Below are positions 1 through 64,000 of a stretch of DNA of 64,000 nt, one piece after another (the stretch's first letter is position 1; each line of letters starts with the position of its first letter). The notes below the pieces were generated by a model. It was not told the origin of the DNA and did no database searches. It saw only the letters and a program-made list of their open reading frames with translations. This DNA is from Planctomycetota bacterium. GTDB taxonomy: Bacteria; Planctomycetota; SZUA-567; H5-PLA8. Location: positions 12,125-76,124 of the forward strand of contig JBBRPR010000042.1 of NCBI GenBank assembly GCA_038227875.1. Reading direction: 5' to 3'. Both the position numbers and the translations under genes were made by a program.

Positions 1-793
1 CGGCGCCGGGGACGATTTTTTCGAGTTCAGCGATGAATGCCTTCGTGTCGAGAATGTCGCCGCTGACGGTGAAGGACGGCGCGTTGGGGACGGGGTGAAG
101 CGCGGCGGCGACGAAGATGTCCGCGCATTCTTCAGAGAAGGTGTACGCGGTCGGTCCGCTGAATGGAATGTCGAAATGCTTTCCCAGCAGCGCGGCAGCG
201 ATCGCTCGTGTGGGGAAGCTGGTCATGCCGACGTCGCGGCCCGGGCCGTAGACAGTCAGCGGGCGCAACCCGACGCTCATGATTTTCCGGTCGAGAAAAT
301 ACGCGCGCGCGCAGTGTTCGTTGCAGAGTTTATACGCGCCGTAGTGCGTGCCCGGCTTGGGCTGCGTCTGGTCGGTGACGCTCTGGTTGTCGTAGTCGGC
401 GTCGCTGCCAAAGACGGCGGCGCTGGACGCATAGGCGATGGCCGGCCTGTTGGGCAGCGCGCCTGCGGCTTCAAACACGGCCAGCGTGCCGATCACGTTC
501 ACGCGCGCACCGGCCAGCGGGTTGGCGCGGCAGGTTGGGACTTGCAGGCCGGCGAGATGGATGATTGCATCCGGCGCGAGCGCCTTGAAGGCTTCGAGCA
601 CCTCGTCGGGCTGATCGATGTGAATCGGCCGGAACGCGATGCGTTCAATCTGCGCGGGAGTCAGCACCATCTCCCAGCGCTTGGTGGTGCGTTCAAGATC
701 GAGCACGGTGACGGTGTGGGCATCCGCGAGCAGCTTGCGGATCACCCAGCTCCCCAAAAAACCACACCCACCCGTGACTGCTACGTGTGCCAT
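1..793 (-). CDS. NAD-dependent epimerase/dehydratase (extended SDR), runs off the window start
   Basis: Not in the ORF track. Translated by hand from the ATG at 793: MAHVAVTGGCGFLGSWVIRKLL (TGGxGFxG Rossmann motif), with IIHLAGLQVP and a YxxxK motif (THYGAYK) further on. Confidence 0.85.
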   Translation of the reverse strand, partial: MAHVAVTGGCGFLGSWVIRKLLADAHTVTVLDLERTTKRWEMVLTPAQIERIAFRPIHIDQPDEVLEAFKALAPDAIIHLAGLQVPTCRANPLAGARVNVIGTLAVFEAAGALPNRPAIAYASSAAVFGSDADYDNQSVTDQTQPKPGTHYGAYKLCNEHCARAYFLDRKIMSVGLRPLTVYGPGRDVGMTSFPTRAIAAALLGKHFDIPFSGPTAYTFSEECADIFVAAALHPVPNAPSFTVSGDILDTKAFIAELEKIVPGA

Positions 794-808
794 AACCAAT
801 TCCTCTCG

Positions 809-1570
809 TTAACCGAGCAGCGCGCCACCATCGACGGGCATGGACAGACCGGTGATAAACGACGCGTCGCTGCTGGCCAGAAACGCGGCGGCGCGTCCAA
901 TTTCCAGGATCGACGCCATGCGGCCCAGCGGCTGCGCGCTTTCGCAGGCCTTGCGCACGGCGGCGGGATCGGCCTGCTTGGCGATCCATTCGTTCATCAG
1001 CGGTGTGGCGACATTCGACGGGCAGATCGCATTGACGCGCACGCCGAATTTCGCTTCGTCTTTCGCCAGGCCCATGGTCAGACCTAGGATGCCGGCTTTG
1101 CTCGCGCAGTACGCAATCGCGTCCGACTGCCCGACCAGGCCGCGCATGCTGCTCATGTTGACCACCGCGCCCTGGCGCTTGCGGATTTCCGGCAGCGCGG
1201 CGCGGCAGAAGAGGTACATCGACTTGAGATTCAGATTCAGCATGAAGTCCCACTTGTCGGGCGTCAGCGAATCGATGGTGTGCGGAAAATGCGTGCCGGC
1301 GTTGTTGACCAGAATGTCGAGCGCGCCGTGGCGCTTTACCGTCGCCGCGACGCAGGCGTTGATGCTTTTCTCGTCGAGCACGTCGGTTTTTTCGAAGACC
1401 GCATCGCCGCCGGAATCGCGCACGGCTTTCGCTGTTGCTTCGCCTTCTTCGACGCGCAGATCGGAAATCACGACGCGCGCGCCCTCTTCAGCCAGCGCGC
1501 GGACGCAGCCTTCGCCAATGCCGCGCGACCCGCCGGTCACGATCGCGATTTTCTTTTCCAGTCGGCCCAT
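809..1570 (-). CDS. SDR family oxidoreductase
   Basis: TGGSRGIG, NNAG, YCASK and a GGALLG C-terminus. Confidence 0.92.
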   Translation of the reverse strand: MGRLEKKIAIVTGGSRGIGEGCVRALAEEGARVVISDLRVEEGEATAKAVRDSGGDAVFEKTDVLDEKSINACVAATVKRHGALDILVNNAGTHFPHTIDSLTPDKWDFMLNLNLKSMYLFCRAALPEIRKRQGAVVNMSSMRGLVGQSDAIAYCASKAGILGLTMGLAKDEAKFGVRVNAICPSNVATPLMNEWIAKQADPAAVRKACESAQPLGRMASILEIGRAAAFLASSDASFITGLSMPVDGGALLG

Positions 1571-1617
1571 AGCTGATCCTCTCGCGATTCTTCCCTTATA
1601 GGGGTGGTGCGGGACAA

Positions 1618-1639
1618 CCTAGGACCAATTGGTCCCAGG
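1618..1639. repeat. AATT-centred intergenic palindrome (22 bp, 1 mismatch)
   Basis: CCTAGGACC-AATT-GGTCCCAGG. Confidence 0.7.
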
Positions 1640-1659
1640 GTCAAAATCGAACACGGATA

Positions 1660-2856
1660 CTAAGTCTTCTTCGCCTTTCGCACGGCTTCCGCGGCCGCGT
1701 TCAGCGCACCGTCGACGGTCAGTTCGCCCGTCAGCGCGGCGCGCACGGAGCCCCAGATTGCGTCCTCGCACGCGGGGTATTCGGGGAACTTCGGCGGCAC
1801 GGCCATGCAATCGCGCAGCGTCGCTTCGAGAATCTCCAGCCGCCGCGCTTCACGCGAGGCAGGTTTGCAGGCTTCGCGGATTTTTTTCATCGCAGCGGGT
1901 CGCGCGACGATGCTGCCGCGCTGCGCATCGTCGAACTGGCTCTCTTCAGAAGTCAGGAAGCGGAGCAGTTCCAGCGCCGCCGGAACATCGCGCGCGCCGG
2001 TGCTCAACGCGAACGAATGGCCGCCGGAGTAAACGCGGCGTTTGCCCGACGGGCCGACCGGGTAGATCGCGACGTCGAAGCGCGTGCGAACGGCCGGGGC
2101 GCTCTGGTAACCGTGGTAGCCGCCGGGCCAGTCGGTGGTCATCGCGGCTTTGCCGGCCTGAAAATGCTCGGCGACCTGATCGTAGTGCCAGTCGATCAGT
2201 TCCTTCGGCGCGCACCCGCGGTACAGTTCGACCAGCGTCGAGACGGCGTAGCGGCCGGCATCCGTGACGAAACCCGGTTCGAGGTCCGCGGTGAAGAGTT
2301 CGCCACCGGCGCTTTCGAGAATTTCGTAGAAGTGGCCGAAGAGTCCGGATTCCTTGCCGGGAAAGACGAACCCGTTGCGTCCGGCGCCCTGGTTGCAGAA
2401 CGCGGCGATCTCGATGAGTTCATCCCACGTTCGCGGCGGCGCGAGGTCGCGTTCGTGCTGCGCTTTGAAGACAAACTGGAAGTTTGGATCTTCGAACAGA
2501 TCGCGGCGGTAGAGCAGAATCTTGGTGTCGATCACGCGCGGCAGTTGCAACAGTTTGCCGCGGTAGCGCATCAGCTCCAGCGCGGAAGGCTCGAAGCCCG
2601 CGAGCTCCTCCTTGCCGAGCAGTTCGTCGAGCGGCCGCAGAAATTGCGCCTGGCTGGGCGAATATTTTGAATGCGTCGAGACAAGATCGTACTCCGCACC
2701 ATGTTTGGCGAGGTGCTCGTTGAGCGACGGGTGATCGCCTTTAAAGCCGACTTCGACGCGCACGCCGGTGCGCTTTTCGAATTCCGGCAGGCGCGCGTAC
2801 AGGCCATCGTACATCGGGCCGCCGACAAAGGCTGCTTTCAACGCTGCGACGGGCAT
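1660..2856 (-). CDS. Sugar ABC-type solute-binding-fold protein without an evident signal peptide
   Basis: SBP family 1-like motifs LLYRRDLF, PPRTWDELIEIA, FQAGKAAM and ALTGELTVDGAL. Confidence 0.8.
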   Translation of the reverse strand: MPVAALKAAFVGGPMYDGLYARLPEFEKRTGVRVEVGFKGDHPSLNEHLAKHGAEYDLVSTHSKYSPSQAQFLRPLDELLGKEELAGFEPSALELMRYRGKLLQLPRVIDTKILLYRRDLFEDPNFQFVFKAQHERDLAPPRTWDELIEIAAFCNQGAGRNGFVFPGKESGLFGHFYEILESAGGELFTADLEPGFVTDAGRYAVSTLVELYRGCAPKELIDWHYDQVAEHFQAGKAAMTTDWPGGYHGYQSAPAVRTRFDVAIYPVGPSGKRRVYSGGHSFALSTGARDVPAALELLRFLTSEESQFDDAQRGSIVARPAAMKKIREACKPASREARRLEILEATLRDCMAVPPKFPEYPACEDAIWGSVRAALTGELTVDGALNAAAEAVRKAKKT

Positions 2857-3806
2857 CAGGATTCCTTTCCATGCAGCGCGAGATCCTGCGCCAGGCGTTC
2901 GACGGACGTATCACGCGCGCGAATGAGATGTTCGCGCAGCGCCTTAATGGCACGCTTGCGATCGCGGCCGAGCATCGCGCGCAGAATTTCCACGTGTTCG
3001 CGGAACGTCTGCTGCATGCGACCCAGCACCCGCCATGGCGGAGCGACGGCGATCACGCGCAAGCCTTCCTGCTCTTCCATCGCGCGGCGTAATAATGTGT
3101 TGGGGCAGGCGTTCAGAATCGTGCGGTGGAATTCAAGATCCAGCGCTACGCCCTCGTCCATGGAGATGCTGCGGGATTCGTTGGTGGCGGCGAGAGTGCG
3201 CTTCAACAGGTCTTTGAGCGCAGCGAGATCGAGGAAATCCCAAGCGGAGTCGAGCGCCGCCGGTTCGATGGCGAGGCGGAATTCATAGAGGTCGATGATT
3301 TCGCGCGGCCCGACGACGATGCGCTTCCAGCCGCGGCGCGGCAGCGGTTCGAGCAGGTTCTGGCGCGCCAGCAGACTCAGCGCGCGGTTGGCCGTGGTCC
3401 GGGAGACGCCAAGCTTGCGGGCGATCACCGCATCCTTGATGATCGTGTCGCCGTGTCCGTTCTCTGAACTCAACAACATGCGCAGCCGCTGCGCGATATC
3501 GACGAACGCCGGCTGGATGCCCGTCGCGCTGGTGTCGCTGCGTTTGAAGGCCTGGGATTTCAGGATTGTCCGCGCCAGCGGCGGCGTGGCCTGGACCCGC
3601 GCGCCGAAACGTTCGCGGATGGTCACCGCGCGGAGCTTCTGCAGAAACTGCAAGGCCTGGCGCACCGGCGTGCGTGAAACGTTGCAGGCGTCGGAGTACT
3701 TTGCTTCCGAAACGCGATCGCCCTGGCGCAACTTGCCTGCCGCGATATCCTCCAGCACACGTCGCGCGACCGGCAGATTTAGTTTTCCGCGTCTTGTACT
3801 TTGCAT
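2856..3806 (-). CDS. GntR/FadR regulator with two HTH domains and an FCD domain
   Basis: HTH1 (CNVSRTPVRQAL), HTH2 (LGVSRTTANRAL) and FCD (LYEFRLAIEP, LDLEFHRTI, EHVEIL). Start trimmed to ATG 3806 (alternative 3827) because the track ORF overlaps the + strand gene. Confidence 0.85.
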   Translation of the reverse strand: MQSTRRGKLNLPVARRVLEDIAAGKLRQGDRVSEAKYSDACNVSRTPVRQALQFLQKLRAVTIRERFGARVQATPPLARTILKSQAFKRSDTSATGIQPAFVDIAQRLRMLLSSENGHGDTIIKDAVIARKLGVSRTTANRALSLLARQNLLEPLPRRGWKRIVVGPREIIDLYEFRLAIEPAALDSAWDFLDLAALKDLLKRTLAATNESRSISMDEGVALDLEFHRTILNACPNTLLRRAMEEQEGLRVIAVAPPWRVLGRMQQTFREHVEILRAMLGRDRKRAIKALREHLIRARDTSVERLAQDLALHGKES

Positions 3807-3935
3807 GCATTGTACGATATCCAGCATCCGGTGCGGGTCAATACAATTTTCCGCGCACTTGACGCGGAGAGAAGAGGGCTTGAGCTCCCCACAACGTCGC
3901 TTTATTGGAATCCAGTTCCGGCGATAATGTTTTTC

Positions 3936-4436
3936 ATGACCGAGACCCACGAAAACGTTCCACGCACCGCGCCGCTGGCAGTATTCGTCGACGCCGACGC
4001 CTGTCCGGCACGCGACGAGATCGTGCTGATCTGCAAGCGGCACACGGTCGTGCCCACGTTTGTCGCCAACAAGGAGATCCTCGCGATCACCAACAGCGCC
4101 AGCGCGGCGATGAAAGTCGTCGACGGCGATTTCGACGCCGCGGACAACTGGCTGATCGAGCAGGCCAACGAAGGCGACCTGATTCTCACGGCCGATCTTC
4201 TGCTGGCACAGCGCGCGGTGAAGAAGAAGGTTGAAGTGATGAACTTTTCCGGCAACGTCTGGACTGACGATGTGATCCACGATCTCGTGGCGCGGCGGGA
4301 GGTTCAGAAGTATCTTCGTGAGATGAGCCTGCCCAGCCACCAGCCGGTGCCCTACTCCAAGGAAAACCGCTCGCGGCTCAAATCGTCGCTCCACCAGTGG
4401 CTGGAATCGCGGCTGCGCGCACGGAAGGGAAACTAA
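3936..4436 (+). CDS. YaiI/YqxD (DUF188) family protein
   Basis: VFVDADACP, DAADNWL and GDLILTADLLLA. Confidence 0.88.
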   Translation: MTETHENVPRTAPLAVFVDADACPARDEIVLICKRHTVVPTFVANKEILAITNSASAAMKVVDGDFDAADNWLIEQANEGDLILTADLLLAQRAVKKKVEVMNFSGNVWTDDVIHDLVARREVQKYLREMSLPSHQPVPYSKENRSRLKSSLHQWLESRLRARKGN

Positions 4437-4446
4437 AACACAGACC

Positions 4447-5643
4447 ATGACTTTTGACTACGCCATCGCCGGCGGCGGCATTGTCGGACTTTCAACCGCG
4501 ATGAAGCTGCTGGAAACCAACCCCGCTCTGCGCGTCACAGTAATCGAGAAGGAAGACCAGGTCGGCGTCCACCAGACCGGTAGCAACAGCGGCGTGATTC
4601 ACTCGGGCCTTTATTACAAACCCGGTTCGAGCAAGGCCAAGACCTGCGTCGAAGGCCGGCGCCTGATGGTCGAATTCTGCAAGCAGCACGGCGTCGCGCA
4701 CGATGTCTGCGGCAAAATCGTCGTTGCCACCGAAGAATATGAACTGCCGAAGCTGAGCGAACTGTTCGCGCGCGCGAAGGCCAACGGCGTCGAAGGCGTG
4801 GAGGAGATTGGTCCGGAACGGATGCGCGAAATCGAGCCGCATGTTCGCGGCATCAAAGGGCTGTGGGTACCGACGACCGGCATCGCCGATTATCCCGGCG
4901 TCGCACGGAAGTACGCCGAATTGATTCAAACCAAGGGTGGCAGCGTCCAACTGGGCACCGCGGTTACCCGCATTTCGCACCGCGGAGACGAGACGGTGAT
5001 CGCCACGACGAAAGGCGAGGTGCTCACCAAAACGCTGATCAACTGTTGCGGCCTGCATTCCGACCGCGTCGCGCGTCTGGCGGGATTAAAGCCCGATGCG
5101 AAGATCGTTCCGTTCCGGGGCGAATATTACAAGCTCAAGCCCGAGCGCTACAGCCTCGTGCGCAACCTGATCTACCCGGTGCCGGATCCGCGCTTTCCCT
5201 TTCTTGGCGTCCATTTTACGCGCATGATTCTCGGCGGCGTTGAAGCGGGACCCAACGCGGTGCTGGCCTTTAAGCGCGAAGGCTACACGCGCCTTTCATT
5301 CAATTTTCGCGACAGTTTTGAAACGCTGACCTACGGCGGCTTCTGGCACCTGGCGTTCAAGTTCTGGAAGACGGGCATGGGCGAAATGTACCGCAGCGTC
5401 AGCAAGGCCGCGTTCGTGCGCGCACTCCAGAAACTGATTCCCGAAATCCAAGCGCAGGATCTGGAGGACGGCGGCGCCGGCGTTCGCGCTCAAGCGCTGT
5501 TGCCCGATGGCGCGCTGGTCGACGACTTCAAAATCATCCGCGACGGCAGCGCCGTGCACGTGCTCAATGCCCCGTCGCCGGCGGCGACGGCGAGTTTGAG
5601 CATCGGAGCGCAAATTGCGGCGATGGCGGTGAGTGGCGCATAG
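4447..5643 (+). CDS. lhgO: L-2-hydroxyglutarate oxidase
   Basis: GGGIVG, HQTGSNSGVIHSGLYYKPGS, PFRGEYY, YPVPDPRFPFLGVHFT and NAPSPAATASL. Confidence 0.92.
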   Translation: MTFDYAIAGGGIVGLSTAMKLLETNPALRVTVIEKEDQVGVHQTGSNSGVIHSGLYYKPGSSKAKTCVEGRRLMVEFCKQHGVAHDVCGKIVVATEEYELPKLSELFARAKANGVEGVEEIGPERMREIEPHVRGIKGLWVPTTGIADYPGVARKYAELIQTKGGSVQLGTAVTRISHRGDETVIATTKGEVLTKTLINCCGLHSDRVARLAGLKPDAKIVPFRGEYYKLKPERYSLVRNLIYPVPDPRFPFLGVHFTRMILGGVEAGPNAVLAFKREGYTRLSFNFRDSFETLTYGGFWHLAFKFWKTGMGEMYRSVSKAAFVRALQKLIPEIQAQDLEDGGAGVRAQALLPDGALVDDFKIIRDGSAVHVLNAPSPAATASLSIGAQIAAMAVSGA

Positions 5644-5715
5644 CGACGGAGTGATGGATTTCTGTTGCGCGATATTCGTATTCGGATCAAATGGATTAAA
5701 TAATTGGGGGCGTCG

Positions 5716-6330
5716 ATGATGCGCGTCGGAATTGTCTGTTTGCTGTTACTGTCCAGTATTGCTCTGGCTGAAGAAGTTTCACCTCCCACTCCGACTCCCG
5801 CGCCTGCGAAAACCGATTCACCGGCGCTATTGACGCCACGGGACGATGTCAAAGGCGTGAAGAACTTCGCGAAAGTCAGTGAGATCCTCTACCGCGGCGA
5901 GCAGCCGACGGCCGAGGGCTTCGCGGAACTGAAGAAGATGGGCATCAAGACCGTCGTCAATCTGCGCGCGTTTCACAGCGATCGCGACGAACTGGCCGGC
6001 GCCGGGTTGCAGTATGTCCACATCAACTGCAAGGCGTGGCATCCGGAAGAAGAAGACGTCGCGCAATTTTTAAAGCTGCTCAAAGACCCGAAGAATCTCC
6101 CCGTGTTCGTGCACTGCCAGCACGGCGCCGACCGCACCGGGATGATGGTCGCGTCGTACCGCATCGTCGAGCAAGGCTGGAATCCCGATGACGCGGCGCG
6201 AGAGACCCACAATTTCGGCTTCCACGCGATCTTCACTGAGATTCAGACCTTTCTAAAACGCTTCGATGCTACCGCGATGGCCAAGAAGGTGACGGAAGCC
6301 ACTGCTCCGAAAATTGACATCGTAAAATAG
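5716..6330 (+). CDS. Secreted dual-specificity/tyrosine phosphatase family protein
   Basis: Signal peptide, LYRGEQP, and the CX5R P-loop VHCQHGADRTG. Confidence 0.88.
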   Translation: MMRVGIVCLLLLSSIALAEEVSPPTPTPAPAKTDSPALLTPRDDVKGVKNFAKVSEILYRGEQPTAEGFAELKKMGIKTVVNLRAFHSDRDELAGAGLQYVHINCKAWHPEEEDVAQFLKLLKDPKNLPVFVHCQHGADRTGMMVASYRIVEQGWNPDDAARETHNFGFHAIFTEIQTFLKRFDATAMAKKVTEATAPKIDIVK

Positions 6331-6519
6331 AATTTCAAAGCAGCTCGGACAAATCTTCCTGCTATTTCAGCTCCAGCAACACACGTGCACACGATTTTTC
6401 GTGTTTTTACGAGCTCGTACGTTGACGAATATATTTTCTATTACAGAATCAGATCACTTAAAACGTATGAAGGTATGGAAGGGCTAAAAACTCACAGCAC
6501 AACGCGGAGGGGAATACCA

Positions 6520-7881
6520 GTGGCCAAGCCAAGACGAAAAGGCGCGTCGAAACAATTACTTATTCTATTAGTAGGTGGTTTTTTTATCGGAGTGGCCGGA
6601 ATAGCTTTTTACTTCGTTTATCAAGCTTCACTGGATGTCTCGAAATCACACGCAGCCATTGATACCGGGCCGAGTTCGCAGCTGGATGATGGCACTGAGA
6701 TGAGCCCCGCGACGCGCGCCAAAGTCGCGGATGCGACGGTGATCGTGCGCGTGAAAAATGGCAAGACAGTCACGCTGGGCAGCGGCTTCTTCTGCCGCCG
6801 CGGAATCGTGGTGACGGACGTGGACGTGCTGGGTGAAATTCCAGACGTTCAGAGTTTCTCCGGATCGCTGGAAGTGGTGCTCAACGCCGGCGTCGCTGGA
6901 AAAGAAACAGTCTGTCCGGCCAAGCTCACGGTGCTTGATCCGTACTCGCGCCTGGCGTTCATTAAACCAGATGGCTTGAAGTTGGCGCCAGAACCCTTGG
7001 ACCTGGGATCGACGCAATTTGTCGGCGAGACCACGCCGCTGTTTGTCGCCCAGTGCACCCCCTCGGCTACCAAGCCCGGCGAAGGAGACACGGTCGAGAT
7101 TGCCAAATGCGCCGTCTCGCACTCGGAGTTTCGCAAGTCTGGCACGCAGGTGTTGATTGTCGAAGGCGCGTTTGGCCAGGCGTGCGGTGGCGCTCCCGTG
7201 CTCAACCAGAAGGGCCAACTGTTGGCGCTCATTCCACACCATAAGAAGGCCTTGAACTCCAGCGCCACCGTGCCGCTGGCGGACGTGACGTTTTCGATCA
7301 ATGGATACGTCTCCGACTTGAGCGTCAAGACCCGCACCAAGAATGGCGACCGCTACACGTTCGATATCAGCGCCAACTGCATCGACCCCCTCGACGTCGC
7401 CCGCGGCGTCACCTTCTATTACTGGACGGCCGGCGAAGGCAATGCCAATCCGACTGCCAAGACCGCCGTGGCCTTGACCCGCGTGGGAAACACGTCCACC
7501 TGGAAGGGCTCGGTCTCGGATCTTGTCGTCGCCAAGCGTTCGGAATTCTGGGCGCAGACCGGATTCAAAGCCGGCGAAGCAGAAGTGGCCGACGCCGCGT
7601 TCAATCGTGCCGCCGAATTGGGCGTTCCCGGCGCGCAGCCTGTCGTCGTGGAAGCGCCTCGTCCGCAAGCGCCGCGCTACGTGCCGCCGCCGCAGGTCGT
7701 GAAGCGCGTTGTCGTTCAGCAGCCGGTTGCGCCGCCACCACCGCCGGATTCGCCCGGCTGGAACCTGGGCTACACTACCGACCAAAGCAGCAACCGTCCG
7801 AGCGGTGACTATGAAACAAAAGGGAATTCCTGGGACAACCCCAACAAGTCCGTCAGCCCGGTGATTACACGGCGGCGCTAA
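6520..7881 (+). CDS. Membrane-anchored trypsin-like (S1) domain protein, probably catalytically inactive
   Basis: N-terminal TM, LGSGFF, IVVTDVDVL in place of TNxHV, ACGGAPVLNQKGQL in place of GNSGGP. GTG start at 6520 after GGAGG. Confidence 0.7.
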   Translation: MAKPRRKGASKQLLILLVGGFFIGVAGIAFYFVYQASLDVSKSHAAIDTGPSSQLDDGTEMSPATRAKVADATVIVRVKNGKTVTLGSGFFCRRGIVVTDVDVLGEIPDVQSFSGSLEVVLNAGVAGKETVCPAKLTVLDPYSRLAFIKPDGLKLAPEPLDLGSTQFVGETTPLFVAQCTPSATKPGEGDTVEIAKCAVSHSEFRKSGTQVLIVEGAFGQACGGAPVLNQKGQLLALIPHHKKALNSSATVPLADVTFSINGYVSDLSVKTRTKNGDRYTFDISANCIDPLDVARGVTFYYWTAGEGNANPTAKTAVALTRVGNTSTWKGSVSDLVVAKRSEFWAQTGFKAGEAEVADAAFNRAAELGVPGAQPVVVEAPRPQAPRYVPPPQVVKRVVVQQPVAPPPPPDSPGWNLGYTTDQSSNRPSGDYETKGNSWDNPNKSVSPVITRRR

Positions 7882-7913
7882 GCGCAGCCGGTACGAGTTA
7901 CTGGAGGTGAACG

Positions 7914-9626
7914 ATGAAACTATTGAAACCCATCGTGATTCTTCTGCTCGGCGTCGGCATCGGTGTGGCGATCGCGTCGACGATGAAGAATCCGTTTGCG
8001 CGGCCGGCGGACGACTCGGACCGCGACGTGAAGCCCTCCGCGACGGCATTGTCCGTGGACAAGACGGCCGCGCCCGCAAAGACGACGCCTCCTGTCGTCG
8101 CTCCTCCCTTGCCCAAAGCCGTCGCCACCGCGCCGGTAAAAGTCGAAGCAGAAACGCCGCCCGCTTCCCGGCCCGCGCCCGCGTCGGCGCCAGCGGTTGC
8201 CGAAGTGACCAATGGTGTTCCAGCGCTTCTGGCACGCCGTCCATTGAAACTCGGTGGCGGCGAAAACGCGGCGGAAGGTGTGGGCCTTGCACCGGAAGTC
8301 GCCAGCAAAGTCTGGGACGCGAGCGTCTATCTTCGCGCTACGCTGGCCGGGCAGAAATTTGAGGCGTGCGGTTTCTTCTGCCGACCGGGATTGATCGCCG
8401 CGAACTCCTCATTGCTGGGCATCCCGCGCAGCAAGCGCGCAGTTCCTTCGGGTTTCACGGTGATCAGTGAAGACGGGAAGGCCTTGCGCCTGGCCGGCTA
8501 TGATCCCGATTCGGGCCTGGTGTACTTCCGCGGCACAAGCTCCACCAACGCCATACTTCCCCTGGCCGACGACAGCAACCTTCGCCCTCAAATGGCTGTT
8601 TGGTATCCACGCTTTCTCGTCGATCACGACACGGTGAACCGCTCCTCCTTTGGCGTCGGTGAAATCAACGGTGTGCGCATTGACCCGGCGACCGCTCAAT
8701 TGAACTTCGTCGGGATCATCAGCGATTTTAAGCTCGATTGCGCCGGTACTCCCTGCGTCGACGCCGACGGGCATCTCGTCGCGCTGGCCGGTGCAACTCC
8801 GGAAGAAACGGCGACCGGGTTGGCCATCTCGTGCGGCGACATCCGTCGCTCGTTGAAAGGCCGCATCGGTTCCACGTTCGTCCGGAAGATCGCCGACGCC
8901 GCCGATTCTTACACGTTTGAGGTTGGTGTGGAGTCGATCGATCCGGCCGAAAAAATCCGCTCCGTCAATTTCTACTATTGGACGGTGAAGGTCGATTCGC
9001 AGGGCCAATCCAAGAGCGGCAGCATGACGCGCCTGCCGCTGGTGCGCGACTCAAGCACAGGCAAATGGCGTGGCGCAGTGGCGAGCCTGAAGATGCCGCC
9101 GGGCACCAAGCTGTGGATGCAGACGGGCTACTACGGTGCAGAACGCGATGAATTGCTCTCTGAACCGCTGGACTGCGCGGTGCAACTCGGCGTTCCCGAT
9201 GCGCCGCCGCCGGTGCCGATCGTCGCGGATGCCGACCACGCACCGCCGCACGCGCGCGTGGAGTACATTCCGCAAGGCGGTCCGACGCGATCGTTCTTTG
9301 TCGGCACGCAGACCACGACGACCACGGTTTCCTATTTGATCACCACCGACGCGGGGACGACGCGCATCGATTACATCTATACCAATCCCCCACCCGCGCC
9401 GCCGCCAGATTCGCCGGGTTGGAATCTGGGCTACGTCACCGACCCGACTTCGGGGCATCCCTCGGGCCAGTACGAACTCGCCGACAGGTACGGCTACAGC
9501 AACTACAATTACGGCGGATATGGAAATTACGGATATGGTTACAGCGGGTACAGGAGCTACAACAATTATTCGAACTACTACCAGAACGTGCCGAATTACA
9601 CGCATTACACACCGGGGCGTCGCTGA
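7914..9626 (+). CDS. Trypsin-like domain paralogue with a Tyr/Gly/Asn-rich tail
   Basis: Signal/TM, ACGFF, CAGTPCVDADGHLVAL; C-terminal motif shared with the preceding gene; GGAGG RBS. Confidence 0.7.
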   Translation: MKLLKPIVILLLGVGIGVAIASTMKNPFARPADDSDRDVKPSATALSVDKTAAPAKTTPPVVAPPLPKAVATAPVKVEAETPPASRPAPASAPAVAEVTNGVPALLARRPLKLGGGENAAEGVGLAPEVASKVWDASVYLRATLAGQKFEACGFFCRPGLIAANSSLLGIPRSKRAVPSGFTVISEDGKALRLAGYDPDSGLVYFRGTSSTNAILPLADDSNLRPQMAVWYPRFLVDHDTVNRSSFGVGEINGVRIDPATAQLNFVGIISDFKLDCAGTPCVDADGHLVALAGATPEETATGLAISCGDIRRSLKGRIGSTFVRKIADAADSYTFEVGVESIDPAEKIRSVNFYYWTVKVDSQGQSKSGSMTRLPLVRDSSTGKWRGAVASLKMPPGTKLWMQTGYYGAERDELLSEPLDCAVQLGVPDAPPPVPIVADADHAPPHARVEYIPQGGPTRSFFVGTQTTTTTVSYLITTDAGTTRIDYIYTNPPPAPPPDSPGWNLGYVTDPTSGHPSGQYELADRYGYSNYNYGGYGNYGYGYSGYRSYNNYSNYYQNVPNYTHYTPGRR

Positions 9627-9643
9627 TTTAAATCAGCGATGCA

Positions 9644-11272
9644 TCAAGGTTTGGGCGCGCCGCTCAGATTGTCTTCGTCTTCGTCGTCCGCTTTCTTTTC
9701 CGGGGGCGCTTCGTTCTTCATCTTTTCGTTGTCTTCGTCCTCCGCTTTCTTTTCCGGCGGCGCTTCGTTCTGCATTTTTTCGATGATGTTGCTGGAGCTG
9801 CGGCCTGGGACCAGCTCGATGCGTTCCACGCGACCGCCGTAGGCTTCGACCACGTCCCAGCCGACGACGTCTTCCTTACGCTTGTAGTCGGCGCCTTTGC
9901 AGAGGATGTCGGGCTTGATCGCCTCGATGAGCTGCAGAGGCGTGTCTTCGCCGAAGAGCACCACGCCGTCGACACTCTCCAGTCCGGTGAGCAGCCGTGC
10001 GCGGTCGTCTTCCTGATTGATCGGCCGGTTTTTTCCTTTCAAGCGGCGCACGGACGCATCGGTGTTGATGCCCACAAAAAGCGCGTCGCCGAGCTGCCGC
10101 GACTTTTCCAGATACGTCATGTGGCCGAGATGGATCACGTCGAAGCAGCCGTTGGTGAAGACGACCTTCTTGCCGCTGCGCCGCAACGCGGTCGCCTGTT
10201 CGGCAGCTTGCGCGGCGGTCATCAATTTTCCCACCGAACGCGGTGTGCGTTCGCCGAGGAGTTCCAGGATTTCGTGGTCGGAGACCGAGGCGGTGCCAAA
10301 TTTCGCGACCTTCGCGCCCGCAGCGGCATTGCCCAGCCACGCGGCCAGCGGCATGGAAGCTCCGGCAGCCAGCGCCAGGCACGTCACCGCGCCGGCGACA
10401 TCGCCGGCTCCGGCTTCGCCGCGCACCGTCGTGGCGTGAGAGGGAAATGAGACGCTGGTGTTGTCGGCGCAGGCAATGGAAACGCCGCGTTCAGATCGCG
10501 TCAGCATCACGTTTTTCACCCGCAATCCGTTCCGGAGCTGATGCGCGGACTCTTCGCAGACCTGGTCGTCTGAGGTGTGGCGTAAGCCCAGCACATAGGA
10601 ATCCATCGAGCCGAGAAAGCCCTGCGCTTCCTTCCAATTCGGCTTGATCACCGTCGCACCGGCGTAGCGCGACCAGTCGCGGCCCTTCGGATCGACCACG
10701 ACGGGGCGATTTTCCGCGGCCTTGATCGCGACGCTGCACACCTGCTCGGTCAACAGCCCTTTCTTATAATCACTGAGCAACACCGCGTCGGCGGTGGCGG
10801 CGACGGCAGCGATGCGCGCGGAGAAATCGGCGAGGATCGCGTCGCTGAGCGGGTGCTTGCCTTCGCGATCGATGCGCAGGAGATGCTGGCGCCCGGAGAT
10901 GATGCGCGTCTTCACCGTCGTCGGCCGCGACGGATCCTTCACCACCAGGCTGGTGTCGATGCGTAGACCTTGAGCTTCGGCGATCAACTGCGCCGCCTGC
11001 GGATCGTCGCCGGTGATGCAGGCGAGCGTCACGCGCGCGCCGAGCGCCGCGAGACACTTGGCCACGTTGGCGGCGCCGCCGAGCATGCTTTCCTCACGTT
11101 CGACCTGGACGATCTGCACCGGCGCTTCCGGCGAGATGCGCGCGGTCGTGCCATAGGTGTAGCAATCCAGCATCGCGTCGCCGACGACCAGCACATGGCG
11201 GCCGACCATGGCGCGAAGGAGGCTACGCACGGCCGCGGTGTCGGGCGGATTGAATTGCAGTCGGCGGATCAT
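9644..11272 (-). CDS. hldE: Bifunctional heptose 7-phosphate kinase / heptose 1-phosphate adenylyltransferase
   Basis: VVGDAMLD, RISPEAPV, GGAANVA, LSDYKKG, VFTNGCFDVIHLGH and KGADY. Confidence 0.93.
   Translation of the reverse strand: MIRRLQFNPPDTAAVRSLLRAMVGRHVLVVGDAMLDCYTYGTTARISPEAPVQIVQVEREESMLGGAANVAKCLAALGARVTLACITGDDPQAAQLIAEAQGLRIDTSLVVKDPSRPTTVKTRIISGRQHLLRIDREGKHPLSDAILADFSARIAAVAATADAVLLSDYKKGLLTEQVCSVAIKAAENRPVVVDPKGRDWSRYAGATVIKPNWKEAQGFLGSMDSYVLGLRHTSDDQVCEESAHQLRNGLRVKNVMLTRSERGVSIACADNTSVSFPSHATTVRGEAGAGDVAGAVTCLALAAGASMPLAAWLGNAAAGAKVAKFGTASVSDHEILELLGERTPRSVGKLMTAAQAAEQATALRRSGKKVVFTNGCFDVIHLGHMTYLEKSRQLGDALFVGINTDASVRRLKGKNRPINQEDDRARLLTGLESVDGVVLFGEDTPLQLIEAIKPDILCKGADYKRKEDVVGWDVVEAYGGRVERIELVPGRSSSNIIEKMQNEAPPEKKAEDEDNEKMKNEAPPEKKADDEDEDNLSGAPKP
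9669..9782. repeat. Tandem duplication (about 54-60 bp, 2 copies) in the 3' end of hldE
   Basis: Encodes EKM(Q/K)NEAPPEKKA(E/D)DED twice. Confidence 0.85.
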
Positions 11273-12252
11273 GTTGCGGCGTTTCCCCGGGGCGTGTTTT
11301 CAAGCAGCAGGTGTTTGCGGACGTAATCGGCGATGCCGTCTTCCAGCGTGTGAAACGTATGCGCGAAACCGGACGCGAGCAGCTTGGCCGTTTCGGCCTG
11401 GGTGAAGTACTGGTAGCGGCCTTTCAAATCGTCGGGCATCGCAATGTAGTCGATGTGCGGCACATGACCCAGCGCGTTGAAGATGCCCAGCGTCAGGTCG
11501 CGGTACGAACGCGCGACGCCTGTTCCTACATTATAAAGCCCGTTGTTGCCGGTTGCGGGCGTGTGAAGAAAATGGAGGACCGCGGCGACGGCGTCTTTGA
11601 CGTAGATAAAATCGCGCATCTGCCCGCCGTCGGGATAGTCGGGGTGATCGGATTTGAAAAGCCGCGCCTTGCCGGTCTTCTGAATCTGGTGGAAAAAATG
11701 GAAGACGACGGAGGCCATGCGAGCTTTGTGCTGCTCACGCGGTCCGAAGACGTTGAAAAATTTCAGACCGGCCCAGAGCGGCGGCGTCGCGGATTGTTCC
11801 AGCGCCCAGAGATCAAACAACTGCTTCGATTCGCCGTAGAGATTCAGCGGCTTGAGTTTCGCCGGGTGTTCGCGGTCGTTGTAGCCCAGCGCACCGTCGC
11901 CGTACGTCGCGGCGCTCGACGCATACACGAAGCGCTTTCTGTAGCCGGTGCAGAGGTTCCACAGGCTGCGCGTGTATTCGTAATTGGTGCTCATCATGTA
12001 ATCGCGGTTGGTTTCGGTGGTGTCGCTGCAGGCGCCCATGTGGACGACGCCGTCGACGCGCGCGTGGTTCTTTTCGAGCCACGCAAAGATCGCGTCCTTC
12101 TCCACGTAACCGCGGATTTTCAGGCCGGCGAGGTTCCCGGTTTTCGCGTCCGCGCCGGGGGTATCGACGGCCAGAACTTCCGCGCCATGCACATTCAGGG
12201 CGGCAACGACGTTCGAACCGATGAATCCGGCAGCGCCAGTGACAATGATCAT
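11269..12252 (-). CDS. hldD: ADP-L-glycero-D-manno-heptose 6-epimerase
   Basis: TGAAGFIGS, HMGACSDTT, YASSAATYG, PLNLYGESK and RYQYFTQA. Confidence 0.95.
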   Translation of the reverse strand: MIIVTGAAGFIGSNVVAALNVHGAEVLAVDTPGADAKTGNLAGLKIRGYVEKDAIFAWLEKNHARVDGVVHMGACSDTTETNRDYMMSTNYEYTRSLWNLCTGYRKRFVYASSAATYGDGALGYNDREHPAKLKPLNLYGESKQLFDLWALEQSATPPLWAGLKFFNVFGPREQHKARMASVVFHFFHQIQKTGKARLFKSDHPDYPDGGQMRDFIYVKDAVAAVLHFLHTPATGNNGLYNVGTGVARSYRDLTLGIFNALGHVPHIDYIAMPDDLKGRYQYFTQAETAKLLASGFAHTFHTLEDGIADYVRKHLLLENTPRGNAAT

Positions 12253-12318
12253 GGGGGAATGTTAGCGCGGTCGGCGGCGATTTCACCGCGCAAATGGACG
12301 CTGATATCCCAGACCCCT

Positions 12319-12358
12319 TCGACTCGCTCGGGCACCAATTGGTGCCCGGGCGAGTCGA
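12319..12358. repeat. AATT-centred intergenic palindrome (40 bp, 1 mismatch)
   Basis: TCGACTCGCTCGGGCACC-AATT-GGTGCCCGGGCGAGTCGA. Confidence 0.85.
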
Positions 12359-12464
12359 GGCCTGTTTTCGGCAAGATCTTCAACTTTCTGACATAAGCCG
12401 GATTTTCTGTAACGCCCATCCTATACACGCGACAGATGAGGCGTGAGCCCTCAGGAGTGCCCCC

Positions 12465-13415
12465 GTGAACCGATTTCCGCGACTGGTCCTGCTCCTCGTG
12501 CTTTGCTGCGCCTACGGAATCCGTGCGGCAGAAGTGGTGGACGATGTCGACGACGACACGGTGATCCGTAAACGCCCCCTCGAAATTGAGATTCCCAAAG
12601 AGGCTCCCGAAAAGAAGCCGGAGGTTAAGAAGACCCCTCCCCCGCCCGCTCCTGCGGCGCCAGCCAAGGCTGCCAAAGTGGAGAAGGCGCTGATCGATCT
12701 GCTCGCCTTGAAAGCGCCGGAAGCGGAATTCAACGCGGAGATCCGCGCCATCGCCAAAATGCTGATGGAGCGGAAGTTCACGAAGGACGAGCACGACGAC
12801 TTACTGCTGGCCGTCACGCGAAATGTGGATCGTTCCGCGAAGGCGTTTGGCGCACTGCTCGACCCGCGCGCCAACCTGGATGCGAAATTGCGACTGGGTG
12901 CGCTGGAAGGACTGCGGCTGGCGTACACCGGTTCGGCCGGTGGGTTTCTCGGCGCGTCGGCGCTGAGCGAACCCAACCCGGACGTGCGGCGCGCGGTAAT
13001 TCAATTGATCAAGGATCGCAACGACCGCGTGGCGATGAAGTACCTGTTTAAGGCGTTGCTGAATTCCGTCGAAAACGGTGAATCCACCGCCGTGACCAAC
13101 TCCGCCCTGAACACGGCCGCGATCGCGGCGCTGCATGATCTCGGCGACAAACAAGTTTACGAAGTACTGCTCTTCCTCGAACGCGTCGCCATGGCCAACG
13201 GCATTACCGGCACGCCGTACCTCGACGGCATCAAGATCGATCCGCCCAACACCGACCTGCAATGCATCACGCCCAATGCTGAAGTGGGGATGATGCAGTA
13301 CACGCAGACGTTTCCCGGGCTGTCCGCGCTGAAAGCCATCAGCGGCGAAAATTTCGGCCACGATTTGAAGAAGTGGGCGGACTGGATTGATAAGCAGCCG
13401 GCGTATCGGAAGTGA
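12465..13415 (+). CDS. Secreted HEAT-repeat-like helical protein
   Basis: Signal peptide, EPNPDVRRAVIQL, and C-terminal ALKAISGENFGHDLKKWADW. Confidence 0.7.
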   Translation: MNRFPRLVLLLVLCCAYGIRAAEVVDDVDDDTVIRKRPLEIEIPKEAPEKKPEVKKTPPPPAPAAPAKAAKVEKALIDLLALKAPEAEFNAEIRAIAKMLMERKFTKDEHDDLLLAVTRNVDRSAKAFGALLDPRANLDAKLRLGALEGLRLAYTGSAGGFLGASALSEPNPDVRRAVIQLIKDRNDRVAMKYLFKALLNSVENGESTAVTNSALNTAAIAALHDLGDKQVYEVLLFLERVAMANGITGTPYLDGIKIDPPNTDLQCITPNAEVGMMQYTQTFPGLSALKAISGENFGHDLKKWADWIDKQPAYRK

Positions 13416-13420
13416 CGACG

Positions 13421-13624
13421 AACGGATGGCATCGGGGATCGGGCATCAGGCATCGGTTAATGGGTGGGTGCGGCCGCCAGTCGTGTTCCGCTACAAGTTG
13501 ATGTCGATTTCTATTTCATCATTCAAGAGCGTCGCCAATTCGCATCGGATCAACGTTCCAGCAACCGGCCATTCCAAGTCACCGATGCCAGATGCCAGAT
13601 GCCCGATCCCCGATGCCATCTGTT
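13421..13624. repeat. Inverted-repeat element built from GGCATC(G/A/T) heptamers (REP/STRR-like), copy 1
   Basis: Left arm GATGGCATCGGGGATCGGGCATCAGGCATCGGT is the reverse complement of the right arm at 13581-13620, which has one extra unit. Confidence 0.85.
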
Positions 13625-13683
13625 AGACACTCTCCCCTGACACGGTAAGCTTGCTCCATCCCCCAGCAAAGGATGCGCAGCGC

Positions 13684-14709
13684 ATGCCCTTCCGCCTCGA
13701 CGAAGTCCGCACATTTCTGCTCTCCTATTTTGAATCGTTGCAGGACACCGGCGGGCGCTACGGCGCTTATCGCGCGGGTCCGCGCTTGCGGACGGATCTT
13801 TACGCCTCGCTGGATGTCGCGTTGATGCGTGCGATCATGGGCGAGAATCTGCTCGCTTTGCCGGAGAAACAGCGCGCGGAGTGGACAGACCACATCAATT
13901 CGTTCGCGGAATCGACGCACAATCAGCCGATCACCGGTTGTTATGGCGATACGCACGGTCATTCGAAGCTCCACGCCAACGGCATGGTCATCGGCGCGCT
14001 GGGAATGATTGGTGGAAAAATGCGTCACCCGGTGACGCTGTACGACGGCTTCAATTCGCCCGAAAAAGTCGCCGGCTGGCTGGAGACCATCGACTGGGCC
14101 CGTCAATGGAGCGCCTCGCACCTGTTCTGGGGCGGGATGCACTGCTTCAGTTTCAGTGCGCGCTGCATGCCGGCATGGTTCGACGCCGTCTTTGCCTGGC
14201 TGAATGCGAATGTCGATGAGAAAACCGGATGGTGGCGCAAGGGCGTCCCGCACTCCGACCGCCATCAGCCGCTCGGCGGCAGCGTTCACATCGTCCCGAT
14301 TTACGAACACCACGGCCGCGCGTTTCCGTACCCCGAGCGCGTGATCGATAGCGTACTGGCGATGCAGCTTCCCAACGGCTACTGGCTGCAGCACAACGGC
14401 GCACCGTATGTCACGTACCTGGAACTCGATGCGCTCTACGCCTACCGCGTGATGCAGACGTGGGCGCCCAATTACCGCCGCGACGACGTGATGAAATCCG
14501 TCGACCGTTTCGGCACGTGCGTGATTGAGTACTTCAACCAGAAGCGCGATATGATCGCCGCGCACCATCCACACCTGGTCCTCGGACTGGTCGGCACCTT
14601 TGGACTGTTGCAACACCTACAGCCGGATCGTTTCGTCGACAGCGTAAAGTGGAGCGACATATTCAGCGACCGGCAGCTTTATCGCACGAAGGAAGTCGAA
14701 GTATTCTGA
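13684..14709 (+). CDS. Hypothetical protein, possible prenyltransferase-like alpha/alpha toroid
   Basis: Long ORF with QW-like motifs (LQDTGGRY, NVDEKTGWW, MQLPNGYW). The fold is an inference. Confidence 0.6.
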   Translation: MPFRLDEVRTFLLSYFESLQDTGGRYGAYRAGPRLRTDLYASLDVALMRAIMGENLLALPEKQRAEWTDHINSFAESTHNQPITGCYGDTHGHSKLHANGMVIGALGMIGGKMRHPVTLYDGFNSPEKVAGWLETIDWARQWSASHLFWGGMHCFSFSARCMPAWFDAVFAWLNANVDEKTGWWRKGVPHSDRHQPLGGSVHIVPIYEHHGRAFPYPERVIDSVLAMQLPNGYWLQHNGAPYVTYLELDALYAYRVMQTWAPNYRRDDVMKSVDRFGTCVIEYFNQKRDMIAAHHPHLVLGLVGTFGLLQHLQPDRFVDSVKWSDIFSDRQLYRTKEVEVF

Positions 14710-14727
14710 TTTCTTTGACGCGCTAGC

Positions 14728-14756
14728 TTGACATAGTGTAATTTGGACACTATAAT
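14728..14756 (+). promoter_or_regulatory. Consensus sigma70 promoter with an overlapping inverted repeat
   Basis: TTGACA-N17-TATAAT, overlapped by ATAGTGT...ACACTAT (14733-14753). Confidence 0.8.
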
Positions 14757-14762
14757 TCATTC

Positions 14763-15905
14763 ATGAAATCGTCGCTGCGGTTGCTGCTGATTGTCGCGAT
14801 CGGCGGAACGCTGATTGCGTTCGCGGCGGTGTATCGGCGCGCGCGGATCGAATCGCAGGGAATTACTCCGCGTCTGCGACCCTTATCGCAAAAGGAAGCT
14901 TTCCGCGCACAGCCTGGGAAGGAGTCGTCGATGAACGAGAACGAACCGATCACGCGGCTGTCGTTTGATGCGGCGACGCTTTTCGCGGAACATCCGCCAC
15001 GCTTGTACAATCGCAACAAGGAAGTCGTGTACGCCAAAGCGTGCCCGCCGGGTTGCGTGCACAGCGGCACGCTGGAATTCACGCGCTGGCGCGAGATGAA
15101 ACTGCCCGAGCAGATCCCCGCGGCCGCGCCGAAAATCGAACCGCGAATCGACATCTACGGCTACGAAAAAAACGTGCCGGGATACTCCGAATGGTACGTG
15201 AACTTCGCCGATGAGCATCTCTTCGCCTACTATGGTGGTTCGCTCCTGGCGCAGGATGAATTGCAGGTCGCGGAGCACCCGGGCCTTGGCGCGTTGCGCG
15301 AAGCGCTGCTGACGAAGGGACTTGAATTCGGCACGTACCAGGATTTCCGGCCGACGCCAGTGCTCGTCAAGGGCGTAGAGCGGCGCTGTGCGTTGTCGCT
15401 CGGTGTGGATTCCTCGCAAGATCGCCCGCGTGGATTGTATGGGAACAATTTCGGCGCGGCGCCGGTGGTGGCCATTGAGAAGGCAATCCGCGTGATCGAG
15501 CCGCCGAGCGTGTCGAACATCATCGCCATCGCCGCGCCGTCAGGCGGAAGCGGCGCTTACACGGTCGAAGAAATCGAACTGATTCTGGCGACGGCGTACA
15601 CAGGCTTTCGCGCGGCGAAGTTGGAATCAAAAGATCCGGTAATTGTTCACACGGGGTTCTGGGGCTGCGGCGCGTTCGGTGGGAATCGGCAACTGATGGC
15701 GATGTTGCAAGTGCTTGCCGCTCGACTGGCGCATGTGGACAGCGTCGTCTTTCACACGTTCGATGCCAGCGGGCTGAAGCGGTTTGAAAGTGCGCAAGCA
15801 ACTCTTGATCGATTGCTCGCGCAAGAACCGCCGCCGAATATCGCAGCGTTGATTCAGGAAATTCAAAAGCTGGATTACGAATGGGGCATCAGCGACGGCA
15901 ATTAA
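14763..15905 (+). CDS. Poly(ADP-ribose) glycohydrolase (PARG)-like macrodomain protein
   Basis: YVNFAD, GGSLLAQDE, and VHTGFWGCGAFGGN (canonical PARG TGNWGCGAFGG). Alternative start ATG 14931 with AGGAG. Confidence 0.75.
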   Translation: MKSSLRLLLIVAIGGTLIAFAAVYRRARIESQGITPRLRPLSQKEAFRAQPGKESSMNENEPITRLSFDAATLFAEHPPRLYNRNKEVVYAKACPPGCVHSGTLEFTRWREMKLPEQIPAAAPKIEPRIDIYGYEKNVPGYSEWYVNFADEHLFAYYGGSLLAQDELQVAEHPGLGALREALLTKGLEFGTYQDFRPTPVLVKGVERRCALSLGVDSSQDRPRGLYGNNFGAAPVVAIEKAIRVIEPPSVSNIIAIAAPSGGSGAYTVEEIELILATAYTGFRAAKLESKDPVIVHTGFWGCGAFGGNRQLMAMLQVLAARLAHVDSVVFHTFDASGLKRFESAQATLDRLLAQEPPPNIAALIQEIQKLDYEWGISDGN

Positions 15906-15970
15906 ATAGTTGAGCAATCCGGCGACCCCGCCTACAGTGATATGTCCTACTTGTAAAGGGAGGACAAGCC

Positions 15971-16960
15971 ATGGCGAAGGTCGTGCGAATTGGTTTCTTC
16001 GGTGCGGGCGGGATTGCGCAGCACCATCTCAATCACCTCAAGGAAATTCCCGAAGCGTCCGTCGTGGCGCTCTGCGACATCAACGCCGAACGCGTGAAGG
16101 CCATCGCCGATCCGCTCGGCGCGGCGACATACACCGATAGCGCCAAGATGCTGGCCGAATCCAAGCTCGACGCGCTCTACATCTGCGTCCCGCCGCACGC
16201 GCACGGCGACATTGAAATCCGCGCGGCGCAGAAGGGGTTGCACCTCTTCATCGAGAAGCCGGTCAATCTCTATCTCGATCAGGCGAAGAAAGCCGCGGAC
16301 GCGATCCGCAAAGCCGGCGTCTTCTCGCAGGTTGGCTACAGCCTGCGCTACATCAACAGCGCGGTGCGGCTGAAGGAATTTCTAAAAGACAAGGTCGTCG
16401 GCACGGCGCACGTCTTCCGCTGGAATGGAATTCCCGGCGTCCCGTGGTGGCGCAAGTACGATCAAGGCGGCGGCCAGTTCGTCGAGATGACCACGCATCA
16501 GCTCGACCTGTTGCGCTGGGTGATGGGCGATGTCGCCGCGGTCTCCGCGAGTTACTCGTTCAACCGCATCTTCAAAGACCAGGCCGACGTCACCGTACCC
16601 GACAGCCAGGCGATTCTGCTCCATTTCAAGTCCGGCGCGTCGGCGACGATCAACACCGCCTGCGGACTGGGCAAAGCTTCTCTCGGCGGCGTCGACTTCG
16701 CGATCAAAGACGCGAAGGTGTCCTGGAAGCACGACGCGCTCGTGGTCGAACCCGCCGACGGCTACCCCCTGCCGCCAGCACCCGTGGAGACGATCAGCAT
16801 CGACAACGCCTTCGTGCGCGCGATCGTCAGCGGCAACGCCACCTTCCTGCGCAGCCCCTACGACGACGCAATGAAGTCCGCCGCCGTCACCCTGGCCGCC
16901 AATCTCTCCGCGGAGAACGGCGGACGGCTGGTGAAGATGGAAGAGGTGTTGAAGGACTGA
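15971..16960 (+). CDS. Gfo/Idh/MocA oxidoreductase
   Basis: GAGGIA, ICVPPHAH, HLFIEKP and EMTTHQLDLLRW. Confidence 0.92.
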   Translation: MAKVVRIGFFGAGGIAQHHLNHLKEIPEASVVALCDINAERVKAIADPLGAATYTDSAKMLAESKLDALYICVPPHAHGDIEIRAAQKGLHLFIEKPVNLYLDQAKKAADAIRKAGVFSQVGYSLRYINSAVRLKEFLKDKVVGTAHVFRWNGIPGVPWWRKYDQGGGQFVEMTTHQLDLLRWVMGDVAAVSASYSFNRIFKDQADVTVPDSQAILLHFKSGASATINTACGLGKASLGGVDFAIKDAKVSWKHDALVVEPADGYPLPPAPVETISIDNAFVRAIVSGNATFLRSPYDDAMKSAAVTLAANLSAENGGRLVKMEEVLKD

Positions 16961-16965
16961 CGGTT

Positions 16966-17096
16966 AGATGGCATCGGGGATCGGGCATCGGTCAGTGGGT
17001 TGAGTGCGAAGCGAACTTCATCCGCAACGGGACATCATTCCTGGTTCTGACCACACATTTCGACCGATGCCCGATGCCTGATCCCCGATGCCGTCT
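16966..17096. repeat. Heptamer inverted-repeat element, copy 2
   Basis: AGATGGCATCGGGGATCGGGCATCGGTC ... GACCGATGCCCGATGCCTGATCCCCGATGCCGTCT, between convergent genes. Confidence 0.85.
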
Positions 17097-17105
17097 GTTA
17101 GCAGT

Positions 17106-17927
17106 TCATCCCATCCACGCAATCATCGCCATGCGGCCGGTATTACGAAGTCCTTGGCGCGTAGCACGGCGGTGAGAGAAGAACAGGTCTTCGCGGCAGC
17201 AGGTGCAGGTGGTGTCGATACCGATGCGTTCCATGCGCACGCCGCGGCTCAACAGGCGGTCGCGGGCGGCTTCGCGGAGATCGATGGTCGGCTTGGCCCC
17301 TGAATTCCGAGTCGCGTACGCCGCGCCGATTCCGGCGACGACTTCCTCGCCGACTTCAAAGCAGCACGGCCCGATCGACGGGCCGCCGACGGCGTGAATG
17401 TTTTTGGGATCAGCGCCGGATTCGGTCATACAATTCAATGTCGCTTCCAGAATTCCGCCGGCCATGCCGCGCCAGCCGGCGTGCGCGACGCCGAGCACCT
17501 TCGCCACCGGATCGGCCAGTGCGACGAGCAGACAGTCGGCGCTGAAACACATCAGCGGCAGATGACGCACGGTCGTGACCAGCGCGTCGACGCCTTCAAT
17601 CGCATCGCTGTGTGTAAACGTACCGCGGCCGGCGTCCTGGGCATCGACGCGAGCACATTGAGCGCCGTGAACTTGTTGCGCGACGACGGGCGCGTTTTCG
17701 CTCATCTTAAAGGTAGCGAGCACGCGGCGGCGGTTTTCGCGGACTTTTCGCGGATCGTCCCCAACGTGCAACGCAAGATTGAGACTGTCGAATGGCGCCG
17801 CTGAAGTTCCTTCCTGGCGCGAAGAAAAGCACATCTTAAAGGGAGAAGGGAGCCGGTCGCGGGACCAGATCGCGCTGCTGAGCGGCTGGGTCGCCATTTC
17901 GGCGGAGGGCAAAGCGTCGATCATCAT
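17106..17927 (-). CDS. pgeF: YfiH/PgeF purine nucleoside phosphorylase / peptidoglycan editing factor
   Basis: LNLALHVGDD, QVHG, DALVT, SADC, AHAGWRG, GPSIGPCCFEVG and FFSHRR. AAGGAG RBS before ATG 17927. Confidence 0.92.
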   Translation of the reverse strand: MMIDALPSAEMATQPLSSAIWSRDRLPSPFKMCFSSRQEGTSAAPFDSLNLALHVGDDPRKVRENRRRVLATFKMSENAPVVAQQVHGAQCARVDAQDAGRGTFTHSDAIEGVDALVTTVRHLPLMCFSADCLLVALADPVAKVLGVAHAGWRGMAGGILEATLNCMTESGADPKNIHAVGGPSIGPCCFEVGEEVVAGIGAAYATRNSGAKPTIDLREAARDRLLSRGVRMERIGIDTTCTCCREDLFFSHRRATRQGLRNTGRMAMIAWMG

Positions 17928-18063
17928 GGCGGTGCTCCTTTCCAAATCCTGAGTGCTACCGGGCTTGTATCGACTAAATAGCGTCTCGTCCACGCTTAAT
18001 TCTGACTTGGATTGCGCGTCAGAAGCGCATGGCGCATTTTGCTTTAAAGTTTGTTGAGAGTGC

Positions 18064-18093
18064 TTGACGGCAAGGTGATTGTGCCACTAGTAT
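18064..18093 (+). promoter_or_regulatory. Putative sigma70 promoter of the cytochrome operon
   Basis: TTGACG-N18-TAGTAT. Confidence 0.45.
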
Positions 18094-18197
18094 ATCGCCT
18101 TCACCGAAGCGGGTATGTTGCGCCATGCGTTCTCAGGAATCGGAACGCACAACGGGTAGCACCCATGTCACGAGTCATCATAAGGGAGTGAAAGAGC

Positions 18198-19181
18198 GTG
18201 CTGATTGACTCCTCTCACAAACGCTGGGCAACGTTTACGATAATTGCGTTGGCCTTGGCGTCGGGATATTTCGCGTTCTATTACCAACACAGCTACGCGG
18301 AACCGGGCGGCAACGGTCCGACTGGCGCGTCCTGGCCGGGCTTGGCCTACGGCATCATCGGCTTTGCGATGATGATCTTCTGCGGCTTGCTCGGCATCCG
18401 CCGCCGCGTGCGCATCTGGCGGCTGGGCAAAGGTCAGGCGTGGCTGCGCGCGCACATCTGGCTGGGCCTGTTGGCGTTTCCGCTGATTCTGTTTCACTCC
18501 GGTCTGCGCTTCGGCCACGGCCCGGCGATGCTCTCGTTCTGGCTGATGGTGCTCTTCTCGATCGTGCTCGTCTCAGGCATCGTCGGCGTGCTGCTGCAGA
18601 ATATTCTCCCCCGCTCGCTGCTGCTGCGCGTGCAGGCGGAGACGACGTTCGAACAGATTCCGCTGGTGATCAATGCGCTCCGCTTTGAAGCCGATGGACT
18701 CGTCCGCCAGGTCTGCGGACCGCTGGGCAACGAGAAGCCCGGCGACGAAGCGGAAGACCAGGCCTCGATGACCGGCGGCATGACTTCGACGACGAAAAAA
18801 GAAGGCGCCGTGCAGGGCAAGGTGATGAAGTCCCGCAACAAGGGACCGATGATGCAGTTGATGGAAGGCTCCGCGCCGCTGAAAGCATTTTACCTGAACG
18901 AAGTCCAGCCGTTCCTCCACACGGAAATCACAGTGGGAAGCAAACTGGCCACTCAGCGCAGCGCGGTGGCGCTGTTCCAGCACACCCGCACGCTGCTGCC
19001 TGATCCCCTGCATGAAACGCTGCGCGATCTGGAATCGGTCTGCGATGAACGCCGCCAGCTGGCGCTGCAGTCTCGCCTGCATTTCTGGCTGCACAGCTGG
19101 GAATACCTGCATGTTCCGCTGTCGTACGCGCTGTTGGCTCTGTCGGTCGTGCACGCGATTGTCGCGAGCGTGAAGTACTAA
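18198..19181 (+). CDS. Integral membrane protein, possible heme b-binding partner of the multiheme cytochrome
   Basis: About 5 TM helices with spaced His pairs: WLRAHIWLG...LILFHSG and WEYLHVPLS...VVHAI. Confidence 0.75.
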   Translation: MLIDSSHKRWATFTIIALALASGYFAFYYQHSYAEPGGNGPTGASWPGLAYGIIGFAMMIFCGLLGIRRRVRIWRLGKGQAWLRAHIWLGLLAFPLILFHSGLRFGHGPAMLSFWLMVLFSIVLVSGIVGVLLQNILPRSLLLRVQAETTFEQIPLVINALRFEADGLVRQVCGPLGNEKPGDEAEDQASMTGGMTSTTKKEGAVQGKVMKSRNKGPMMQLMEGSAPLKAFYLNEVQPFLHTEITVGSKLATQRSAVALFQHTRTLLPDPLHETLRDLESVCDERRQLALQSRLHFWLHSWEYLHVPLSYALLALSVVHAIVASVKY

Positions 19182-19234
19182 GTTCTCCGGCTTCTAGATA
19201 GCTCCCGGTACGCAACGCTTCACAGGAGTAGTTC

Positions 19235-20812
19235 ATGGCCCGCGAATTTACGAAGAAGGAACTGAGCAAGCAGCAGAAGGCTCGCGCGCAGCGTGTCGAC
19301 CACACGTACTACGCCAAGCCCCATCCGTGGCGCTCGCGCATGAAGGCGCTCTCGATCGCGCTGCCGCTGGTGGCACTGGCCGGATTGGGTGCGTTTGCGC
19401 TGATTCCTTCGGGTGCTGAAATCTACATGCCCGGTCCGGTCTCCACCAAGCACGGCATTTTTGCGCAGCGCTGCGAAGAGTGCCATGAAGCCGTCAAGGA
19501 CGCCAACGGCAAGATGACCTTCGGACAGGTCACGGACGCCAAGTGCACGGCCTGCCACGACGGCCCGGTCCATCATGAAAATCAGGTCTACCCGACTCAC
19601 AAAACGCTGGCCACGGTCAACGGTAAGGAAAAGAGCATCGACGGCCCGGGCTGCTTCACCTGCCACACCGAACACGCGACCAACGTACGTTTGACCGAAA
19701 TTGCCGATCGGCACTGCACGCAATGCCACGTCGACCTGAAAGTCAGCGACGGCAAGCCCCTCGAATTCGCCAGCGGAGTCAAGCACTTCAACGAAGGACA
19801 TCCGGAATTCAAAGCCAAGAAGCAGGGCTTTACCGACACGGCTGCGCTCCGCTTTGGCCACGAAACGCATATGGGAGCCACGTCAAACGTCAAGAAGCCG
19901 GATGGTTCCAAGCTCAGCTGCGTCGATTGCCATCGCCCGGACAAGCAGCGCGCGTACATGAGCCCGATCAATTACGAGACGAATTGCCGCAGCTGCCACG
20001 ACATTGCAATTCCCGAAATCGCCAACATCGGCGCGGTCAAACTGCCGCACGACGCGCCGGACCTGGTCAGCGCGAAGTTGAAAGTCGCATTCTCCGATTA
20101 CCTGCTCAAGAACGGCGGCAAGCTGCCGGCGCAGAAGAAGCCCAATCCGAAATACGTGCCGCCCAAGCCCGGCCGCCCGAAGGGCAAGGAACCGGAATTC
20201 CTTGAAGAACCCGATTCCCGCAGCCCCAACGACTGGCTGAAGGAGAACATCGACCTCAGCCTCAAGCCGTTGTTCTTCCCTGAAAAGGGCAAGGAAACCA
20301 GCTCCTGCGCCTACTGTCACACCGCCAAGGGCAAGGACGAAGCGACCGGATTGCCGATCCTGGAGAAGACGAAAATTCCGCCGGTCTGGTTTGGACACGC
20401 GCACTTCAATCACGAATCGCACCGCGTCGTGGAATGCATCAGTTGCCATACCGAAACCCTGACCAGCAAGTCCACGGCGGACGTGCTGCTGCCGGGCATC
20501 GACAACTGCAAGACCTGTCACAATCCCGCCGGTGCGCGTTCCGGCTGCAACGAATGTCACTACTTCCACGACAAGGCCGGCCCGAAAGTGGAAGGCATGC
20601 TGAGCATCGAAGAACTGAGCAAGGGCGTTTCGAAGAAGGCAGCGCCCGCGACACCGGCGGCGCCGGCAGCTCCGGGCGCGGCAGCCACTCCGGCTCCCGA
20701 TGCCGCTCCCGCTGCGGCACCCGCTGCTCCGGCTCCAGCCGAAGCACCGAAGGAAGCACCGAAAGACGCACCCAAGGATGCTCCGAAAGATCCTCCGAAG
20801 GACGCGAAGTAA
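19235..20812 (+). CDS. Membrane-anchored decaheme cytochrome c
   Basis: Ten CxxCH motifs (CEECH, CTACH, CFTCH, CTQCH, CVDCH, CRSCH, CAYCH, CISCH, CKTCH, CNECH), N-terminal TM, Pro/Ala-rich and PKDA tail. Confidence 0.9.
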   Translation: MAREFTKKELSKQQKARAQRVDHTYYAKPHPWRSRMKALSIALPLVALAGLGAFALIPSGAEIYMPGPVSTKHGIFAQRCEECHEAVKDANGKMTFGQVTDAKCTACHDGPVHHENQVYPTHKTLATVNGKEKSIDGPGCFTCHTEHATNVRLTEIADRHCTQCHVDLKVSDGKPLEFASGVKHFNEGHPEFKAKKQGFTDTAALRFGHETHMGATSNVKKPDGSKLSCVDCHRPDKQRAYMSPINYETNCRSCHDIAIPEIANIGAVKLPHDAPDLVSAKLKVAFSDYLLKNGGKLPAQKKPNPKYVPPKPGRPKGKEPEFLEEPDSRSPNDWLKENIDLSLKPLFFPEKGKETSSCAYCHTAKGKDEATGLPILEKTKIPPVWFGHAHFNHESHRVVECISCHTETLTSKSTADVLLPGIDNCKTCHNPAGARSGCNECHYFHDKAGPKVEGMLSIEELSKGVSKKAAPATPAAPAAPGAAATPAPDAAPAAAPAAPAPAEAPKEAPKDAPKDAPKDPPKDAK

Positions 20813-20837
20813 CACACAATTCGCAATTCGTGTGATT

Positions 20838-20877
20838 GAGTCGGCGTACCGTTTCAGCGGTACGCCGATTCTTTTTT
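20838..20877 (+). terminator. Rho-independent terminator
   Basis: TCGGCGTACCG...CGGTACGCCGA stem followed by a T tract. Confidence 0.75.
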
Positions 20878-21036
20878 ACCGGGATTTACTATCTTTATAA
20901 GTCGCGCGGCTGAGGCCTGTTACGCAGAATCCAGCAGTCTCAACCTGGCCCTCAGTAAACTGTCACTCTCACCCGCACACCAACGTAGCGGGAAGAGTTT
21001 GAGACAGATTTCAGTCCACTTGAGGAGGCAGATCCA

Positions 21037-22029
21037 ATGTTTACAGCACGACAAACGCGAGTGATCTCGCTCATCGCGTTACTCAGTATCATCGCCATGG
21101 CCGCGCACGTTTACGCGTCGGAAATCGATCCCTTCAGCAACAAACTGACCGTCGGCGATCCGGTCGTGGACGCGACGACGTTCATCAAGGATCAGGACCT
21201 TCGCGACGCGGCGCTGGCTGCGATCGCGGCCGACCGGTTTTCGTTTGTGGTCGATTTGCAGAATGCCACTGCTCTGCCGACGGACGTGAAGAAGTTCTTC
21301 GCTGACCGCGCCACGGCGCAGGGTCTGGCCGATACGATTCACACCGATCGCCGGCAATTGCGCTTCGACATCAAACCGGGCACCGGTGGGCTCACCCGTC
21401 CCGGGAAAGGCTCCTCGGATCTCAATGCTGCCGTCACGCAGTTCTTCAAGGATTTCGACGCGCGCGTAGCCGGCGAGGCCGCGGTGGATTCAGATTACAA
21501 AGCGTTGAAAATCTCGGTACAGGCGCAGAACAAGGCGGGCGTGACGTCGAACGCGAATCAGTTCTTCCACGATCGCTTCACCACTGCCCAGGCGCGCCTC
21601 AACGAAGCGGCCGACGTCTTCAACATCAAGAAAGTGATCAAGTTCAAGGGGCAGAAGATCGCGTTGGTGAAGCCGTCGAAGGGCAACGATCTGACCGGGC
21701 ACACGTCGATGTTCCTGACCGATCGCGCCGCGTGGCTGTCAGACGATGATGCGATCACGGCGGCCCGCAACAACATGCGCTCCGCGCTGGGTACCTCCAG
21801 CCTGCAGGCATCCGTCACCACGTGGCTCAACGCGCGCCGCACCCATCGCGTCGCCGGTATCCAACTGGGACTCGACCGTTTTGCGATGAAGGTTGATGTC
21901 GGCCTGGCAAAGCAGAAAGACCCGAAGTCCAAGGCGATCGCCATGACCAAGACGGGCGGCGCCGAAGACAATCAGGATTCACCCGACAACAACCTGGATG
22001 AATCCAGTGACGACAATGGCGAAAAGTAA
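21037..22029 (+). CDS. Secreted helical-repeat hypothetical protein (paralogue of 47867..48868)
   Basis: Signal peptide, GAGGAGG RBS, three internal repeats of about 87 aa, acidic tail. Confidence 0.85.
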   Translation: MFTARQTRVISLIALLSIIAMAAHVYASEIDPFSNKLTVGDPVVDATTFIKDQDLRDAALAAIAADRFSFVVDLQNATALPTDVKKFFADRATAQGLADTIHTDRRQLRFDIKPGTGGLTRPGKGSSDLNAAVTQFFKDFDARVAGEAAVDSDYKALKISVQAQNKAGVTSNANQFFHDRFTTAQARLNEAADVFNIKKVIKFKGQKIALVKPSKGNDLTGHTSMFLTDRAAWLSDDDAITAARNNMRSALGTSSLQASVTTWLNARRTHRVAGIQLGLDRFAMKVDVGLAKQKDPKSKAIAMTKTGGAEDNQDSPDNNLDESSDDNGEK

Positions 22030-22052
22030 CTGAAGTAATCAACGTAAAAAGG

Positions 22053-22082
22053 AAAAAGCCCGGCCATGTGGCCGGGCTTTTT
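22053..22082 (+). terminator. Rho-independent (bidirectional) terminator
   Basis: AAAAAGCCCGGCC-ATGT-GGCCGGGCTTTTT. Confidence 0.85.
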
Positions 22083-22248
22083 CATGCGCACGTGCAGAAA
22101 ATTTATACATCGCGTAATAAACTATGCTTGTCGAAGTCGCACAAACATCAGAAACTCATTGTTTACAAAATTGTAATCCACACTTTGCAGAACCGATCAG
22201 CGTGAGCTTTGTCGGTTAACGTACGTCACCTTCTTTTAGGGGGCAACT

Positions 22249-25200
22249 ATGCTTTATCGTAAGTTACTCGCCAGACCCTTCGCGGGAGCGCTGCTGGCGC
22301 TATCCTGCGTCATGCTTACCAGCGTCACCGCATTGCGGGCACAGGACGCCGGCAACCGCGGCGTCGCGGACAGCAGTGTTCAGACTCTCGTCGGCGGCAA
22401 CATCGGCGACGGCTCAACGACGCCGACCAGCGTCCCGCTGATCAGCCTGCAAGGCGGAGTGACGCGCGATTCAGCCGGCGCGATTTACTTCACCGAAAGC
22501 AATCGCATCCTGAAGCTCGCCGGCGGCACGCTCTCCGTTTTCGCTGGCTCTTCGAGCAGGGGCTACAGCGAAGCGACCAAGGGCGCGGGCGCGCGATTCA
22601 ACATTCCTACTCTGTTGACGATCGACCCGTCCAACAATGTCTACGTGTACGACAGCAGCAATGCCCGCATCCGCAAAATTGCCCCCGACGGTACCACCGC
22701 AACGGTGGCCGGAAACGGCGCGACCACGACGGGCATCGCCGATATCGGCCGCCCGGCCGTCGACGCACGCATGCCCGGCGTAAACGGCATCGCCGCAAAT
22801 GCGGGTGGCGACGTCTTTTTCATTTCGAACACCACCAGCTGTCTCTATAAGGTGACGGCTTCCACCGGCCTGCTCTCGATCGTAGCCGGCAACGGTTCGA
22901 CTGGCGCGCTGGCCACCGGCGCGGTTGCCGCTAATAACCCGCTGGGTGGAAATACGTTCACCGGCCTGGCGTTGCTGGGCGATGGCACGCCCATCTACGC
23001 GACAACCAACGCGATCCGTAATATCAAGGCCGACGGTACCAATGCAGTGATCGCAGGCGTCCTGGACGTCAACCCGGCCAGCGGCACGTTCAATCTTCCA
23101 GCCACTCAGTCGCCGCTGTTCCCCGACGACGGTACGAAGAACGCGCTCCAGACGTATAACTCCGCGTCAGGCACACCGCCCAATGTCATCGGCAATGTCG
23201 GCGGCATCTCGCCAACATCACTGTCCGTGGACGGCGCGACGATCTATTTCCTCGACCTTGGCGTACGCCGCATTCGCAGCTTTACTGTGGGCGGAACGAT
23301 TCAGACCGTCTTTGGAGAACGCAGCGAAGGCGGCTTTACCACCGCCGGCGGTTTCCGCGGCAACAACAGCCCGGCGGCCACGAACACGCCGCGGTTGGGT
23401 GTTGTTGTTACTGCCGGCCCCGACAACGTCCTTGCGGGAGGCACCACTCCTGGAGGAGACGATGTCATCGACAATACGTCCCGGCCAGGTCGAATTTTCT
23501 CTGGTCCTAACGGCATTGCCAATGCGCCCACCCTTACCAGTGACGACGTTCTCGCGGTACCCACGGGCACGGCCGTCGCCGACGACCAGACCCCTCGCAA
23601 CGACGATCCCAAGCTGAGCACCAGCGTCTCAATCACGCTGGTCGCCGCTGGTGGCGTGGTGACCTTCTCCGATGTCGGCAACTCCATTGTTCGGCAGTTC
23701 ACTGTCGGAGGTAATGTCACCACGGTTGCGGGAGCGACGGTTCCATTCCGCAACTTTAACGTTACCGCACCGTCTGCCATTAACTTTCAGTCAGTCAGCG
23801 ATTCCGTGGCTGTGCCCGCAACCAATGCCGCCATTTTTGCACCCAACCAGGTTGCGCATGATGCGGCCGGCAACGTCTACTTCGACGCCGATGACGCCAT
23901 CAGCGGCGGAAAGCATAAAATTTACAAGTACGATGCCGCCGCCAAGACGGTGACATGCATCGCAGGACCCGCTCTGACGAATGGCTTCCCGACCAACGGC
24001 GGCGATGGCGGCCCCGCTGCCAATGCACTGCTGACCGGACTCGGTTCGCAACTGGGCGTTCTCGCCGACGGAACTGTGCTCTTTGCCGATAGTGTAGTGG
24101 GCGGCGTCACCACCCATACTGTTCGCGCCGTCAGTCCTGCGGGAGTGCTTAGCACCATCGCCGGAATCCCGACTGTTTCAGGCAACAAGCCGCCAGACCT
24201 TGATCTGACGTTGGTGAACGCTGCAGGCGCGCCCGTTGTCACCAACCGCGTGGGGCAGAAGCCCTTGGCCGTTCCGTTCAACCATCCCGACGCGGCCGTC
24301 GGCACGACGGTCAACGACTTCGCCGTGGCGGACACCAACAACGGTGTGGTTGTGATTGTGGCTGGCGGAGTGATCACCCAGGAAATCAATCCGGGCGTCT
24401 CGCCGGTATACATGACGCAGATCGGAACAAACGTCTTCGTCGCCGGTGCTGGCAGCAATCAAGTTTCCAAGATTAACTTGAGCACCACGCCGGCCACGGT
24501 GACTGCGGGTTTCATTCCAGCGGCGGCTGCCGGCACGGTGAACGTTACGGGCGACACCACCAATGGCAGTGCTATATTTACTAACGTATCATCCACTGCC
24601 GGGTTATCTCCCGGCGACACGTTGAACGCGGCCGTACAGGGTATTCCAGCAGGTTCGATCATCCTTGCGGTCACGTTGAATACGATCACGATGAATGCCA
24701 GTGCCACCGCGTCCGTTGCCGCAAACGCCATCGCGTTTACGCATAATGTCGGTGGCAACGTGCGCGGACTTGCGGGCGGCACCAATGGCCTGTTCGTGCT
24801 GGGCGCAAACGGTAGTGTCACCCTTTATTCCACCGCCTCCCTCTCCACGGGTGCCGGTGCTGTGCAGTACCTGTTCGCCGCAACCGCCAACCCGACGACT
24901 GGATTGGCTGTCTCCGGAACGACCGTGGCATTTGCAGAAACCGCCGGCGGGTCGGGTTTCATCAAGCAGTTCACCGACACCGGCAGCATCTCGCCGGCGC
25001 CAACAGTCTCCATCGTCGCAGGCTCGTTCACCAACGTCGTCAGCAACGGTTTCAACCTTCAGGCACATCTGACCTTCTCGGCATTTTCGCCGCTGGCGAT
25101 CAGCGGCACGAAGTTCATCTCGGGTGACGATGCAGTAAAGCAAATTCGCCTGATCACGCCCGGAATTCCCGCACCCAATTCCACCGCCACGGTCTTTGCC

Positions 25201-26817
25201 GGAGCAGGTTCCGAACGCAACGGCGGTCTTGACGGTGAACCGGCCTTGAATGCCGCGGACATCAGCTCTGTTGGCGGCATCGCGGTCGATTCGACGGGTG
25301 CGGTCTTCTTCAGTGATCAGAGCGTCAACACCATCCGCAGCATCTCCGGCGGTACGATCAATACGATTGCCGGAGTCCCGGGTGTTACTCTTCCGAGTAC
25401 GTCTACTGTCGTGGATGGCCCGGCTCTCAACACGTTCTTCAGCAAACCCGCCGGTCTCGCATTCAATGGTGCGGACGCCTCAGCGCTGTTCGTCTGCGAT
25501 CAGAGCAACAATGTCGTCCGCAAGATTTCACCCACGGACGGCACGGGAACGGTCACCCGGTTCGCCGGAGTGGTTGGCGACGGCGCTGGCGCGGGCGGTG
25601 ATCAGTCCACGGCCCTGACTGCACGCCTGGATCTGCCCGTAGGCTGCGTCTTTGACGGCGCGGGTAATTTGTATATCGCTGACCAGGGTAGTTCAGGTGC
25701 GGGCAAGCGTGTTCATGTTGTCAGCAAGGCTGGGATCATGACGCAACTCGGTGGAGGCGGCGCCAATATTCCCACGTATCTGCCAATTCCGGCAATCGAG
25801 ACCGATTTTGCCATGACCGGTATTGCGATCGATACGGGTGGTAAAGTTTATCTCCCCAACGGTCAGTGCTTCATTACGCGCATCGCCGGGGGTAATGCAC
25901 AGCTCGTCGTCGGCGACCCGCTGATCCAAGGCTTCAACGGTGATGGTCTGTCCGGCTACAACACACTGCTCAAACAGCCTACGGCGGCGACGTTCTCCAC
26001 CGTGCTCGGCTTGGTCTTCACTGACAAGGGTAACGACCGCGTGCGCGCCGTGACCAACCTCGGTGAAGGCACGAACTCGCCGCCCGTCGCGGTGATCGCG
26101 GCCAACCCTGATCATCTCGGCACGGCGCCGTTCAAGGTTGTGCTCAACGGCACAGGTTCGACCGACGACGACGGTGACATCGTCACCTATGAATGGGACT
26201 TCGGCGATGGCACCAAGGGCTATGGTCCGTCGGTGGAGAAGGTCTACCCAACCATGGGTGCCTACCCGGTGACGCTGACGGTGACCGACACCGCCGGCAA
26301 CACCAGCACCGCCGCACTGACGGTCTTCTCGGCGCTGCCGCTGCTGGCTTCCGATACGACCGGCAAGGGCTCGTTCACGGTTGGGTTCGCCAAGAAGGCT
26401 GGCAACGATTCGTTCTCGATCCAGCTCAAGGGCGTTCACAGTCTGAAGAACGAGACCGGCAAGCCGTTCACGTGCTTCATCGGACCGTTCTCCGCGACTG
26501 GCACCATCGGCGGCAAGGGAGTCAAGCCACCGAAGAAGCCCAAGCCGCAGGTCAGTTCCTTGAAGGGTGCGAAGGCGTCCATCACCTGCTCGCTGGACCC
26601 CACCAAGGGCACCGTCTCCGTGGCCGTCAAGGGCGCCAACCTGGGACCGGCGTTCAAGACGTTCGGCGTCAATAATGAAAACTCCATCGGTGGCCGCACG
26701 GCCACCGTGCCGATTGTCCTCACCATCAATAACGGTGATCTGGTCATCGGCGACAAGCTGCTCTTCCCCTATAAGAGTAAGTACAACAGCAGCGCGCAGG
26801 GCAAGTTCTCGCAGTGA
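22249..26817 (+). CDS. Large secreted NHL-repeat beta-propeller protein with a PKD domain and a Lys-rich C-terminal domain
   Basis: Signal peptide, repeated NHL motifs (GNLYIAD, NVVRKI, GGDGGPA), PKD signature YEWDFGDG...YPVTLTVTD. Confidence 0.88.
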   Translation: MLYRKLLARPFAGALLALSCVMLTSVTALRAQDAGNRGVADSSVQTLVGGNIGDGSTTPTSVPLISLQGGVTRDSAGAIYFTESNRILKLAGGTLSVFAGSSSRGYSEATKGAGARFNIPTLLTIDPSNNVYVYDSSNARIRKIAPDGTTATVAGNGATTTGIADIGRPAVDARMPGVNGIAANAGGDVFFISNTTSCLYKVTASTGLLSIVAGNGSTGALATGAVAANNPLGGNTFTGLALLGDGTPIYATTNAIRNIKADGTNAVIAGVLDVNPASGTFNLPATQSPLFPDDGTKNALQTYNSASGTPPNVIGNVGGISPTSLSVDGATIYFLDLGVRRIRSFTVGGTIQTVFGERSEGGFTTAGGFRGNNSPAATNTPRLGVVVTAGPDNVLAGGTTPGGDDVIDNTSRPGRIFSGPNGIANAPTLTSDDVLAVPTGTAVADDQTPRNDDPKLSTSVSITLVAAGGVVTFSDVGNSIVRQFTVGGNVTTVAGATVPFRNFNVTAPSAINFQSVSDSVAVPATNAAIFAPNQVAHDAAGNVYFDADDAISGGKHKIYKYDAAAKTVTCIAGPALTNGFPTNGGDGGPAANALLTGLGSQLGVLADGTVLFADSVVGGVTTHTVRAVSPAGVLSTIAGIPTVSGNKPPDLDLTLVNAAGAPVVTNRVGQKPLAVPFNHPDAAVGTTVNDFAVADTNNGVVVIVAGGVITQEINPGVSPVYMTQIGTNVFVAGAGSNQVSKINLSTTPATVTAGFIPAAAAGTVNVTGDTTNGSAIFTNVSSTAGLSPGDTLNAAVQGIPAGSIILAVTLNTITMNASATASVAANAIAFTHNVGGNVRGLAGGTNGLFVLGANGSVTLYSTASLSTGAGAVQYLFAATANPTTGLAVSGTTVAFAETAGGSGFIKQFTDTGSISPAPTVSIVAGSFTNVVSNGFNLQAHLTFSAFSPLAISGTKFISGDDAVKQIRLITPGIPAPNSTATVFAGAGSERNGGLDGEPALNAADISSVGGIAVDSTGAVFFSDQSVNTIRSISGGTINTIAGVPGVTLPSTSTVVDGPALNTFFSKPAGLAFNGADASALFVCDQSNNVVRKISPTDGTGTVTRFAGVVGDGAGAGGDQSTALTARLDLPVGCVFDGAGNLYIADQGSSGAGKRVHVVSKAGIMTQLGGGGANIPTYLPIPAIETDFAMTGIAIDTGGKVYLPNGQCFITRIAGGNAQLVVGDPLIQGFNGDGLSGYNTLLKQPTAATFSTVLGLVFTDKGNDRVRAVTNLGEGTNSPPVAVIAANPDHLGTAPFKVVLNGTGSTDDDGDIVTYEWDFGDGTKGYGPSVEKVYPTMGAYPVTLTVTDTAGNTSTAALTVFSALPLLASDTTGKGSFTVGFAKKAGNDSFSIQLKGVHSLKNETGKPFTCFIGPFSATGTIGGKGVKPPKKPKPQVSSLKGAKASITCSLDPTKGTVSVAVKGANLGPAFKTFGVNNENSIGGRTATVPIVLTINNGDLVIGDKLLFPYKSKYNSSAQGKFSQ

Positions 26818-26823
26818 TCCACG

Positions 26824-26855
26824 CAGACCTTTGTGCCTTTGGGCACAAAGGTCTG
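26824..26855. repeat. Tight hairpin/palindrome directly after the stop codon
   Basis: CAGACCTTTGTGCC-TTTG-GGCACAAAGGTCTG. Confidence 0.75.
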
Positions 26856-26872
26856 TCTTCATCCTCAAAGAC

Positions 26873-26901
26873 GAAAAACGGGGCTCAATGCCCCGTTTTT
26901 C
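26873..26901 (+). terminator. Rho-independent terminator
   Basis: GAAAAACGGGGC-TCAAT-GCCCCGTTTTTC. Confidence 0.8.
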
Positions 26902-26966
26902 ATTTCTTGAATGTTCGCCTTTTAGCGGCGTCTGGACTTCATGAGGCTTATGGGTTATCTTAAATA

Positions 26967-27356
26967 GTGATGAAAGTGCGCGTGTCCGGACTATTTCTTT
27001 TGCTGTCGCTGGGCATCGGCATCGTTCCCAACGGAATCTGCCCGGGGTGTATCACGCCGTACTGCCTGTTCAAAGATGCGCCGAAGACATTGGAATGCGC
27101 GTGCTGCGCAGCTCCAGCGCCCGCCACGTCCGACGCTCAAATGAAGGACGGGAAGAAGTGCTGCTTCCTCCTGCCGCTCGTCGTCCACTCCGCGCATGTC
27201 TCCGTACCGAACTTTGCCGTCATCGATCACGGTCCTGAAGTTCCGCCCATTGCCGCAGAAAGAATTCTGCTGCAGCGCGACACCAAGCCGGAGCTTCATC
27301 TCACCGGACCGCCTCAACACGGATTATTTCTGTCTAATCACGCCTTCCTGATCTGA
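26967..27356 (+). CDS. Small Cys-rich exported protein (DUF2946-like)
   Basis: Hydrophobic N-terminus, CPGC, CACC, KKCC, and a C-terminal TGPP...LFL motif as seen upstream of metal transport operons. Confidence 0.6.
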   Translation: MMKVRVSGLFLLLSLGIGIVPNGICPGCITPYCLFKDAPKTLECACCAAPAPATSDAQMKDGKKCCFLLPLVVHSAHVSVPNFAVIDHGPEVPPIAAERILLQRDTKPELHLTGPPQHGLFLSNHAFLI

Positions 27357-27417
27357 TTCTCCATCCTCTCCCCTGGCAACTCCGGCATCACCAGGTGCTG
27401 GGGTCGCTCGTTTTTCG

Positions 27418-27437
27418 TGGTGGCAAATTTGCCACCA
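27418..27437. repeat. AATT-centred perfect palindrome (20 bp)
   Basis: TGGTGGCA-AATT-TGCCACCA. Confidence 0.8.
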
Positions 27438-29068
27438 TGGACCGGCTCGCAGAGAGGATGTGCGTTGTGTCTGAACCCCCAGCCCAAGCCGACCTGAGCA
27501 TCTTTACGTCCACGCACCGGAGAGACGCGGATTCCGCTCCCATTCCCATGCCCGCCTCGCGGTGGCGCACGCGCGTGCTGCTACCGGCAGTGATCCTTGC
27601 GCTTTTCGCCGGCGTGCTGCTTTACGCCGCTCGCGATGCGCTGCTGCCAGCGACAGAAGTTCGTGTCGCGCCGGTGGTCTCAAAAGCGGTCTCCGGTTCG
27701 GCCGGCAGCGTCGCGTTCCAGGCGGCCGGGTGGGTCGAGGCCGATCCGTTCAGCACGTACGCGTCGGCGCTGACCGATGGTGTGTTGAAGGAAGTGCTGG
27801 TGCTGGAAGGCCAGCACGTCACGGCTGGTCAGGTGGTCGGAAAACTGATCGACGACGAAGCGAAAATCGCGCTCGCCCGCGCGGAGGCGGATATGCGCCA
27901 GCGGCAGGCGGAAATCCGCGTCGCCGACGCAACGCTGGCGGCCGCCAAAGCGCAGTGGGAAAATCCCATCGAACGCCAGCGTGCGGTGGCCGTGGCCGAA
28001 AGCATGCTGCTGGAAATTCAAGCCAACATCGCCAAGCGCGAAGGCGACATCGCGGTCGAAAAAGCACGCGCCGACGAACTGCGCGACACGTATACCCGCG
28101 AGCTGGAATTGAGCAAAGCGCGCGCGGTCGCCGAAGGTCAACGCATTCAGACCGGATTGAAATTGAAGACGCAGGAAGCGCTGGTCGAAGCCGCCGAGCG
28201 CGACTTGCAGGTACTCGCCGCAAAACTCAAAACCCAGGAAGCCGAACGCACCGCCGCGAAGGAAAATCTCCGGCTGCGCATTTCCGAGAAAAAAGATCTC
28301 GCCGCCGCCGAGGCTGCTCTGCAGCAGGCGCAGGCCGCGCTGGAAACCGCCACTGCGATGCGCGACGACGCGCGTTTGCGTCTGGAACGCATGGAGATCC
28401 GCACGCCGATTTCCGGCGTGGTGCAGGAACGCTTCGTCGAGCCGGGAACAAAGATGATGCTCTCGGCCAACGAGATGCATTCCAATCATGTCGTGCGAAT
28501 CTACGATCCCGAAAAACTCCAGGTCCGCGTCGATGTCCCGCTGGCTGACGCCGCGCGCGTCGGGGCCGGACAGGACGTGACGCTCGTCGTCGATGTGCTT
28601 CGCGATACGACGTTCAAAGGCAAGGTTACGCGCATCCTCGACCAGGCCGACATCCAGAAGAACACGCTGCAGGTCAAGGTCGCGATCGAACATCCCGTGG
28701 CGGAATTGAAACCCGAGATGCTCGCTCGCGTGCAGTTCCTCGCCACAGCCACCGAAAGCAAAAGCGGTGCGGCGAAGGAGCGCGAGCGTCTCTTCGCGCT
28801 CAGCAGCGCGCTGCAACGCGATGGCGCGAAAGCCACGGCGTGGATTGTCGATAAGGGCGGCCACACCGCGTGGCGTAAAAACGTTTCGGTCGGTTCCGGC
28901 CGGCTCGGGGAGTGGGTGGAGATCACGGAAGGTCTGCAGCCCGGCGATGCGCTGATCGCCGGCGACACCTCGCGGTTGCACGACGGCGAGCGCGTGCGGA
29001 TCGCGGGCGAAGTGGACACGTCCGCCGCGGCGCCTGCCGAAATGGGAGGCGACCATGGCGCTCATTGA
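27437..29068 (+). CDS. Efflux membrane-fusion (periplasmic adaptor) protein
   Basis: TM, VLVLEGQHVTAGQ, long coiled coil, IRTPISGVV and LKPEM. Start uncertain (27437, 27458 or GTG 27467). Confidence 0.88.
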   Translation: MDRLAERMCVVSEPPAQADLSIFTSTHRRDADSAPIPMPASRWRTRVLLPAVILALFAGVLLYAARDALLPATEVRVAPVVSKAVSGSAGSVAFQAAGWVEADPFSTYASALTDGVLKEVLVLEGQHVTAGQVVGKLIDDEAKIALARAEADMRQRQAEIRVADATLAAAKAQWENPIERQRAVAVAESMLLEIQANIAKREGDIAVEKARADELRDTYTRELELSKARAVAEGQRIQTGLKLKTQEALVEAAERDLQVLAAKLKTQEAERTAAKENLRLRISEKKDLAAAEAALQQAQAALETATAMRDDARLRLERMEIRTPISGVVQERFVEPGTKMMLSANEMHSNHVVRIYDPEKLQVRVDVPLADAARVGAGQDVTLVVDVLRDTTFKGKVTRILDQADIQKNTLQVKVAIEHPVAELKPEMLARVQFLATATESKSGAAKERERLFALSSALQRDGAKATAWIVDKGGHTAWRKNVSVGSGRLGEWVEITEGLQPGDALIAGDTSRLHDGERVRIAGEVDTSAAAPAEMGGDHGAH

Positions 29069-29765
29069 ATGCCGCAAACTCACCAAGACCTACACGCGCG
29101 GCGAGAACACGATCACGCCGTTGCAGGAACTCGATTTGAACATCGAAACCGGAACGTTCCTGGCGTTGATGGGACCCTCCGGCAGCGGCAAGACGACGCT
29201 GCTGAACCTGATCGCCGGGATCGACCAGCCCACGTCGGGCAAGCTCATCATCGGCGGACACGAATTGACGGGGATGTCGCGGTCGGCGCTGGCGGCGTGG
29301 CGCTCAGAGTACATCGGGTACATTTTTCAGCTCTACAATCTCGTGCCGGTGCTGACCGCGTACGAAAATGTGGAACTACCGCTGCTGCTGCACAGCTATT
29401 CGGCAAAAGAACGCCACGCGAAGGTGACGCTGGCGCTGGAACTGGTGGGCTTGAGCGGGCGGCACGATCACTTCCCGCGCCAGCTCAGCGGTGGACAGGA
29501 GCAGCGTGTCGCGATCGCGCGTGCGATCGTCGCTGACCCAAAGATCATCGTCGCCGACGAACCCACCGGCGATCTCGACGCCACCGCCGCCGCGGCCACG
29601 ATGGCCTTGCTGCAGCGCTTGAACGCCGAATTCAAAAAAACGCTGATCATGGTTACGCACGATCCGAAAACCGCCGCGTGCGCCGGTCAGGTGCTCCATC
29701 TTGAGAAAGGCCGGCTGGTCGAAAGCGCGACGGGGACGACGGGGGTGGCACATGCTGCCTCTTAA
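29055..29765 (+). CDS. ABC transporter ATP-binding protein (MacB/LolD type)
   Basis: GPSGSGKT, LSGGQEQR, ADEPTGDLD and VTHD. Confidence 0.95.
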   Translation: MALIECRKLTKTYTRGENTITPLQELDLNIETGTFLALMGPSGSGKTTLLNLIAGIDQPTSGKLIIGGHELTGMSRSALAAWRSEYIGYIFQLYNLVPVLTAYENVELPLLLHSYSAKERHAKVTLALELVGLSGRHDHFPRQLSGGQEQRVAIARAIVADPKIIVADEPTGDLDATAAAATMALLQRLNAEFKKTLIMVTHDPKTAACAGQVLHLEKGRLVESATGTTGVAHAAS

Positions 29766-30906
29766 ATTTGTTCCGCTGGTGTTGAAGCAGGTCTACCGGC
29801 AGCGCACGCGCAGCGCGCTGACGGCCTGTGGCGTGGCGACGGCGATGTTCCTCTTCTGCATCATCGAAGCGATGCAATCGGGGATGCGCCAGGCAACGGA
29901 AGCCAACGCCGCCGACACCACGCTGATCGTCTACCGCGAGAGCCGCTTCTGTCCGTTCACCAGCCGGCTGCCGGAGCGCTACCTCGAGCGGATACTCACT
30001 GTGCCGGGGGTGAAAAGCGCGGAGCCGATGAAAATTGTGGTGAGTAACTGCCGCGCGAGCCTGGATGTGGTCACGTTTCGCGGTGTGCGCCCCGACCTTT
30101 TCGCCAGCGCACACGCACCAAGCCTGAACGTCACCGCCGGCAGCGTCGCCGATTGGGAAGCGCGTTCCGATGCCGCACTGTTGGGAAAAACGCTGGCCGC
30201 GCGGCGCGGATTGAAAGTCGGAGACCGCTTCGACGCCAACGGCATCACTGTGGCCGTCGCCGCGATTTTCGATTCCAACGAGCCACAGGACCTGAACGTC
30301 GCGTACGTTCATCTTGACTTTTTGCAGCGCGCGCCGGGGATCAAGCAACTGGGCGTCGTGACGGAATTCAGCGTCAAAGTCGACGACCCGCGCAACGTCA
30401 AACGCGTCAGCGACGCGATCGACGCGGAGTTCAAGAGCGAACAGGACCCGACGCAGACGCGCTCGGAAAAAGCATTCGTGGCGCGCGCGGCCGGGGATCT
30501 GCTCGAGTTGATCGGCTTCACGCGCTGGCTGGGGCTCGGCTGCGTGGCGGCGGTGCTGGCTCTGGTGGCCAACACGGTGGTGCTCTCCGTCCAGGATCGC
30601 GTCCGCGAACACGCCGTGCTTCAAACGCTCGGTTTTCAAAGCGGCCTGATCGCGCGGCTGATTGTGTGCGAGGGCATTGTGCTGAGCCTGCTCGGCGGCG
30701 TGGCGGGGATCGTGCTGGCCTGCGCGGCGCTTCAATGGGGGCGCTTCAGTCTTTCCAACGAAGGTTTGAGCATCAACTTCGAAGCGTCGCTGGGCTTGTT
30801 TGCGCGGGGCATGCTGGTGACTGGCGCGCTGGGCGTGCTCGCAGGCCTCGTGCCGGCGTGGCAGGCCTCACGGCGTGAAATTGTATCGTCGTTCCGGGCA
30901 GTCTGA
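29752..30906 (+). CDS. MacB/FtsX-type ABC permease
   Basis: RSALTACGV, DRVREHAVLQTLGF and LVPAWQASR. Confidence 0.9.
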   Translation: MLPLKFVPLVLKQVYRQRTRSALTACGVATAMFLFCIIEAMQSGMRQATEANAADTTLIVYRESRFCPFTSRLPERYLERILTVPGVKSAEPMKIVVSNCRASLDVVTFRGVRPDLFASAHAPSLNVTAGSVADWEARSDAALLGKTLAARRGLKVGDRFDANGITVAVAAIFDSNEPQDLNVAYVHLDFLQRAPGIKQLGVVTEFSVKVDDPRNVKRVSDAIDAEFKSEQDPTQTRSEKAFVARAAGDLLELIGFTRWLGLGCVAAVLALVANTVVLSVQDRVREHAVLQTLGFQSGLIARLIVCEGIVLSLLGGVAGIVLACAALQWGRFSLSNEGLSINFEASLGLFARGMLVTGALGVLAGLVPAWQASRREIVSSFRAV

Positions 30907-30917
30907 AGAGGCCTTGC

Positions 30918-32078
30918 ATGAAACTGTTGCCATGGGAATACGCTGTCCGTAATCTGCGCCGCCACCCGCTGCGGCTGAGTCTCAGTGTGGCCGCGTGCGT
31001 ACTGGTCGTGCTGATGATCATGAGTGCCGCCGCATTCGTGCGCGGCATGGAGAAGAGCATGCAATTGAGCGGCGGCGAGAAAAACGTGCTGCTGATCGGC
31101 GCGGGGAGCGAAGAGAGCTTGGAGCGCAGCGAGATCACGCCCAGCGCGGCGGGGATCGCGGCGGCGAGCATCGATGGCATCAAGACGCGGCTGGGCGTGC
31201 CGTACGTTTCGCCGGAAGTTCACATGGCCACGTTGGTGAAACTGGACCGCGGCGACGAGCGCACACTGCTCACGCTCTTTCGCGGCATCACCTCGACGGC
31301 GTTCCTGGTCCATCCGCAGGTGCGAATCACGTCCGGCCGCGCGCCGGGGCAGAATGAAATTCTCGTCGGCAAACTCGCCTCGGCAAAAATGGGCGTCCCC
31401 GATGACCGCCTCGCCGTTGGCAAAACGCTCTGGATGGACGGCCGCACCTGGACCGTCAGCGGCCGCTTCGAAGCGCCGGGCACAGTGATGGAAGCCGAGC
31501 TCTGGTGCCCGTTGAAAGACTTGCAGCTGGCCGCCAAGCGCGACAATCTGTCCTGCATCGTCATCTCTCTTGGCACGGCGGAGCTCGCCGACGTGAAGTA
31601 CTTCTGCCAGCAGCGACTCGACCTGGAAATCGTCGCGCTGCCGGAAGCGGAATATTACGGCAAGCTTTTGAAGTTCTACCGGCCGGTGCAGAGCGTGGTG
31701 TGGATCACCGCGATCCTGATTGCGCTCGGCGGATTGTTTGGCGGCTTGAATACGATGTACGCGGCGTTCGCGGCGCGCATCCGGGAACTGGGCACGCTCC
31801 AGGCGATCGGTTTTTCGCGCGCCGCAATCATCGTCAGTTTGATCCAGGAATCGCTGCTGGCGTGCGCCGCCGGTTCGTTGCTGGCTGCTCTCGTCGGCGT
31901 GATTCTGCTCGATGGATTCGCGGTGCGTTTTTCAATGGGGGCGTTTGGAATGGCGATGGACGGGCCGGTGCTCGCGGTCGGGTTGACGTCCGGATTGGCG
32001 CTGGGTCTGTTCGGTGCGTTGCCTCCGGCGTGGCGCTGTCTGCGCATGCCGGTGGCGGAATCGTTGAAGGCGTCGTGA
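30918..32078 (+). CDS. MacB/FtsX-type ABC permease
   Basis: RNLRRHPLR, RIRELGTLQAIGF and LPPAWR. Confidence 0.9.
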   Translation: MKLLPWEYAVRNLRRHPLRLSLSVAACVLVVLMIMSAAAFVRGMEKSMQLSGGEKNVLLIGAGSEESLERSEITPSAAGIAAASIDGIKTRLGVPYVSPEVHMATLVKLDRGDERTLLTLFRGITSTAFLVHPQVRITSGRAPGQNEILVGKLASAKMGVPDDRLAVGKTLWMDGRTWTVSGRFEAPGTVMEAELWCPLKDLQLAAKRDNLSCIVISLGTAELADVKYFCQQRLDLEIVALPEAEYYGKLLKFYRPVQSVVWITAILIALGGLFGGLNTMYAAFAARIRELGTLQAIGFSRAAIIVSLIQESLLACAAGSLLAALVGVILLDGFAVRFSMGAFGMAMDGPVLAVGLTSGLALGLFGALPPAWRCLRMPVAESLKAS

Positions 32079-32094
32079 GTCGTATTGGGTTTTA

Positions 32095-32120
32095 ACCAGG
32101 TAACAAATTTGTTACCTGGT
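32095..32120. repeat. AATT-centred perfect palindrome (26 bp)
   Basis: ACCAGGTAACA-AATT-TGTTACCTGGT. Confidence 0.85.
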
Positions 32121-32156
32121 CGATGTCGCGAAATGTAGAAGGAAAAGGAGACGTCC

Positions 32157-32711
32157 ATGAAAACAGTGTGTGCAGTGATGATGTTCGGCGTAGCCGTGTT
32201 GGCGCTGTCGGGTTGCGGAGAGGCCCAGAAACCTGCGGCGCCCGTCGACGTCCCGAAATCCGCGCCGTTGCCGTCGGGATTCATTCTGAAGGAAGCTCCC
32301 GCAGGCGCGAAGGATGTGGGCGCGACGAAGGCGACGGCGAAGGAAGGCGACGAGATCGTGATTCGAGGCCAGATCGGCGGCTCGCCCAAGGACGTCTTCA
32401 ATCCCGGCCGCGCGTCGTTCTCCATCGCCGACATGAAGCTGCCGGCCTGCAGCACGAAGCCCGGCGACAAATGCGAGACGCCGTGGGACTTCTGTTGCGA
32501 AACGCCGGAAACGCTCAGCGCCAACACCGCGATGATTCAGTTCACCGATGCCGACGGCAAGATTCTCAAAAACGATGTGCGCGGAGCCAACGGCATCGAG
32601 TATCTCAGCGTCGTCGTGGTCAAAGGCAAAGTGGCCAAGCGCGAAGGTCCGAATCTGCTGGTGAACGCGACGGGTGTGTTTGTTGAGAAAACGGTGCCGC
32701 TGCCGCATTGA
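32157..32711 (+). CDS. Lipoprotein with a four-Cys motif, possible OB fold
   Basis: Lipobox LSGC, CSTKPGDKCETPWDFCC, AAGGAG RBS. Confidence 0.8.
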   Translation: MKTVCAVMMFGVAVLALSGCGEAQKPAAPVDVPKSAPLPSGFILKEAPAGAKDVGATKATAKEGDEIVIRGQIGGSPKDVFNPGRASFSIADMKLPACSTKPGDKCETPWDFCCETPETLSANTAMIQFTDADGKILKNDVRGANGIEYLSVVVVKGKVAKREGPNLLVNATGVFVEKTVPLPH

Positions 32712-32712
32712 A

Positions 32713-35700
32713 CTATTTCTTCGGCTTGAACTTCAAGGCCAGGTCGCGGTGAACGACCAGCAGCTTCAGTTCAATGCGCGTGTTCTCGTCGGCGACCTGG
32801 ATCTCCGACGACTCGATGATCTCACCGGTGTAGGTGTTCCAGTATTCCACGGTGTACGTGCCGCCCTTCATCTTGGTCACGTGCATCACGGCGTTGCTGG
32901 CGGTGAAATCACCGGCGGCCAGCGGCGTCGAGGGGTGATAGATCCACGCGTACATGCGGCGGTTGGATTTCATCGCGCGGCCGCTGAGCTGAACTCCATC
33001 GGCCTGGATGTTGCTGCGAAACGCGGTCTCGAGCGGCGATTCGTCCTTGCCGGGGCGCATGTCTTCGCCGTCCATGAACTTCGCGAGCGCTTTGTAATCG
33101 TCGTAACGGTTGTCGAAATGGACGTGCAGCCACCACCAGTAACCGGTGGCGCCGCCGAGCGGTTCGACGACAGAGCCCCACAGACCGGCGTGCAGATCGG
33201 CATCGAGCTCTTCGCGTGAATTGTTCTGCACGCCACGCTTTTCGTCGACGCCCATCCAGTGGCGGCCCTGCTCTTCAACCAGCGCGGGTTTGTTATACGC
33301 GTGAAAACCACGCAGGCCCTGGTTCGGGTTGCCGGACCAGAATGCGCTGAGCGCGTGATCGGCATTGAACTCGCCCTGATTGATCTGCAGCTCGTCGAAC
33401 GCGGAGTAGGCGTTGCTGGTCGCGAAGTCGACTTCCGGCAGGCTCAGCGTCCGTTCGCCGCGGTTGGGATGGCTGAAGTGCGTCGTCACCAGATGGCGGT
33501 ACGGATCGTTGTCCTTGAGGAACGTCGACATCTGCGCCACCCAGCTTTCAATATTCGGCGCGGCCTGGTCGGGGCGGTTCCACGCCACACTGGGTTCGTA
33601 CTCTTCGGTGAATTCCATTTCGCTGCACAGGCACCACGCGAAGATTGACGGCGAGTGGGCGTAGCGCGCGATCACGTAGCGCAGCTTGTTCTGATGAGCG
33701 ATCTTGGCTGAGGCCGCGGTGAAGAATTCACTCGCGGTGGTCAGCGGGCCGCCGGCCTTGTGGTTGTACGGATTGTTTTTCCATTCGGTGTCGATGTCGA
33801 GCGTGAACTGGCCGTGGTTGCTCAAGCCCAGGTCGACGCGGATGTTGTTCTCTTCGCATTTGCGCAGCAGATAATCCATGCGCCAGGCGTTGAGCATGTT
33901 GTAGCGCGCGAAGCCCTGGTAGCCGTTCCAGTCGCTGCGCCATTCCAGCGCGCACCACCACGAACACATCCAGATGCGCGCCCAGTTGATGCCATTGGCG
34001 CCGAACTTCGCGAGGTACTCGTCGTACTGATAGGTGCCGCGCTTGCCGATCTTCTCAATCGACTCCTTGCTCCATTTGGGATCCTGGTACGGCAAGCGTG
34101 TGTCGCTGGGGCTGCGCAGGCACGGTCCGATCGGATAGTAAAACGCGCCGTCGTCGTACTGAAAGTGCCGGCGGTCGTCGGCGACGCGGATGAAACCATG
34201 GAACGGCGTTTTCGCTTCCGCTCCAACGATGAACGCCTGCTTGCCCATGTCGAGCTTCGCGGTGACGCCACCTTTCACGAAATTCACGGTCGCGATTTTG
34301 CGGCGGCCGTCGGCGTGTCGGTCGTAATGCATGTCGGTCCAGTGGCCACCCGGATAGGCTTCCTGCGCCGCGCCTTCCGGCGTGTAACGCGTGTCGCCGC
34401 TCCACGCCTCGTTGACGTCGTAGCGGCCGCCTTCGCGCAGTTCCATCACGACGCTGTGCGGGCCGGCTTCCTGCGCGCGGTAGCGGACGGTGAAAAACTC
34501 TTCGCCGAGCGGTTCGACGATCTCTTCGCCGCCCTTGGTCTTCTCGCGCCGTTCGCAGAGCACATTAAAGAAGGCCGGGACCGTCACGCGCTTGCCCGAC
34601 GGCGTCGTGACCACCGCGCAGAGATCGCATTCACAGGGATCGAATGGGTTGTTGAAGGTCTTCGAGATGCGGAAATTGCTCTCCCACAGTTCGCCCAGCG
34701 CCAGTGTCATCGGCTTGGCGTCGGGCGGCACAGGTTTGTTTCCCGCCGGCGAGGGCAGCACGCGGGCGATGTTCACGGGCGAAGCCTTGGCGTGCGGGAA
34801 AATCACCGCGCGGATGTTGTCGAAGCGCGCGCTGAGCGTCAACGCCTGCTTGTTCTGCGGCGACCAGTTCGGATGCGTGCTGAAGACATGCAGGCCCAGT
34901 TCCGTCACGCGCTGCCGGCTGTAATCGGTCCAGAGCTTCTTCGAATTGTGCGGCTTCAACTGCTGTGCATTGCGGCCGCTGACATCCAGCGCGTACGTCG
35001 TCCAATCGCCGGGGCGGATCATGCCCGGCAGCAGCGTCTCAAACCAGATGCCGTCGCGGTCGCGCAAATGGACGCCGACGCGGAGGTCGGCCGGGGCGTC
35101 GGCGGGAATCCAGACGTCGAAGAGAATTGAATCGGCGGCGCTTAAGTTTGGTTCCTGCGCGATCAAGCCGCCGCGCACACGGTACGTGTTCATCAGGCTC
35201 AGCGCCGTGGTGCGCGGATCGCGCGCCTGAATGCTGACGCTCGGTCGCCCGTTCATGCCGCCGTCGAGAATCTTCGTTTCGGCCGCCGACGTGAGCGGAT
35301 CGGCCGTCCAGCGCGAGGGGAACGGCGAGACGCGTGCGCCACTGGTGGCCGGCTCAAACGAACCGAGCACCGTGGTCACGCTCGGTTCACGCGCGAGCGG
35401 ATTGAGCGTGCGCACGGCCACGCCTTGCGGCAGTGGCCAGACGGCCAGGCTGCTGGCGAGCTTGGCGTGGAAGACCGACGAGGCCGGATGCGCCAACCGC
35501 GGCGTGAGCAGCATTTCGGAGACGCCTTTGGAGAGCGACCAGCGCGCCACGGTGTAGCGCATCACGCGGCGGCAATAATCCAGGCCTTCATCGGTGGAGA
35601 AAATCTGGCCGGGCGCGTCGAGCGCGCCGTTAAGCGGGTGCGTGTCCCAGTTGAACACGCCCTCGCGCTCCAGGCCTTCGCCGTCGAGAATCACCAGCGG

Positions 35701-36939
35701 CCGCGCGTCGCCGCTGAGTCCCGCGCGCTGCAGTTGCAGATCCATGTCTTCAGCGATGCGCAGATCGGGACGCGACGCGCCGCCGAAGTTGCCCCAATTG
35801 GAATTCCAGAAGAGCACCGGCCGCCAGACTTCACCGCTGATCGGCAGCGCGTCGGCCGGCGACGGCAGCCACGCGCCGCCGGGCGTCAGCGTCCAATACC
35901 GCGGCGCGCTGCCCCAGCCCGGATCGTCGCTGGGAAGTTTTTGCGTGAGCGGCGCGCTCCAGCGTTCCGCGGATGGCAGGTCGCCCACGCTCGTCGCCGG
36001 CGATTCCGGACGGCCGAGGCTGGCGACCGAAAATTCCCAGCGCCGTCCGGCTCCGCTGATCGCCAACTTGCCGCTGTTGGGCCACGACGGCAGATGCGCG
36101 CGCCAGTAGGGCCGGCCGACGGGCATGCGCCGCTGCGCCCGCCCGTCGTTGACGGTGATGTAATCCTGATCGTAAAACGCAAGCGCCTGCTTGCCGTCGG
36201 GAAGCAGCACGCGAACATCCGAGTCGCCGCTGCCCGAGAATGGATCGGCCGGCGCCGGTTCGATGCGGAAGACGACCGTCGCTTCCGCACGGTAGCCGGG
36301 TGGCGGAGCTTCCACGCGCAGTTCCGTCAGGGACGGTCCGCGCGCCGAACTTCCCGACGCCTGCTCCAGCAGCGCATTCGTGAGCGTGATGGCCGCGATC
36401 TCCTGCGAGGAGCTCGCACCGCCGTAACATTCCGCGCGCAATTCGATGCGCGTGATCTCCGCCGCCGCCAGCGCGTCCCACGGACGCACGTGGCCTTCGG
36501 GAATCAGATCGCTTTCGTCGGGATCGACTTGCGCCGAGACGGTCACTACGCCGCCGGAGCCGACGGGGACTGCGGCGGCCGTGGAATACAATCCGCCGAC
36601 GCGGCTTTCGATCACCCAGCGCAGGCGCACCGCCGCCATGCCCGTTTTTTCACGCATGGCACGGATCGAGAGGCGTTGAAAGCGCGATAGATCCCAGATC
36701 TTTTGATTCTTGGAAGCAGGCGTGGCTTCACGTGAGACCTGACCGTTGCCCACAGGAATATTCCACGGCTTGGTCGGCGTTTCGAAGGCGGCGACGAAGG
36801 TCTCGTTAAGAAGAGCAGAATTGGGGGCTATTTCGGCACATGTGCAATATGCTGGGGTCAGCAGGGCGAGTAATAGAAGGTGCTTTCCGGCCAATGTTCG
36901 TGCACTACTTACCATCGATTTCACCCGCTGTACGCTCAC
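32713..36939 (-). CDS. Large secreted glycoside hydrolase-like protein (DUF5060 plus clan GH-A-type TIM barrel), internally duplicated
   Basis: NPFDP...VPAFF, GFIRV, GINWARIW, LRYVIARY, HLVTTHF and KPALVEEQG. Exact start uncertain. Confidence 0.75.
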   Translation of the reverse strand: MSVQRVKSMVSSARTLAGKHLLLLALLTPAYCTCAEIAPNSALLNETFVAAFETPTKPWNIPVGNGQVSREATPASKNQKIWDLSRFQRLSIRAMREKTGMAAVRLRWVIESRVGGLYSTAAAVPVGSGGVVTVSAQVDPDESDLIPEGHVRPWDALAAAEITRIELRAECYGGASSSQEIAAITLTNALLEQASGSSARGPSLTELRVEAPPPGYRAEATVVFRIEPAPADPFSGSGDSDVRVLLPDGKQALAFYDQDYITVNDGRAQRRMPVGRPYWRAHLPSWPNSGKLAISGAGRRWEFSVASLGRPESPATSVGDLPSAERWSAPLTQKLPSDDPGWGSAPRYWTLTPGGAWLPSPADALPISGEVWRPVLFWNSNWGNFGGASRPDLRIAEDMDLQLQRAGLSGDARPLVILDGEGLEREGVFNWDTHPLNGALDAPGQIFSTDEGLDYCRRVMRYTVARWSLSKGVSEMLLTPRLAHPASSVFHAKLASSLAVWPLPQGVAVRTLNPLAREPSVTTVLGSFEPATSGARVSPFPSRWTADPLTSAAETKILDGGMNGRPSVSIQARDPRTTALSLMNTYRVRGGLIAQEPNLSAADSILFDVWIPADAPADLRVGVHLRDRDGIWFETLLPGMIRPGDWTTYALDVSGRNAQQLKPHNSKKLWTDYSRQRVTELGLHVFSTHPNWSPQNKQALTLSARFDNIRAVIFPHAKASPVNIARVLPSPAGNKPVPPDAKPMTLALGELWESNFRISKTFNNPFDPCECDLCAVVTTPSGKRVTVPAFFNVLCERREKTKGGEEIVEPLGEEFFTVRYRAQEAGPHSVVMELREGGRYDVNEAWSGDTRYTPEGAAQEAYPGGHWTDMHYDRHADGRRKIATVNFVKGGVTAKLDMGKQAFIVGAEAKTPFHGFIRVADDRRHFQYDDGAFYYPIGPCLRSPSDTRLPYQDPKWSKESIEKIGKRGTYQYDEYLAKFGANGINWARIWMCSWWCALEWRSDWNGYQGFARYNMLNAWRMDYLLRKCEENNIRVDLGLSNHGQFTLDIDTEWKNNPYNHKAGGPLTTASEFFTAASAKIAHQNKLRYVIARYAHSPSIFAWCLCSEMEFTEEYEPSVAWNRPDQAAPNIESWVAQMSTFLKDNDPYRHLVTTHFSHPNRGERTLSLPEVDFATSNAYSAFDELQINQGEFNADHALSAFWSGNPNQGLRGFHAYNKPALVEEQGRHWMGVDEKRGVQNNSREELDADLHAGLWGSVVEPLGGATGYWWWLHVHFDNRYDDYKALAKFMDGEDMRPGKDESPLETAFRSNIQADGVQLSGRAMKSNRRMYAWIYHPSTPLAAGDFTASNAVMHVTKMKGGTYTVEYWNTYTGEIIESSEIQVADENTRIELKLLVVHRDLALKFKPKK

Positions 36940-37299
36940 CTTACGCTGCCACGCACCTTGTTACAACGGTTAAATACGCTGCGCGTATCGCGAAATCGTG
37001 CAAATCTGCAAGATGTCACGCCAGTGGACAATATAACGATACGTGTAACCTCTGGAGACATGGTATTGATACGCACTGCACCTCAGACGGTCACGCAATT
37101 TAAGCCCGCGAAAAATGTTATTTTTTGAGCGGCAAACGATCTCTCGAGTAAACTCACATAGTGTGGTTGGACAAGTAAGGTGGGTTGTGCCAATGGGCGC
37201 AAACGCGGTAAGACAAATTTACCTGCGTACCTCTATTTAACGCAGGGCGGACGCGCTATATTCGTCGTCATTGCGTCCACATCAACTGGGGGTCTGACC

Positions 37300-38757
37300 A
37301 TGAAATTCTCCAAGCTCAGCGCGCTGACCATCGTCTGCATCGTAGCAGTGGTCGCAGTCGGTCAGGATCAAGTCGGCCCCTCCCCCGCACCCTCGCAGGT
37401 CAGTACCTCAACAGCGACCACGTCCGCAGTTGCCTCGCGCGCACCGACGACGCAGTACGACTGCGGCGACCCGACGGCCGACGAACAGCTGGTGCTGGAG
37501 TACATCAACCGCGCCCGCGCCAACCCCACGGCGGAAGGCACGCGATTGGGCATCAATATCACCGAAGGCCTGACTGCCGCCGAAGTGCCGCTGGTCCAGG
37601 TCCGTCCGCCGCTGGCGATGAACAAGACGCTGCTGAGCACGGCCCGTACTCACAGCCAGGACATGTACACCAACAATTATTTCGCGCACACCGATCTGCA
37701 GGGAAAGGATCCGTTCCAGCGCATCACCGCTGCCGGCTATACGTTCAATTCCGCGGGTGAAAACATCGCAACGGGCAGCAGCAACAATGCCGTGCAGTTG
37801 GAAGACCTGCTGATGGTCGATGCGGGAATTTCAGACCGCGGCCATCGCTTGAATCTGCTGAGCATTTACGACACGTCGACACCTGTTTACCGTGAAGTGG
37901 GCATCGGCGAATTCGACGGCTCGACGCCCAATCCGTCGGGCTTCAAGAATTTCCAGACGCAGGATTTCGGCGCGTCGAGCACCGGACCGTTCATCGTCGG
38001 TGTGGTCTACAACGACGCCAACGGCAACGGCTTTTACGATAAGGGCGAAGGCGTCGCCGGCATTACGATCATGCCCGATGTCGGCACGTTCTACGCCGTC
38101 TCGTCAACGACTGGCGGCTATGCGATTCCGGTTCCCGCTTCCGGCACGATTACGCTGACGGCCTCCGGCGGTTCGCTGGCCACGCCAATCGTCAAACAAA
38201 TCACGATGGCCGGCGTGAACGTCAAAGTCGATTTCAACCCCAGCGGCGGTGGCACCGGAACCGGCACGGGGACAAGCACCAGCACGGACACGGGAACGTC
38301 GACGGGCACGGGCACTGGAACCGGCACGTCGCCGACGAATCTGGTCATCGCCAAGTTCGGGGTGAAGCTCAATCTGCTCAAGCCCTCAATGGACAGCATC
38401 ACCTTCAGCGGCACGCTGCCGATCGTCGCCAATCAGGGGGTGGCGGGCACGGTCTCAATGTCGATCGGCACGATTCAGAAATCGTTGACGCTCAGCAGCA
38501 AAGGGATGGGCGTTTCCGGCACGGACAGTTTCAAACTGCGCGTGAAGACCAAGAAAGGCGTGGTCCTCGCGCAAGCCGCGCCCTTCGCCGCAAAGTTCAT
38601 GAAGGGCAGCTACGCCACGGCGCTCGCCGCCAACGGGCTGACAGGCACGTCGGCCAGCGTCTCGATCCCGATCACGTTGACGTATGCAGGGCTGACGTAT
38701 CAGGTGGTGGTGAGCAAGACGTATACGTCGAACGGGAAGATTGGGACGGCGAAGTAG
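37300..38757 (+). CDS. Secreted CAP (SCP) domain protein with a Lys-rich C-terminal domain
   Basis: LEYINRARANP, ARTHSQDM, YFAH, GENIA, RGHRLNLL, and a GT-rich linker. Confidence 0.88.
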   Translation: MKFSKLSALTIVCIVAVVAVGQDQVGPSPAPSQVSTSTATTSAVASRAPTTQYDCGDPTADEQLVLEYINRARANPTAEGTRLGINITEGLTAAEVPLVQVRPPLAMNKTLLSTARTHSQDMYTNNYFAHTDLQGKDPFQRITAAGYTFNSAGENIATGSSNNAVQLEDLLMVDAGISDRGHRLNLLSIYDTSTPVYREVGIGEFDGSTPNPSGFKNFQTQDFGASSTGPFIVGVVYNDANGNGFYDKGEGVAGITIMPDVGTFYAVSSTTGGYAIPVPASGTITLTASGGSLATPIVKQITMAGVNVKVDFNPSGGGTGTGTGTSTSTDTGTSTGTGTGTGTSPTNLVIAKFGVKLNLLKPSMDSITFSGTLPIVANQGVAGTVSMSIGTIQKSLTLSSKGMGVSGTDSFKLRVKTKKGVVLAQAAPFAAKFMKGSYATALAANGLTGTSASVSIPITLTYAGLTYQVVVSKTYTSNGKIGTAK

Positions 38758-38807
38758 TGAGTCCTCGCGTGCATTCGTAGCATGTTGTACTGCAATTTGG
38801 ACTATGA

Positions 38808-39002
38808 TTGTGTGCCACTGGTGGCTGGCAGTTAAGCCACCAGTGCGACCTCGAGACAAATGGTCGCCCGTTCGAATTGTGATGCTTGCATGCTACGGCA
38901 CTTTGCATGCGTGCCCCCGCGCATTCAATGCCGCACGCACCGTATTAGCCCGTCCGCAAGTTCGCACTGGTGGCTTTACAGCCAGCCACCAGTGGCACAC
39001 AA
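38808..39002. repeat. REP doublet (REPIN-like)
   Basis: Two 44-bp inverted arms (38808-38851 and 38959-39002), each itself a hairpin CACTGGTGGCT-N8-AGCCACCAGTG, between convergent genes. Confidence 0.85.
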
Positions 39003-39048
39003 CAGCAGCCTCAATTGCAGGACAATGCGGCAGACTGCCTACTAGTCG

Positions 39049-39510
39049 TTACTTTCCGCCTTCGCCAGAAACCGCGAAGCTCACTTTCGTAATCCCCGCA
39101 GCGCGCAGCGCGGACAATACTTTGATCACCGAACCGTGCCGTGCGTTCGTGTCGCCGCGGACGGTGACGGTTTCGCTTTCATGGCCTTTGAGCAGCTTCG
39201 GGATTTCGGTGTCGATGTTTGCGGCTTCGACGGATTTGTCGCCGACGTAGACGCGGCCGGTCGGGTCGACGGAGACCACGATCGCCGCGGCGTTCGTGCC
39301 GCCGCCGGCAGTGCCCTTGGCGTGCGGAAGATCCACGTCGACGCCGTCCTTGGTCATCGACGGCGCGGTGACGATGAAGATCACCAGCAGCACGAGCATC
39401 ACGTCGACCAGCGGCGTGATGTTGATGTCCGCGACCATCCGCCGGCGCCGGCGCTTGCGCCCGCCGCCACGTTGAACGGTCGCCCCGCCTCCGCCGCCTG
39501 CCATCCCCAT
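39049..39510 (-). CDS. tolR: TolR/ExbD family protein
   Basis: DINITPLVDVMLVLLVIFIVTAP, VRGD and AGITKVSF. Confidence 0.85.
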   Translation of the reverse strand: MGMAGGGGGATVQRGGGRKRRRRRMVADINITPLVDVMLVLLVIFIVTAPSMTKDGVDVDLPHAKGTAGGGTNAAAIVVSVDPTGRVYVGDKSVEAANIDTEIPKLLKGHESETVTVRGDTNARHGSVIKVLSALRAAGITKVSFAVSGEGGK

Positions 39511-40380
39511 TTACTTTGCTCCTAAGGTAGTCGTAGAAGCCACTGTTGCCGGGGGAGCCACATTCGGAGCATGATGCGGGGTCTGAACGTATTGACCTGG
39601 AACATGTATGGGCATCTGAACAGGGGCCGGCGCTGCGTGCGGAGGCACGCCGCCCTGCGCGCCCTGCGGCGTCGTGTTCATCACGCCGCTGGCGCGGACG
39701 ATCGCGCCGACGCGTTCGATGAAAATATCGCCCTGGTCTTCCAGACCTTCGATCTGCGAGACGAGGAAATTGTAGGCCATCACGGCGGGGATGGCGACGG
39801 CCAAGCCCGCGGCCGTGGCGATCAGCGAGGCCGAAATGCCCGGCGCGACCACGGCGATCGACGCCGACTTCATGTTACTCAGGTCGCGGAACGTATGCAT
39901 GATGCCCCAGACCGTACCGAACAATCCGATGAACGGCGACGTGGATCCGATCGTCGCCAGGAATCCCAGGCCCTTCTGCAGGCGCCCGAATTCCGCCGCG
40001 GCGGTGTGCTGCATGCTCATCGCGACCATGTCATCGGGGCTGCTTTCCGGATTGACCGAAATCTGGCGCGGGTCGGACGTCGCCGCCGTGGCCGCGCGGC
40101 GGCCTTCAAGCACCACCATTCCGGCCTTGAATATATTCGCCAGCGGCGACGGCCCGACGGTGTGAATCGTATTCATGATCGAGCCGAAGCGGTCGGCGCC
40201 GTCGAAGAGTTCCAGAAAGCGGATGCCGTTGCGGCGTGCGATGTGGATGTCGTAGGACTTCACGAACATCAGACACCACGAGATCAGCGAGAAGCCCAGC
40301 AGGAGAAAGAAGATCGCTTTTTCAATGCCGCCGGATTGGTTCACCGTCCGGCTCACGAGCGACCACAGGTTTTCTTCCAT
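39511..40380 (-). CDS. tolQ: TolQ/ExbB/MotA proton channel protein
   Basis: FLATIGSTSPFIGLFGTVWGIM and VAPGISASLIATAAGLAVAIPA. Confidence 0.85.
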   Translation of the reverse strand: MEENLWSLVSRTVNQSGGIEKAIFFLLLGFSLISWCLMFVKSYDIHIARRNGIRFLELFDGADRFGSIMNTIHTVGPSPLANIFKAGMVVLEGRRAATAATSDPRQISVNPESSPDDMVAMSMQHTAAAEFGRLQKGLGFLATIGSTSPFIGLFGTVWGIMHTFRDLSNMKSASIAVVAPGISASLIATAAGLAVAIPAVMAYNFLVSQIEGLEDQGDIFIERVGAIVRASGVMNTTPQGAQGGVPPHAAPAPVQMPIHVPGQYVQTPHHAPNVAPPATVASTTTLGAK

Positions 40381-40612
40381 ACGCGGCAGAACCTCAAAAA
40401 GGCGGCTGATGGGACTTTGTTTAGACGCGGCTCACGTCGCGGCCTTTACATTATCCGGTGCAGAATGGTTGTCAGGTTCAGGAATGTGCCCATTAGGTAC
40501 TACCGGTAACCCGCGCCAACGTTGCGCGGATTTCGGTCGCATTTAGCCCCACGAGGCAGTAATTTGATTCACCAATTATGTCCTTTTGCCTTTATTAATG
40601 AGGAGTTGCGTG

Positions 40613-41170
40613 ATGCCTATCCCGCCGCGAAAGCCACTGCGCCCCCACGTCCTGCCTTCAGCGCCCAAACCTCCGGGTGGAAATTCCGGCATCGCACCCG
40701 CCGCGCCAGCGCCGGCTGCCTACGATGCTGCTTCACCCAAGCCCGCACCGGCGCGGCGGCCGTTTGCCAAGCGGCGCGTCGTGGCGCGATCGGGCGACCG
40801 CAGCGATCGGCTCCTCAACGTCTTCATGATCCGGCTCGGCATCGGGGTTTTCGTACTGCTGCTCGGCGGGTTCGGAGGGCGCAGTCTGTTTTCGAGCTCC
40901 TCACCGAATCAGCGCTACTTCGACCAACTGGCCGAGCTCTCGCGGCTGGACGGCGAGCACAAGAGCGAGGAACTCGTACGGCGTCTCAAGGCGCTGCCGA
41001 TCTCGGGCGTCACCGATCCCAAGTTGCAGGAAATCCATCAGGTACTCATGGACCTCTTTGCGATGCCGGATGGGGAATTGAGCGACGAGGCCAAGGCGCG
41101 CGGTTTGGCCCTGTTGACGCGCATGCATCAGCTCCGCCAGGAATTGAACGCGAAATACGGCGGAAAGTAG
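40613..41170 (+). CDS. Hypothetical single-TM protein
   Basis: Pro-rich N-terminus, one TM, helical C-terminus, GAGGAG RBS. Confidence 0.65.
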   Translation: MPIPPRKPLRPHVLPSAPKPPGGNSGIAPAAPAPAAYDAASPKPAPARRPFAKRRVVARSGDRSDRLLNVFMIRLGIGVFVLLLGGFGGRSLFSSSSPNQRYFDQLAELSRLDGEHKSEELVRRLKALPISGVTDPKLQEIHQVLMDLFAMPDGELSDEAKARGLALLTRMHQLRQELNAKYGGK

Positions 41171-41230
41171 CGCTGTGAAAAAGCGTGACATCGTGTCTTC
41201 CGAAATTAGCATGAGTCACGAGGAGACGCG

Positions 41231-42004
41231 ATGCGCGGACGGTTGGTCCTACAGATTCTGTTGTTCTTACTGGTGCCGTTGAGCGCGTGCGCCGAAGATG
41301 CGTCCGCCGCTCGCCCCGCAGACGCTCCAACCACGGCTCCCGTTACGACTCCAGAGGCGAAGCCTGCCGAAGCGGGGCCCGCCCCTGCCACCGCCACCGC
41401 GCGGGAAGCGCGCGACGAGATTCGCCGCCTGATCTTCGACTTTACTTCCGACGATTGGCAGAAGCGCGAGAACGCCGTCGCGCGCGTGGTCGCTCATGAT
41501 CAGGCCGCCATGCCGGAGCTCGAAGCGGTCATCAAGAAAAGCGACGATCCGGAAGTCATCGTCCGCGCGCGCAAAGCCGTGATCGCGATCCGTGAGGCGC
41601 CGATCCGCGGGACGTTCACGCAGACGGATGCGAAAGTCACCGACGGGCAGGGCAACGTCCGCGACGGCGACACCAAGGACGGCTATCTCGTCGTCGGAGA
41701 CGGCCAGGTGACGTGGTACCAGCACTTCGGCGGCACGATGACGATGCAGACCTATAGCTACGACATCTCCCGCCGCCTGGAGTGGCCGCAGAATGACCAG
41801 CTCGATGTCCCGCTGACGTACGTGTCGATCGAAACGGAGATCGGCTACAGCCCCGAGAGCCACGACCCGAAACTGCAATTCCGCAAAACCGCATCCGGAG
41901 AATTGAAGATCAGCTTCGGCGGCACCGATGGCATGGGGCAGCGGATGAAGGCTGATTTTGTGAAGAAGGATAAGGCCCGTGAACAAGACCCGGACCGGAA
42001 GTAA
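41231..42004 (+). CDS. Hypothetical secreted protein (HEAT-like N domain plus beta-rich domain)
   Basis: Signal peptide, SDDWQKRENA...DDPEVIVRAR, GAGGAG RBS. Confidence 0.75.
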   Translation: MRGRLVLQILLFLLVPLSACAEDASAARPADAPTTAPVTTPEAKPAEAGPAPATATAREARDEIRRLIFDFTSDDWQKRENAVARVVAHDQAAMPELEAVIKKSDDPEVIVRARKAVIAIREAPIRGTFTQTDAKVTDGQGNVRDGDTKDGYLVVGDGQVTWYQHFGGTMTMQTYSYDISRRLEWPQNDQLDVPLTYVSIETEIGYSPESHDPKLQFRKTASGELKISFGGTDGMGQRMKADFVKKDKAREQDPDRK

Positions 42005-42007
42005 ACG

Positions 42008-43231
42008 CTAGCTTCGGTTCAAGTACGGCGACTTGTATCGGACTTCCAGAAAGCGCTCAGACCCGCCGAGCGGCGCCTGGATGTCGGCGATCAGTTGCAG
42101 GCATTGGTCCTGATCGATCAGGCGGTAGCCGTAGTCGGGCGCCAGCGACAGGCGGTCGTTGTTCCATGTCACAGACTCCACAGCGCAGGGCTTTTTAAAA
42201 CGCAGTGAGAGACTGAAGCGCTCGGGATTTTTTCCGTTGATCGTCTGTGAGGTCACGCGCACACGGGCCATGCCGTCGGCGCCATCGGCTCCACGATCGA
42301 CCATGGCGAAATTGTCGCGGAGGAAGCGTGAGGCTTCGATGCGGTTGGCGCGGCGCAGCGCGGCCGTGCGACCATGCGCGTAGAGGCCATTCAACCGCGA
42401 GCCGGAGATGAGACCGTTGTTGGGATATCCCGGCAAGCCCAGGCCGAAACGATCGCTGTTCCCGTAGCTCAGCAATGTCCGCAGCCGCGTAACGCCTACT
42501 TCGCACCATTCGCGCGCGGTGTAGTACCCTTCGATCGCCTCGAGGCCAAAGCCCAGCGTGTTCATCGTGAACGAGAGCTTTTCACCCAGGCGATTGGACG
42601 ACGAGCGCTGCGGGTCCAGCGTGCCGGGGAGTTTCGCCTCGCAGACGGGGTAGCCTTTTTTCTCGGCATCCAGCGCCGTCTCGTGTGCCATCATCGTGGT
42701 GAAGAATCCGTTGGGCGAAAAACCCAGCACCTTCTCCAGCCATACCCGGTCGTTCATGCTGCCGCCGGCCAGGCCGTGAATGTCGACGTGAAGGTCCGGC
42801 TGGAATTCCGTGGCGAATAGATCCAGGCCGCGGCTTTCCGGAGAAATCGGCACGCCTTCGAACGGAAAATCGTGAGCGGTGTTGACGTCGTCGGCGTTGT
42901 GATAGGTGTCGGCCTGCGCGCCATCAGGATTGCAGCACGGCACGATAGCGATGATCTGCTGGCGGAGCAGGTCGCTGGCTTCCTTCTCGCCGGACTCCAG
43001 AAATTGCATCAGCGCGATGGCAATGGCGCGGCCGCTTTCCTCCGAGCCGTGCTGGCCGGCGATGATCAGCGCGCGCTGCTTCTGATCATCCGAAATTTCC
43101 GGATCGGTAAAGACCACGGCCGGAATTTCGCGATGCTGGACCGATTCGGCAATGCGGCGGACGCGTGCGTAGCGGGCGCCTTTTTCCAGGCTTCCGACAC
43201 TTTTCATCACGTCGTCGTGGTCCGGCCGCAT
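42008..43231 (-). CDS. M14 family zinc carboxypeptidase
   Basis: AGQHGSE, NPDG and VDIHG zinc-binding motifs. Confidence 0.82.
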   Translation of the reverse strand: MRPDHDDVMKSVGSLEKGARYARVRRIAESVQHREIPAVVFTDPEISDDQKQRALIIAGQHGSEESGRAIAIALMQFLESGEKEASDLLRQQIIAIVPCCNPDGAQADTYHNADDVNTAHDFPFEGVPISPESRGLDLFATEFQPDLHVDIHGLAGGSMNDRVWLEKVLGFSPNGFFTTMMAHETALDAEKKGYPVCEAKLPGTLDPQRSSSNRLGEKLSFTMNTLGFGLEAIEGYYTAREWCEVGVTRLRTLLSYGNSDRFGLGLPGYPNNGLISGSRLNGLYAHGRTAALRRANRIEASRFLRDNFAMVDRGADGADGMARVRVTSQTINGKNPERFSLSLRFKKPCAVESVTWNNDRLSLAPDYGYRLIDQDQCLQLIADIQAPLGGSERFLEVRYKSPYLNRS

Positions 43232-43331
43232 GAGCGCTCTCCCAAGCTTATTCTACATACAGTACGATCGTTCTCTATAAAGTACACCGGGAAGTGCGGG
43301 TGGCAAGACGGAAATCGTCAGTGATTTCAGA

Positions 43332-45920
43332 CTAAAAATCCGAGGTCGGCTTGGCCGGGCCGGGGACTTCCTTGCCGTCGGCGGTGGGCTCGAAGACATA
43401 CACATCTCCGCCGAAGGTGAACGCGAAGAGCGCGCCATCGGGGCTCCACACGCTGTTCTCGGGGGACTCGCCGGCCGTAGTGACTTTGAACGCACGTATC
43501 GGACGCGCGGAGTTCATGAAGATCAGGATTTGCCGTTCGCCCGGTTCGAGCAGATAGGCCTTGGGGCGTGTCACGAGCGCGAAACGGTCGAGCGCGGGAT
43601 GGTGGAAATCCGTGTCCGGATAAACGATGTGACCGGCCCACGTGCCAGGCAGCCCCAACTCCGCGGCGAGATTCACTGCTTTGCCGCCGAAGGGAAGTGA
43701 CCAGACGCCGTGCAGCTTATTGGCGCTCGATCGGTCGCCGATGTACGCGGTGTCCTCCGTATCGACCACCGACAACTGCTGGCTCAGCGACATCAGCGCG
43801 ACGGGTCCCACGCGTGGCCAGTGGAGTTCGCCCAGGTTCAGCGCGGTGAGTTTCTCGTCTTTCACATCGAGCACGAATTCTGATTCGCGCACGGGCGTCC
43901 AGACGCTCCACGGCGCACCGACCTCGTATTTGAATTGATGAAACGCTGAGAGCAGCACGAAGCGGCCGTCGGCGGAGGTGAGACGTGGCCAAACGTCAGC
44001 GTCGTTGAGCACGTTGGTGTCGAGCGCGATGTGTTTGACGACCTTGCCCGAAGCGTCGAGCACTTCGAGCGCCTCCGCGCTGCGCGACTTTTTCGTGCCC
44101 TGCGTCCGAGGCGCGGCTGGCGCTTTTTGCGGATCGTCATGGGCGGACGGCACAACAGGCTTCACAGGTTTAGCGGGCTGATCGGTCTTATCGGACGCAG
44201 GTTCGACTTTCGCGAGCACGCGGCGCAGCCGTTGCTGCTCGGGCAGTTGCCACAGCGCATCGTTGTCCTGCGGTTCGCGGAAAGCGTATTCGACAAAACC
44301 CGAGCCGGGGGAAAGAACGTCCGTGCGTTCGGCTTCGAATTTTTCCGCCGCCGGATCATAGAGCCACGCGCGCCGGTCTACGTCCGCACTGAAGCGCTCA
44401 CCCGAACTCCAACTCGTGTTCAACTTTAACCTGCCGTCCACCGACCAGCCGTTGGGAAACGTGTTGAGTTTTAAATTTGCTGCTCCCGGTGGCGGTGCGG
44501 GCGGCGCTAGCCGCTTTGCCGCGGAGCCGTCGAACGCTGCGACAAAGACTTCATAACCGTGATGCGATCCGTCGGCGCGCGTGCAATACCACGCCGCATG
44601 GCCGCCGTCCGGCGAGACGATAAGATTGATCGGATTGGAGTAGGTCTTGCGATCAAGGCCGCTGATTTTCGTCGCAGCCCCCTTGGCGTCGAAAACCATC
44701 AACACCTCGTCTCCTTCGGCCAGCACGCGGTCACCGGAGATCCAGTGCGCGCTGCCGCCTTTGCCGGCATACCCCGCTCGCACCGCGATTTTTCCGGTGG
44801 CGACGTCGAGTTCATTCACACTGAGCGTGTAGACCGGGTATCCGCCCGCTTCCTTCCCGGTCGTAACGCCGGTCAGAAAGAGGAGCTTGCTGTGATCGGC
44901 GTTCCATTCCAGTCCGGAGTCTATGCGGCTGGAGGCGATGAGGTTCGGCGGCAGCTTCGTCTTCACGATCATGTTTCCGCCGGTGGGCACGAACGCGGTT
45001 TTCTTCGAAGCTGGCTTCGGTGGCGGCGCGTCATCGCGAAAATCGGGCGCGATCCCCGGCGCGGGCGCGGCCGCAGCGGAGTTCCCGGCCGCTCCGCCAT
45101 GGGCCAACGCCCGGTATACCTGCGGCACTGCCGCGGCGAGCACCAGCAACGCAACAAGACTCAGCGCGACGGATTTCACTTTCGTCCAGAAGACCACGTG
45201 GAGAAAACTTTTGGCCATCGCCGCTGCTCCGGCATTGGCGCTCTGCAGGCACGCACCAGCCAGCCCTGCCGGCGCGGTGCCCAGCGCGTGAGCGCTGAGT
45301 TGCTCCGTGAGCAGGGCCGCCGAGGTGGTCAGGCCCGCGGCCGCGAATTCCGCGCGCAACTTTTCCAGCGCGAGACTGACACGGCTGTTGAGCGTCTTGA
45401 GCGGGCAGCCGAGCTCCGCCGCCGCTTCGTCGCGCGCGCGGCCTTCCAGGAAACAGAGCACGATCGCATCGCGCTGCGCTTCCGGCAGTTTTGCCAGCGC
45501 CGTGTCGAGCTTCGGGCGGAGCTGCTCCCACAACACGTCCGTATTTTCCTGCACGCTCTGGATTTTCATCGCCGCCGCCTCCCGCTCGTGGCGCTCCCGC
45601 CGCGCGGCCATGCGCCGCGCGTTGGATGCCACACCCAGAGCGGTCTGGTACAGCCAGCCGGCGACCACGGTTCCCGCCGGCAGCGATGGGGCTTTCTGCG
45701 AAAAAATCAGGAACACCGCCTGCGACGCATCCTCCGCCGCATGGCTGTCGTTCAACACGCGCAGGCACGCCGCGTAAACCGAGCCGGCATGACGGTCGAC
45801 GAGCTGCGAAAAGACCGCCGCTTCGCCGCGCTGCTGATACGTGTGAAAGAGTTCCCGATCGGTCATCGCTGAAAGTGCCGGATCGTCCGCCGCATGAAGT
45901 ACCGCCGCCAGTCCGCTCAT
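43332..45920 (-). CDS. ECF sigma factor with TM and a TolB/WD40-like C-terminal extension
   Basis: Sigma2 (DRELF, AEDASQAVF, GWLY), sigma4 (LPEAQRDAIVL, AAELG), TM, and propeller motifs (VSPDG, WSPDG). Confidence 0.88.
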   Translation of the reverse strand: MSGLAAVLHAADDPALSAMTDRELFHTYQQRGEAAVFSQLVDRHAGSVYAACLRVLNDSHAAEDASQAVFLIFSQKAPSLPAGTVVAGWLYQTALGVASNARRMAARRERHEREAAAMKIQSVQENTDVLWEQLRPKLDTALAKLPEAQRDAIVLCFLEGRARDEAAAELGCPLKTLNSRVSLALEKLRAEFAAAGLTTSAALLTEQLSAHALGTAPAGLAGACLQSANAGAAAMAKSFLHVVFWTKVKSVALSLVALLVLAAAVPQVYRALAHGGAAGNSAAAAPAPGIAPDFRDDAPPPKPASKKTAFVPTGGNMIVKTKLPPNLIASSRIDSGLEWNADHSKLLFLTGVTTGKEAGGYPVYTLSVNELDVATGKIAVRAGYAGKGGSAHWISGDRVLAEGDEVLMVFDAKGAATKISGLDRKTYSNPINLIVSPDGGHAAWYCTRADGSHHGYEVFVAAFDGSAAKRLAPPAPPPGAANLKLNTFPNGWSVDGRLKLNTSWSSGERFSADVDRRAWLYDPAAEKFEAERTDVLSPGSGFVEYAFREPQDNDALWQLPEQQRLRRVLAKVEPASDKTDQPAKPVKPVVPSAHDDPQKAPAAPRTQGTKKSRSAEALEVLDASGKVVKHIALDTNVLNDADVWPRLTSADGRFVLLSAFHQFKYEVGAPWSVWTPVRESEFVLDVKDEKLTALNLGELHWPRVGPVALMSLSQQLSVVDTEDTAYIGDRSSANKLHGVWSLPFGGKAVNLAAELGLPGTWAGHIVYPDTDFHHPALDRFALVTRPKAYLLEPGERQILIFMNSARPIRAFKVTTAGESPENSVWSPDGALFAFTFGGDVYVFEPTADGKEVPGPAKPTSDF

Positions 45921-45971
45921 ACCCTATCATGTACGGTCGGCGGACGCGGCTTAAAGATTGTTGAGAATAGT

Positions 45972-46379
45972 TTACGCCTTCGGCGGGTCGATCTTCTGAA
46001 CGTTGATCTTGCGGGAGCTGAGCAGGTGGTCGCCGGACCAGAATTCGACCGCGAACAAGCCCGGCGTGTCGAAACGGATGCCGTTGAGCTGGAAGACCAG
46101 TTCGCCGACGCTGGTCGGTCCGGCGAATTCGATTTCGCCGGGGAGTTCGAAGACCACGTCGCCGCTGGTCAGCGACGTGATCCGCAGCTTGCTGGTGTGG
46201 CGGCCGCGGCCTTCGGTAATCGCGATGTAGACCCAGAACGTGCCGTGGACGCAGGGAAAATTCGCCGACGACAGGCTGTTGAACGTGCCGATCAGCGAGA
46301 GCTTGTTGGTGCCCTGCTCACGAATGATCGTGTCGCAGAGCACCAGCGCCAGCAGAATCGGCTTGATCGTTGTCGCCAT
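45972..46379 (-). CDS. DUF6941-like hypothetical protein
   Basis: LVLCDTIIRE..TNKLSLIGTF and FDTPGLFAVE. Confidence 0.7.
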   Translation of the reverse strand: MATTIKPILLALVLCDTIIREQGTNKLSLIGTFNSLSSANFPCVHGTFWVYIAITEGRGRHTSKLRITSLTSGDVVFELPGEIEFAGPTSVGELVFQLNGIRFDTPGLFAVEFWSGDHLLSSRKINVQKIDPPKA

Positions 46380-46388
46380 GAGTGTCCT

Positions 46389-47672
46389 TTACTTCTTAGC
46401 CTGTTCCCATGCCGGACACTTCTTCGACAACAGTTTCCGTTTCAGGCGCACGTACTGCGGCAGGCCGTCGGCGCCCATCGGAACTTTCGCTTCGCCCTGC
46501 ACCAGCGGCGTGAGGTACTGGCGGAACTTCTTCGAAATGTGCGTGCCGGCTTCGTTCATGTATTCGCGCGGCAGCAGGGATTCGCCGTTGGCCACGTCGG
46601 AGAGCTTCGCCAGGCCAGTCGTGCAGGAGTACGGATTGTTCTTCTCACGGACGAGCGTGACCATGTAGCCGGTCGTGCCCTTGAGCGCCGCGCGGACGGC
46701 CGCCTGGCCGCAGAGGTACGCTTCGTCGACGTCGGTCTTGCTGGCCCAGTGCGCGCCGTTGCGCTGCAGTGTGCCGGGCTTGTTGCGGCGCGCTTTCACG
46801 CCGACTTCGCGTTCGATGAAATCGCCGATGAATTCGCCGACGCCGCCCAACTGCTTGTGGCCGAATGCGTCCTTGCCGAACGAGCCGCCGATTTCCGACA
46901 GGTATTCGCCCTTCTCGTTCTTGCAGCCTTCGCAGACCACGACAACGCAGCGGCCCAGGTCCTTCAACACCGCGCGGATCTGGTTGGCCATGTCGTTGAG
47001 CGACATTTTGATTTCCGGCACGTAGATCAGGTGCGGACCGTCCTCTTCCGTGCGCTGCGCCAGTCCGGTCGATGCGGCGATCCAGCCGGCGTTGCGGCCC
47101 ATCACTTCCTGTACGGTCGTGGTGTCGGTGGTGTAAAGCGCTTCGGTGTCGCGCGCGGCTTCCATCACCATCGTCGCGTTGTACTTCGCCACCGAACCGT
47201 AGCCGGGGCAGTGGTCGGTATGCGCCAGATCGTTGTCGATGGTCTTGGGAATGCCGACGGCGCAGAGCTCATACCCGCGCGACTTGGCTAGGTTTGCGAC
47301 CTTGTCGGCGGTGTCCATGCTGTCGTTGCCGCCCGCGTAGAAAAAGTAGCGGATGTTGTGCGCTTCAAAGACCTGCAGGATGCGGCCGTAATCGGCTTCG
47401 GTTTTGACCTTGTACCGGCAGGAACCCGCCGCGGCGGCCGGGGCGCTTTTCAGGCCTTTCAAGTCGTCGGGGTTTTCCTTGCCGAAGTCGAAGAGTTCCT
47501 CCTGCAGCACACCGAGAATGCCATTCTTGGCGCCGAGCAGTTTGGTGAAGACCTTGGGGCTTTTCATCGCCTCAAGAACCGCGCCCGCCATGGAAGAATT
47601 GATGACCGTGGTCGGTCCGCCGGACTGCGCAAAAACAGCGGCGCCGGTAAGTACGCTCTGGGTGGAAGCCAT
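46389..47672 (-). CDS. pfp: 6-phosphofructokinase, probably PPi-dependent
   Basis: QSGGPT, GGNDSMD, PKTIDNDL and EVMGRNAGW. Confidence 0.88.
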   Translation of the reverse strand: MASTQSVLTGAAVFAQSGGPTTVINSSMAGAVLEAMKSPKVFTKLLGAKNGILGVLQEELFDFGKENPDDLKGLKSAPAAAAGSCRYKVKTEADYGRILQVFEAHNIRYFFYAGGNDSMDTADKVANLAKSRGYELCAVGIPKTIDNDLAHTDHCPGYGSVAKYNATMVMEAARDTEALYTTDTTTVQEVMGRNAGWIAASTGLAQRTEEDGPHLIYVPEIKMSLNDMANQIRAVLKDLGRCVVVVCEGCKNEKGEYLSEIGGSFGKDAFGHKQLGGVGEFIGDFIEREVGVKARRNKPGTLQRNGAHWASKTDVDEAYLCGQAAVRAALKGTTGYMVTLVREKNNPYSCTTGLAKLSDVANGESLLPREYMNEAGTHISKKFRQYLTPLVQGEAKVPMGADGLPQYVRLKRKLLSKKCPAWEQAKK

Positions 47673-47821
47673 GGTTATGCGATGATCCCCTGCTTAAGAA
47701 GTGGCGCGAACCTCCATGCCCGCGCGACACGCGCAATCTACGACGGCGGCGGGAAGTTTGCACAGACAAAATGAAGTGGCAGAAAGTGAATTTGCCATGG
47801 CGATAAAGCCGGCAAGCCATG

Positions 47822-47848
47822 AAAAAGCCCGGCCGAAGCCGGGCTTTT
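47822..47848 (-). terminator. Rho-independent terminator
   Basis: On the minus strand AAAAGCCCGGC-TTCG-GCCGGGCTTTTT; nearly identical to 22053-22082. Confidence 0.85.
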
Positions 47849-47866
47849 CCAGTGCATGCGCGCGGC

Positions 47867-48868
47867 TTATTTTTCGCCGTTGTCCTCACTGGATTCGTCG
47901 AGCTCCGTATTGGGCGAATCGGCGGAATCTTCAACGCCGCTGATCTTGCCGCCGCCTTTCAGATCCTTTTTCTTGGGATCCTTCTGCCGCGCCAGGCCCA
48001 CGTCGACCTTCAATGCAGAACGGTCGAGGCCCAATTGCAGGCCATCCACGTGATGTTGCCGACGGGCATTCAGCCACGCCAGCACTGCGGCTTCGAGGCT
48101 GGGCGTGCCCAATGCGGCGCGCATGGTGTTCCGCGCCGTGGTGATCGCAACGTCGTCGCTCAGCCACTTCGCACGATCCGAAAGGAAAGTGCTGACATGA
48201 GCCGTCAAATCGTCGCTCTTGGACGGTTTCACCAGCGCTAACTTCTGCCCCTTGAATTTGACGTCCTTCTTGATCGTCTGTACGTCCGCCGCTTCATTCA
48301 GGCGAGCCTGCGCGGCCGTAAACCGGTCTTTGAAGAACTGATTTGAATTGGAAGTCACGCCGGCCTTGTCCTGCGCGAGGATGGCAATTCTCAAGCCCGC
48401 GAGATCGGATTCCACGGCCGCTTCCGCGGCGACGCGCGTGTCGAAATCTTTGAAGTACGCGGTCACCGCAGTGTTCAAATCGGACGATCCGCGGCCCGGC
48501 TTGATCAACGGACCCGTCTGGGGATTGTTATCGACCCGCAGCTGGCGTCGATCATGATGCAACGTCTCAATCTGATTCGCCGCCGTGGAGCGATCCGAGA
48601 AGAATTTCTTCACGTCGGCGGTCAGCGCCGTGGTGTTCTGGAGATCGATGACGAACGTGTTGCGATCTGCAGAGATGTCCGCTTGGGATGAATGGTGCAG
48701 ATCCTGATCCTTGATAAAGGTCGAACTGTCATCCAGCGCATCGTGAGCGACCGGATCGTCTGCGCCATTCTTGAACGGTTCCGCTGCGCTGCCCTGCGAC
48801 GCCATCAGCGCGATTCCCAGAAATGCGACGTACGAAATAATTCTCGCCGAACCTGAATGCTTTTTCAT
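47867..48868 (-). CDS. Secreted helical-repeat hypothetical protein (paralogue of 21037..22029)
   Basis: Colinear with 21037..22029; ends LDESSEDNGEK versus LDESSDDNGEK. Confidence 0.85.
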   Translation of the reverse strand: MKKHSGSARIISYVAFLGIALMASQGSAAEPFKNGADDPVAHDALDDSSTFIKDQDLHHSSQADISADRNTFVIDLQNTTALTADVKKFFSDRSTAANQIETLHHDRRQLRVDNNPQTGPLIKPGRGSSDLNTAVTAYFKDFDTRVAAEAAVESDLAGLRIAILAQDKAGVTSNSNQFFKDRFTAAQARLNEAADVQTIKKDVKFKGQKLALVKPSKSDDLTAHVSTFLSDRAKWLSDDVAITTARNTMRAALGTPSLEAAVLAWLNARRQHHVDGLQLGLDRSALKVDVGLARQKDPKKKDLKGGGKISGVEDSADSPNTELDESSEDNGEK

Positions 48869-49073
48869 GACTTACCTCTATTCGTGTCGTTGGCTCAGAA
48901 GTGATCGATGACCACGGAAACAGCTATTTGGTGAACCAAATTTGGTGGTGAGGTTACTGATCGTTTGCAATTGTGTCGAAAGAGTCCTCCGCACATTTGC
49001 GAATCGAGAATCAATCTTAGGAATCGATATGTATTGCGACGCTCATTGAAACGGAAAAGTCTCGCGAGTCGCG

Positions 49074-49721
49074 TCAGGCATGTGCGCCCCCAAGATTGGC
49101 GCGGGCGTGCGCGCGGAAGGCGCGGTCGATGGGGATGGTGGGGAGAACGACTTGAGCGACGAAAGTAAAGATCGTTAGGAGCGAGATGTACGCGAGGTGT
49201 TCCTTGCTCTGAGACCTGCCCGGAAAAAAATATGGAGTGTTGCTTAGGTACCAGTGAAGAGTTTCGAACACACTGGGAAGTACGCCCATAATCGCCAGCA
49301 AGATGCATCGAGCTCTGGAACACGTTGCGCGATAAAGGACGCACAGCAAAAATCCGAGCATGGAAGCTTGTACCAGGGTCGGAAAGACTTCGTAGATGAG
49401 CAGGGCGGTCCTAAATTGGACAATTCCTTTTGTCAGCGGAAAAACATTGAACTGAATGACGCAAGTCACCCCGGTAAGCGCCATTGCCATCGCCCCTGTC
49501 CGAAGAAATGCGGATGCGTTTCGTACGCAAAGCAGCGGACCGCTCAACAACAAGAAGCAAATCAGAAATTGCTTAACGCAATGAAGAAAGGCAACACTGA
49601 ACCAGACATGATATTGGAAATGCCAAAATACTCTGTCCACAGCCGCTGCCAGCGCCCCCGACAACAGCGCACACGCCAGCGGCGTGCGGAACAGTCCAGC
49701 CGGCGGATTCGCGTCAGGCAT
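49074..49721 (-). CDS. Hypothetical multi-pass membrane protein (tandem paralogue A)
   Basis: About 6 hydrophobic segments; termini shared with the neighbouring gene. Confidence 0.75.
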   Translation of the reverse strand: MPDANPPAGLFRTPLACALLSGALAAAVDRVFWHFQYHVWFSVAFLHCVKQFLICFLLLSGPLLCVRNASAFLRTGAMAMALTGVTCVIQFNVFPLTKGIVQFRTALLIYEVFPTLVQASMLGFLLCVLYRATCSRARCILLAIMGVLPSVFETLHWYLSNTPYFFPGRSQSKEHLAYISLLTIFTFVAQVVLPTIPIDRAFRAHARANLGGAHA

Positions 49722-50340
49722 GCGCGTCGCCCGGGTTGGCGCTCGCCTGCGCGCGGAACTCGCGGTCGATCGGCAGCGTGGGCAGCGCCACCTGGATGAT
49801 CGTCGCGATGTACATCACCATGCTCGACAACGCCAGCGTTTCATCGGAGGCGTTGGGAGTCCGGGAGACGAGTAGCGCAACGGCGCTGGGGAGCGCGCCG
49901 AGGAGGCCCAGGATCGAACACAGACCCATCTTCCCCTTCGCCCGGTAAAGCCATGCCAGCGCTACGCCCAGCATCGAACCTCGCAGCACCGAGACCATGA
50001 CGATGTTTACGGTCGCAGGTGTGTGAGAAAAGAGCGAGCCGATGACCGAGACAAAAACCTGAAACAGGACCGCCAGCACCACCGCGCGCCGCGCCGTCGA
50101 TCCCTGCCGGTCGTAAATTGCCGGGCCGTGCAGTTGAACGGCGGTATACAGAAACCGCTGGCTGAAGCCGAAGACCGCGAAGTGAATCCAGTCGGAACTC
50201 GTGAGGTGCGTGAGCTTGGGTCGGAATGCCCAGCCATAGAGCTGGCTGACTGCCACCGCCAGAGCGCCTGACAACAGCGCGCACGCCAGCGGCGTGCGAA
50301 ATAATCCTTTTTTGGCTGGCGCCTGATCTGATTCAGTCAT
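49714..50340 (-). CDS. Hypothetical multi-pass membrane protein (tandem paralogue B)
   Basis: GLFRTPLACALLSGALA...QVALPTLPIDREFRA; stop overlaps the start of paralogue A. Confidence 0.75.
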   Translation of the reverse strand: MTESDQAPAKKGLFRTPLACALLSGALAVAVSQLYGWAFRPKLTHLTSSDWIHFAVFGFSQRFLYTAVQLHGPAIYDRQGSTARRAVVLAVLFQVFVSVIGSLFSHTPATVNIVMVSVLRGSMLGVALAWLYRAKGKMGLCSILGLLGALPSAVALLVSRTPNASDETLALSSMVMYIATIIQVALPTLPIDREFRAQASANPGDAHA

Positions 50341-50563
50341 TCATCCGCTCGTTGGAAATACGCGCTAATTATGCGGGACGTCTGTGGATGCGCCACTGAC
50401 CATCACCGAATTTCAGTGACGCCCCCATGGAAACTGACTCGCGCATAGCTTCCTCATTACCGCCGCCGTGGGCCTTTCTTCCTGCAACTCTCCGGCATGG
50501 ATTTTGCCACTACTGATCAGTGGCGAGAGATAAAAGCGCCAACTCTTTCGAAAGGAATAAGTC

Positions 50564-50776
50564 ATGAATCAGGACATCGCTGAAGGAAAATGGATGCAGA
50601 TGAAGGGCTCCGTAAAGACGTGGTGGGGCAAGCTCACCGACGACGATATCGAACAGATCTCCGGCAAATGGGATCTCCTCGTCGGCAAGGTTCAGGAACG
50701 CTACGGCTACGACAAGGAACGTGCGGAGCAGGAATGCCGCAAGCACTTCGAAGCCGAGACCGCGTCGAAAGTTTAA
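50564..50776 (+). CDS. csbD: CsbD family stress protein
   Basis: GKWMQMKGSVKTWWGKLTDDD...GKVQERYG. Confidence 0.9.
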   Translation: MNQDIAEGKWMQMKGSVKTWWGKLTDDDIEQISGKWDLLVGKVQERYGYDKERAEQECRKHFEAETASKV

Positions 50777-50869
50777 ACTACTTCATCTCGAGTCGGACAC
50801 CCGCAAGGGTGCCGGCTCAAGTTGAGCGGTTGCCTCGCCGGTCCAGACTGGGTCTGACTGGCGGGGTTT

Positions 50870-51931
50870 TTATTTGATCCGGTCTAGAATTGTCGCGGCT
50901 GCACCATCGGCGATCAGTTCGCGCGCACGCTCAAAACCCGCTTTCAGATCTGTTGAAATGCCCGCACGCCAGAGCAGTACGCCGGCATTCAGCGCGATCG
51001 CTTCCGCGGCCGCGCGAGAGGTGTCGTCGTTGCGCGCGGTCAGCGCGGCGCGGGTGAGCTCCGCCGATTTCACCGGATCGGCGCCAATCGCGCGGACATC
51101 GAGCGCATGGGTCAGGCCCAGCAGCTTCGGATCGACGGCGATCTCCAGTGCCGCGGACTCGCCACCGGCCGGCAGCACTTCGGCGATGCGCGCGGGGTGT
51201 TGCGGCGAGAGATCGCAGCTTCCTTCCAAGCCTTGCACGATCAAGCCACGCACGTTCAGGCGTTGCAGCGCGCCAGCGATCTTGGCGAGGTACGGCCCGT
51301 GCGCGATGCCCGCGACCACATTTCCGCACCGCGCCGGATCGAGCAGCTTTTCGACCGTCGAGAACGGAAGCCGCAGTCCGATTTTTTCACGCAGATCCAA
51401 CTGCGCCGACCACGGCGGCAAAAACGCGCGCGTGTCGGCATGCACGAAGCCATTCCGGGCCACGAAATCCGCTGCGGCACTCGGTTCAAGATAGGCGGGA
51501 ATCTTTAGCGCGGCAAAGACCTCGGCAATCGTGGGCGCATGTTTGGCCGGCACCTTCGGTGCGCCATGAAGCACCACGGTCGCTCCGCCTGCAGCCGCCA
51601 CCAGCGCTGCACCGGCTCCCATGATGAATGTATCCTCGCGCCCGTCGTACGGATGACCGACGCTCACGGCCGTGGCGCGCTGCTCCGTATCCAGCACGAT
51701 AAACTTGCAGAGCTGCTGCAGCGCGGCGGTGAAGCCGGCGACTTCAATCGGGTCCTCGCCTTTCATGCGGCAGGCCAGCAGGAACGCTGCAGCCTGCTGC
51801 GCATCAGCGCGCCCATCGAGGATCATGCCCATCGCCAGATTGGCGTCGTCAAAATTGAGCGGCTTGGCGCGCTTCTCGCCGCGCCCGACAGTGCGCACAA
51901 ACTCCCGGAAACGCAAGTCGTCGTCGTTCAT
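50870..51931 (-). CDS. Anthranilate phosphoribosyltransferase-like (YbiB/TrpD2) protein
   Basis: AAFLLACRMKGE, LREKIGLR, QGLEGS and LNAGVLL; the canonical TrpD GTGGD motif is absent. Confidence 0.8.
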   Translation of the reverse strand: MNDDDLRFREFVRTVGRGEKRAKPLNFDDANLAMGMILDGRADAQQAAAFLLACRMKGEDPIEVAGFTAALQQLCKFIVLDTEQRATAVSVGHPYDGREDTFIMGAGAALVAAAGGATVVLHGAPKVPAKHAPTIAEVFAALKIPAYLEPSAAADFVARNGFVHADTRAFLPPWSAQLDLREKIGLRLPFSTVEKLLDPARCGNVVAGIAHGPYLAKIAGALQRLNVRGLIVQGLEGSCDLSPQHPARIAEVLPAGGESAALEIAVDPKLLGLTHALDVRAIGADPVKSAELTRAALTARNDDTSRAAAEAIALNAGVLLWRAGISTDLKAGFERARELIADGAAATILDRIK

Positions 51932-52617
51932 GTTGATGACGGGGCGCCGGGGTATTCGTGGCAGAGGTGATGGAGCGGCGGCGCGTCTTCGTCGATCTTC
52001 GGGAAGCGTCCGGCGGGCTCCTTGAAACGGTTGTCGCTGGCGTCGTCGTTGACGCTCGAAACTTCGCCCACGATCACCCGTCCTCCACGATGCTGGCCAT
52101 AAAATTTGTGATAGAGACGCGGCACCAGCGTGATGCTTTCGCCCGGTCGCAGCACAACACTTCCGCCAGGTTCAACCGTGCGCTTCACGCCATCGCATGA
52201 CACGTGAATGGGATCCTGCGTGAAATTGTCATCGGCGTCGGAATTAAAAAGTTCGACCACCAGATTCCCGCCGCCGCGATTAATGATGTCCTCGGTCTTG
52301 ATCCAGTGAAAATGGAAGGGTGTGACCTGGCCTTCCTCGACCAACATGACTTTTTCCGCGTAATGCTTTTTGTTGGCCGGATCCTTGAGGTTGCCGTTGC
52401 GAATCGTAAACAGGAGCAGTCCCACCGCCGGAAAACAGCCGCTGCCGAAGTCGGTCAGATCCCAACCGAGCTTGTTGTTGCGAATCTCGTCGGCTTCCGC
52501 GCCCTTTTTCAACCAGTCTTCGGGTTTCCAGAACGCAAACGGCGGCAACCGGATCTGGTTGTGCTGGAAGAGCGTCTTGGCTTTGTCGATCAGCGCATTG
52601 ATTTCGGATCGTTTCAT
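51928..52617 (-). CDS. D-lyxose/D-mannose isomerase family protein
   Basis: MKRSEIN, LGWDLTDFG, PFHFHWIKTEDIINRGGG and GEVSSVNDD. Start ATG 52617. Confidence 0.92.
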   Translation of the reverse strand: MKRSEINALIDKAKTLFQHNQIRLPPFAFWKPEDWLKKGAEADEIRNNKLGWDLTDFGSGCFPAVGLLLFTIRNGNLKDPANKKHYAEKVMLVEEGQVTPFHFHWIKTEDIINRGGGNLVVELFNSDADDNFTQDPIHVSCDGVKRTVEPGGSVVLRPGESITLVPRLYHKFYGQHRGGRVIVGEVSSVNDDASDNRFKEPAGRFPKIDEDAPPLHHLCHEYPGAPSST

Positions 52618-52703
52618 GGCGCGTGCGCGAACCTCCGTACGGTGCTGACTCGCAGTATACGAGTTCGCCGGGTCGAGCGAAGTACTTTTGCTGACGGACC
52701 TGG

Positions 52704-52836
52704 GCCACGGATGCGCGGATGCTTGAGCGTAGCGAAAGCAGCCGTTCATCCGTGCGTGACGCGCCGCGCGTTTGTGAATCTCACGCACGGATGAACAGCC
52801 ACTTTCGCTACGCTCAAGTGTCTGCGCATCCGTGGC
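52704..52836. repeat. Long imperfect hairpin element (56-bp arms)
   Basis: GCCACGGATGCGCGGATGCTTGAGCGTAGCGAAAG...CTTTCGCTACGCTCAAGTGTCTGCGCATCCGTGGC. Confidence 0.85.
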
Positions 52837-52913
52837 ACCATTCACGCCCCACCACACGGACCCAAAGTCCCGCTGCACTCGTCGCGCGCAACGGCGTGGA
52901 TTACACTGCGCCC

Positions 52914-54281
52914 ATGACTCCCTATCTTCAGGTCATCGCTCAAGAGTGGATGGCACGCGCGGAGGAACTCGCGCAATGGGCGTACGCACACATGGTCAAC
53001 CGGACCGATGTCTGGGGCTCGTACTTGTCCATGGAAAAGCGGCGCGCCAAGGACTGGATGTTCTTCACCGCGCCGTTTCCCGCGGCGCGCGGCAAGCAGT
53101 TCCTCACCAAGGGCATGCTGGCCAAACATTTTTGCGGGCTCGATGGGCATCTCGTCAGTCTCCATTCCACCAGCGCCGACAAAACGTCGCGCTGGCTGGC
53201 GATCGACATCGACAAGCACGACCAGGACGAAGCCGTCTCAGCGGAGAACAACTTCGCCGCGGCGAAAGCGTGGCACGACGTCCTGCAGAAGCTCGGCTTC
53301 GATCCGTTGCTGATGGATTCGAACGGCAACGGCGGTTTTCATGTGCTGATCGTTTTCAGCGAACCGGTGCCGACGGCCGATGTCTTCGCCTTTGGGCAGC
53401 AGATCGTCGGCGATTGGGAAAAACGCGGTCTGGCCAAACTGCCGGAAACGTACCCGAAGCAGGTCAGCATCGAGGAAGGCCATTTCGGAAACTGCCTGCG
53501 GCTGTTCGGGCGACATCACACGCGCGAGCACTTCACGCGCGTCTGGTCCGGCGACGGAGAGGGCGAAACGGAAGGCGAAGAGGCGTGGCTGGAAGGCAAC
53601 AGCGCCATCGATCGGATCCTGACCGTGCAGCTCGCGCGGCCGGAGTTGATTCCCCGCAATCTGCCGCTCCCGGAAAAAAACGAACGGCCCACGACCACCG
53701 TTTCAAAAAAGCAGCGCCCACGCGTCTGCGTGGACCTGGACGAGGTCCTGGCGCAGTACGACGGCTGGAAGGGTCTGGACTTCACCGGCCTGCCGATTCC
53801 CGGCGCCGTGGAGTTCACGCGCAAGCTTTCAGAAATGGCGGACATCGTGATCTTCACCTCGCGCTGCTGCGTCGAAGGCCATCGCGAAGCCTTGAACGAA
53901 CCCAATCGGCCGGCCAGTGACCTCGCGCCGCGCCTGGCGCACAACGTCCGCTACTGGCTGGAGAAGTACGACTTCACGTTTTCGGAAATTTACGTGGGGC
54001 AGGGTAAACCCTTCGCGTCGGCGTACGTCGACGACCGCGCGGTGAGCTGCACGCCGCAGACCGTGCCGCAGGCGTTCTCCGATGCGCTGGAGAAAGTCCG
54101 GAAACTCTGCGGAAACACGCGGCAGTCCGCGCCGAAACCCGCTGAACCGGCGACGGCTCCCGTCGATCCGCAGCTTCAGGCGATCATCGCAGCATGGGGC
54201 ACGTTGACGGAAAAGCAGAAGTCCGATCTCGTCAAAAAAGCTCAGTCGAGCACCCCAAAACGAGCCAAAAAGACCACTTAG
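52914..54281 (+). CDS. TOTE-type archaeo-eukaryotic primase domain fused to a HAD-family phosphatase domain
   Basis: AEP motifs NRTDVW, WLAIDID, DSNGNGGFHVLIVF and YPKQ...FGNCLRL; HAD motifs VCVDLDEVL, IFTSR and KPFASAYVDDRA. Confidence 0.78.
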   Translation: MTPYLQVIAQEWMARAEELAQWAYAHMVNRTDVWGSYLSMEKRRAKDWMFFTAPFPAARGKQFLTKGMLAKHFCGLDGHLVSLHSTSADKTSRWLAIDIDKHDQDEAVSAENNFAAAKAWHDVLQKLGFDPLLMDSNGNGGFHVLIVFSEPVPTADVFAFGQQIVGDWEKRGLAKLPETYPKQVSIEEGHFGNCLRLFGRHHTREHFTRVWSGDGEGETEGEEAWLEGNSAIDRILTVQLARPELIPRNLPLPEKNERPTTTVSKKQRPRVCVDLDEVLAQYDGWKGLDFTGLPIPGAVEFTRKLSEMADIVIFTSRCCVEGHREALNEPNRPASDLAPRLAHNVRYWLEKYDFTFSEIYVGQGKPFASAYVDDRAVSCTPQTVPQAFSDALEKVRKLCGNTRQSAPKPAEPATAPVDPQLQAIIAAWGTLTEKQKSDLVKKAQSSTPKRAKKTT

Positions 54282-54445
54282 CCGCCACCTTCAAACCTAC
54301 CTTCTATTATCTCTCAGATTTCCGCTCTTTTTTACTCAGGTACCCCCACCCCGTCGCCGATCACCTTTAATACGGGTTCTGGCAAAAATTTGACCAAGTT
54401 ACGCTGCGCGGCAAACTGCCCGCGCGCGAAAAGGAATGAGCGACG

Positions 54446-55447
54446 ATGAAACGCGACGCACGAATCGGATTGGCCGTTATTCTGGTGCTGGGATTGGCGG
54501 TCACGCTGCTGGTCGGCCGGGCGCTGTACAAGCGCGGCACACCGGCGCCGACGGATGGCGAGGAAGTCGCCACGGCCGGCGACGCGCCCACAAGCACCGA
54601 GACGCATGGCGATCCGGCGACTCCGGCGACGTCCAATGCCGCCGCGACGCTGCCCACCGCAGCGCCCGCGCCTGCGCCGCTGACGCATCCGGAAACCAAC
54701 GCCGCTCATCCCGCGGAAACGCCCGGCCTGAAACCGTTTATTGAAGATGAACGCCGCCCGATCACTCCGGCGACCAACGACCATGCCGCATCCCTGGTCC
54801 CCGCGCCGCTGACCGAAACGCACGGCACCAAGCCCGGCGCTCAGCCCTCAACGCCGGCTCCCGCGATTGGCGGAGATCACAATAACGCCGCAGCGAATGG
54901 CGCGGGTTGGGAAGATCACGAAAGTTCACCCTCCGATTCGCACCATGCCGACGCGCCTTCCGATGGCTACGGCTACACCGTCCAGGCCGGCGACAATCCG
55001 TGGAAGATTTCGAGCAAGGTGTACGGCGACGGCAAGTACACGCAGAAGATCGCCGAAGCCAATCCGGGTTTGAGCTCCCAGAAGATGAAGGTCGGCATGG
55101 TCATCAAGGTTCCCGCCATCGCCAACAAGACGATCCTGTTGAAGCTGCCGTCGTTCGCCGAAGCCAAGGCCAGCGCCGGTTCCGGTGGCCCGGCCATCGC
55201 GGCGCATCAGCCCTCAGCTCCGGCTCCGGAACGCGCGACCGCGTCGATGCCCGTCCCCGCGGAAGCCCACGAAGTCCCGGCCGGTTCCCACAAAGTTGAA
55301 GCCGGCGAAACGCTCGGCGCCATCGCCAAGAAGTACTACGGCACCGCCGGCCCGAAGACCATCGCCATGATCGTCGCCGCCAACAAGGGCTTGGAGCCGA
55401 CCAAGCTGAAAGTCGGCCAGGAAATTGTGATGCCGGCGAAGAAGTGA
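54446..55447 (+). CDS. Membrane-anchored protein with two LysM domains
   Basis: YTVQAGDNPWKIS...IAEANP and HKVEAGETLGAIA...LKVGQEI. Confidence 0.9.
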   Translation: MKRDARIGLAVILVLGLAVTLLVGRALYKRGTPAPTDGEEVATAGDAPTSTETHGDPATPATSNAAATLPTAAPAPAPLTHPETNAAHPAETPGLKPFIEDERRPITPATNDHAASLVPAPLTETHGTKPGAQPSTPAPAIGGDHNNAAANGAGWEDHESSPSDSHHADAPSDGYGYTVQAGDNPWKISSKVYGDGKYTQKIAEANPGLSSQKMKVGMVIKVPAIANKTILLKLPSFAEAKASAGSGGPAIAAHQPSAPAPERATASMPVPAEAHEVPAGSHKVEAGETLGAIAKKYYGTAGPKTIAMIVAANKGLEPTKLKVGQEIVMPAKK

Positions 55448-55473
55448 TGACTTCGAAGTAAGCACGACAAATG

Positions 55474-55506
55474 AAAAAATCCCCCGCGTGAAGCGGGGGA
55501 TTTTTT
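55474..55506 (+). terminator. Rho-independent terminator
   Basis: AAAAAATCCCCCGC-GTGAA-GCGGGGGATTTTTT. Confidence 0.85.
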
Positions 55507-55525
55507 ATGATGGGCGTACACATCA

Positions 55526-55807
55526 ATGGAGCTTCGCATGCACTTCGTTTTCACCTACGAGCCCAACCCTGCAGCCCGCGCCGGTCACTCGATCTCAGAC
55601 CAACCCGCGCACCGCGCGTGGATCGCAAAGCTCTGGGATGAGCGGCGATTGATTCTCGCCGGGCCGTTCATCGAGACGACCGGCGGAATGGCGATTGTCG
55701 AAGCGCGGGACCGCGCCGACGCCGAAGCCCTGTTGCAGGAAGATCCAGCGATCGCCAACGGCACGTTTATCGCCAGCATCCGCGCCATGCAGGTCATCTA
55801 TAAGTAA
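55526..55807 (+). CDS. YciI family protein
   Basis: AHRAWI, LAGPF, GGMAIVEA and EDP. Confidence 0.82.
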   Translation: MELRMHFVFTYEPNPAARAGHSISDQPAHRAWIAKLWDERRLILAGPFIETTGGMAIVEARDRADAEALLQEDPAIANGTFIASIRAMQVIYK

Positions 55808-55916
55808 TGCAACCGTACGACTTCCGGAAAACTCTTCACGAATTCGCGTAACCGCCCGGCCACTGTCCTTCTGAGATGGGTGTGAAGCAATCAACCCATT
55901 TTGAAAGGAGCGGGAC

Positions 55917-56372
55917 ATGTCAGGCGAGACGGGCGGTAGTGATATGCAGAGCGCGGTGGCGACGTTAAATGTGGCTGCCGGGTCGTGGGGCGAATCGGCT
56001 GCGCCGGCGCTGCCGAGCGCGGACGAAAAATTGTGGGGCATGCTGGCCAATATCGCCGGCCTCTTTTTTCTGGTCGGGCCCATCGTCGTGCTGCTGCTGA
56101 AAGGCAACTCGAAGTTCGTAAAATTTTACGCGATCCAGATGATCTGCTGGAGCATCATCGGTATTGCCTTGAGTGTCGCGCTGGGCGTGCTCTTTACGGT
56201 GCTCGCGGCGGTGCCAATGGTGGGCATGCTGGTGATCAACGTGTTGAGTCCGCTGATCTCGCTGCTTTTCCTCGGCCTGCTGATCTGGCTGACGCTGAAA
56301 GCAAACAGCGGCGTGATTTTCAAGCTCCCGATGATCGGCCCCTTTGCGTACGGCAAAGCGTACGAGGCGTAA
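55917..56372 (+). CDS. DUF4870-like membrane protein
   Basis: DEKLWGMLA, SKFVKFYAIQ and FKLPMIG. Confidence 0.78.
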   Translation: MSGETGGSDMQSAVATLNVAAGSWGESAAPALPSADEKLWGMLANIAGLFFLVGPIVVLLLKGNSKFVKFYAIQMICWSIIGIALSVALGVLFTVLAAVPMVGMLVINVLSPLISLLFLGLLIWLTLKANSGVIFKLPMIGPFAYGKAYEA

Positions 56373-56400
56373 GCGGGGGCCTCGTGTTCAAAACCCAACA

Positions 56401-56486
56401 TATGGCAAATTTACCATAAGTAAAAAGTACCACAACCCTCTAGCAATTGCTAGAGGGTCTACCTTCAGGCCAATTGGCCTGAAGGT
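56401..56486. repeat. Cluster of three AATT-centred palindromes
   Basis: TATGGCA-AATT-TACCATA (56401-56418, 1 mismatch), ACCCTCTAGC-AATT-GCTAGAGGGT (56435-56458, perfect), ACCTTCAGGCC-AATT-GGCCTGAAGGT (56461-56486, perfect). Confidence 0.88.
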
Positions 56487-56529
56487 TCTGCTCTTCGGAA
56501 TCGGAAAGCACACCGCACACGGCTTCTAC

Positions 56530-56558
56530 TTGCAGCGAAGAAACCGAGCGTGTATGGT
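56530..56558 (+). promoter_or_regulatory. Putative tRNA promoter
   Basis: TTGCAG-N17-TATGGT, ending 17 nt before the tRNA. Confidence 0.5.
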
Positions 56559-56575
56559 TCTGCGTGCTGGTTGAC

Positions 56576-56649
56576 GGGCGATTAGCTCAGCTGGCTAGAG
56601 CACCAGCTCGACAAGCTGGGGGTCACTGGTTCAAGTCCAGTATCGCCCA
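56576..56649 (+). tRNA. tRNA-Val (GAC), CCA not encoded
   Basis: GGGCGAT/ATCGCCC acceptor stem, TAGCTCAG D-arm, CCAGC-TCGACAA-GCTGG anticodon arm, GGTTCAAGTCC T-arm. Confidence 0.95.
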
Positions 56650-56680
56650 TACCCTGATTTTCATAGGGACTACAGGACAG

Positions 56681-56708
56681 AACGCCACCGGTAACGGTGG
56701 CGTTTTTT
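56681..56708 (+). terminator. Terminator after the tRNA
   Basis: AACGCCACCG-GTAA-CGGTGGCGTT followed by a T tract. Confidence 0.8.
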
Positions 56709-56749
56709 CTTAACATCACGCTGCACATCCATTGCGATCCTGAGGGGGA

Positions 56750-59140
56750 ATGATGGCTGCCAACCCGTTCAACAATACCGTGCGCTGGATCTGGTCGAGC
56801 GAGGGGCTGGGGCGGCCGCGGACCGATGATGTTCACAGCGCTTTCCGCACGCGCTATTTTCGGCGCATCTTTCAGGCTCCGGCCGGGGCGCGATTGCGCG
56901 TACATGTTTCGGCGGATACGGAATACCGACTCTGGTGCAACGGCGTCGAAGTCGCGTTTGGTCCGGCGAAGGGCGACATCGAGCATCATTTTTACGACAC
57001 GGTCGATCTCTCCGGCCACTTGACCGCCGGCAAAAACGTGCTCGCGGCGCAGGTGTCTTACTACGGCGACGTGTGGGCCGAAGTGTGGGGCGGCGGGCCG
57101 GTTTCGCGAATGACGGCGATTCCCGGCTTCATTCTTTCCGGCGCGGTTGAAGACGCCGCCGGCAAGGAACTCGAGGCGGTGCACAGCGACGCGCGCTGGC
57201 GCGTGCTGACCGACACGGCCTACCAGCAGGTCGCCAATCCCGTGGCCTCGTGGATGGGCAACACCGAAGAATTTTCGTGCAGCACGTTTCCTTGGGGCTT
57301 CACCGCGGCGGGGTTCGATGACTCCGCGTGGGCGCCAGCCACGCCGACGGTCGCGGGCGTTACGCCGGCGCACAATCTATATGCGGTCTCGCCGCACCGC
57401 CTGATTCCGCGCATGACCGCTCCGCTGGAACGCACCGGACCGCACACGTTCGAGCGCGTATGCCGCGGCGGCACGGAAACGCAACGCGACCAATTGACTC
57501 AACTGCTGTCAGGAAACGGTGCCGTGAGATTTGAGCCCGGCACCCGCGCGACAGTGCTGATTGCGGCACCGGCGGAGACGACCGGCTTTCCGCGCCTTGA
57601 ATTCAAGGGGGGCGATGGCGCGACCATCAAGCTCACCTACGCCGAAGCGCTGATCGGATCCGACAAGCGCAAGGCCAATCGCACCGATACGTCCGGCGCG
57701 ATGAACGGCTATTACGACGTGATTCGGCCCGACGGTCCGGCGCGCCAGTGGCAGCCGTTTACTTGGCGGACGTTCCGCTACGTCGAGTTGGATCTCGACG
57801 TCCAGACCGAGCCGCTGGAACTGACGGCGCTCAACTTTTTCTTCACCGCGTATCCGTTCACGGCGCTGGCCCGTTACGAGAGCTCCGACGCGACGCATCA
57901 AGGGGTCTGGGACATCTGCTGGCGCACCGCGCGGCTGTGTGCGCACGAAACATATGAGGACTGCCCGTACTACGAGCAGTTGCAGTACGGCGGCGACACG
58001 CAGGTGCAGGCGATGATCAGCTACTACGTGGCCGGCGACGCGAGCCTCGCGCGCCAGTGGCTCTATCAGTACGACTGGTCGCGAACGTCTGATGGTTTGA
58101 CGCGCAGCCGTTATCCGGCACGTGTGCCGCAGACCATTCCATTCTGGTCGCTGCACTGGGCGATGGCGATCCTTGATTATTGGGAACTGACGAGCGACCT
58201 AGAGAGCGTGCGCGATTTATTTCCGGGCGTGCTGGCGGTGCTCGATTATTTCGAGCGGCGGCGAAAACCCGATGGCCTCATCGGCAAACTGAGCGGTTGG
58301 CAATGCGCGGACTGGTGTCCCCAGTGGTCGGGGCCGGGTGAAGAAAACGGCGTGCCGCCTGGCACGCTGGCCGGCCACAGTGCGTTTGTGAATCTGATGA
58401 CGGCCGTGACGCTGGATCATGCCGCGGAGTTGGCCGTCGCACTCGGCCGCGACAATTCGGAATTGTCGCGCCGCTCGAAGGACCTCAAAACAACCGTGCA
58501 GCGCGTCTTCTATGATCCGGCGCGCAATCTGTATTGGGATACGCCGGAGCACACTGTCGCCAGCGCGTACACGAATGTCTGGGCGTTGCTGGCGGCGATG
58601 CCGTGCGACACGTCGCGACTGGCGGAGAGCGTGGTGACCGACAGCAGCCTGTGCCAGCTGACCTCGTTCAGCAATTACTTTGCGTACCGCGCGCTGGCCA
58701 AGGTCGGGCGCTACGACCTCGCTCCGCGACTGCTCGCTCCGTGGTTGAAGATGCTCGAATGGGGCCTGACGACGTGTCCGGAAATTCCCGACTACGGCGC
58801 GACACGCAGCGATTGCCACGCTTGGTCGGCCGGGCCACTGGTTGAATTCTGCCGCGAAATTCTCGGCGTGCGACCGGCCAAACCTGGCTATGCCGCTATC
58901 CAGGTCGCCCCCAAAGTGGCCGGCCTGACGCACGCAAGCGGTCGCGTTCCGCTCACGCGTTTAACCGGCAGCGCCACGGCTCTGTTTGTGGATGTGAAAT
59001 GGAATCTGTCCGGCGGGCGGTTCTCACTTTCCGTTAAGGCACCGGAAGGAATTCCCTGCGAACTAATTCTGCCGAACGGAACACGCCAGATGAATGCGCG
59101 TGGCGGAGCGTGCACGCTTGACGGGGCGCTTGGCTCCTAG
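56750..59140 (+). CDS. Alpha-L-rhamnosidase (GH78)-like protein
   Basis: VSADTEYRL, TFRYVEL, YEDCPYYEQLQYGGD and RSDCHAWS. Confidence 0.88.
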   Translation: MMAANPFNNTVRWIWSSEGLGRPRTDDVHSAFRTRYFRRIFQAPAGARLRVHVSADTEYRLWCNGVEVAFGPAKGDIEHHFYDTVDLSGHLTAGKNVLAAQVSYYGDVWAEVWGGGPVSRMTAIPGFILSGAVEDAAGKELEAVHSDARWRVLTDTAYQQVANPVASWMGNTEEFSCSTFPWGFTAAGFDDSAWAPATPTVAGVTPAHNLYAVSPHRLIPRMTAPLERTGPHTFERVCRGGTETQRDQLTQLLSGNGAVRFEPGTRATVLIAAPAETTGFPRLEFKGGDGATIKLTYAEALIGSDKRKANRTDTSGAMNGYYDVIRPDGPARQWQPFTWRTFRYVELDLDVQTEPLELTALNFFFTAYPFTALARYESSDATHQGVWDICWRTARLCAHETYEDCPYYEQLQYGGDTQVQAMISYYVAGDASLARQWLYQYDWSRTSDGLTRSRYPARVPQTIPFWSLHWAMAILDYWELTSDLESVRDLFPGVLAVLDYFERRRKPDGLIGKLSGWQCADWCPQWSGPGEENGVPPGTLAGHSAFVNLMTAVTLDHAAELAVALGRDNSELSRRSKDLKTTVQRVFYDPARNLYWDTPEHTVASAYTNVWALLAAMPCDTSRLAESVVTDSSLCQLTSFSNYFAYRALAKVGRYDLAPRLLAPWLKMLEWGLTTCPEIPDYGATRSDCHAWSAGPLVEFCREILGVRPAKPGYAAIQVAPKVAGLTHASGRVPLTRLTGSATALFVDVKWNLSGGRFSLSVKAPEGIPCELILPNGTRQMNARGGACTLDGALGS

Positions 59141-59142
59141 CC

Positions 59143-60780
59143 TTAGACCACATCCATCGGGCCGTCTAAATCTGGGCCGCCTGCTGCGACGTAACCGTGG
59201 CTCGCGCCGCTGAGAGTGGGACTGACCCAGAATGCATACAGCTTGCCGGATGCGAGATGGAATCTGAAACGCACCGATTTGCCTGAAAGCGCCGCAAGGT
59301 CGGCGGCTCCCGCCCAGGACACGTGCTGCTTCGTGGAATCACTCGACACCGGAAGGCAATTCTCTTTCGAGAACGGCGCAAGGACGCGGCCTTCGGGATC
59401 GAGAACCTCGACGCGAAGTTCGCCCTGGTCAACATCGGCATTCACGAAGAGGTGTTTGCCGTTGAACGTCACTACGCGACTCGTCAACGTGCCGCCGCCC
59501 GCATCGGCATTCATCGACGTAAAACCGTCGCGGCGCAGGAAGGCCACGCCGACACCGCCTCCGGTGACGAAACCGCTGTGGCTTTCGTCGCCCTGGCCAG
59601 AGAACGCGCCGTAGTAAAAGAAGAGTTTGTCGCCCACGATGGCGCACACGCTGGAGGCCGGGTGCAGATAGCCGCGATCCCAATCGCCTGGCTTTCCCGT
59701 CGGTGCAATAAAGGGCGTTCGATCAGGCCGGTGCCAATGAAATCCGTCGCGGCTGTACGCGATCTGGAGCTGGGTCACCTTCGGCATGCCGAGTGACTGG
59801 CAGATGTGGTTCTCCGGTCCGTAATGGATATTGAAGATTCCGAGCATCAAACTTTCGTAAGCAATCGCATCCAAATTGTAGAGTTGCGGCAGCGCTCCGT
59901 AATCCTTGCGCGCGGAAGGCTCGGCGTCGGGCGGCATTAGACTCGTCACCGCGGGATCCGGCCGATCCAAATCGTCTGCGCCGGCCCACGGGACCATCTC
60001 CTGTTTGCACTGCGCCATGCCAGACTCAAGTTCATCGCATTCGCGGTAGCCCCGGCAGCGCGCATCGACGTTCAGCGGATCGCGCGTCTTCACGTTGATG
60101 CGAATGCTGTAGACCCACTTCTTTCTGAAGGGATTGTAGAACATGGACGTATTGTCGCCGACGCCGTCGGCCGCGTCTCCCTGTCGTTGCCAGTGAATGC
60201 CGTCGGGCGAAACATAGAGGCGCTGCTTTGCAGTCTGCTGGTGGTACATGAACAGGAAGTATCGTCGTGTCCCGTTGCGGAGGTCGAGCCACACGGTGCT
60301 GCCGTTCCGCTCAACGCCGTAGGCTTCCGGCAGGATTTGATTGGGCGCCGGCGCGCCGGTTCCAAGATCAGGCCGCTCCCAGTGCAACCCGTCGCGACTG
60401 CAAGCCAGCGCGGTTCCGCCGTGCCAACCGGTCATGTAGAAAAGCTTGAAGATTTTGTCCAGCGGGTCCCACCAGCAGCCATCGTTGAAGAGCGTCGCGA
60501 TGTGAGATCCCGTGTACTGCGTCCACTCCGCCGACCGTTCTTCCCTCTCAGTCGCCGTCTCTGGCGAGAGGATCGGGTTAGCCTCGTACTTTTCCGCATG
60601 ATGATACGTTCGCGACAGCGTGGTGTGCTCGATCAGGAAATCATCGACGAACAATTGGCGCCCGACGTCGATCGGAATGACCGCCGGAGGATTCACCAGA
60701 TAGGGAACTTCCTTTGGCGTGCGGTCGCTTACATCCACCTTGGGCGGCCACGGTGATGGAATAGGGATGCCATTGTACAC
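59143..60780 (-). CDS. Beta-propeller glycoside hydrolase-like protein (GH32-like)
   Basis: GRQLFVDDFLI, SRDGLHWERP, YSRDGFHW and LRRDGF; AGAGGAG RBS before GTG. Confidence 0.8.
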   Translation of the reverse strand: MYNGIPIPSPWPPKVDVSDRTPKEVPYLVNPPAVIPIDVGRQLFVDDFLIEHTTLSRTYHHAEKYEANPILSPETATEREERSAEWTQYTGSHIATLFNDGCWWDPLDKIFKLFYMTGWHGGTALACSRDGLHWERPDLGTGAPAPNQILPEAYGVERNGSTVWLDLRNGTRRYFLFMYHQQTAKQRLYVSPDGIHWQRQGDAADGVGDNTSMFYNPFRKKWVYSIRINVKTRDPLNVDARCRGYRECDELESGMAQCKQEMVPWAGADDLDRPDPAVTSLMPPDAEPSARKDYGALPQLYNLDAIAYESLMLGIFNIHYGPENHICQSLGMPKVTQLQIAYSRDGFHWHRPDRTPFIAPTGKPGDWDRGYLHPASSVCAIVGDKLFFYYGAFSGQGDESHSGFVTGGGVGVAFLRRDGFTSMNADAGGGTLTSRVVTFNGKHLFVNADVDQGELRVEVLDPEGRVLAPFSKENCLPVSSDSTKQHVSWAGAADLAALSGKSVRFRFHLASGKLYAFWVSPTLSGASHGYVAAGGPDLDGPMDVV

Positions 60781-60801
60781 GGTCGGAAACTCCTCTTGGA
60801 T

Positions 60802-62289
60802 TCAACGGCCCGCTTGATCCACGAATCCGCGGTAGTCGGCCCCGCCCGCAGCCAGATAGCCCTTGCTTTCCCCCGTTGCAGCAGCGCTCACCCAGAAACT
60901 AAAGAGCTGCGCGTTCTTCACGAGAAAACGAAAACGCACCGGTCGTCCCGCCAACGTCTGCAGGTTCGCGCCAGGCCACTGAACGTGTTGTTTTGAGGAA
61001 TCCATCTGAACGGGCTGGCAGCGTTGCGCGCTGAAGTTTGGAATGAGCTGACCGCTTTCGTCGAGCACCTCAACTCGAATTTCACCGTCGTTTGCCGCGG
61101 CGTTTACAAACAGGAATCCGCCTGAGAACACCATGGGTTTGGTCAACACCGTGCCGCTGTCCTTCGTTCCGAGCGAAGCGAAGCCATCGCGCCGTAAGAC
61201 CGCCAGACCGGTGCTTCCCCCGGCGTACATCTTATTCTGGGCTTCGAAGGCACCGTTCTTGCCCGGTGGCAGCACCGACTGCCCGGAAAACGCTCCGAAG
61301 TAAAAACGCAGCTCCTCTTTCAGCACACAGCAGATTCCCCCGGCGGCGTGCAGATAGCCATAGTTCCATTCGCCCGGCTTGCGCGTGCATTGCAAGAACG
61401 GCTGACGCTGCTGCGGACGTGACCACTGAAATCCGTCCCGGCTGAATCCCAAGTGCAAGTCGATGATCTTCACCTGGCCGGTCCGCGCGCAGATGTCGTT
61501 TTCCGGGCCGTAGAAAATGGCGAACACGCCGAGCATCAGGCTTTCGTACGGTGTCGCATTGAAATCATAGAGCGACGGCGCGTAGTTGATCTGCGGGTCC
61601 GGCTTGTCTTCCGCATCGCTGCTCAGCCACGGCACAGGACCGCCCGGCGGCCAATGGCCGGCCTCGACAAACGTCGACGCCTGATAAAAATCGCGCACCC
61701 GCGGCGGACCCCAGCGCCGGATGCTCATCACGAATTTGCGCCGGAATGGATCGTAATAAAAAGACGAGTTGTCGCCGCACGGCGGCGTGTGCGTCAGCCA
61801 GTTCCAATGAATGCCGTCCGGCGATGTGTAGAGCGAACTGGTGTCCGGACTCCCCGACGCATAGCGGTAGTACAGGAACATTTTGAAACGTTGTGCCGGA
61901 TCGGATGTTTCGCTATCGAGCCACACCAGGCAGCCGTCGCGGCGGGCGCCCTCCTGACGCATAACGATGTTCGTGCCCGGCATCACATCGAGGTTCGGGC
62001 GTTCCCAGTGAATGCCGTCGCGGCTGGTCGCCATTGCCACGGCATCAAACCAGCCCGCGTGGTACCAGAGCTTGTACACGTGGTCGTGCGGATCAAACCA
62101 GACGCCGTCGTTAAATGGGCAGGCGCAGGGACATAGTCCTTCATTGAGTTCGACGGGCGAGTGCGGGACGAGAACAGGTGACGCCTCGTGAACGCGCGCG
62201 GCGTGATAGTTGCGCGTGCACGATGTCTCGGCCAGCAGATAGTCATCGACGAAGAGTTGGCGGCCAAGATCGATGGAAAGCGCGGGCAT
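60802..62289 (-). CDS. Beta-propeller glycoside hydrolase-like protein (paralogue of the downstream gene)
   Basis: Same motif order (GRQLFVDDY, SRDGIHWERP, LRRDGF). Start taken as ATG 62289. Confidence 0.8.
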   Translation of the reverse strand: MPALSIDLGRQLFVDDYLLAETSCTRNYHAARVHEASPVLVPHSPVELNEGLCPCACPFNDGVWFDPHDHVYKLWYHAGWFDAVAMATSRDGIHWERPNLDVMPGTNIVMRQEGARRDGCLVWLDSETSDPAQRFKMFLYYRYASGSPDTSSLYTSPDGIHWNWLTHTPPCGDNSSFYYDPFRRKFVMSIRRWGPPRVRDFYQASTFVEAGHWPPGGPVPWLSSDAEDKPDPQINYAPSLYDFNATPYESLMLGVFAIFYGPENDICARTGQVKIIDLHLGFSRDGFQWSRPQQRQPFLQCTRKPGEWNYGYLHAAGGICCVLKEELRFYFGAFSGQSVLPPGKNGAFEAQNKMYAGGSTGLAVLRRDGFASLGTKDSGTVLTKPMVFSGGFLFVNAAANDGEIRVEVLDESGQLIPNFSAQRCQPVQMDSSKQHVQWPGANLQTLAGRPVRFRFLVKNAQLFSFWVSAAATGESKGYLAAGGADYRGFVDQAGR

Positions 62290-62486
62290 GATGCTGCTGC
62301 TCCTGTGCCACATGTTTGAAAAGGATAGCGCGCAAGCTCCTGGAGCGAAGTGGATTGAACCACTTATGCGAGCCCTCGACCCCTTCCCCTCCCTGCTATT
62401 CGCCAACTCTTTAACTTTTTACCGCACACTGTTCTATTTAGAGGTGTATGTATGGATAAAGGCTACCTTGAGTGGGAGAGGTGATC

Positions 62487-63305
62487 ATGCGTTTTATTGC
62501 ATTCTGTCTGGCGATTGTTTGTGTATTCGGCTCCTCGCTACGGGCGGAAGAAGGGAAGCTGCCGGAGCTGAAGGTCCCAGTCTCAAAAGCGGCGGCGCCC
62601 AAGATCGACGGCGTGCTCGACGACGCCATCTGGAAGGACGCGCCATCCGCAGCCGAATTCAAACTCAAGGAAGATGGCAAGCCTGAGTTCAAGACCAAGA
62701 TGTCCGTGACGCGCGATGAGAAAACGCTCTACATCGCCATCGAGTGCGAAGAATCGGCCGAGACGCTCAAGGCGTTGAAGGCCGAGACGACGCAGAACGA
62801 CGCCGACGAAATCTGGGCCGATGATTCCGTTGAAATCTTCATCGATCCAACCAACAAGCGCGAATCGTACTACCAGTTCATCGTCAATTCGAAGGGCGTG
62901 GTCTGGGATGCTTACCACACGTTTCCCAAGAGCCCTGACTCGAGCTGGAATTCGGACGCGAAGGTTGCAGCCAAGGTGAGCACGGGTAGCTGGATCTGCG
63001 AGTTGGCGATCCCGATTGCCTCGTTCAATCGCACCGATGCGTCGATCGCAGAGTGGGCCTTTAACGTCGCGCGCAACCGCAGCGCGTCACAAGAGACGTG
63101 CTACTGGTCGCCGGTGTTCAGCGACAGCTCGCACGTTCCGGAAAAGTTCGGGAAGCTGACGGGCATGCCCGCGATCTCGCTGAAGCCCGTCGAAGCGGCC
63201 AAACCCGCTGATGCATCCAAAGCTGCGGACGCCGTGAAACCATCCGACGCGCCGGCTCCGACTGCCCCCAAGGCCCCTGAGCCCGCGAAGGACGAGAAGA
63301 AGTAA
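62487..63305 (+). CDS. Secreted CBM9-like sugar-binding protein
   Basis: PKIDGVLDDAIW, DDSVEIFIDP, YYQFIVN and WICELAIP. Confidence 0.85.
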   Translation: MRFIAFCLAIVCVFGSSLRAEEGKLPELKVPVSKAAAPKIDGVLDDAIWKDAPSAAEFKLKEDGKPEFKTKMSVTRDEKTLYIAIECEESAETLKALKAETTQNDADEIWADDSVEIFIDPTNKRESYYQFIVNSKGVVWDAYHTFPKSPDSSWNSDAKVAAKVSTGSWICELAIPIASFNRTDASIAEWAFNVARNRSASQETCYWSPVFSDSSHVPEKFGKLTGMPAISLKPVEAAKPADASKAADAVKPSDAPAPTAPKAPEPAKDEKK

Positions 63306-63514
63306 TTCTTTAGCCCCCCAAGGCGTCTGGTCGTGTCATTAGTGACACGATTTTCTCAATTACGGTTAGTGCAAATATCCCGATTTAGAACCCCACCCTT
63401 AGTAATCTTACCTAAGTATTTTGCGCGACAGCAGTGCGTGCCCTCCTCTTTGGGGTGGCCTTGCAATTGCATGATGTACTTCCGCTGGCGAAATGCCTTT
63501 CGGAGTAGTTCTGG

Positions 63515-63889
63515 ATGACTGCTGACCAGACGAGTAACGGCCGATTCCGCGAACTGATCGAGCGCCTCGATGTCGGTGTGGTCGTTCAAGACGCGCAGGA
63601 CACTATTCTAATTTCCAACCCTGCGGCGCAGCGCATCCTCGGTTTGGATCAGGAGCCTAACTCCCAATTATCCTCCCGAGATCCCCGCTGGAAACTCGTT
63701 GACGCCGACGGCCACGACTTTCCGAACGATCAAATTCCTTCCGTGCTGGCGTTCCGGACGCGCAAACCCGTTCAAAACGTGATCATGGGTACGACCAATT
63801 TGAAGACGGGTGAGCGCCGCTGGTTGTCGATCACTGCCGCGCCCATCTTTGAAAGCGACTGTCAGGGCTCGCACAGTATTGCATCGTAG
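63515..63889 (+). pseudogene. Isolated PAS domain, probably a truncated sensor gene
   Basis: RFRELIERLDVGVVV, SNPAAQRILG and RWLSITAAPIF, then a stop before the last PAS strand and the DIT motif. Confidence 0.5.
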
Positions 63890-63958
63890 ACAGCAGTAAT
63901 TCTCGCGCTAATCTGCGCCGATGCGGTCAGAAGGCCGCAGAAGATTTCGGACGGTTAT

Positions 63959-64000
63959 AAAAAAGCAGGTCCCCGCAAAGCTCGAACTTTGCAGGGACCC
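63959..64000 (-). terminator. Hairpin with a T tract on the minus strand (gene lies outside the window)
   Basis: On the + strand AAAAAAGCAGGTCCCCGCAAAG-CTCGAA-CTTTGCAGGGACC. Confidence 0.45.

What the first reader, a model, noticed from the sequence alone, without database searches (positions are those of the whole stretch)
52914..54281. Stand-alone fusion of a TOTE-type primase-polymerase and a HAD phosphatase
Seen: intact AEP motifs (DID; SxGxGGFH; GN) joined to a phage-like HAD domain (DLDE, FTSR, KP, YVDDRA), plus a short DPQLQAIIAAW helical tail. There is no helicase, integrase or phage gene nearby. Known: this AEP clade is normally fused to or next to helicases in conflict systems and mobile elements, and HADs of this type remove nucleotide or 3'-phosphates. 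Inference: an end-healing plus gap-filling repair enzyme (conceptually like LigD PE-POL), or a synthesise/erase nucleotide module in defence. I do not recognise this architecture.
Basis: partly seen in the sequence, partly recalled or inferred. Interest (0 to 1): 0.75.

Follow-up and report, generated by a model that had tools for sequence, protein, structure and literature searches.

The report
Primase-polymerase fused to HAD phosphatase
This gene encodes a real, widespread but unstudied bacterial enzyme that joins a DNA primase-polymerase to a small phosphatase, most likely to clean and refill broken DNA before a ligase seals it.

Summary
Window 52914-54281 (+) encodes a 455-aa protein with an N-terminal archaeo-eukaryotic primase-polymerase (Pfam AEP-TOTE, E 8.9e-13). 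A flexible linker joins it to a small capless HAD phosphatase, followed by a two-helix tail. All catalytic residues of both domains are invariant in 74 relatives, and the AlphaFold model is confident (pLDDT 89).

The fusion is not unique to this assembly. At least 553 protein clusters carry it, and 394 stretches in a set of one genome for each of 185,579 species encode a relative. They come from Acidobacteriota, Verrucomicrobiota, Planctomycetota and one Myxococcota MAG. The fusion arose once, inside a clade of mobile-element primase-helicases, after loss of the PriCT and helicase parts.

No phage or plasmid record holds the fusion. The 64-kb window has no mobile-element, helicase or ligase gene.

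The strongest functional clue is new. In 61 of 65 acidobacterial loci an ATP-dependent DNA ligase sits upstream, on the same strand in the 59 loci where its ORF was mapped (median gap 58 nt). This recreates the polymerase, 3'-phosphoesterase and ligase set of LigD, and of mycobacterial Prim-PolC/LigC repair.

The window's own clade lacks that linkage, so its function is inferred by homology. Verdict: a new variant of a known kind of repair toolkit. No activity has been tested.

The parts
52914..54281 (+). Complete gene for the 455-aa AEP-HAD fusion protein (stop at 54279-54281)
   Evidence: The start agrees with the N-termini of relatives. At least 553 homologous clusters exist. AlphaFold mean pLDDT is 89.1.
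52914..53663 (+). Primase-polymerase (AEP) module, residues 1-250. It includes an N-terminal helical extension (E11, W12, N29, R30, W34) and the catalytic core.
   Evidence: Pfam AEP-TOTE E 8.9e-13 over residues 64-197. A profile of 37 AEP halves hits the CAPP Prim-Pol structure 7nqf at E 8.3e-8. Foldseek to 7nqf gives E 2.6e-9 and TM (target) 0.75. The whole 250-aa module recurs in 1874 representative proteins.
53205..53213 (+). AEP motif I, D98-I-D100 (metal-binding Asp pair)
   Evidence: Invariant in 74 of 74. It aligns with the DID of CAPP. The D177A/D179A mutant of CAPP is inactive (PMC8211822, passages read).
53319..53342 (+). AEP motif II, S136-N-G-N-G-G-F-H143
   Evidence: G140 and G141 in 74 of 74, H143 in 73 of 74. 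Aligns with GNRGYH of CAPP.
53442..53516 (+). Third conserved AEP block: P177-E178...P181 and R196..G199.H201
   Evidence: E178, R196, G199 and H201 are in 74 of 74. E178 aligns with the Glu of 'VEIFPKQ' in CAPP. A catalytic role for E178 is inferred, not shown.
53664..53711 (+). Variable, low-confidence interdomain linker (residues about 251-266)
   Evidence: pLDDT is below 50 for residues 257-265. This region is gappy and unconserved in alignment A1.
53712..54119 (+). Small capless HAD phosphatase domain, residues about 267-402
   Evidence: HAD-half profile hits 1xpj at E 2.5e-8. phrog_1238 at E 7.3e-10. Foldseek hits: 1xpj, phage AfhF 9iqw, 2obb, HisB-N, GmhB and T4 Pnkp phosphatase 5uj0. 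BFVD hits include a protein named as a PNKP phosphatase domain and proteins named capsule biosynthesis phosphatase.
53733..53747 (+). HAD motif I, D274-L-D276-E-V278 (nucleophile and general acid/base Asp)
   Evidence: D274, D276 and V278 in 74 of 74. Residue 277 is G in 73 of 74 and E only here.
53856..53864 (+). HAD motif II, T315-S316-R317
   Evidence: T or S at 315 in 74 of 74; R317 in 74 of 74.
54006..54038 (+). HAD motifs III and IV: K365-P366 ... D373-D374-R375
   Evidence: All five residues are in 74 of 74.
54156..54254 (+). C-terminal two-helix tail (DPQLQAIIAAW...), after a second low-confidence linker
   Evidence: Helices 419-430 and 433-445; pLDDT is below 50 for residues 405-414. 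The motif is in the window, L001, L002 and L010, and in 0 of 65 acidobacterial loci. Its function is unknown; a partner-binding role is an inference.
52704..52836 (.). Long hairpin-forming inverted repeat, 78 nt upstream of the ATG. Whether it belongs to the gene is uncertain.
   Evidence: Arms of 56 nt, 89% complementary, with a 21-nt spacer. RNA fold -113.6 kcal/mol, z -13. One copy in the window. Not found upstream of L001.

Best explanation
The gene encodes a chromosomal DNA-repair enzyme with two active sites on one chain.

Proposed mechanism:
1. The capless HAD domain removes a blocking 3'-phosphate from a DNA strand break or gap.
2. The primase-polymerase domain, tethered by a flexible linker, fills the gap from the restored 3'-OH.
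3. A separately encoded ligase seals the nick. In Acidobacteriota this is the ATP-dependent ligase of the same operon. In the window's organism it is an unlinked ligase.

The AEP module was captured from a mobile-element primase-helicase lineage. It lost the PriCT and helicase parts and gained the phosphatase once.

Shown: the two domains, their intact catalytic residues, the single origin, the non-mobile context, and the ligase linkage in one of the two major clades.

Inferred: the substrate of the HAD (DNA 3'-phosphate), gap-filling rather than priming as the main AEP activity, and transfer of the function to the window's clade (about 36-43% identical to the acidobacterial proteins).
For: Domains and active sites:
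- Pfam AEP-TOTE scores above its cut-off.
- The AEP and HAD profiles hit the solved structures 7nqf and 1xpj at E 8.3e-8 and 2.5e-8.
- The model is confident, with two domains joined by a low-confidence linker.
- D98, D100, H102, G140, G141, E178, R196, H201, D274, D276, K365, D373 and D374 are invariant in 74 of 74; H143 is in 73 of 74.
- D at the nucleophile+2 position marks phosphatase-type HADs (established knowledge of the superfamily, recalled).

Ligase linkage:
- A 485-aa ATP-dependent DNA ligase (PF01068 + PF04679, KYDGE adenylation motif invariant) is detected upstream in 61 of 65 acidobacterial loci.
- Its ORF was mapped in 59 loci, always on the same strand, at a median distance of 58 nt. 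In L012 the gap is 10 nt.
- The ligase's best NCBIfam match is the NHEJ ligase domain (E 2.7e-17, far below that model's cut-off).

Precedent:
- LigD joins an AEP, a phosphoesterase and a ligase.
- In the mycobacterial LigC pathway, the 3' end left by FPG is first processed by a 3'-phosphatase and/or 3'-5' exonuclease activity. Prim-PolC then fills the gap and LigC1 seals it (PMC5663958, passages read).
- The closest solved AEP, CAPP, is an active DNA polymerase and primase that works on gapped DNA (PMC8211822, passages read).
- HAD phosphatases that clear linear 3'-phosphates for ligation are described for phage repair systems (PMC7824862, passages read).

Not mobile and not defence:
- No integrase, helicase or phage gene was found among the ORFs scanned in the window.
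- None was found in the 46 neighbouring ORFs scanned, out of 85 listed, around 14 non-acidobacterial loci.
- The only PADLOC hits are a CRISPR-associated PrimPol model (E 2e-6) and a weak RT_UG10_large match (E 0.0028).
- The protein tree follows taxonomy: an acidobacterial clade of 65 and a non-acidobacterial clade of 16 with support 1.0.
- No phage or plasmid record carries the fusion.

Single origin:
- All 11 HAD-bearing tips fall in one clade of 15 (support 0.948). The other 4 tips are short, 225-328 aa.

Weak extra links to repair:
- A protein of about 1000 aa with a PD-(D/E)XK nuclease domain lies beside or one gene from the gene in 3 of 14 non-acidobacterial loci. A HerA-like ATPase lies next to it in 1.
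Against: - No activity has been measured for any member of the family.
- The ligase linkage is confined to Acidobacteriota. None of the 15 non-acidobacterial loci, nor the window, has it within the DNA held. Two of those loci, L009 and L071, have almost no upstream DNA.
- The HAD's nearest structural and sequence relatives are not DNA 3'-phosphatases. They are an uncharacterised V. cholerae HAD, a phage D-arabinose-1,5-diphosphate phosphatase, GmhB, HisB-N and deoxyribonucleotidase-like proteins. T4 Pnkp phosphatase appears only at E 0.032, TM (target) 0.44.
- In two phages the HAD homologue follows a putative thymidylate synthase. That points to nucleotide metabolism.
- The AEP is closer to priming enzymes (CAPP, mobile-element primases) than to the gap-filling LigD Pol (Pfam LigD_Prim-Pol 20.3 bits, cut-off 27.4) or Prim-PolC (Foldseek E 1.2e-3).
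- The window protein alone has E instead of G next to the catalytic Asp (1 of 74). Its effect is unknown.
- The two other conserved operon genes in Acidobacteriota (p203, p237) remain unidentified, so the pathway cannot be named (base excision repair, single-strand-break repair or end joining).
Confidence: 0.55

Rival explanations
1. The phosphatase half acts on small molecules, and the enzyme couples synthesis to nucleotide turnover. The HAD would be a 5'(3')-(deoxy)nucleotidase or sugar-phosphate phosphatase acting on free substrates. Examples are trimming the local nucleotide pool or removing a product of the AEP, rather than healing DNA ends.
For: - The HAD profile gives weak hits to 5'(3')-deoxyribonucleotidases (E 0.056-0.07), and Pfam NT5C scores 0.15.
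- Foldseek hits include a phage D-arabinose-1,5-diphosphate phosphatase, GmhB, HisB-N and a deoxyribonucleotidase-like protein. BFVD hits include 5'-nucleotidases.
- Phage homologues lie directly after a putative thymidylate synthase.
- Many free-standing relatives of 124-142 aa share 42-56% identity with the HAD half.
Against: - A covalent fusion to a DNA polymerase is conserved across three phyla.
- An operon with a DNA ligase in 61 of 65 acidobacterial loci is hard to explain by pool metabolism.
- The domain is capless. By recalled knowledge of the superfamily, that type usually takes macromolecular or bulky substrates.
- A 3'-nucleotidase and a DNA 3'-phosphatase perform the same chemistry, so these similarities do not separate the two readings.
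Confidence: 0.15
2. It is a damage-tolerance or restart primase. The AEP would mainly make primers de novo, as PrimPol-type enzymes do when they reprime, at stalled forks or on single-stranded gaps. The HAD would play an accessory role, such as clearing a blocked 3' end.
For: - The closest solved relative, CAPP, is a true primase as well as a polymerase (PMC8211822, passages read).
- The nearest AEP relatives are replicative primase-helicases of mobile elements.
Against: - The family has lost the PriCT domain (14 of 60 scanned relatives carry PriCT_2 and 3 carry PriCT_1) and every helicase module that its relatives carry.
- The conserved partner in Acidobacteriota is a ligase, which fits gap sealing rather than fork restart.
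Confidence: 0.12
3. It is a component of an anti-phage or conflict system, either TOTE-like or a synthesise-and-erase nucleotide signalling module.
For: - The Pfam family that matches is named for a conflict system.
- PADLOC gives hits to a CRISPR-associated PrimPol model (E 2e-6) and, weakly, to RT_UG10_large of the DRT systems (E 0.0028).
Against: - No further defence-type gene was found next to it among the ORFs scanned in the window, or in the 46 of 85 neighbouring ORFs scanned around 14 related loci. One HerA-like ATPase lies next to it in L004.
- The acidobacterial partners p203, p237 and the ligase give no PADLOC hit.
- The tree follows taxonomy, and p237 is 74-94% identical across the listed relatives. 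This is the pattern of a core gene, not a patchy defence gene.
Confidence: 0.06
4. It is a decaying or domesticated remnant of a mobile-element replication gene with no current function.
For: The AEP clade is rooted among primase-helicases of mobile elements.
Against: - The reading frame is intact and all catalytic residues are invariant in 74 relatives.
- Proteins 38-85% identical are kept at full length across phyla.
- The structure prediction is confident.
Confidence: 0.03

Closest known systems
Bacterial LigD (ligase + AEP polymerase domain + phosphoesterase domain) of non-homologous end joining
   Same: - It has the same logic of three activities: a 3'-end-cleaning phosphoesterase, an AEP polymerase and an ATP-dependent ligase.
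- In Acidobacteriota the ligase is the adjacent gene.
- That ligase's best NCBIfam match is the NHEJ ligase domain.
- Foldseek links the AEP half to LigD Pol (2iru, E 1.9e-4).
   Different: - The AEP belongs to another clade. Pfam LigD_Prim-Pol scores below its cut-off (20.3 against 27.4), and the TM to the target is only 0.34-0.43.
- The phosphoesterase is a HAD, not the LigD PE fold.
- The ligase is a separate protein, and is absent near the window gene.
- No Ku gene was seen among the neighbours scanned.
Mycobacterial Prim-PolC with LigC (excision-repair gap filling; PMC5663958)
   Same: - An AEP gene shares an operon with a core-only ATP-dependent ligase.
- The pathway needs a 3'-phosphatase step before gap filling (passages read). 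Here that step would be built into the polymerase.
   Different: - Prim-PolC has no phosphatase domain.
- It is only a distant structural match (6sa0 E 1.2e-3, 5op0 E 3e-3, TM to target 0.34-0.42).
- The linkage is seen only in the acidobacterial clade.
CRISPR-associated Prim-Pol (CAPP) of Marinitoga (PDB 7nqf, 7nqd, 7p9j)
   Same: - It is the closest solved structure of the AEP half: profile E 8.3e-8, Foldseek E 2.6e-9 with TM to target 0.75-0.78.
- The DID, G-Y/F-H and E-x-F/Y-P-K blocks align.
   Different: - Identity is only 16-18%.
- CAPP sits in CRISPR loci with other domains. Here there is no CRISPR context, and a HAD is attached instead.
Mobile-element and phage primase-helicases carrying the same AEP module (AEP + PriCT + DUF3987, D5_N/DUF5906 or AAA_25)
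   Same: - The full 250-aa AEP module, including its N-terminal extension, is shared at E 1e-54 to 1e-70.
- 51 of 60 scanned relatives also match Pfam AEP-TOTE.
   Different: - Those proteins are 550-1150 aa with PriCT and helicase parts.
- The AEP-HAD clade has neither, and it sits in non-mobile chromosomal contexts.
Polynucleotide kinase-phosphatase (T4 Pnkp, eukaryotic PNKP): HAD-type DNA 3'-phosphatase
   Same: - It has a small capless HAD fold with a DxDxT/V nucleophile motif and is used for end healing before ligation.
- Foldseek to T4 Pnkp phosphatase 5uj0 gives probability 0.99.
- A BFVD protein named as a PNKP phosphatase domain matches at E 1.4e-4, TM to target 0.56.
   Different: - The protein has no kinase domain.
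- The similarity is weaker than to 1xpj and to sugar-phosphate HADs (5uj0 E 0.032, TM to target 0.44).
- No PNKP family model matched by sequence.

Membership tests
Archaeo-eukaryotic primase (AEP / Prim-Pol) superfamily | Motif I DxD (metal ligands) | tested here: met
   D98 and D100 are in 74 of 74 and align with the DID of CAPP.
Archaeo-eukaryotic primase (AEP / Prim-Pol) superfamily | Motif II with conserved His (nucleotide binding) | tested here: met
   G140-G141-x-H143; His in 73 of 74. It aligns with GYH of CAPP.
Archaeo-eukaryotic primase (AEP / Prim-Pol) superfamily | Motif III, the third acidic metal ligand | tested here: inconclusive
   E178 is invariant and aligns with the Glu of VEIFPKQ in CAPP. 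I did not verify that this Glu is the catalytic residue in CAPP.
Archaeo-eukaryotic primase (AEP / Prim-Pol) superfamily | AEP catalytic fold | tested here: met
   Foldseek to CAPP gives E 2.6e-9 and TM to target 0.75-0.78. LigD Pol, Prim-PolC, phage S-2L PrimPol and human PrimPol also match.
Pfam PF22548 AEP-TOTE (domain family) | Score above the curated gathering cut-off | tested here: met
   48.8 bits against 27. The precomputed Pfam column lists PF22548 for most relatives.
TOTE conflict system (as a system) | Presence of the other components of the system next to the AEP | not testable with these tools
   I could not retrieve a definition. Three paper searches gave 0 papers, and the term does not occur in eLife 2020;9:e52696. 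No helicase or NTPase neighbour was found among the window ORFs scanned, and PADLOC gave only a PrimPol and a weak RT_UG10_large match.
HAD (haloacid dehalogenase-like) phosphatase superfamily | Motif I DxDx(T/V), with Asp nucleophile and Asp at +2 | tested here: met
   D274, D276 and V278 are in 74 of 74.
HAD (haloacid dehalogenase-like) phosphatase superfamily | Motif II Ser/Thr, motif III Lys, motif IV acidic pair | tested here: met
   T or S at 315 in 74 of 74; K365, D373 and D374 in 74 of 74.
HAD (haloacid dehalogenase-like) phosphatase superfamily | Rossmannoid HAD fold, or a significant profile match | tested here: met
   Profile to 1xpj at E 2.5e-8. Foldseek to 1xpj, 9iqw, 2obb, 2fpr, 3l8h and 5uj0. 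No Pfam HAD model reaches its cut-off.
LigD | LigD-type polymerase domain (Pfam LigD_Prim-Pol / TIGR02778) | tested here: not met
   20.3 bits against a cut-off of 27.4; TIGR02778 scores 18.2 against 214.7.
LigD | LigD phosphoesterase (PE) domain, and a ligase domain in the same protein or operon, with Ku | tested here: not met
   No PE or ligase domain is in the protein. No ligase is in the window. A ligase is adjacent only in acidobacterial relatives. Ku was not seen among the neighbours scanned.
Polynucleotide kinase-phosphatase (PNKP / T4 Pnkp) | P-loop 5'-kinase domain | tested here: not met
   No kinase domain appears in Pfam or NCBIfam or in the model.
Polynucleotide kinase-phosphatase (PNKP / T4 Pnkp) | HAD-type DNA 3'-phosphatase domain | tested here: inconclusive
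   Fold-level match only: 5uj0 at E 0.032, TM to target 0.44, and a BFVD PNKP-phosphatase-named protein at E 1.4e-4. Activity on DNA is untested.
Prim-PolC / LigC excision-repair pair | AEP gene in an operon with a core-only ATP-dependent ligase | tested here: not met
   Not met for the window or its clade (0 of 15 loci, and not in the window). Met for 61 of 65 acidobacterial relatives. Sequence and structure similarity to Prim-PolC is only distant.

The most novel reading that the evidence does not exclude
The family marks an unrecognised, vertically inherited strand-break repair pathway of Acidobacteriota, Verrucomicrobiota and Planctomycetota. In it, a primase domesticated from a mobile element and fused to a PNKP-like HAD 3'-phosphatase replaces both the polymerase and the phosphoesterase of LigD. 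In Acidobacteriota it would work as a four-protein machine. The partners would be a dedicated ATP-dependent ligase and two proteins of no known family (p203 with an acidic tail, and p237). These two could be the end-binding or damage-recognition factors, standing where Ku or a glycosylase stands elsewhere. The C-terminal helical tail of the window's clade would be the docking site for an unlinked partner.
Probability: 0.3. Interest if true: 0.72.

Novelty: new variant of a known kind. Interest (0 to 1): 0.6.

Why it matters
Bacterial end healing and gap filling are known mainly from LigD/Ku and from mycobacterial Prim-PolC/LigC. Large environmental phyla such as Acidobacteriota, Verrucomicrobiota and Planctomycetota are almost unexplored in this respect.

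This family would show a second, independent way to assemble the polymerase, 3'-phosphatase and ligase toolkit. It starts from a mobile-element primase and a HAD phosphatase, the same phosphatase type that eukaryotic PNKP uses.

The prediction is directly testable with two point mutants and standard oligonucleotide substrates. The work also points to two strongly conserved proteins of unknown fold that may be new DNA-repair factors. A compact enzyme that removes 3'-phosphates and fills gaps could also be a useful reagent.

Tried and rejected
- Literature. Searches for 'TOTE' with primase or conflict terms returned 0 papers. The term is absent from eLife 2020;9:e52696. Two searches for a Prim-Pol/HAD fusion found no description of it. 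The Antarctic repair-enzyme paper PMC10140301 (passages read) does not mention it. The claim 'not in print' rests on these searches only; subscription journals are not covered.\n- p237 and p203. There were no Pfam, NCBIfam, PADLOC or PHROG hits and no PDB profile hits. The Atlas gave only sub-0.9 leads or nothing. The AlphaFold model of p237 was unusable (pLDDT 49) and was not searched.\n- Ligase C-terminal extension. A resemblance I recalled to a break-sensing domain was not supported by Pfam, so I dropped it.\n- Upstream hairpin. Rfam gave only sub-threshold plant microRNA-precursor look-alikes, which I read as an artefact of any long hairpin. The promoter and terminator scans were no better than shuffles.\n- Complex prediction of the acidobacterial ligase with its AEP-HAD was not available, so nothing was folded.\n- Prophage or plasmid origin is rejected. 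Only the HAD half matches, in 4 phage and 2 plasmid records.\n- Assembly artefact or unique fusion is rejected.\n- Unchecked. The neighbourhoods of the closest relatives (54-85% identity, P0003-P0026) therefore could not be seen. Only one close locus, L001 (63% identical), was available.
Full report
**What is there.**
The + strand is open from 52719 to 54281. That start matches the N-termini of the closest relatives. A 496-aa database version of the same protein (P0002) begins further upstream, inside a long hairpin, and is probably over-extended.

- Pfam places residues 64-197 in the AEP-TOTE primase-polymerase family (E 8.9e-13; 48.8 bits against a cut-off of 27).
- The LigD polymerase model scores below its cut-off (20.3 against 27.4).
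- NCBIfam gives only sub-threshold Prim-Pol, LigD-pol and 'capsule biosynthesis phosphatase' matches.

**The phosphatase half.**
Single-sequence evidence for the HAD was weak, so I tested it with profiles.
- A profile of 34 HAD halves taken from related loci (A3) hits the HAD-like structure 1xpj at E 2.5e-8. It hits 5'(3')-deoxyribonucleotidases at about 0.06.
- A phage family, phrog_1238, covers residues 262-395 at E 7.3e-10.
- In a 74-sequence alignment (A2) the four HAD motifs are invariant: D274, D276, V278, T/S315, K365, D373 and D374.
- One oddity: residue 277, next to the catalytic Asp, is G in 73 of 74 and E only in the window protein. From memory, the FCP/SCP phosphatases carry DLDET at this place, so a Glu there need not inactivate a HAD. 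That is recalled, not tested.

**The polymerase half.**
- D98, D100, H102, G140, G141, E178, R196, G199 and H201 are in 74 of 74, and H143 in 73 of 74.
- A profile of 37 AEP halves (A4) hits the CRISPR-associated Prim-Pol (CAPP) structure 7nqf at E 8.3e-8, with the DID, GYH and E-x-F-P-K blocks in register.
- CAPPs are active DNA polymerases and primases that also act on gapped DNA. Their DxD-to-AxA mutants are dead (PMC8211822, passages read).

**Structure.**
AlphaFold with A2 gave mean pLDDT 89.1 and pTM 0.63.
- It shows two well-defined domains separated by a low-confidence linker (residues 257-265).
- A second floppy segment (405-414) leads to two C-terminal helices.
- Foldseek against the PDB ranks CAPP first (E 2.6e-9; TM to target 0.75-0.78). 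LigD polymerase domains follow (E 1.9e-4 and weaker), then Prim-PolC (E 1.2e-3).
- For the HAD half it finds 1xpj, the phage D-arabinose-1,5-diphosphate phosphatase AfhF, BT_0820, HisB-N, GmhB, and T4 Pnkp 3'-phosphatase at E 0.032.
- Against viral models, the AEP half resembles phage primase-helicases.
- The HAD half resembles small phage HADs named PNKP phosphatase domain, capsule biosynthesis phosphatase or 5'-nucleotidase.

**Census.**
- The word-indexed protein search found 553 proteins at E <= 0.001 among 7999 scored candidates (a capped list). The 120 listed cover nearly the full length at 38-100% identity. Where named at all, they are 'hypothetical protein' from Planctomycetota, Verrucomicrobiota and Pyrinomonadaceae. 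All 120 carry the HAD domain by my HMM.
- In a set of one genome for each of 185,579 species, 448 stretches matched the patterns and 394 encode a relative. The best 80 loci were kept: 65 Acidobacteriota, 13 Verrucomicrobiota, one Planctomycetota (L001, 63% identical) and one Sandaracinaceae MAG.
- An exhaustive profile search with the AEP half found 1874 representatives at E <= 0.001 and 682 at E <= 1e-30. Only 10 of the 150 listed carry the HAD.
- I scanned 60 of those 150 with Pfam. 14 have PriCT_2, 3 PriCT_1, 8 DUF3987, 5 AAA_25, 2 D5_N and 3 DUF5906, and 51 match AEP-TOTE. These are the usual primase-helicases of mobile elements and phages.
- In a tree of 148 AEP domains, the 11 HAD-bearing tips fall in one clade of 15 (support 0.948). 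Its 4 other tips are short proteins of 225-328 aa, probably fragments.
- So the fusion arose once, from a mobile-element primase lineage that shed PriCT and helicase.

**Context in the window.**
The flanking genes are:
- a D-lyxose isomerase and a TrpD-like phosphoribosyltransferase (divergent, upstream);
- a CsbD-like protein;
- a LysM protein, a YCII protein, DUF4870, tRNA-Val and a rhamnosidase.

A scan of 37 further ORFs across the window found transporters, oxidoreductases, a sigma factor and similar genes. It found no integrase, helicase, phage gene or ligase. G+C is even across the window. No phage record (4 of 50,697 match, HAD half only) and no plasmid record (2 of 72,556, HAD half only) carries the fusion.

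**Context in relatives: the key result.**
I clustered all ORFs within 6 kb of the gene in 80 loci plus the window. This showed three conserved upstream genes, all on the same strand.
- A 485-aa protein in 59 loci, at a median distance of 58 nt.
- A 237-aa protein in 52 loci.
- A 203-aa protein in 44 loci.

The first is an ATP-dependent DNA ligase (PF01068 E 9.1e-13, PF04679 E 4.4e-8). Its KYDGE adenylation motif is invariant. Its best NCBIfam match is the NHEJ ligase domain, far below that model's cut-off.

By tblastn the ligase is present in 61 loci, all acidobacterial (61 of 65).
- The four misses are L018, L053, L073, and L077 with only about 1 kb of upstream DNA.
- It is present in none of the 15 non-acidobacterial loci, nor in the window.
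- The genes are tightly packed. In L012, p237 overlaps the ligase start, and the AEP-HAD starts 10 nt after the ligase stop.
- In L040 a DNA methylase cassette has been inserted between the ligase and the AEP-HAD.

Around the 14 non-acidobacterial loci examined, I scanned 46 of the 85 ORFs listed. The neighbours vary and are housekeeping.
- A protein of about 1000 aa with a PD-(D/E)XK nuclease domain lies nearby in 3 loci.
- A HerA-like ATPase lies next to the gene in 1 locus.

The protein tree splits into an acidobacterial clade (65 tips, support 0.574) and a clade of all others including the window (16 tips, support 1.0). The C-terminal helical tail occurs only in the latter: the window, L001, L002 and L010.

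**Mechanism.**
A polymerase tethered to a phosphatase, next to a ligase, reproduces the three activities of LigD.
- In mycobacterial LigC repair, the 3' end left by FPG is processed by a 3'-phosphatase and/or 3'-5' exonuclease activity. Prim-PolC then fills the gap and LigC1 seals it (PMC5663958, passages read).
- HAD phosphatases that remove linear 3'-phosphates ahead of ligation are described for phage repair systems (PMC7824862, passages read).
- I therefore propose that the HAD removes a 3'-phosphate, the AEP fills in, and a ligase seals.
- What is shown is the architecture, the intact active sites, the single origin, the non-mobile context and the ligase linkage in one clade.
- What is inferred is the HAD substrate, the preference for gap filling over priming, and the transfer to the window's clade. 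That clade is about 36-43% identical to the acidobacterial proteins.

**Against this reading.**
- The HAD's closest relatives are uncharacterised or small-molecule phosphatases, and the match to T4 Pnkp is weak.
- Two phage homologues sit right after a putative thymidylate synthase.
- Free-standing HADs of 124-142 aa with 42-56% identity are common.
- The AEP is nearer to true primases than to LigD Pol.
- The window's clade has no linked ligase.
- These points keep a nucleotidase reading and a repriming reading alive.
- A defence reading has little support. PADLOC gives only a CRISPR-associated PrimPol match and a weak RT_UG10_large match. p237 is 74-94% identical across its listed relatives, which is core-gene behaviour.

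**Known or new.**
- The protein is a member of the AEP and HAD superfamilies and of the Pfam AEP-TOTE domain family.
- It is not a LigD, a PNKP or a Prim-PolC by their defining features.
- I found no paper describing the fusion or the acidobacterial operon.
- I could not retrieve what defines a 'TOTE' system.
- I rate it a new variant of a known kind of repair toolkit.

**Limits.**
- p203 and p237 remain unidentified after family, structure-sequence and Atlas searches and one failed fold.

Noticed in passing
window 52704-52836: A long inverted repeat lies in the divergent intergenic region, 78 nt before the ATG of the AEP-HAD gene. It has 56-nt arms, 89% complementary, with a 21-nt spacer. As RNA it folds at -113.6 kcal/mol (z -13). 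There is a single copy in the window, and it is absent upstream of the closest locus L001. Rfam gives only sub-threshold microRNA-precursor look-alikes. Its function is unknown.
   Followed up: partly
window 52791-54281: The database version of this protein (P0002, 496 aa) starts 41 codons upstream of the start used by relatives, inside the hairpin. It is probably an over-extended gene call.
   Followed up: partly
window 53742-53744 (residue 277): The window protein has Glu where 73 of 74 relatives have Gly, directly after the second catalytic Asp of the HAD motif I. This could alter activity or be tolerated.
   Followed up: no
L012:7156-9943 and 43-51 other acidobacterial loci: A conserved operon reads p203, p237, ATP-dependent ligase, AEP-HAD. 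p203 ends in an acidic tail. p237 is 74-94% identical across its 120 listed relatives. Neither matches any family or solved structure.
   Followed up: partly
L012:9671-9940 (ligase residues about 395-485): The linked ligase carries a conserved C-terminal extension of about 90 aa, with an invariant W-K-T-N-K and a terminal G-W-E. It has no Pfam match.
   Followed up: partly
L040:7870-9716: A 312-aa ORF plus an N6/N4 DNA methylase is inserted between the ligase and the AEP-HAD gene in this one locus. It looks like a mobile modification cassette.
   Followed up: partly
L081:3974-4642 and L082:3986-4666: The phage homologues of the HAD half (Vibrio phage VA-RY-3, Cronobacter phage Ss1) lie directly after a putative thymidylate synthase, in the replication and nucleotide-metabolism module.
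   Followed up: partly
L005:6922-9909, L008:6926-9880, L021:1877-4933: Proteins of about 1000 aa with a PD-(D/E)XK nuclease domain lie divergently beside, or one gene from, the AEP-HAD gene in three verrucomicrobial loci. In L008 a calcineurin-like phosphoesterase lies two ORFs beyond the nuclease gene.
   Followed up: no
window 49074-49721 and 49714-50340 (- strand): Two adjacent ORFs of 215 and 208 aa share near-identical N-terminal (FRTPLACALLSGALA) and C-terminal (LPT.PIDR.FRA.A.AN.G.AHA) stretches. They are a tandem duplication of a hydrophobic protein with no Pfam match.
   Followed up: no
window 14763-15902: An ORF matches the macro-domain part of poly(ADP-ribose) glycohydrolase (PF05028, E 8.8e-15).
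   Followed up: no
window 56576-56649: tRNA-Val (GAC) is the only tRNA in the window. No integrase or repeat suggests an integration site.
   Followed up: partly
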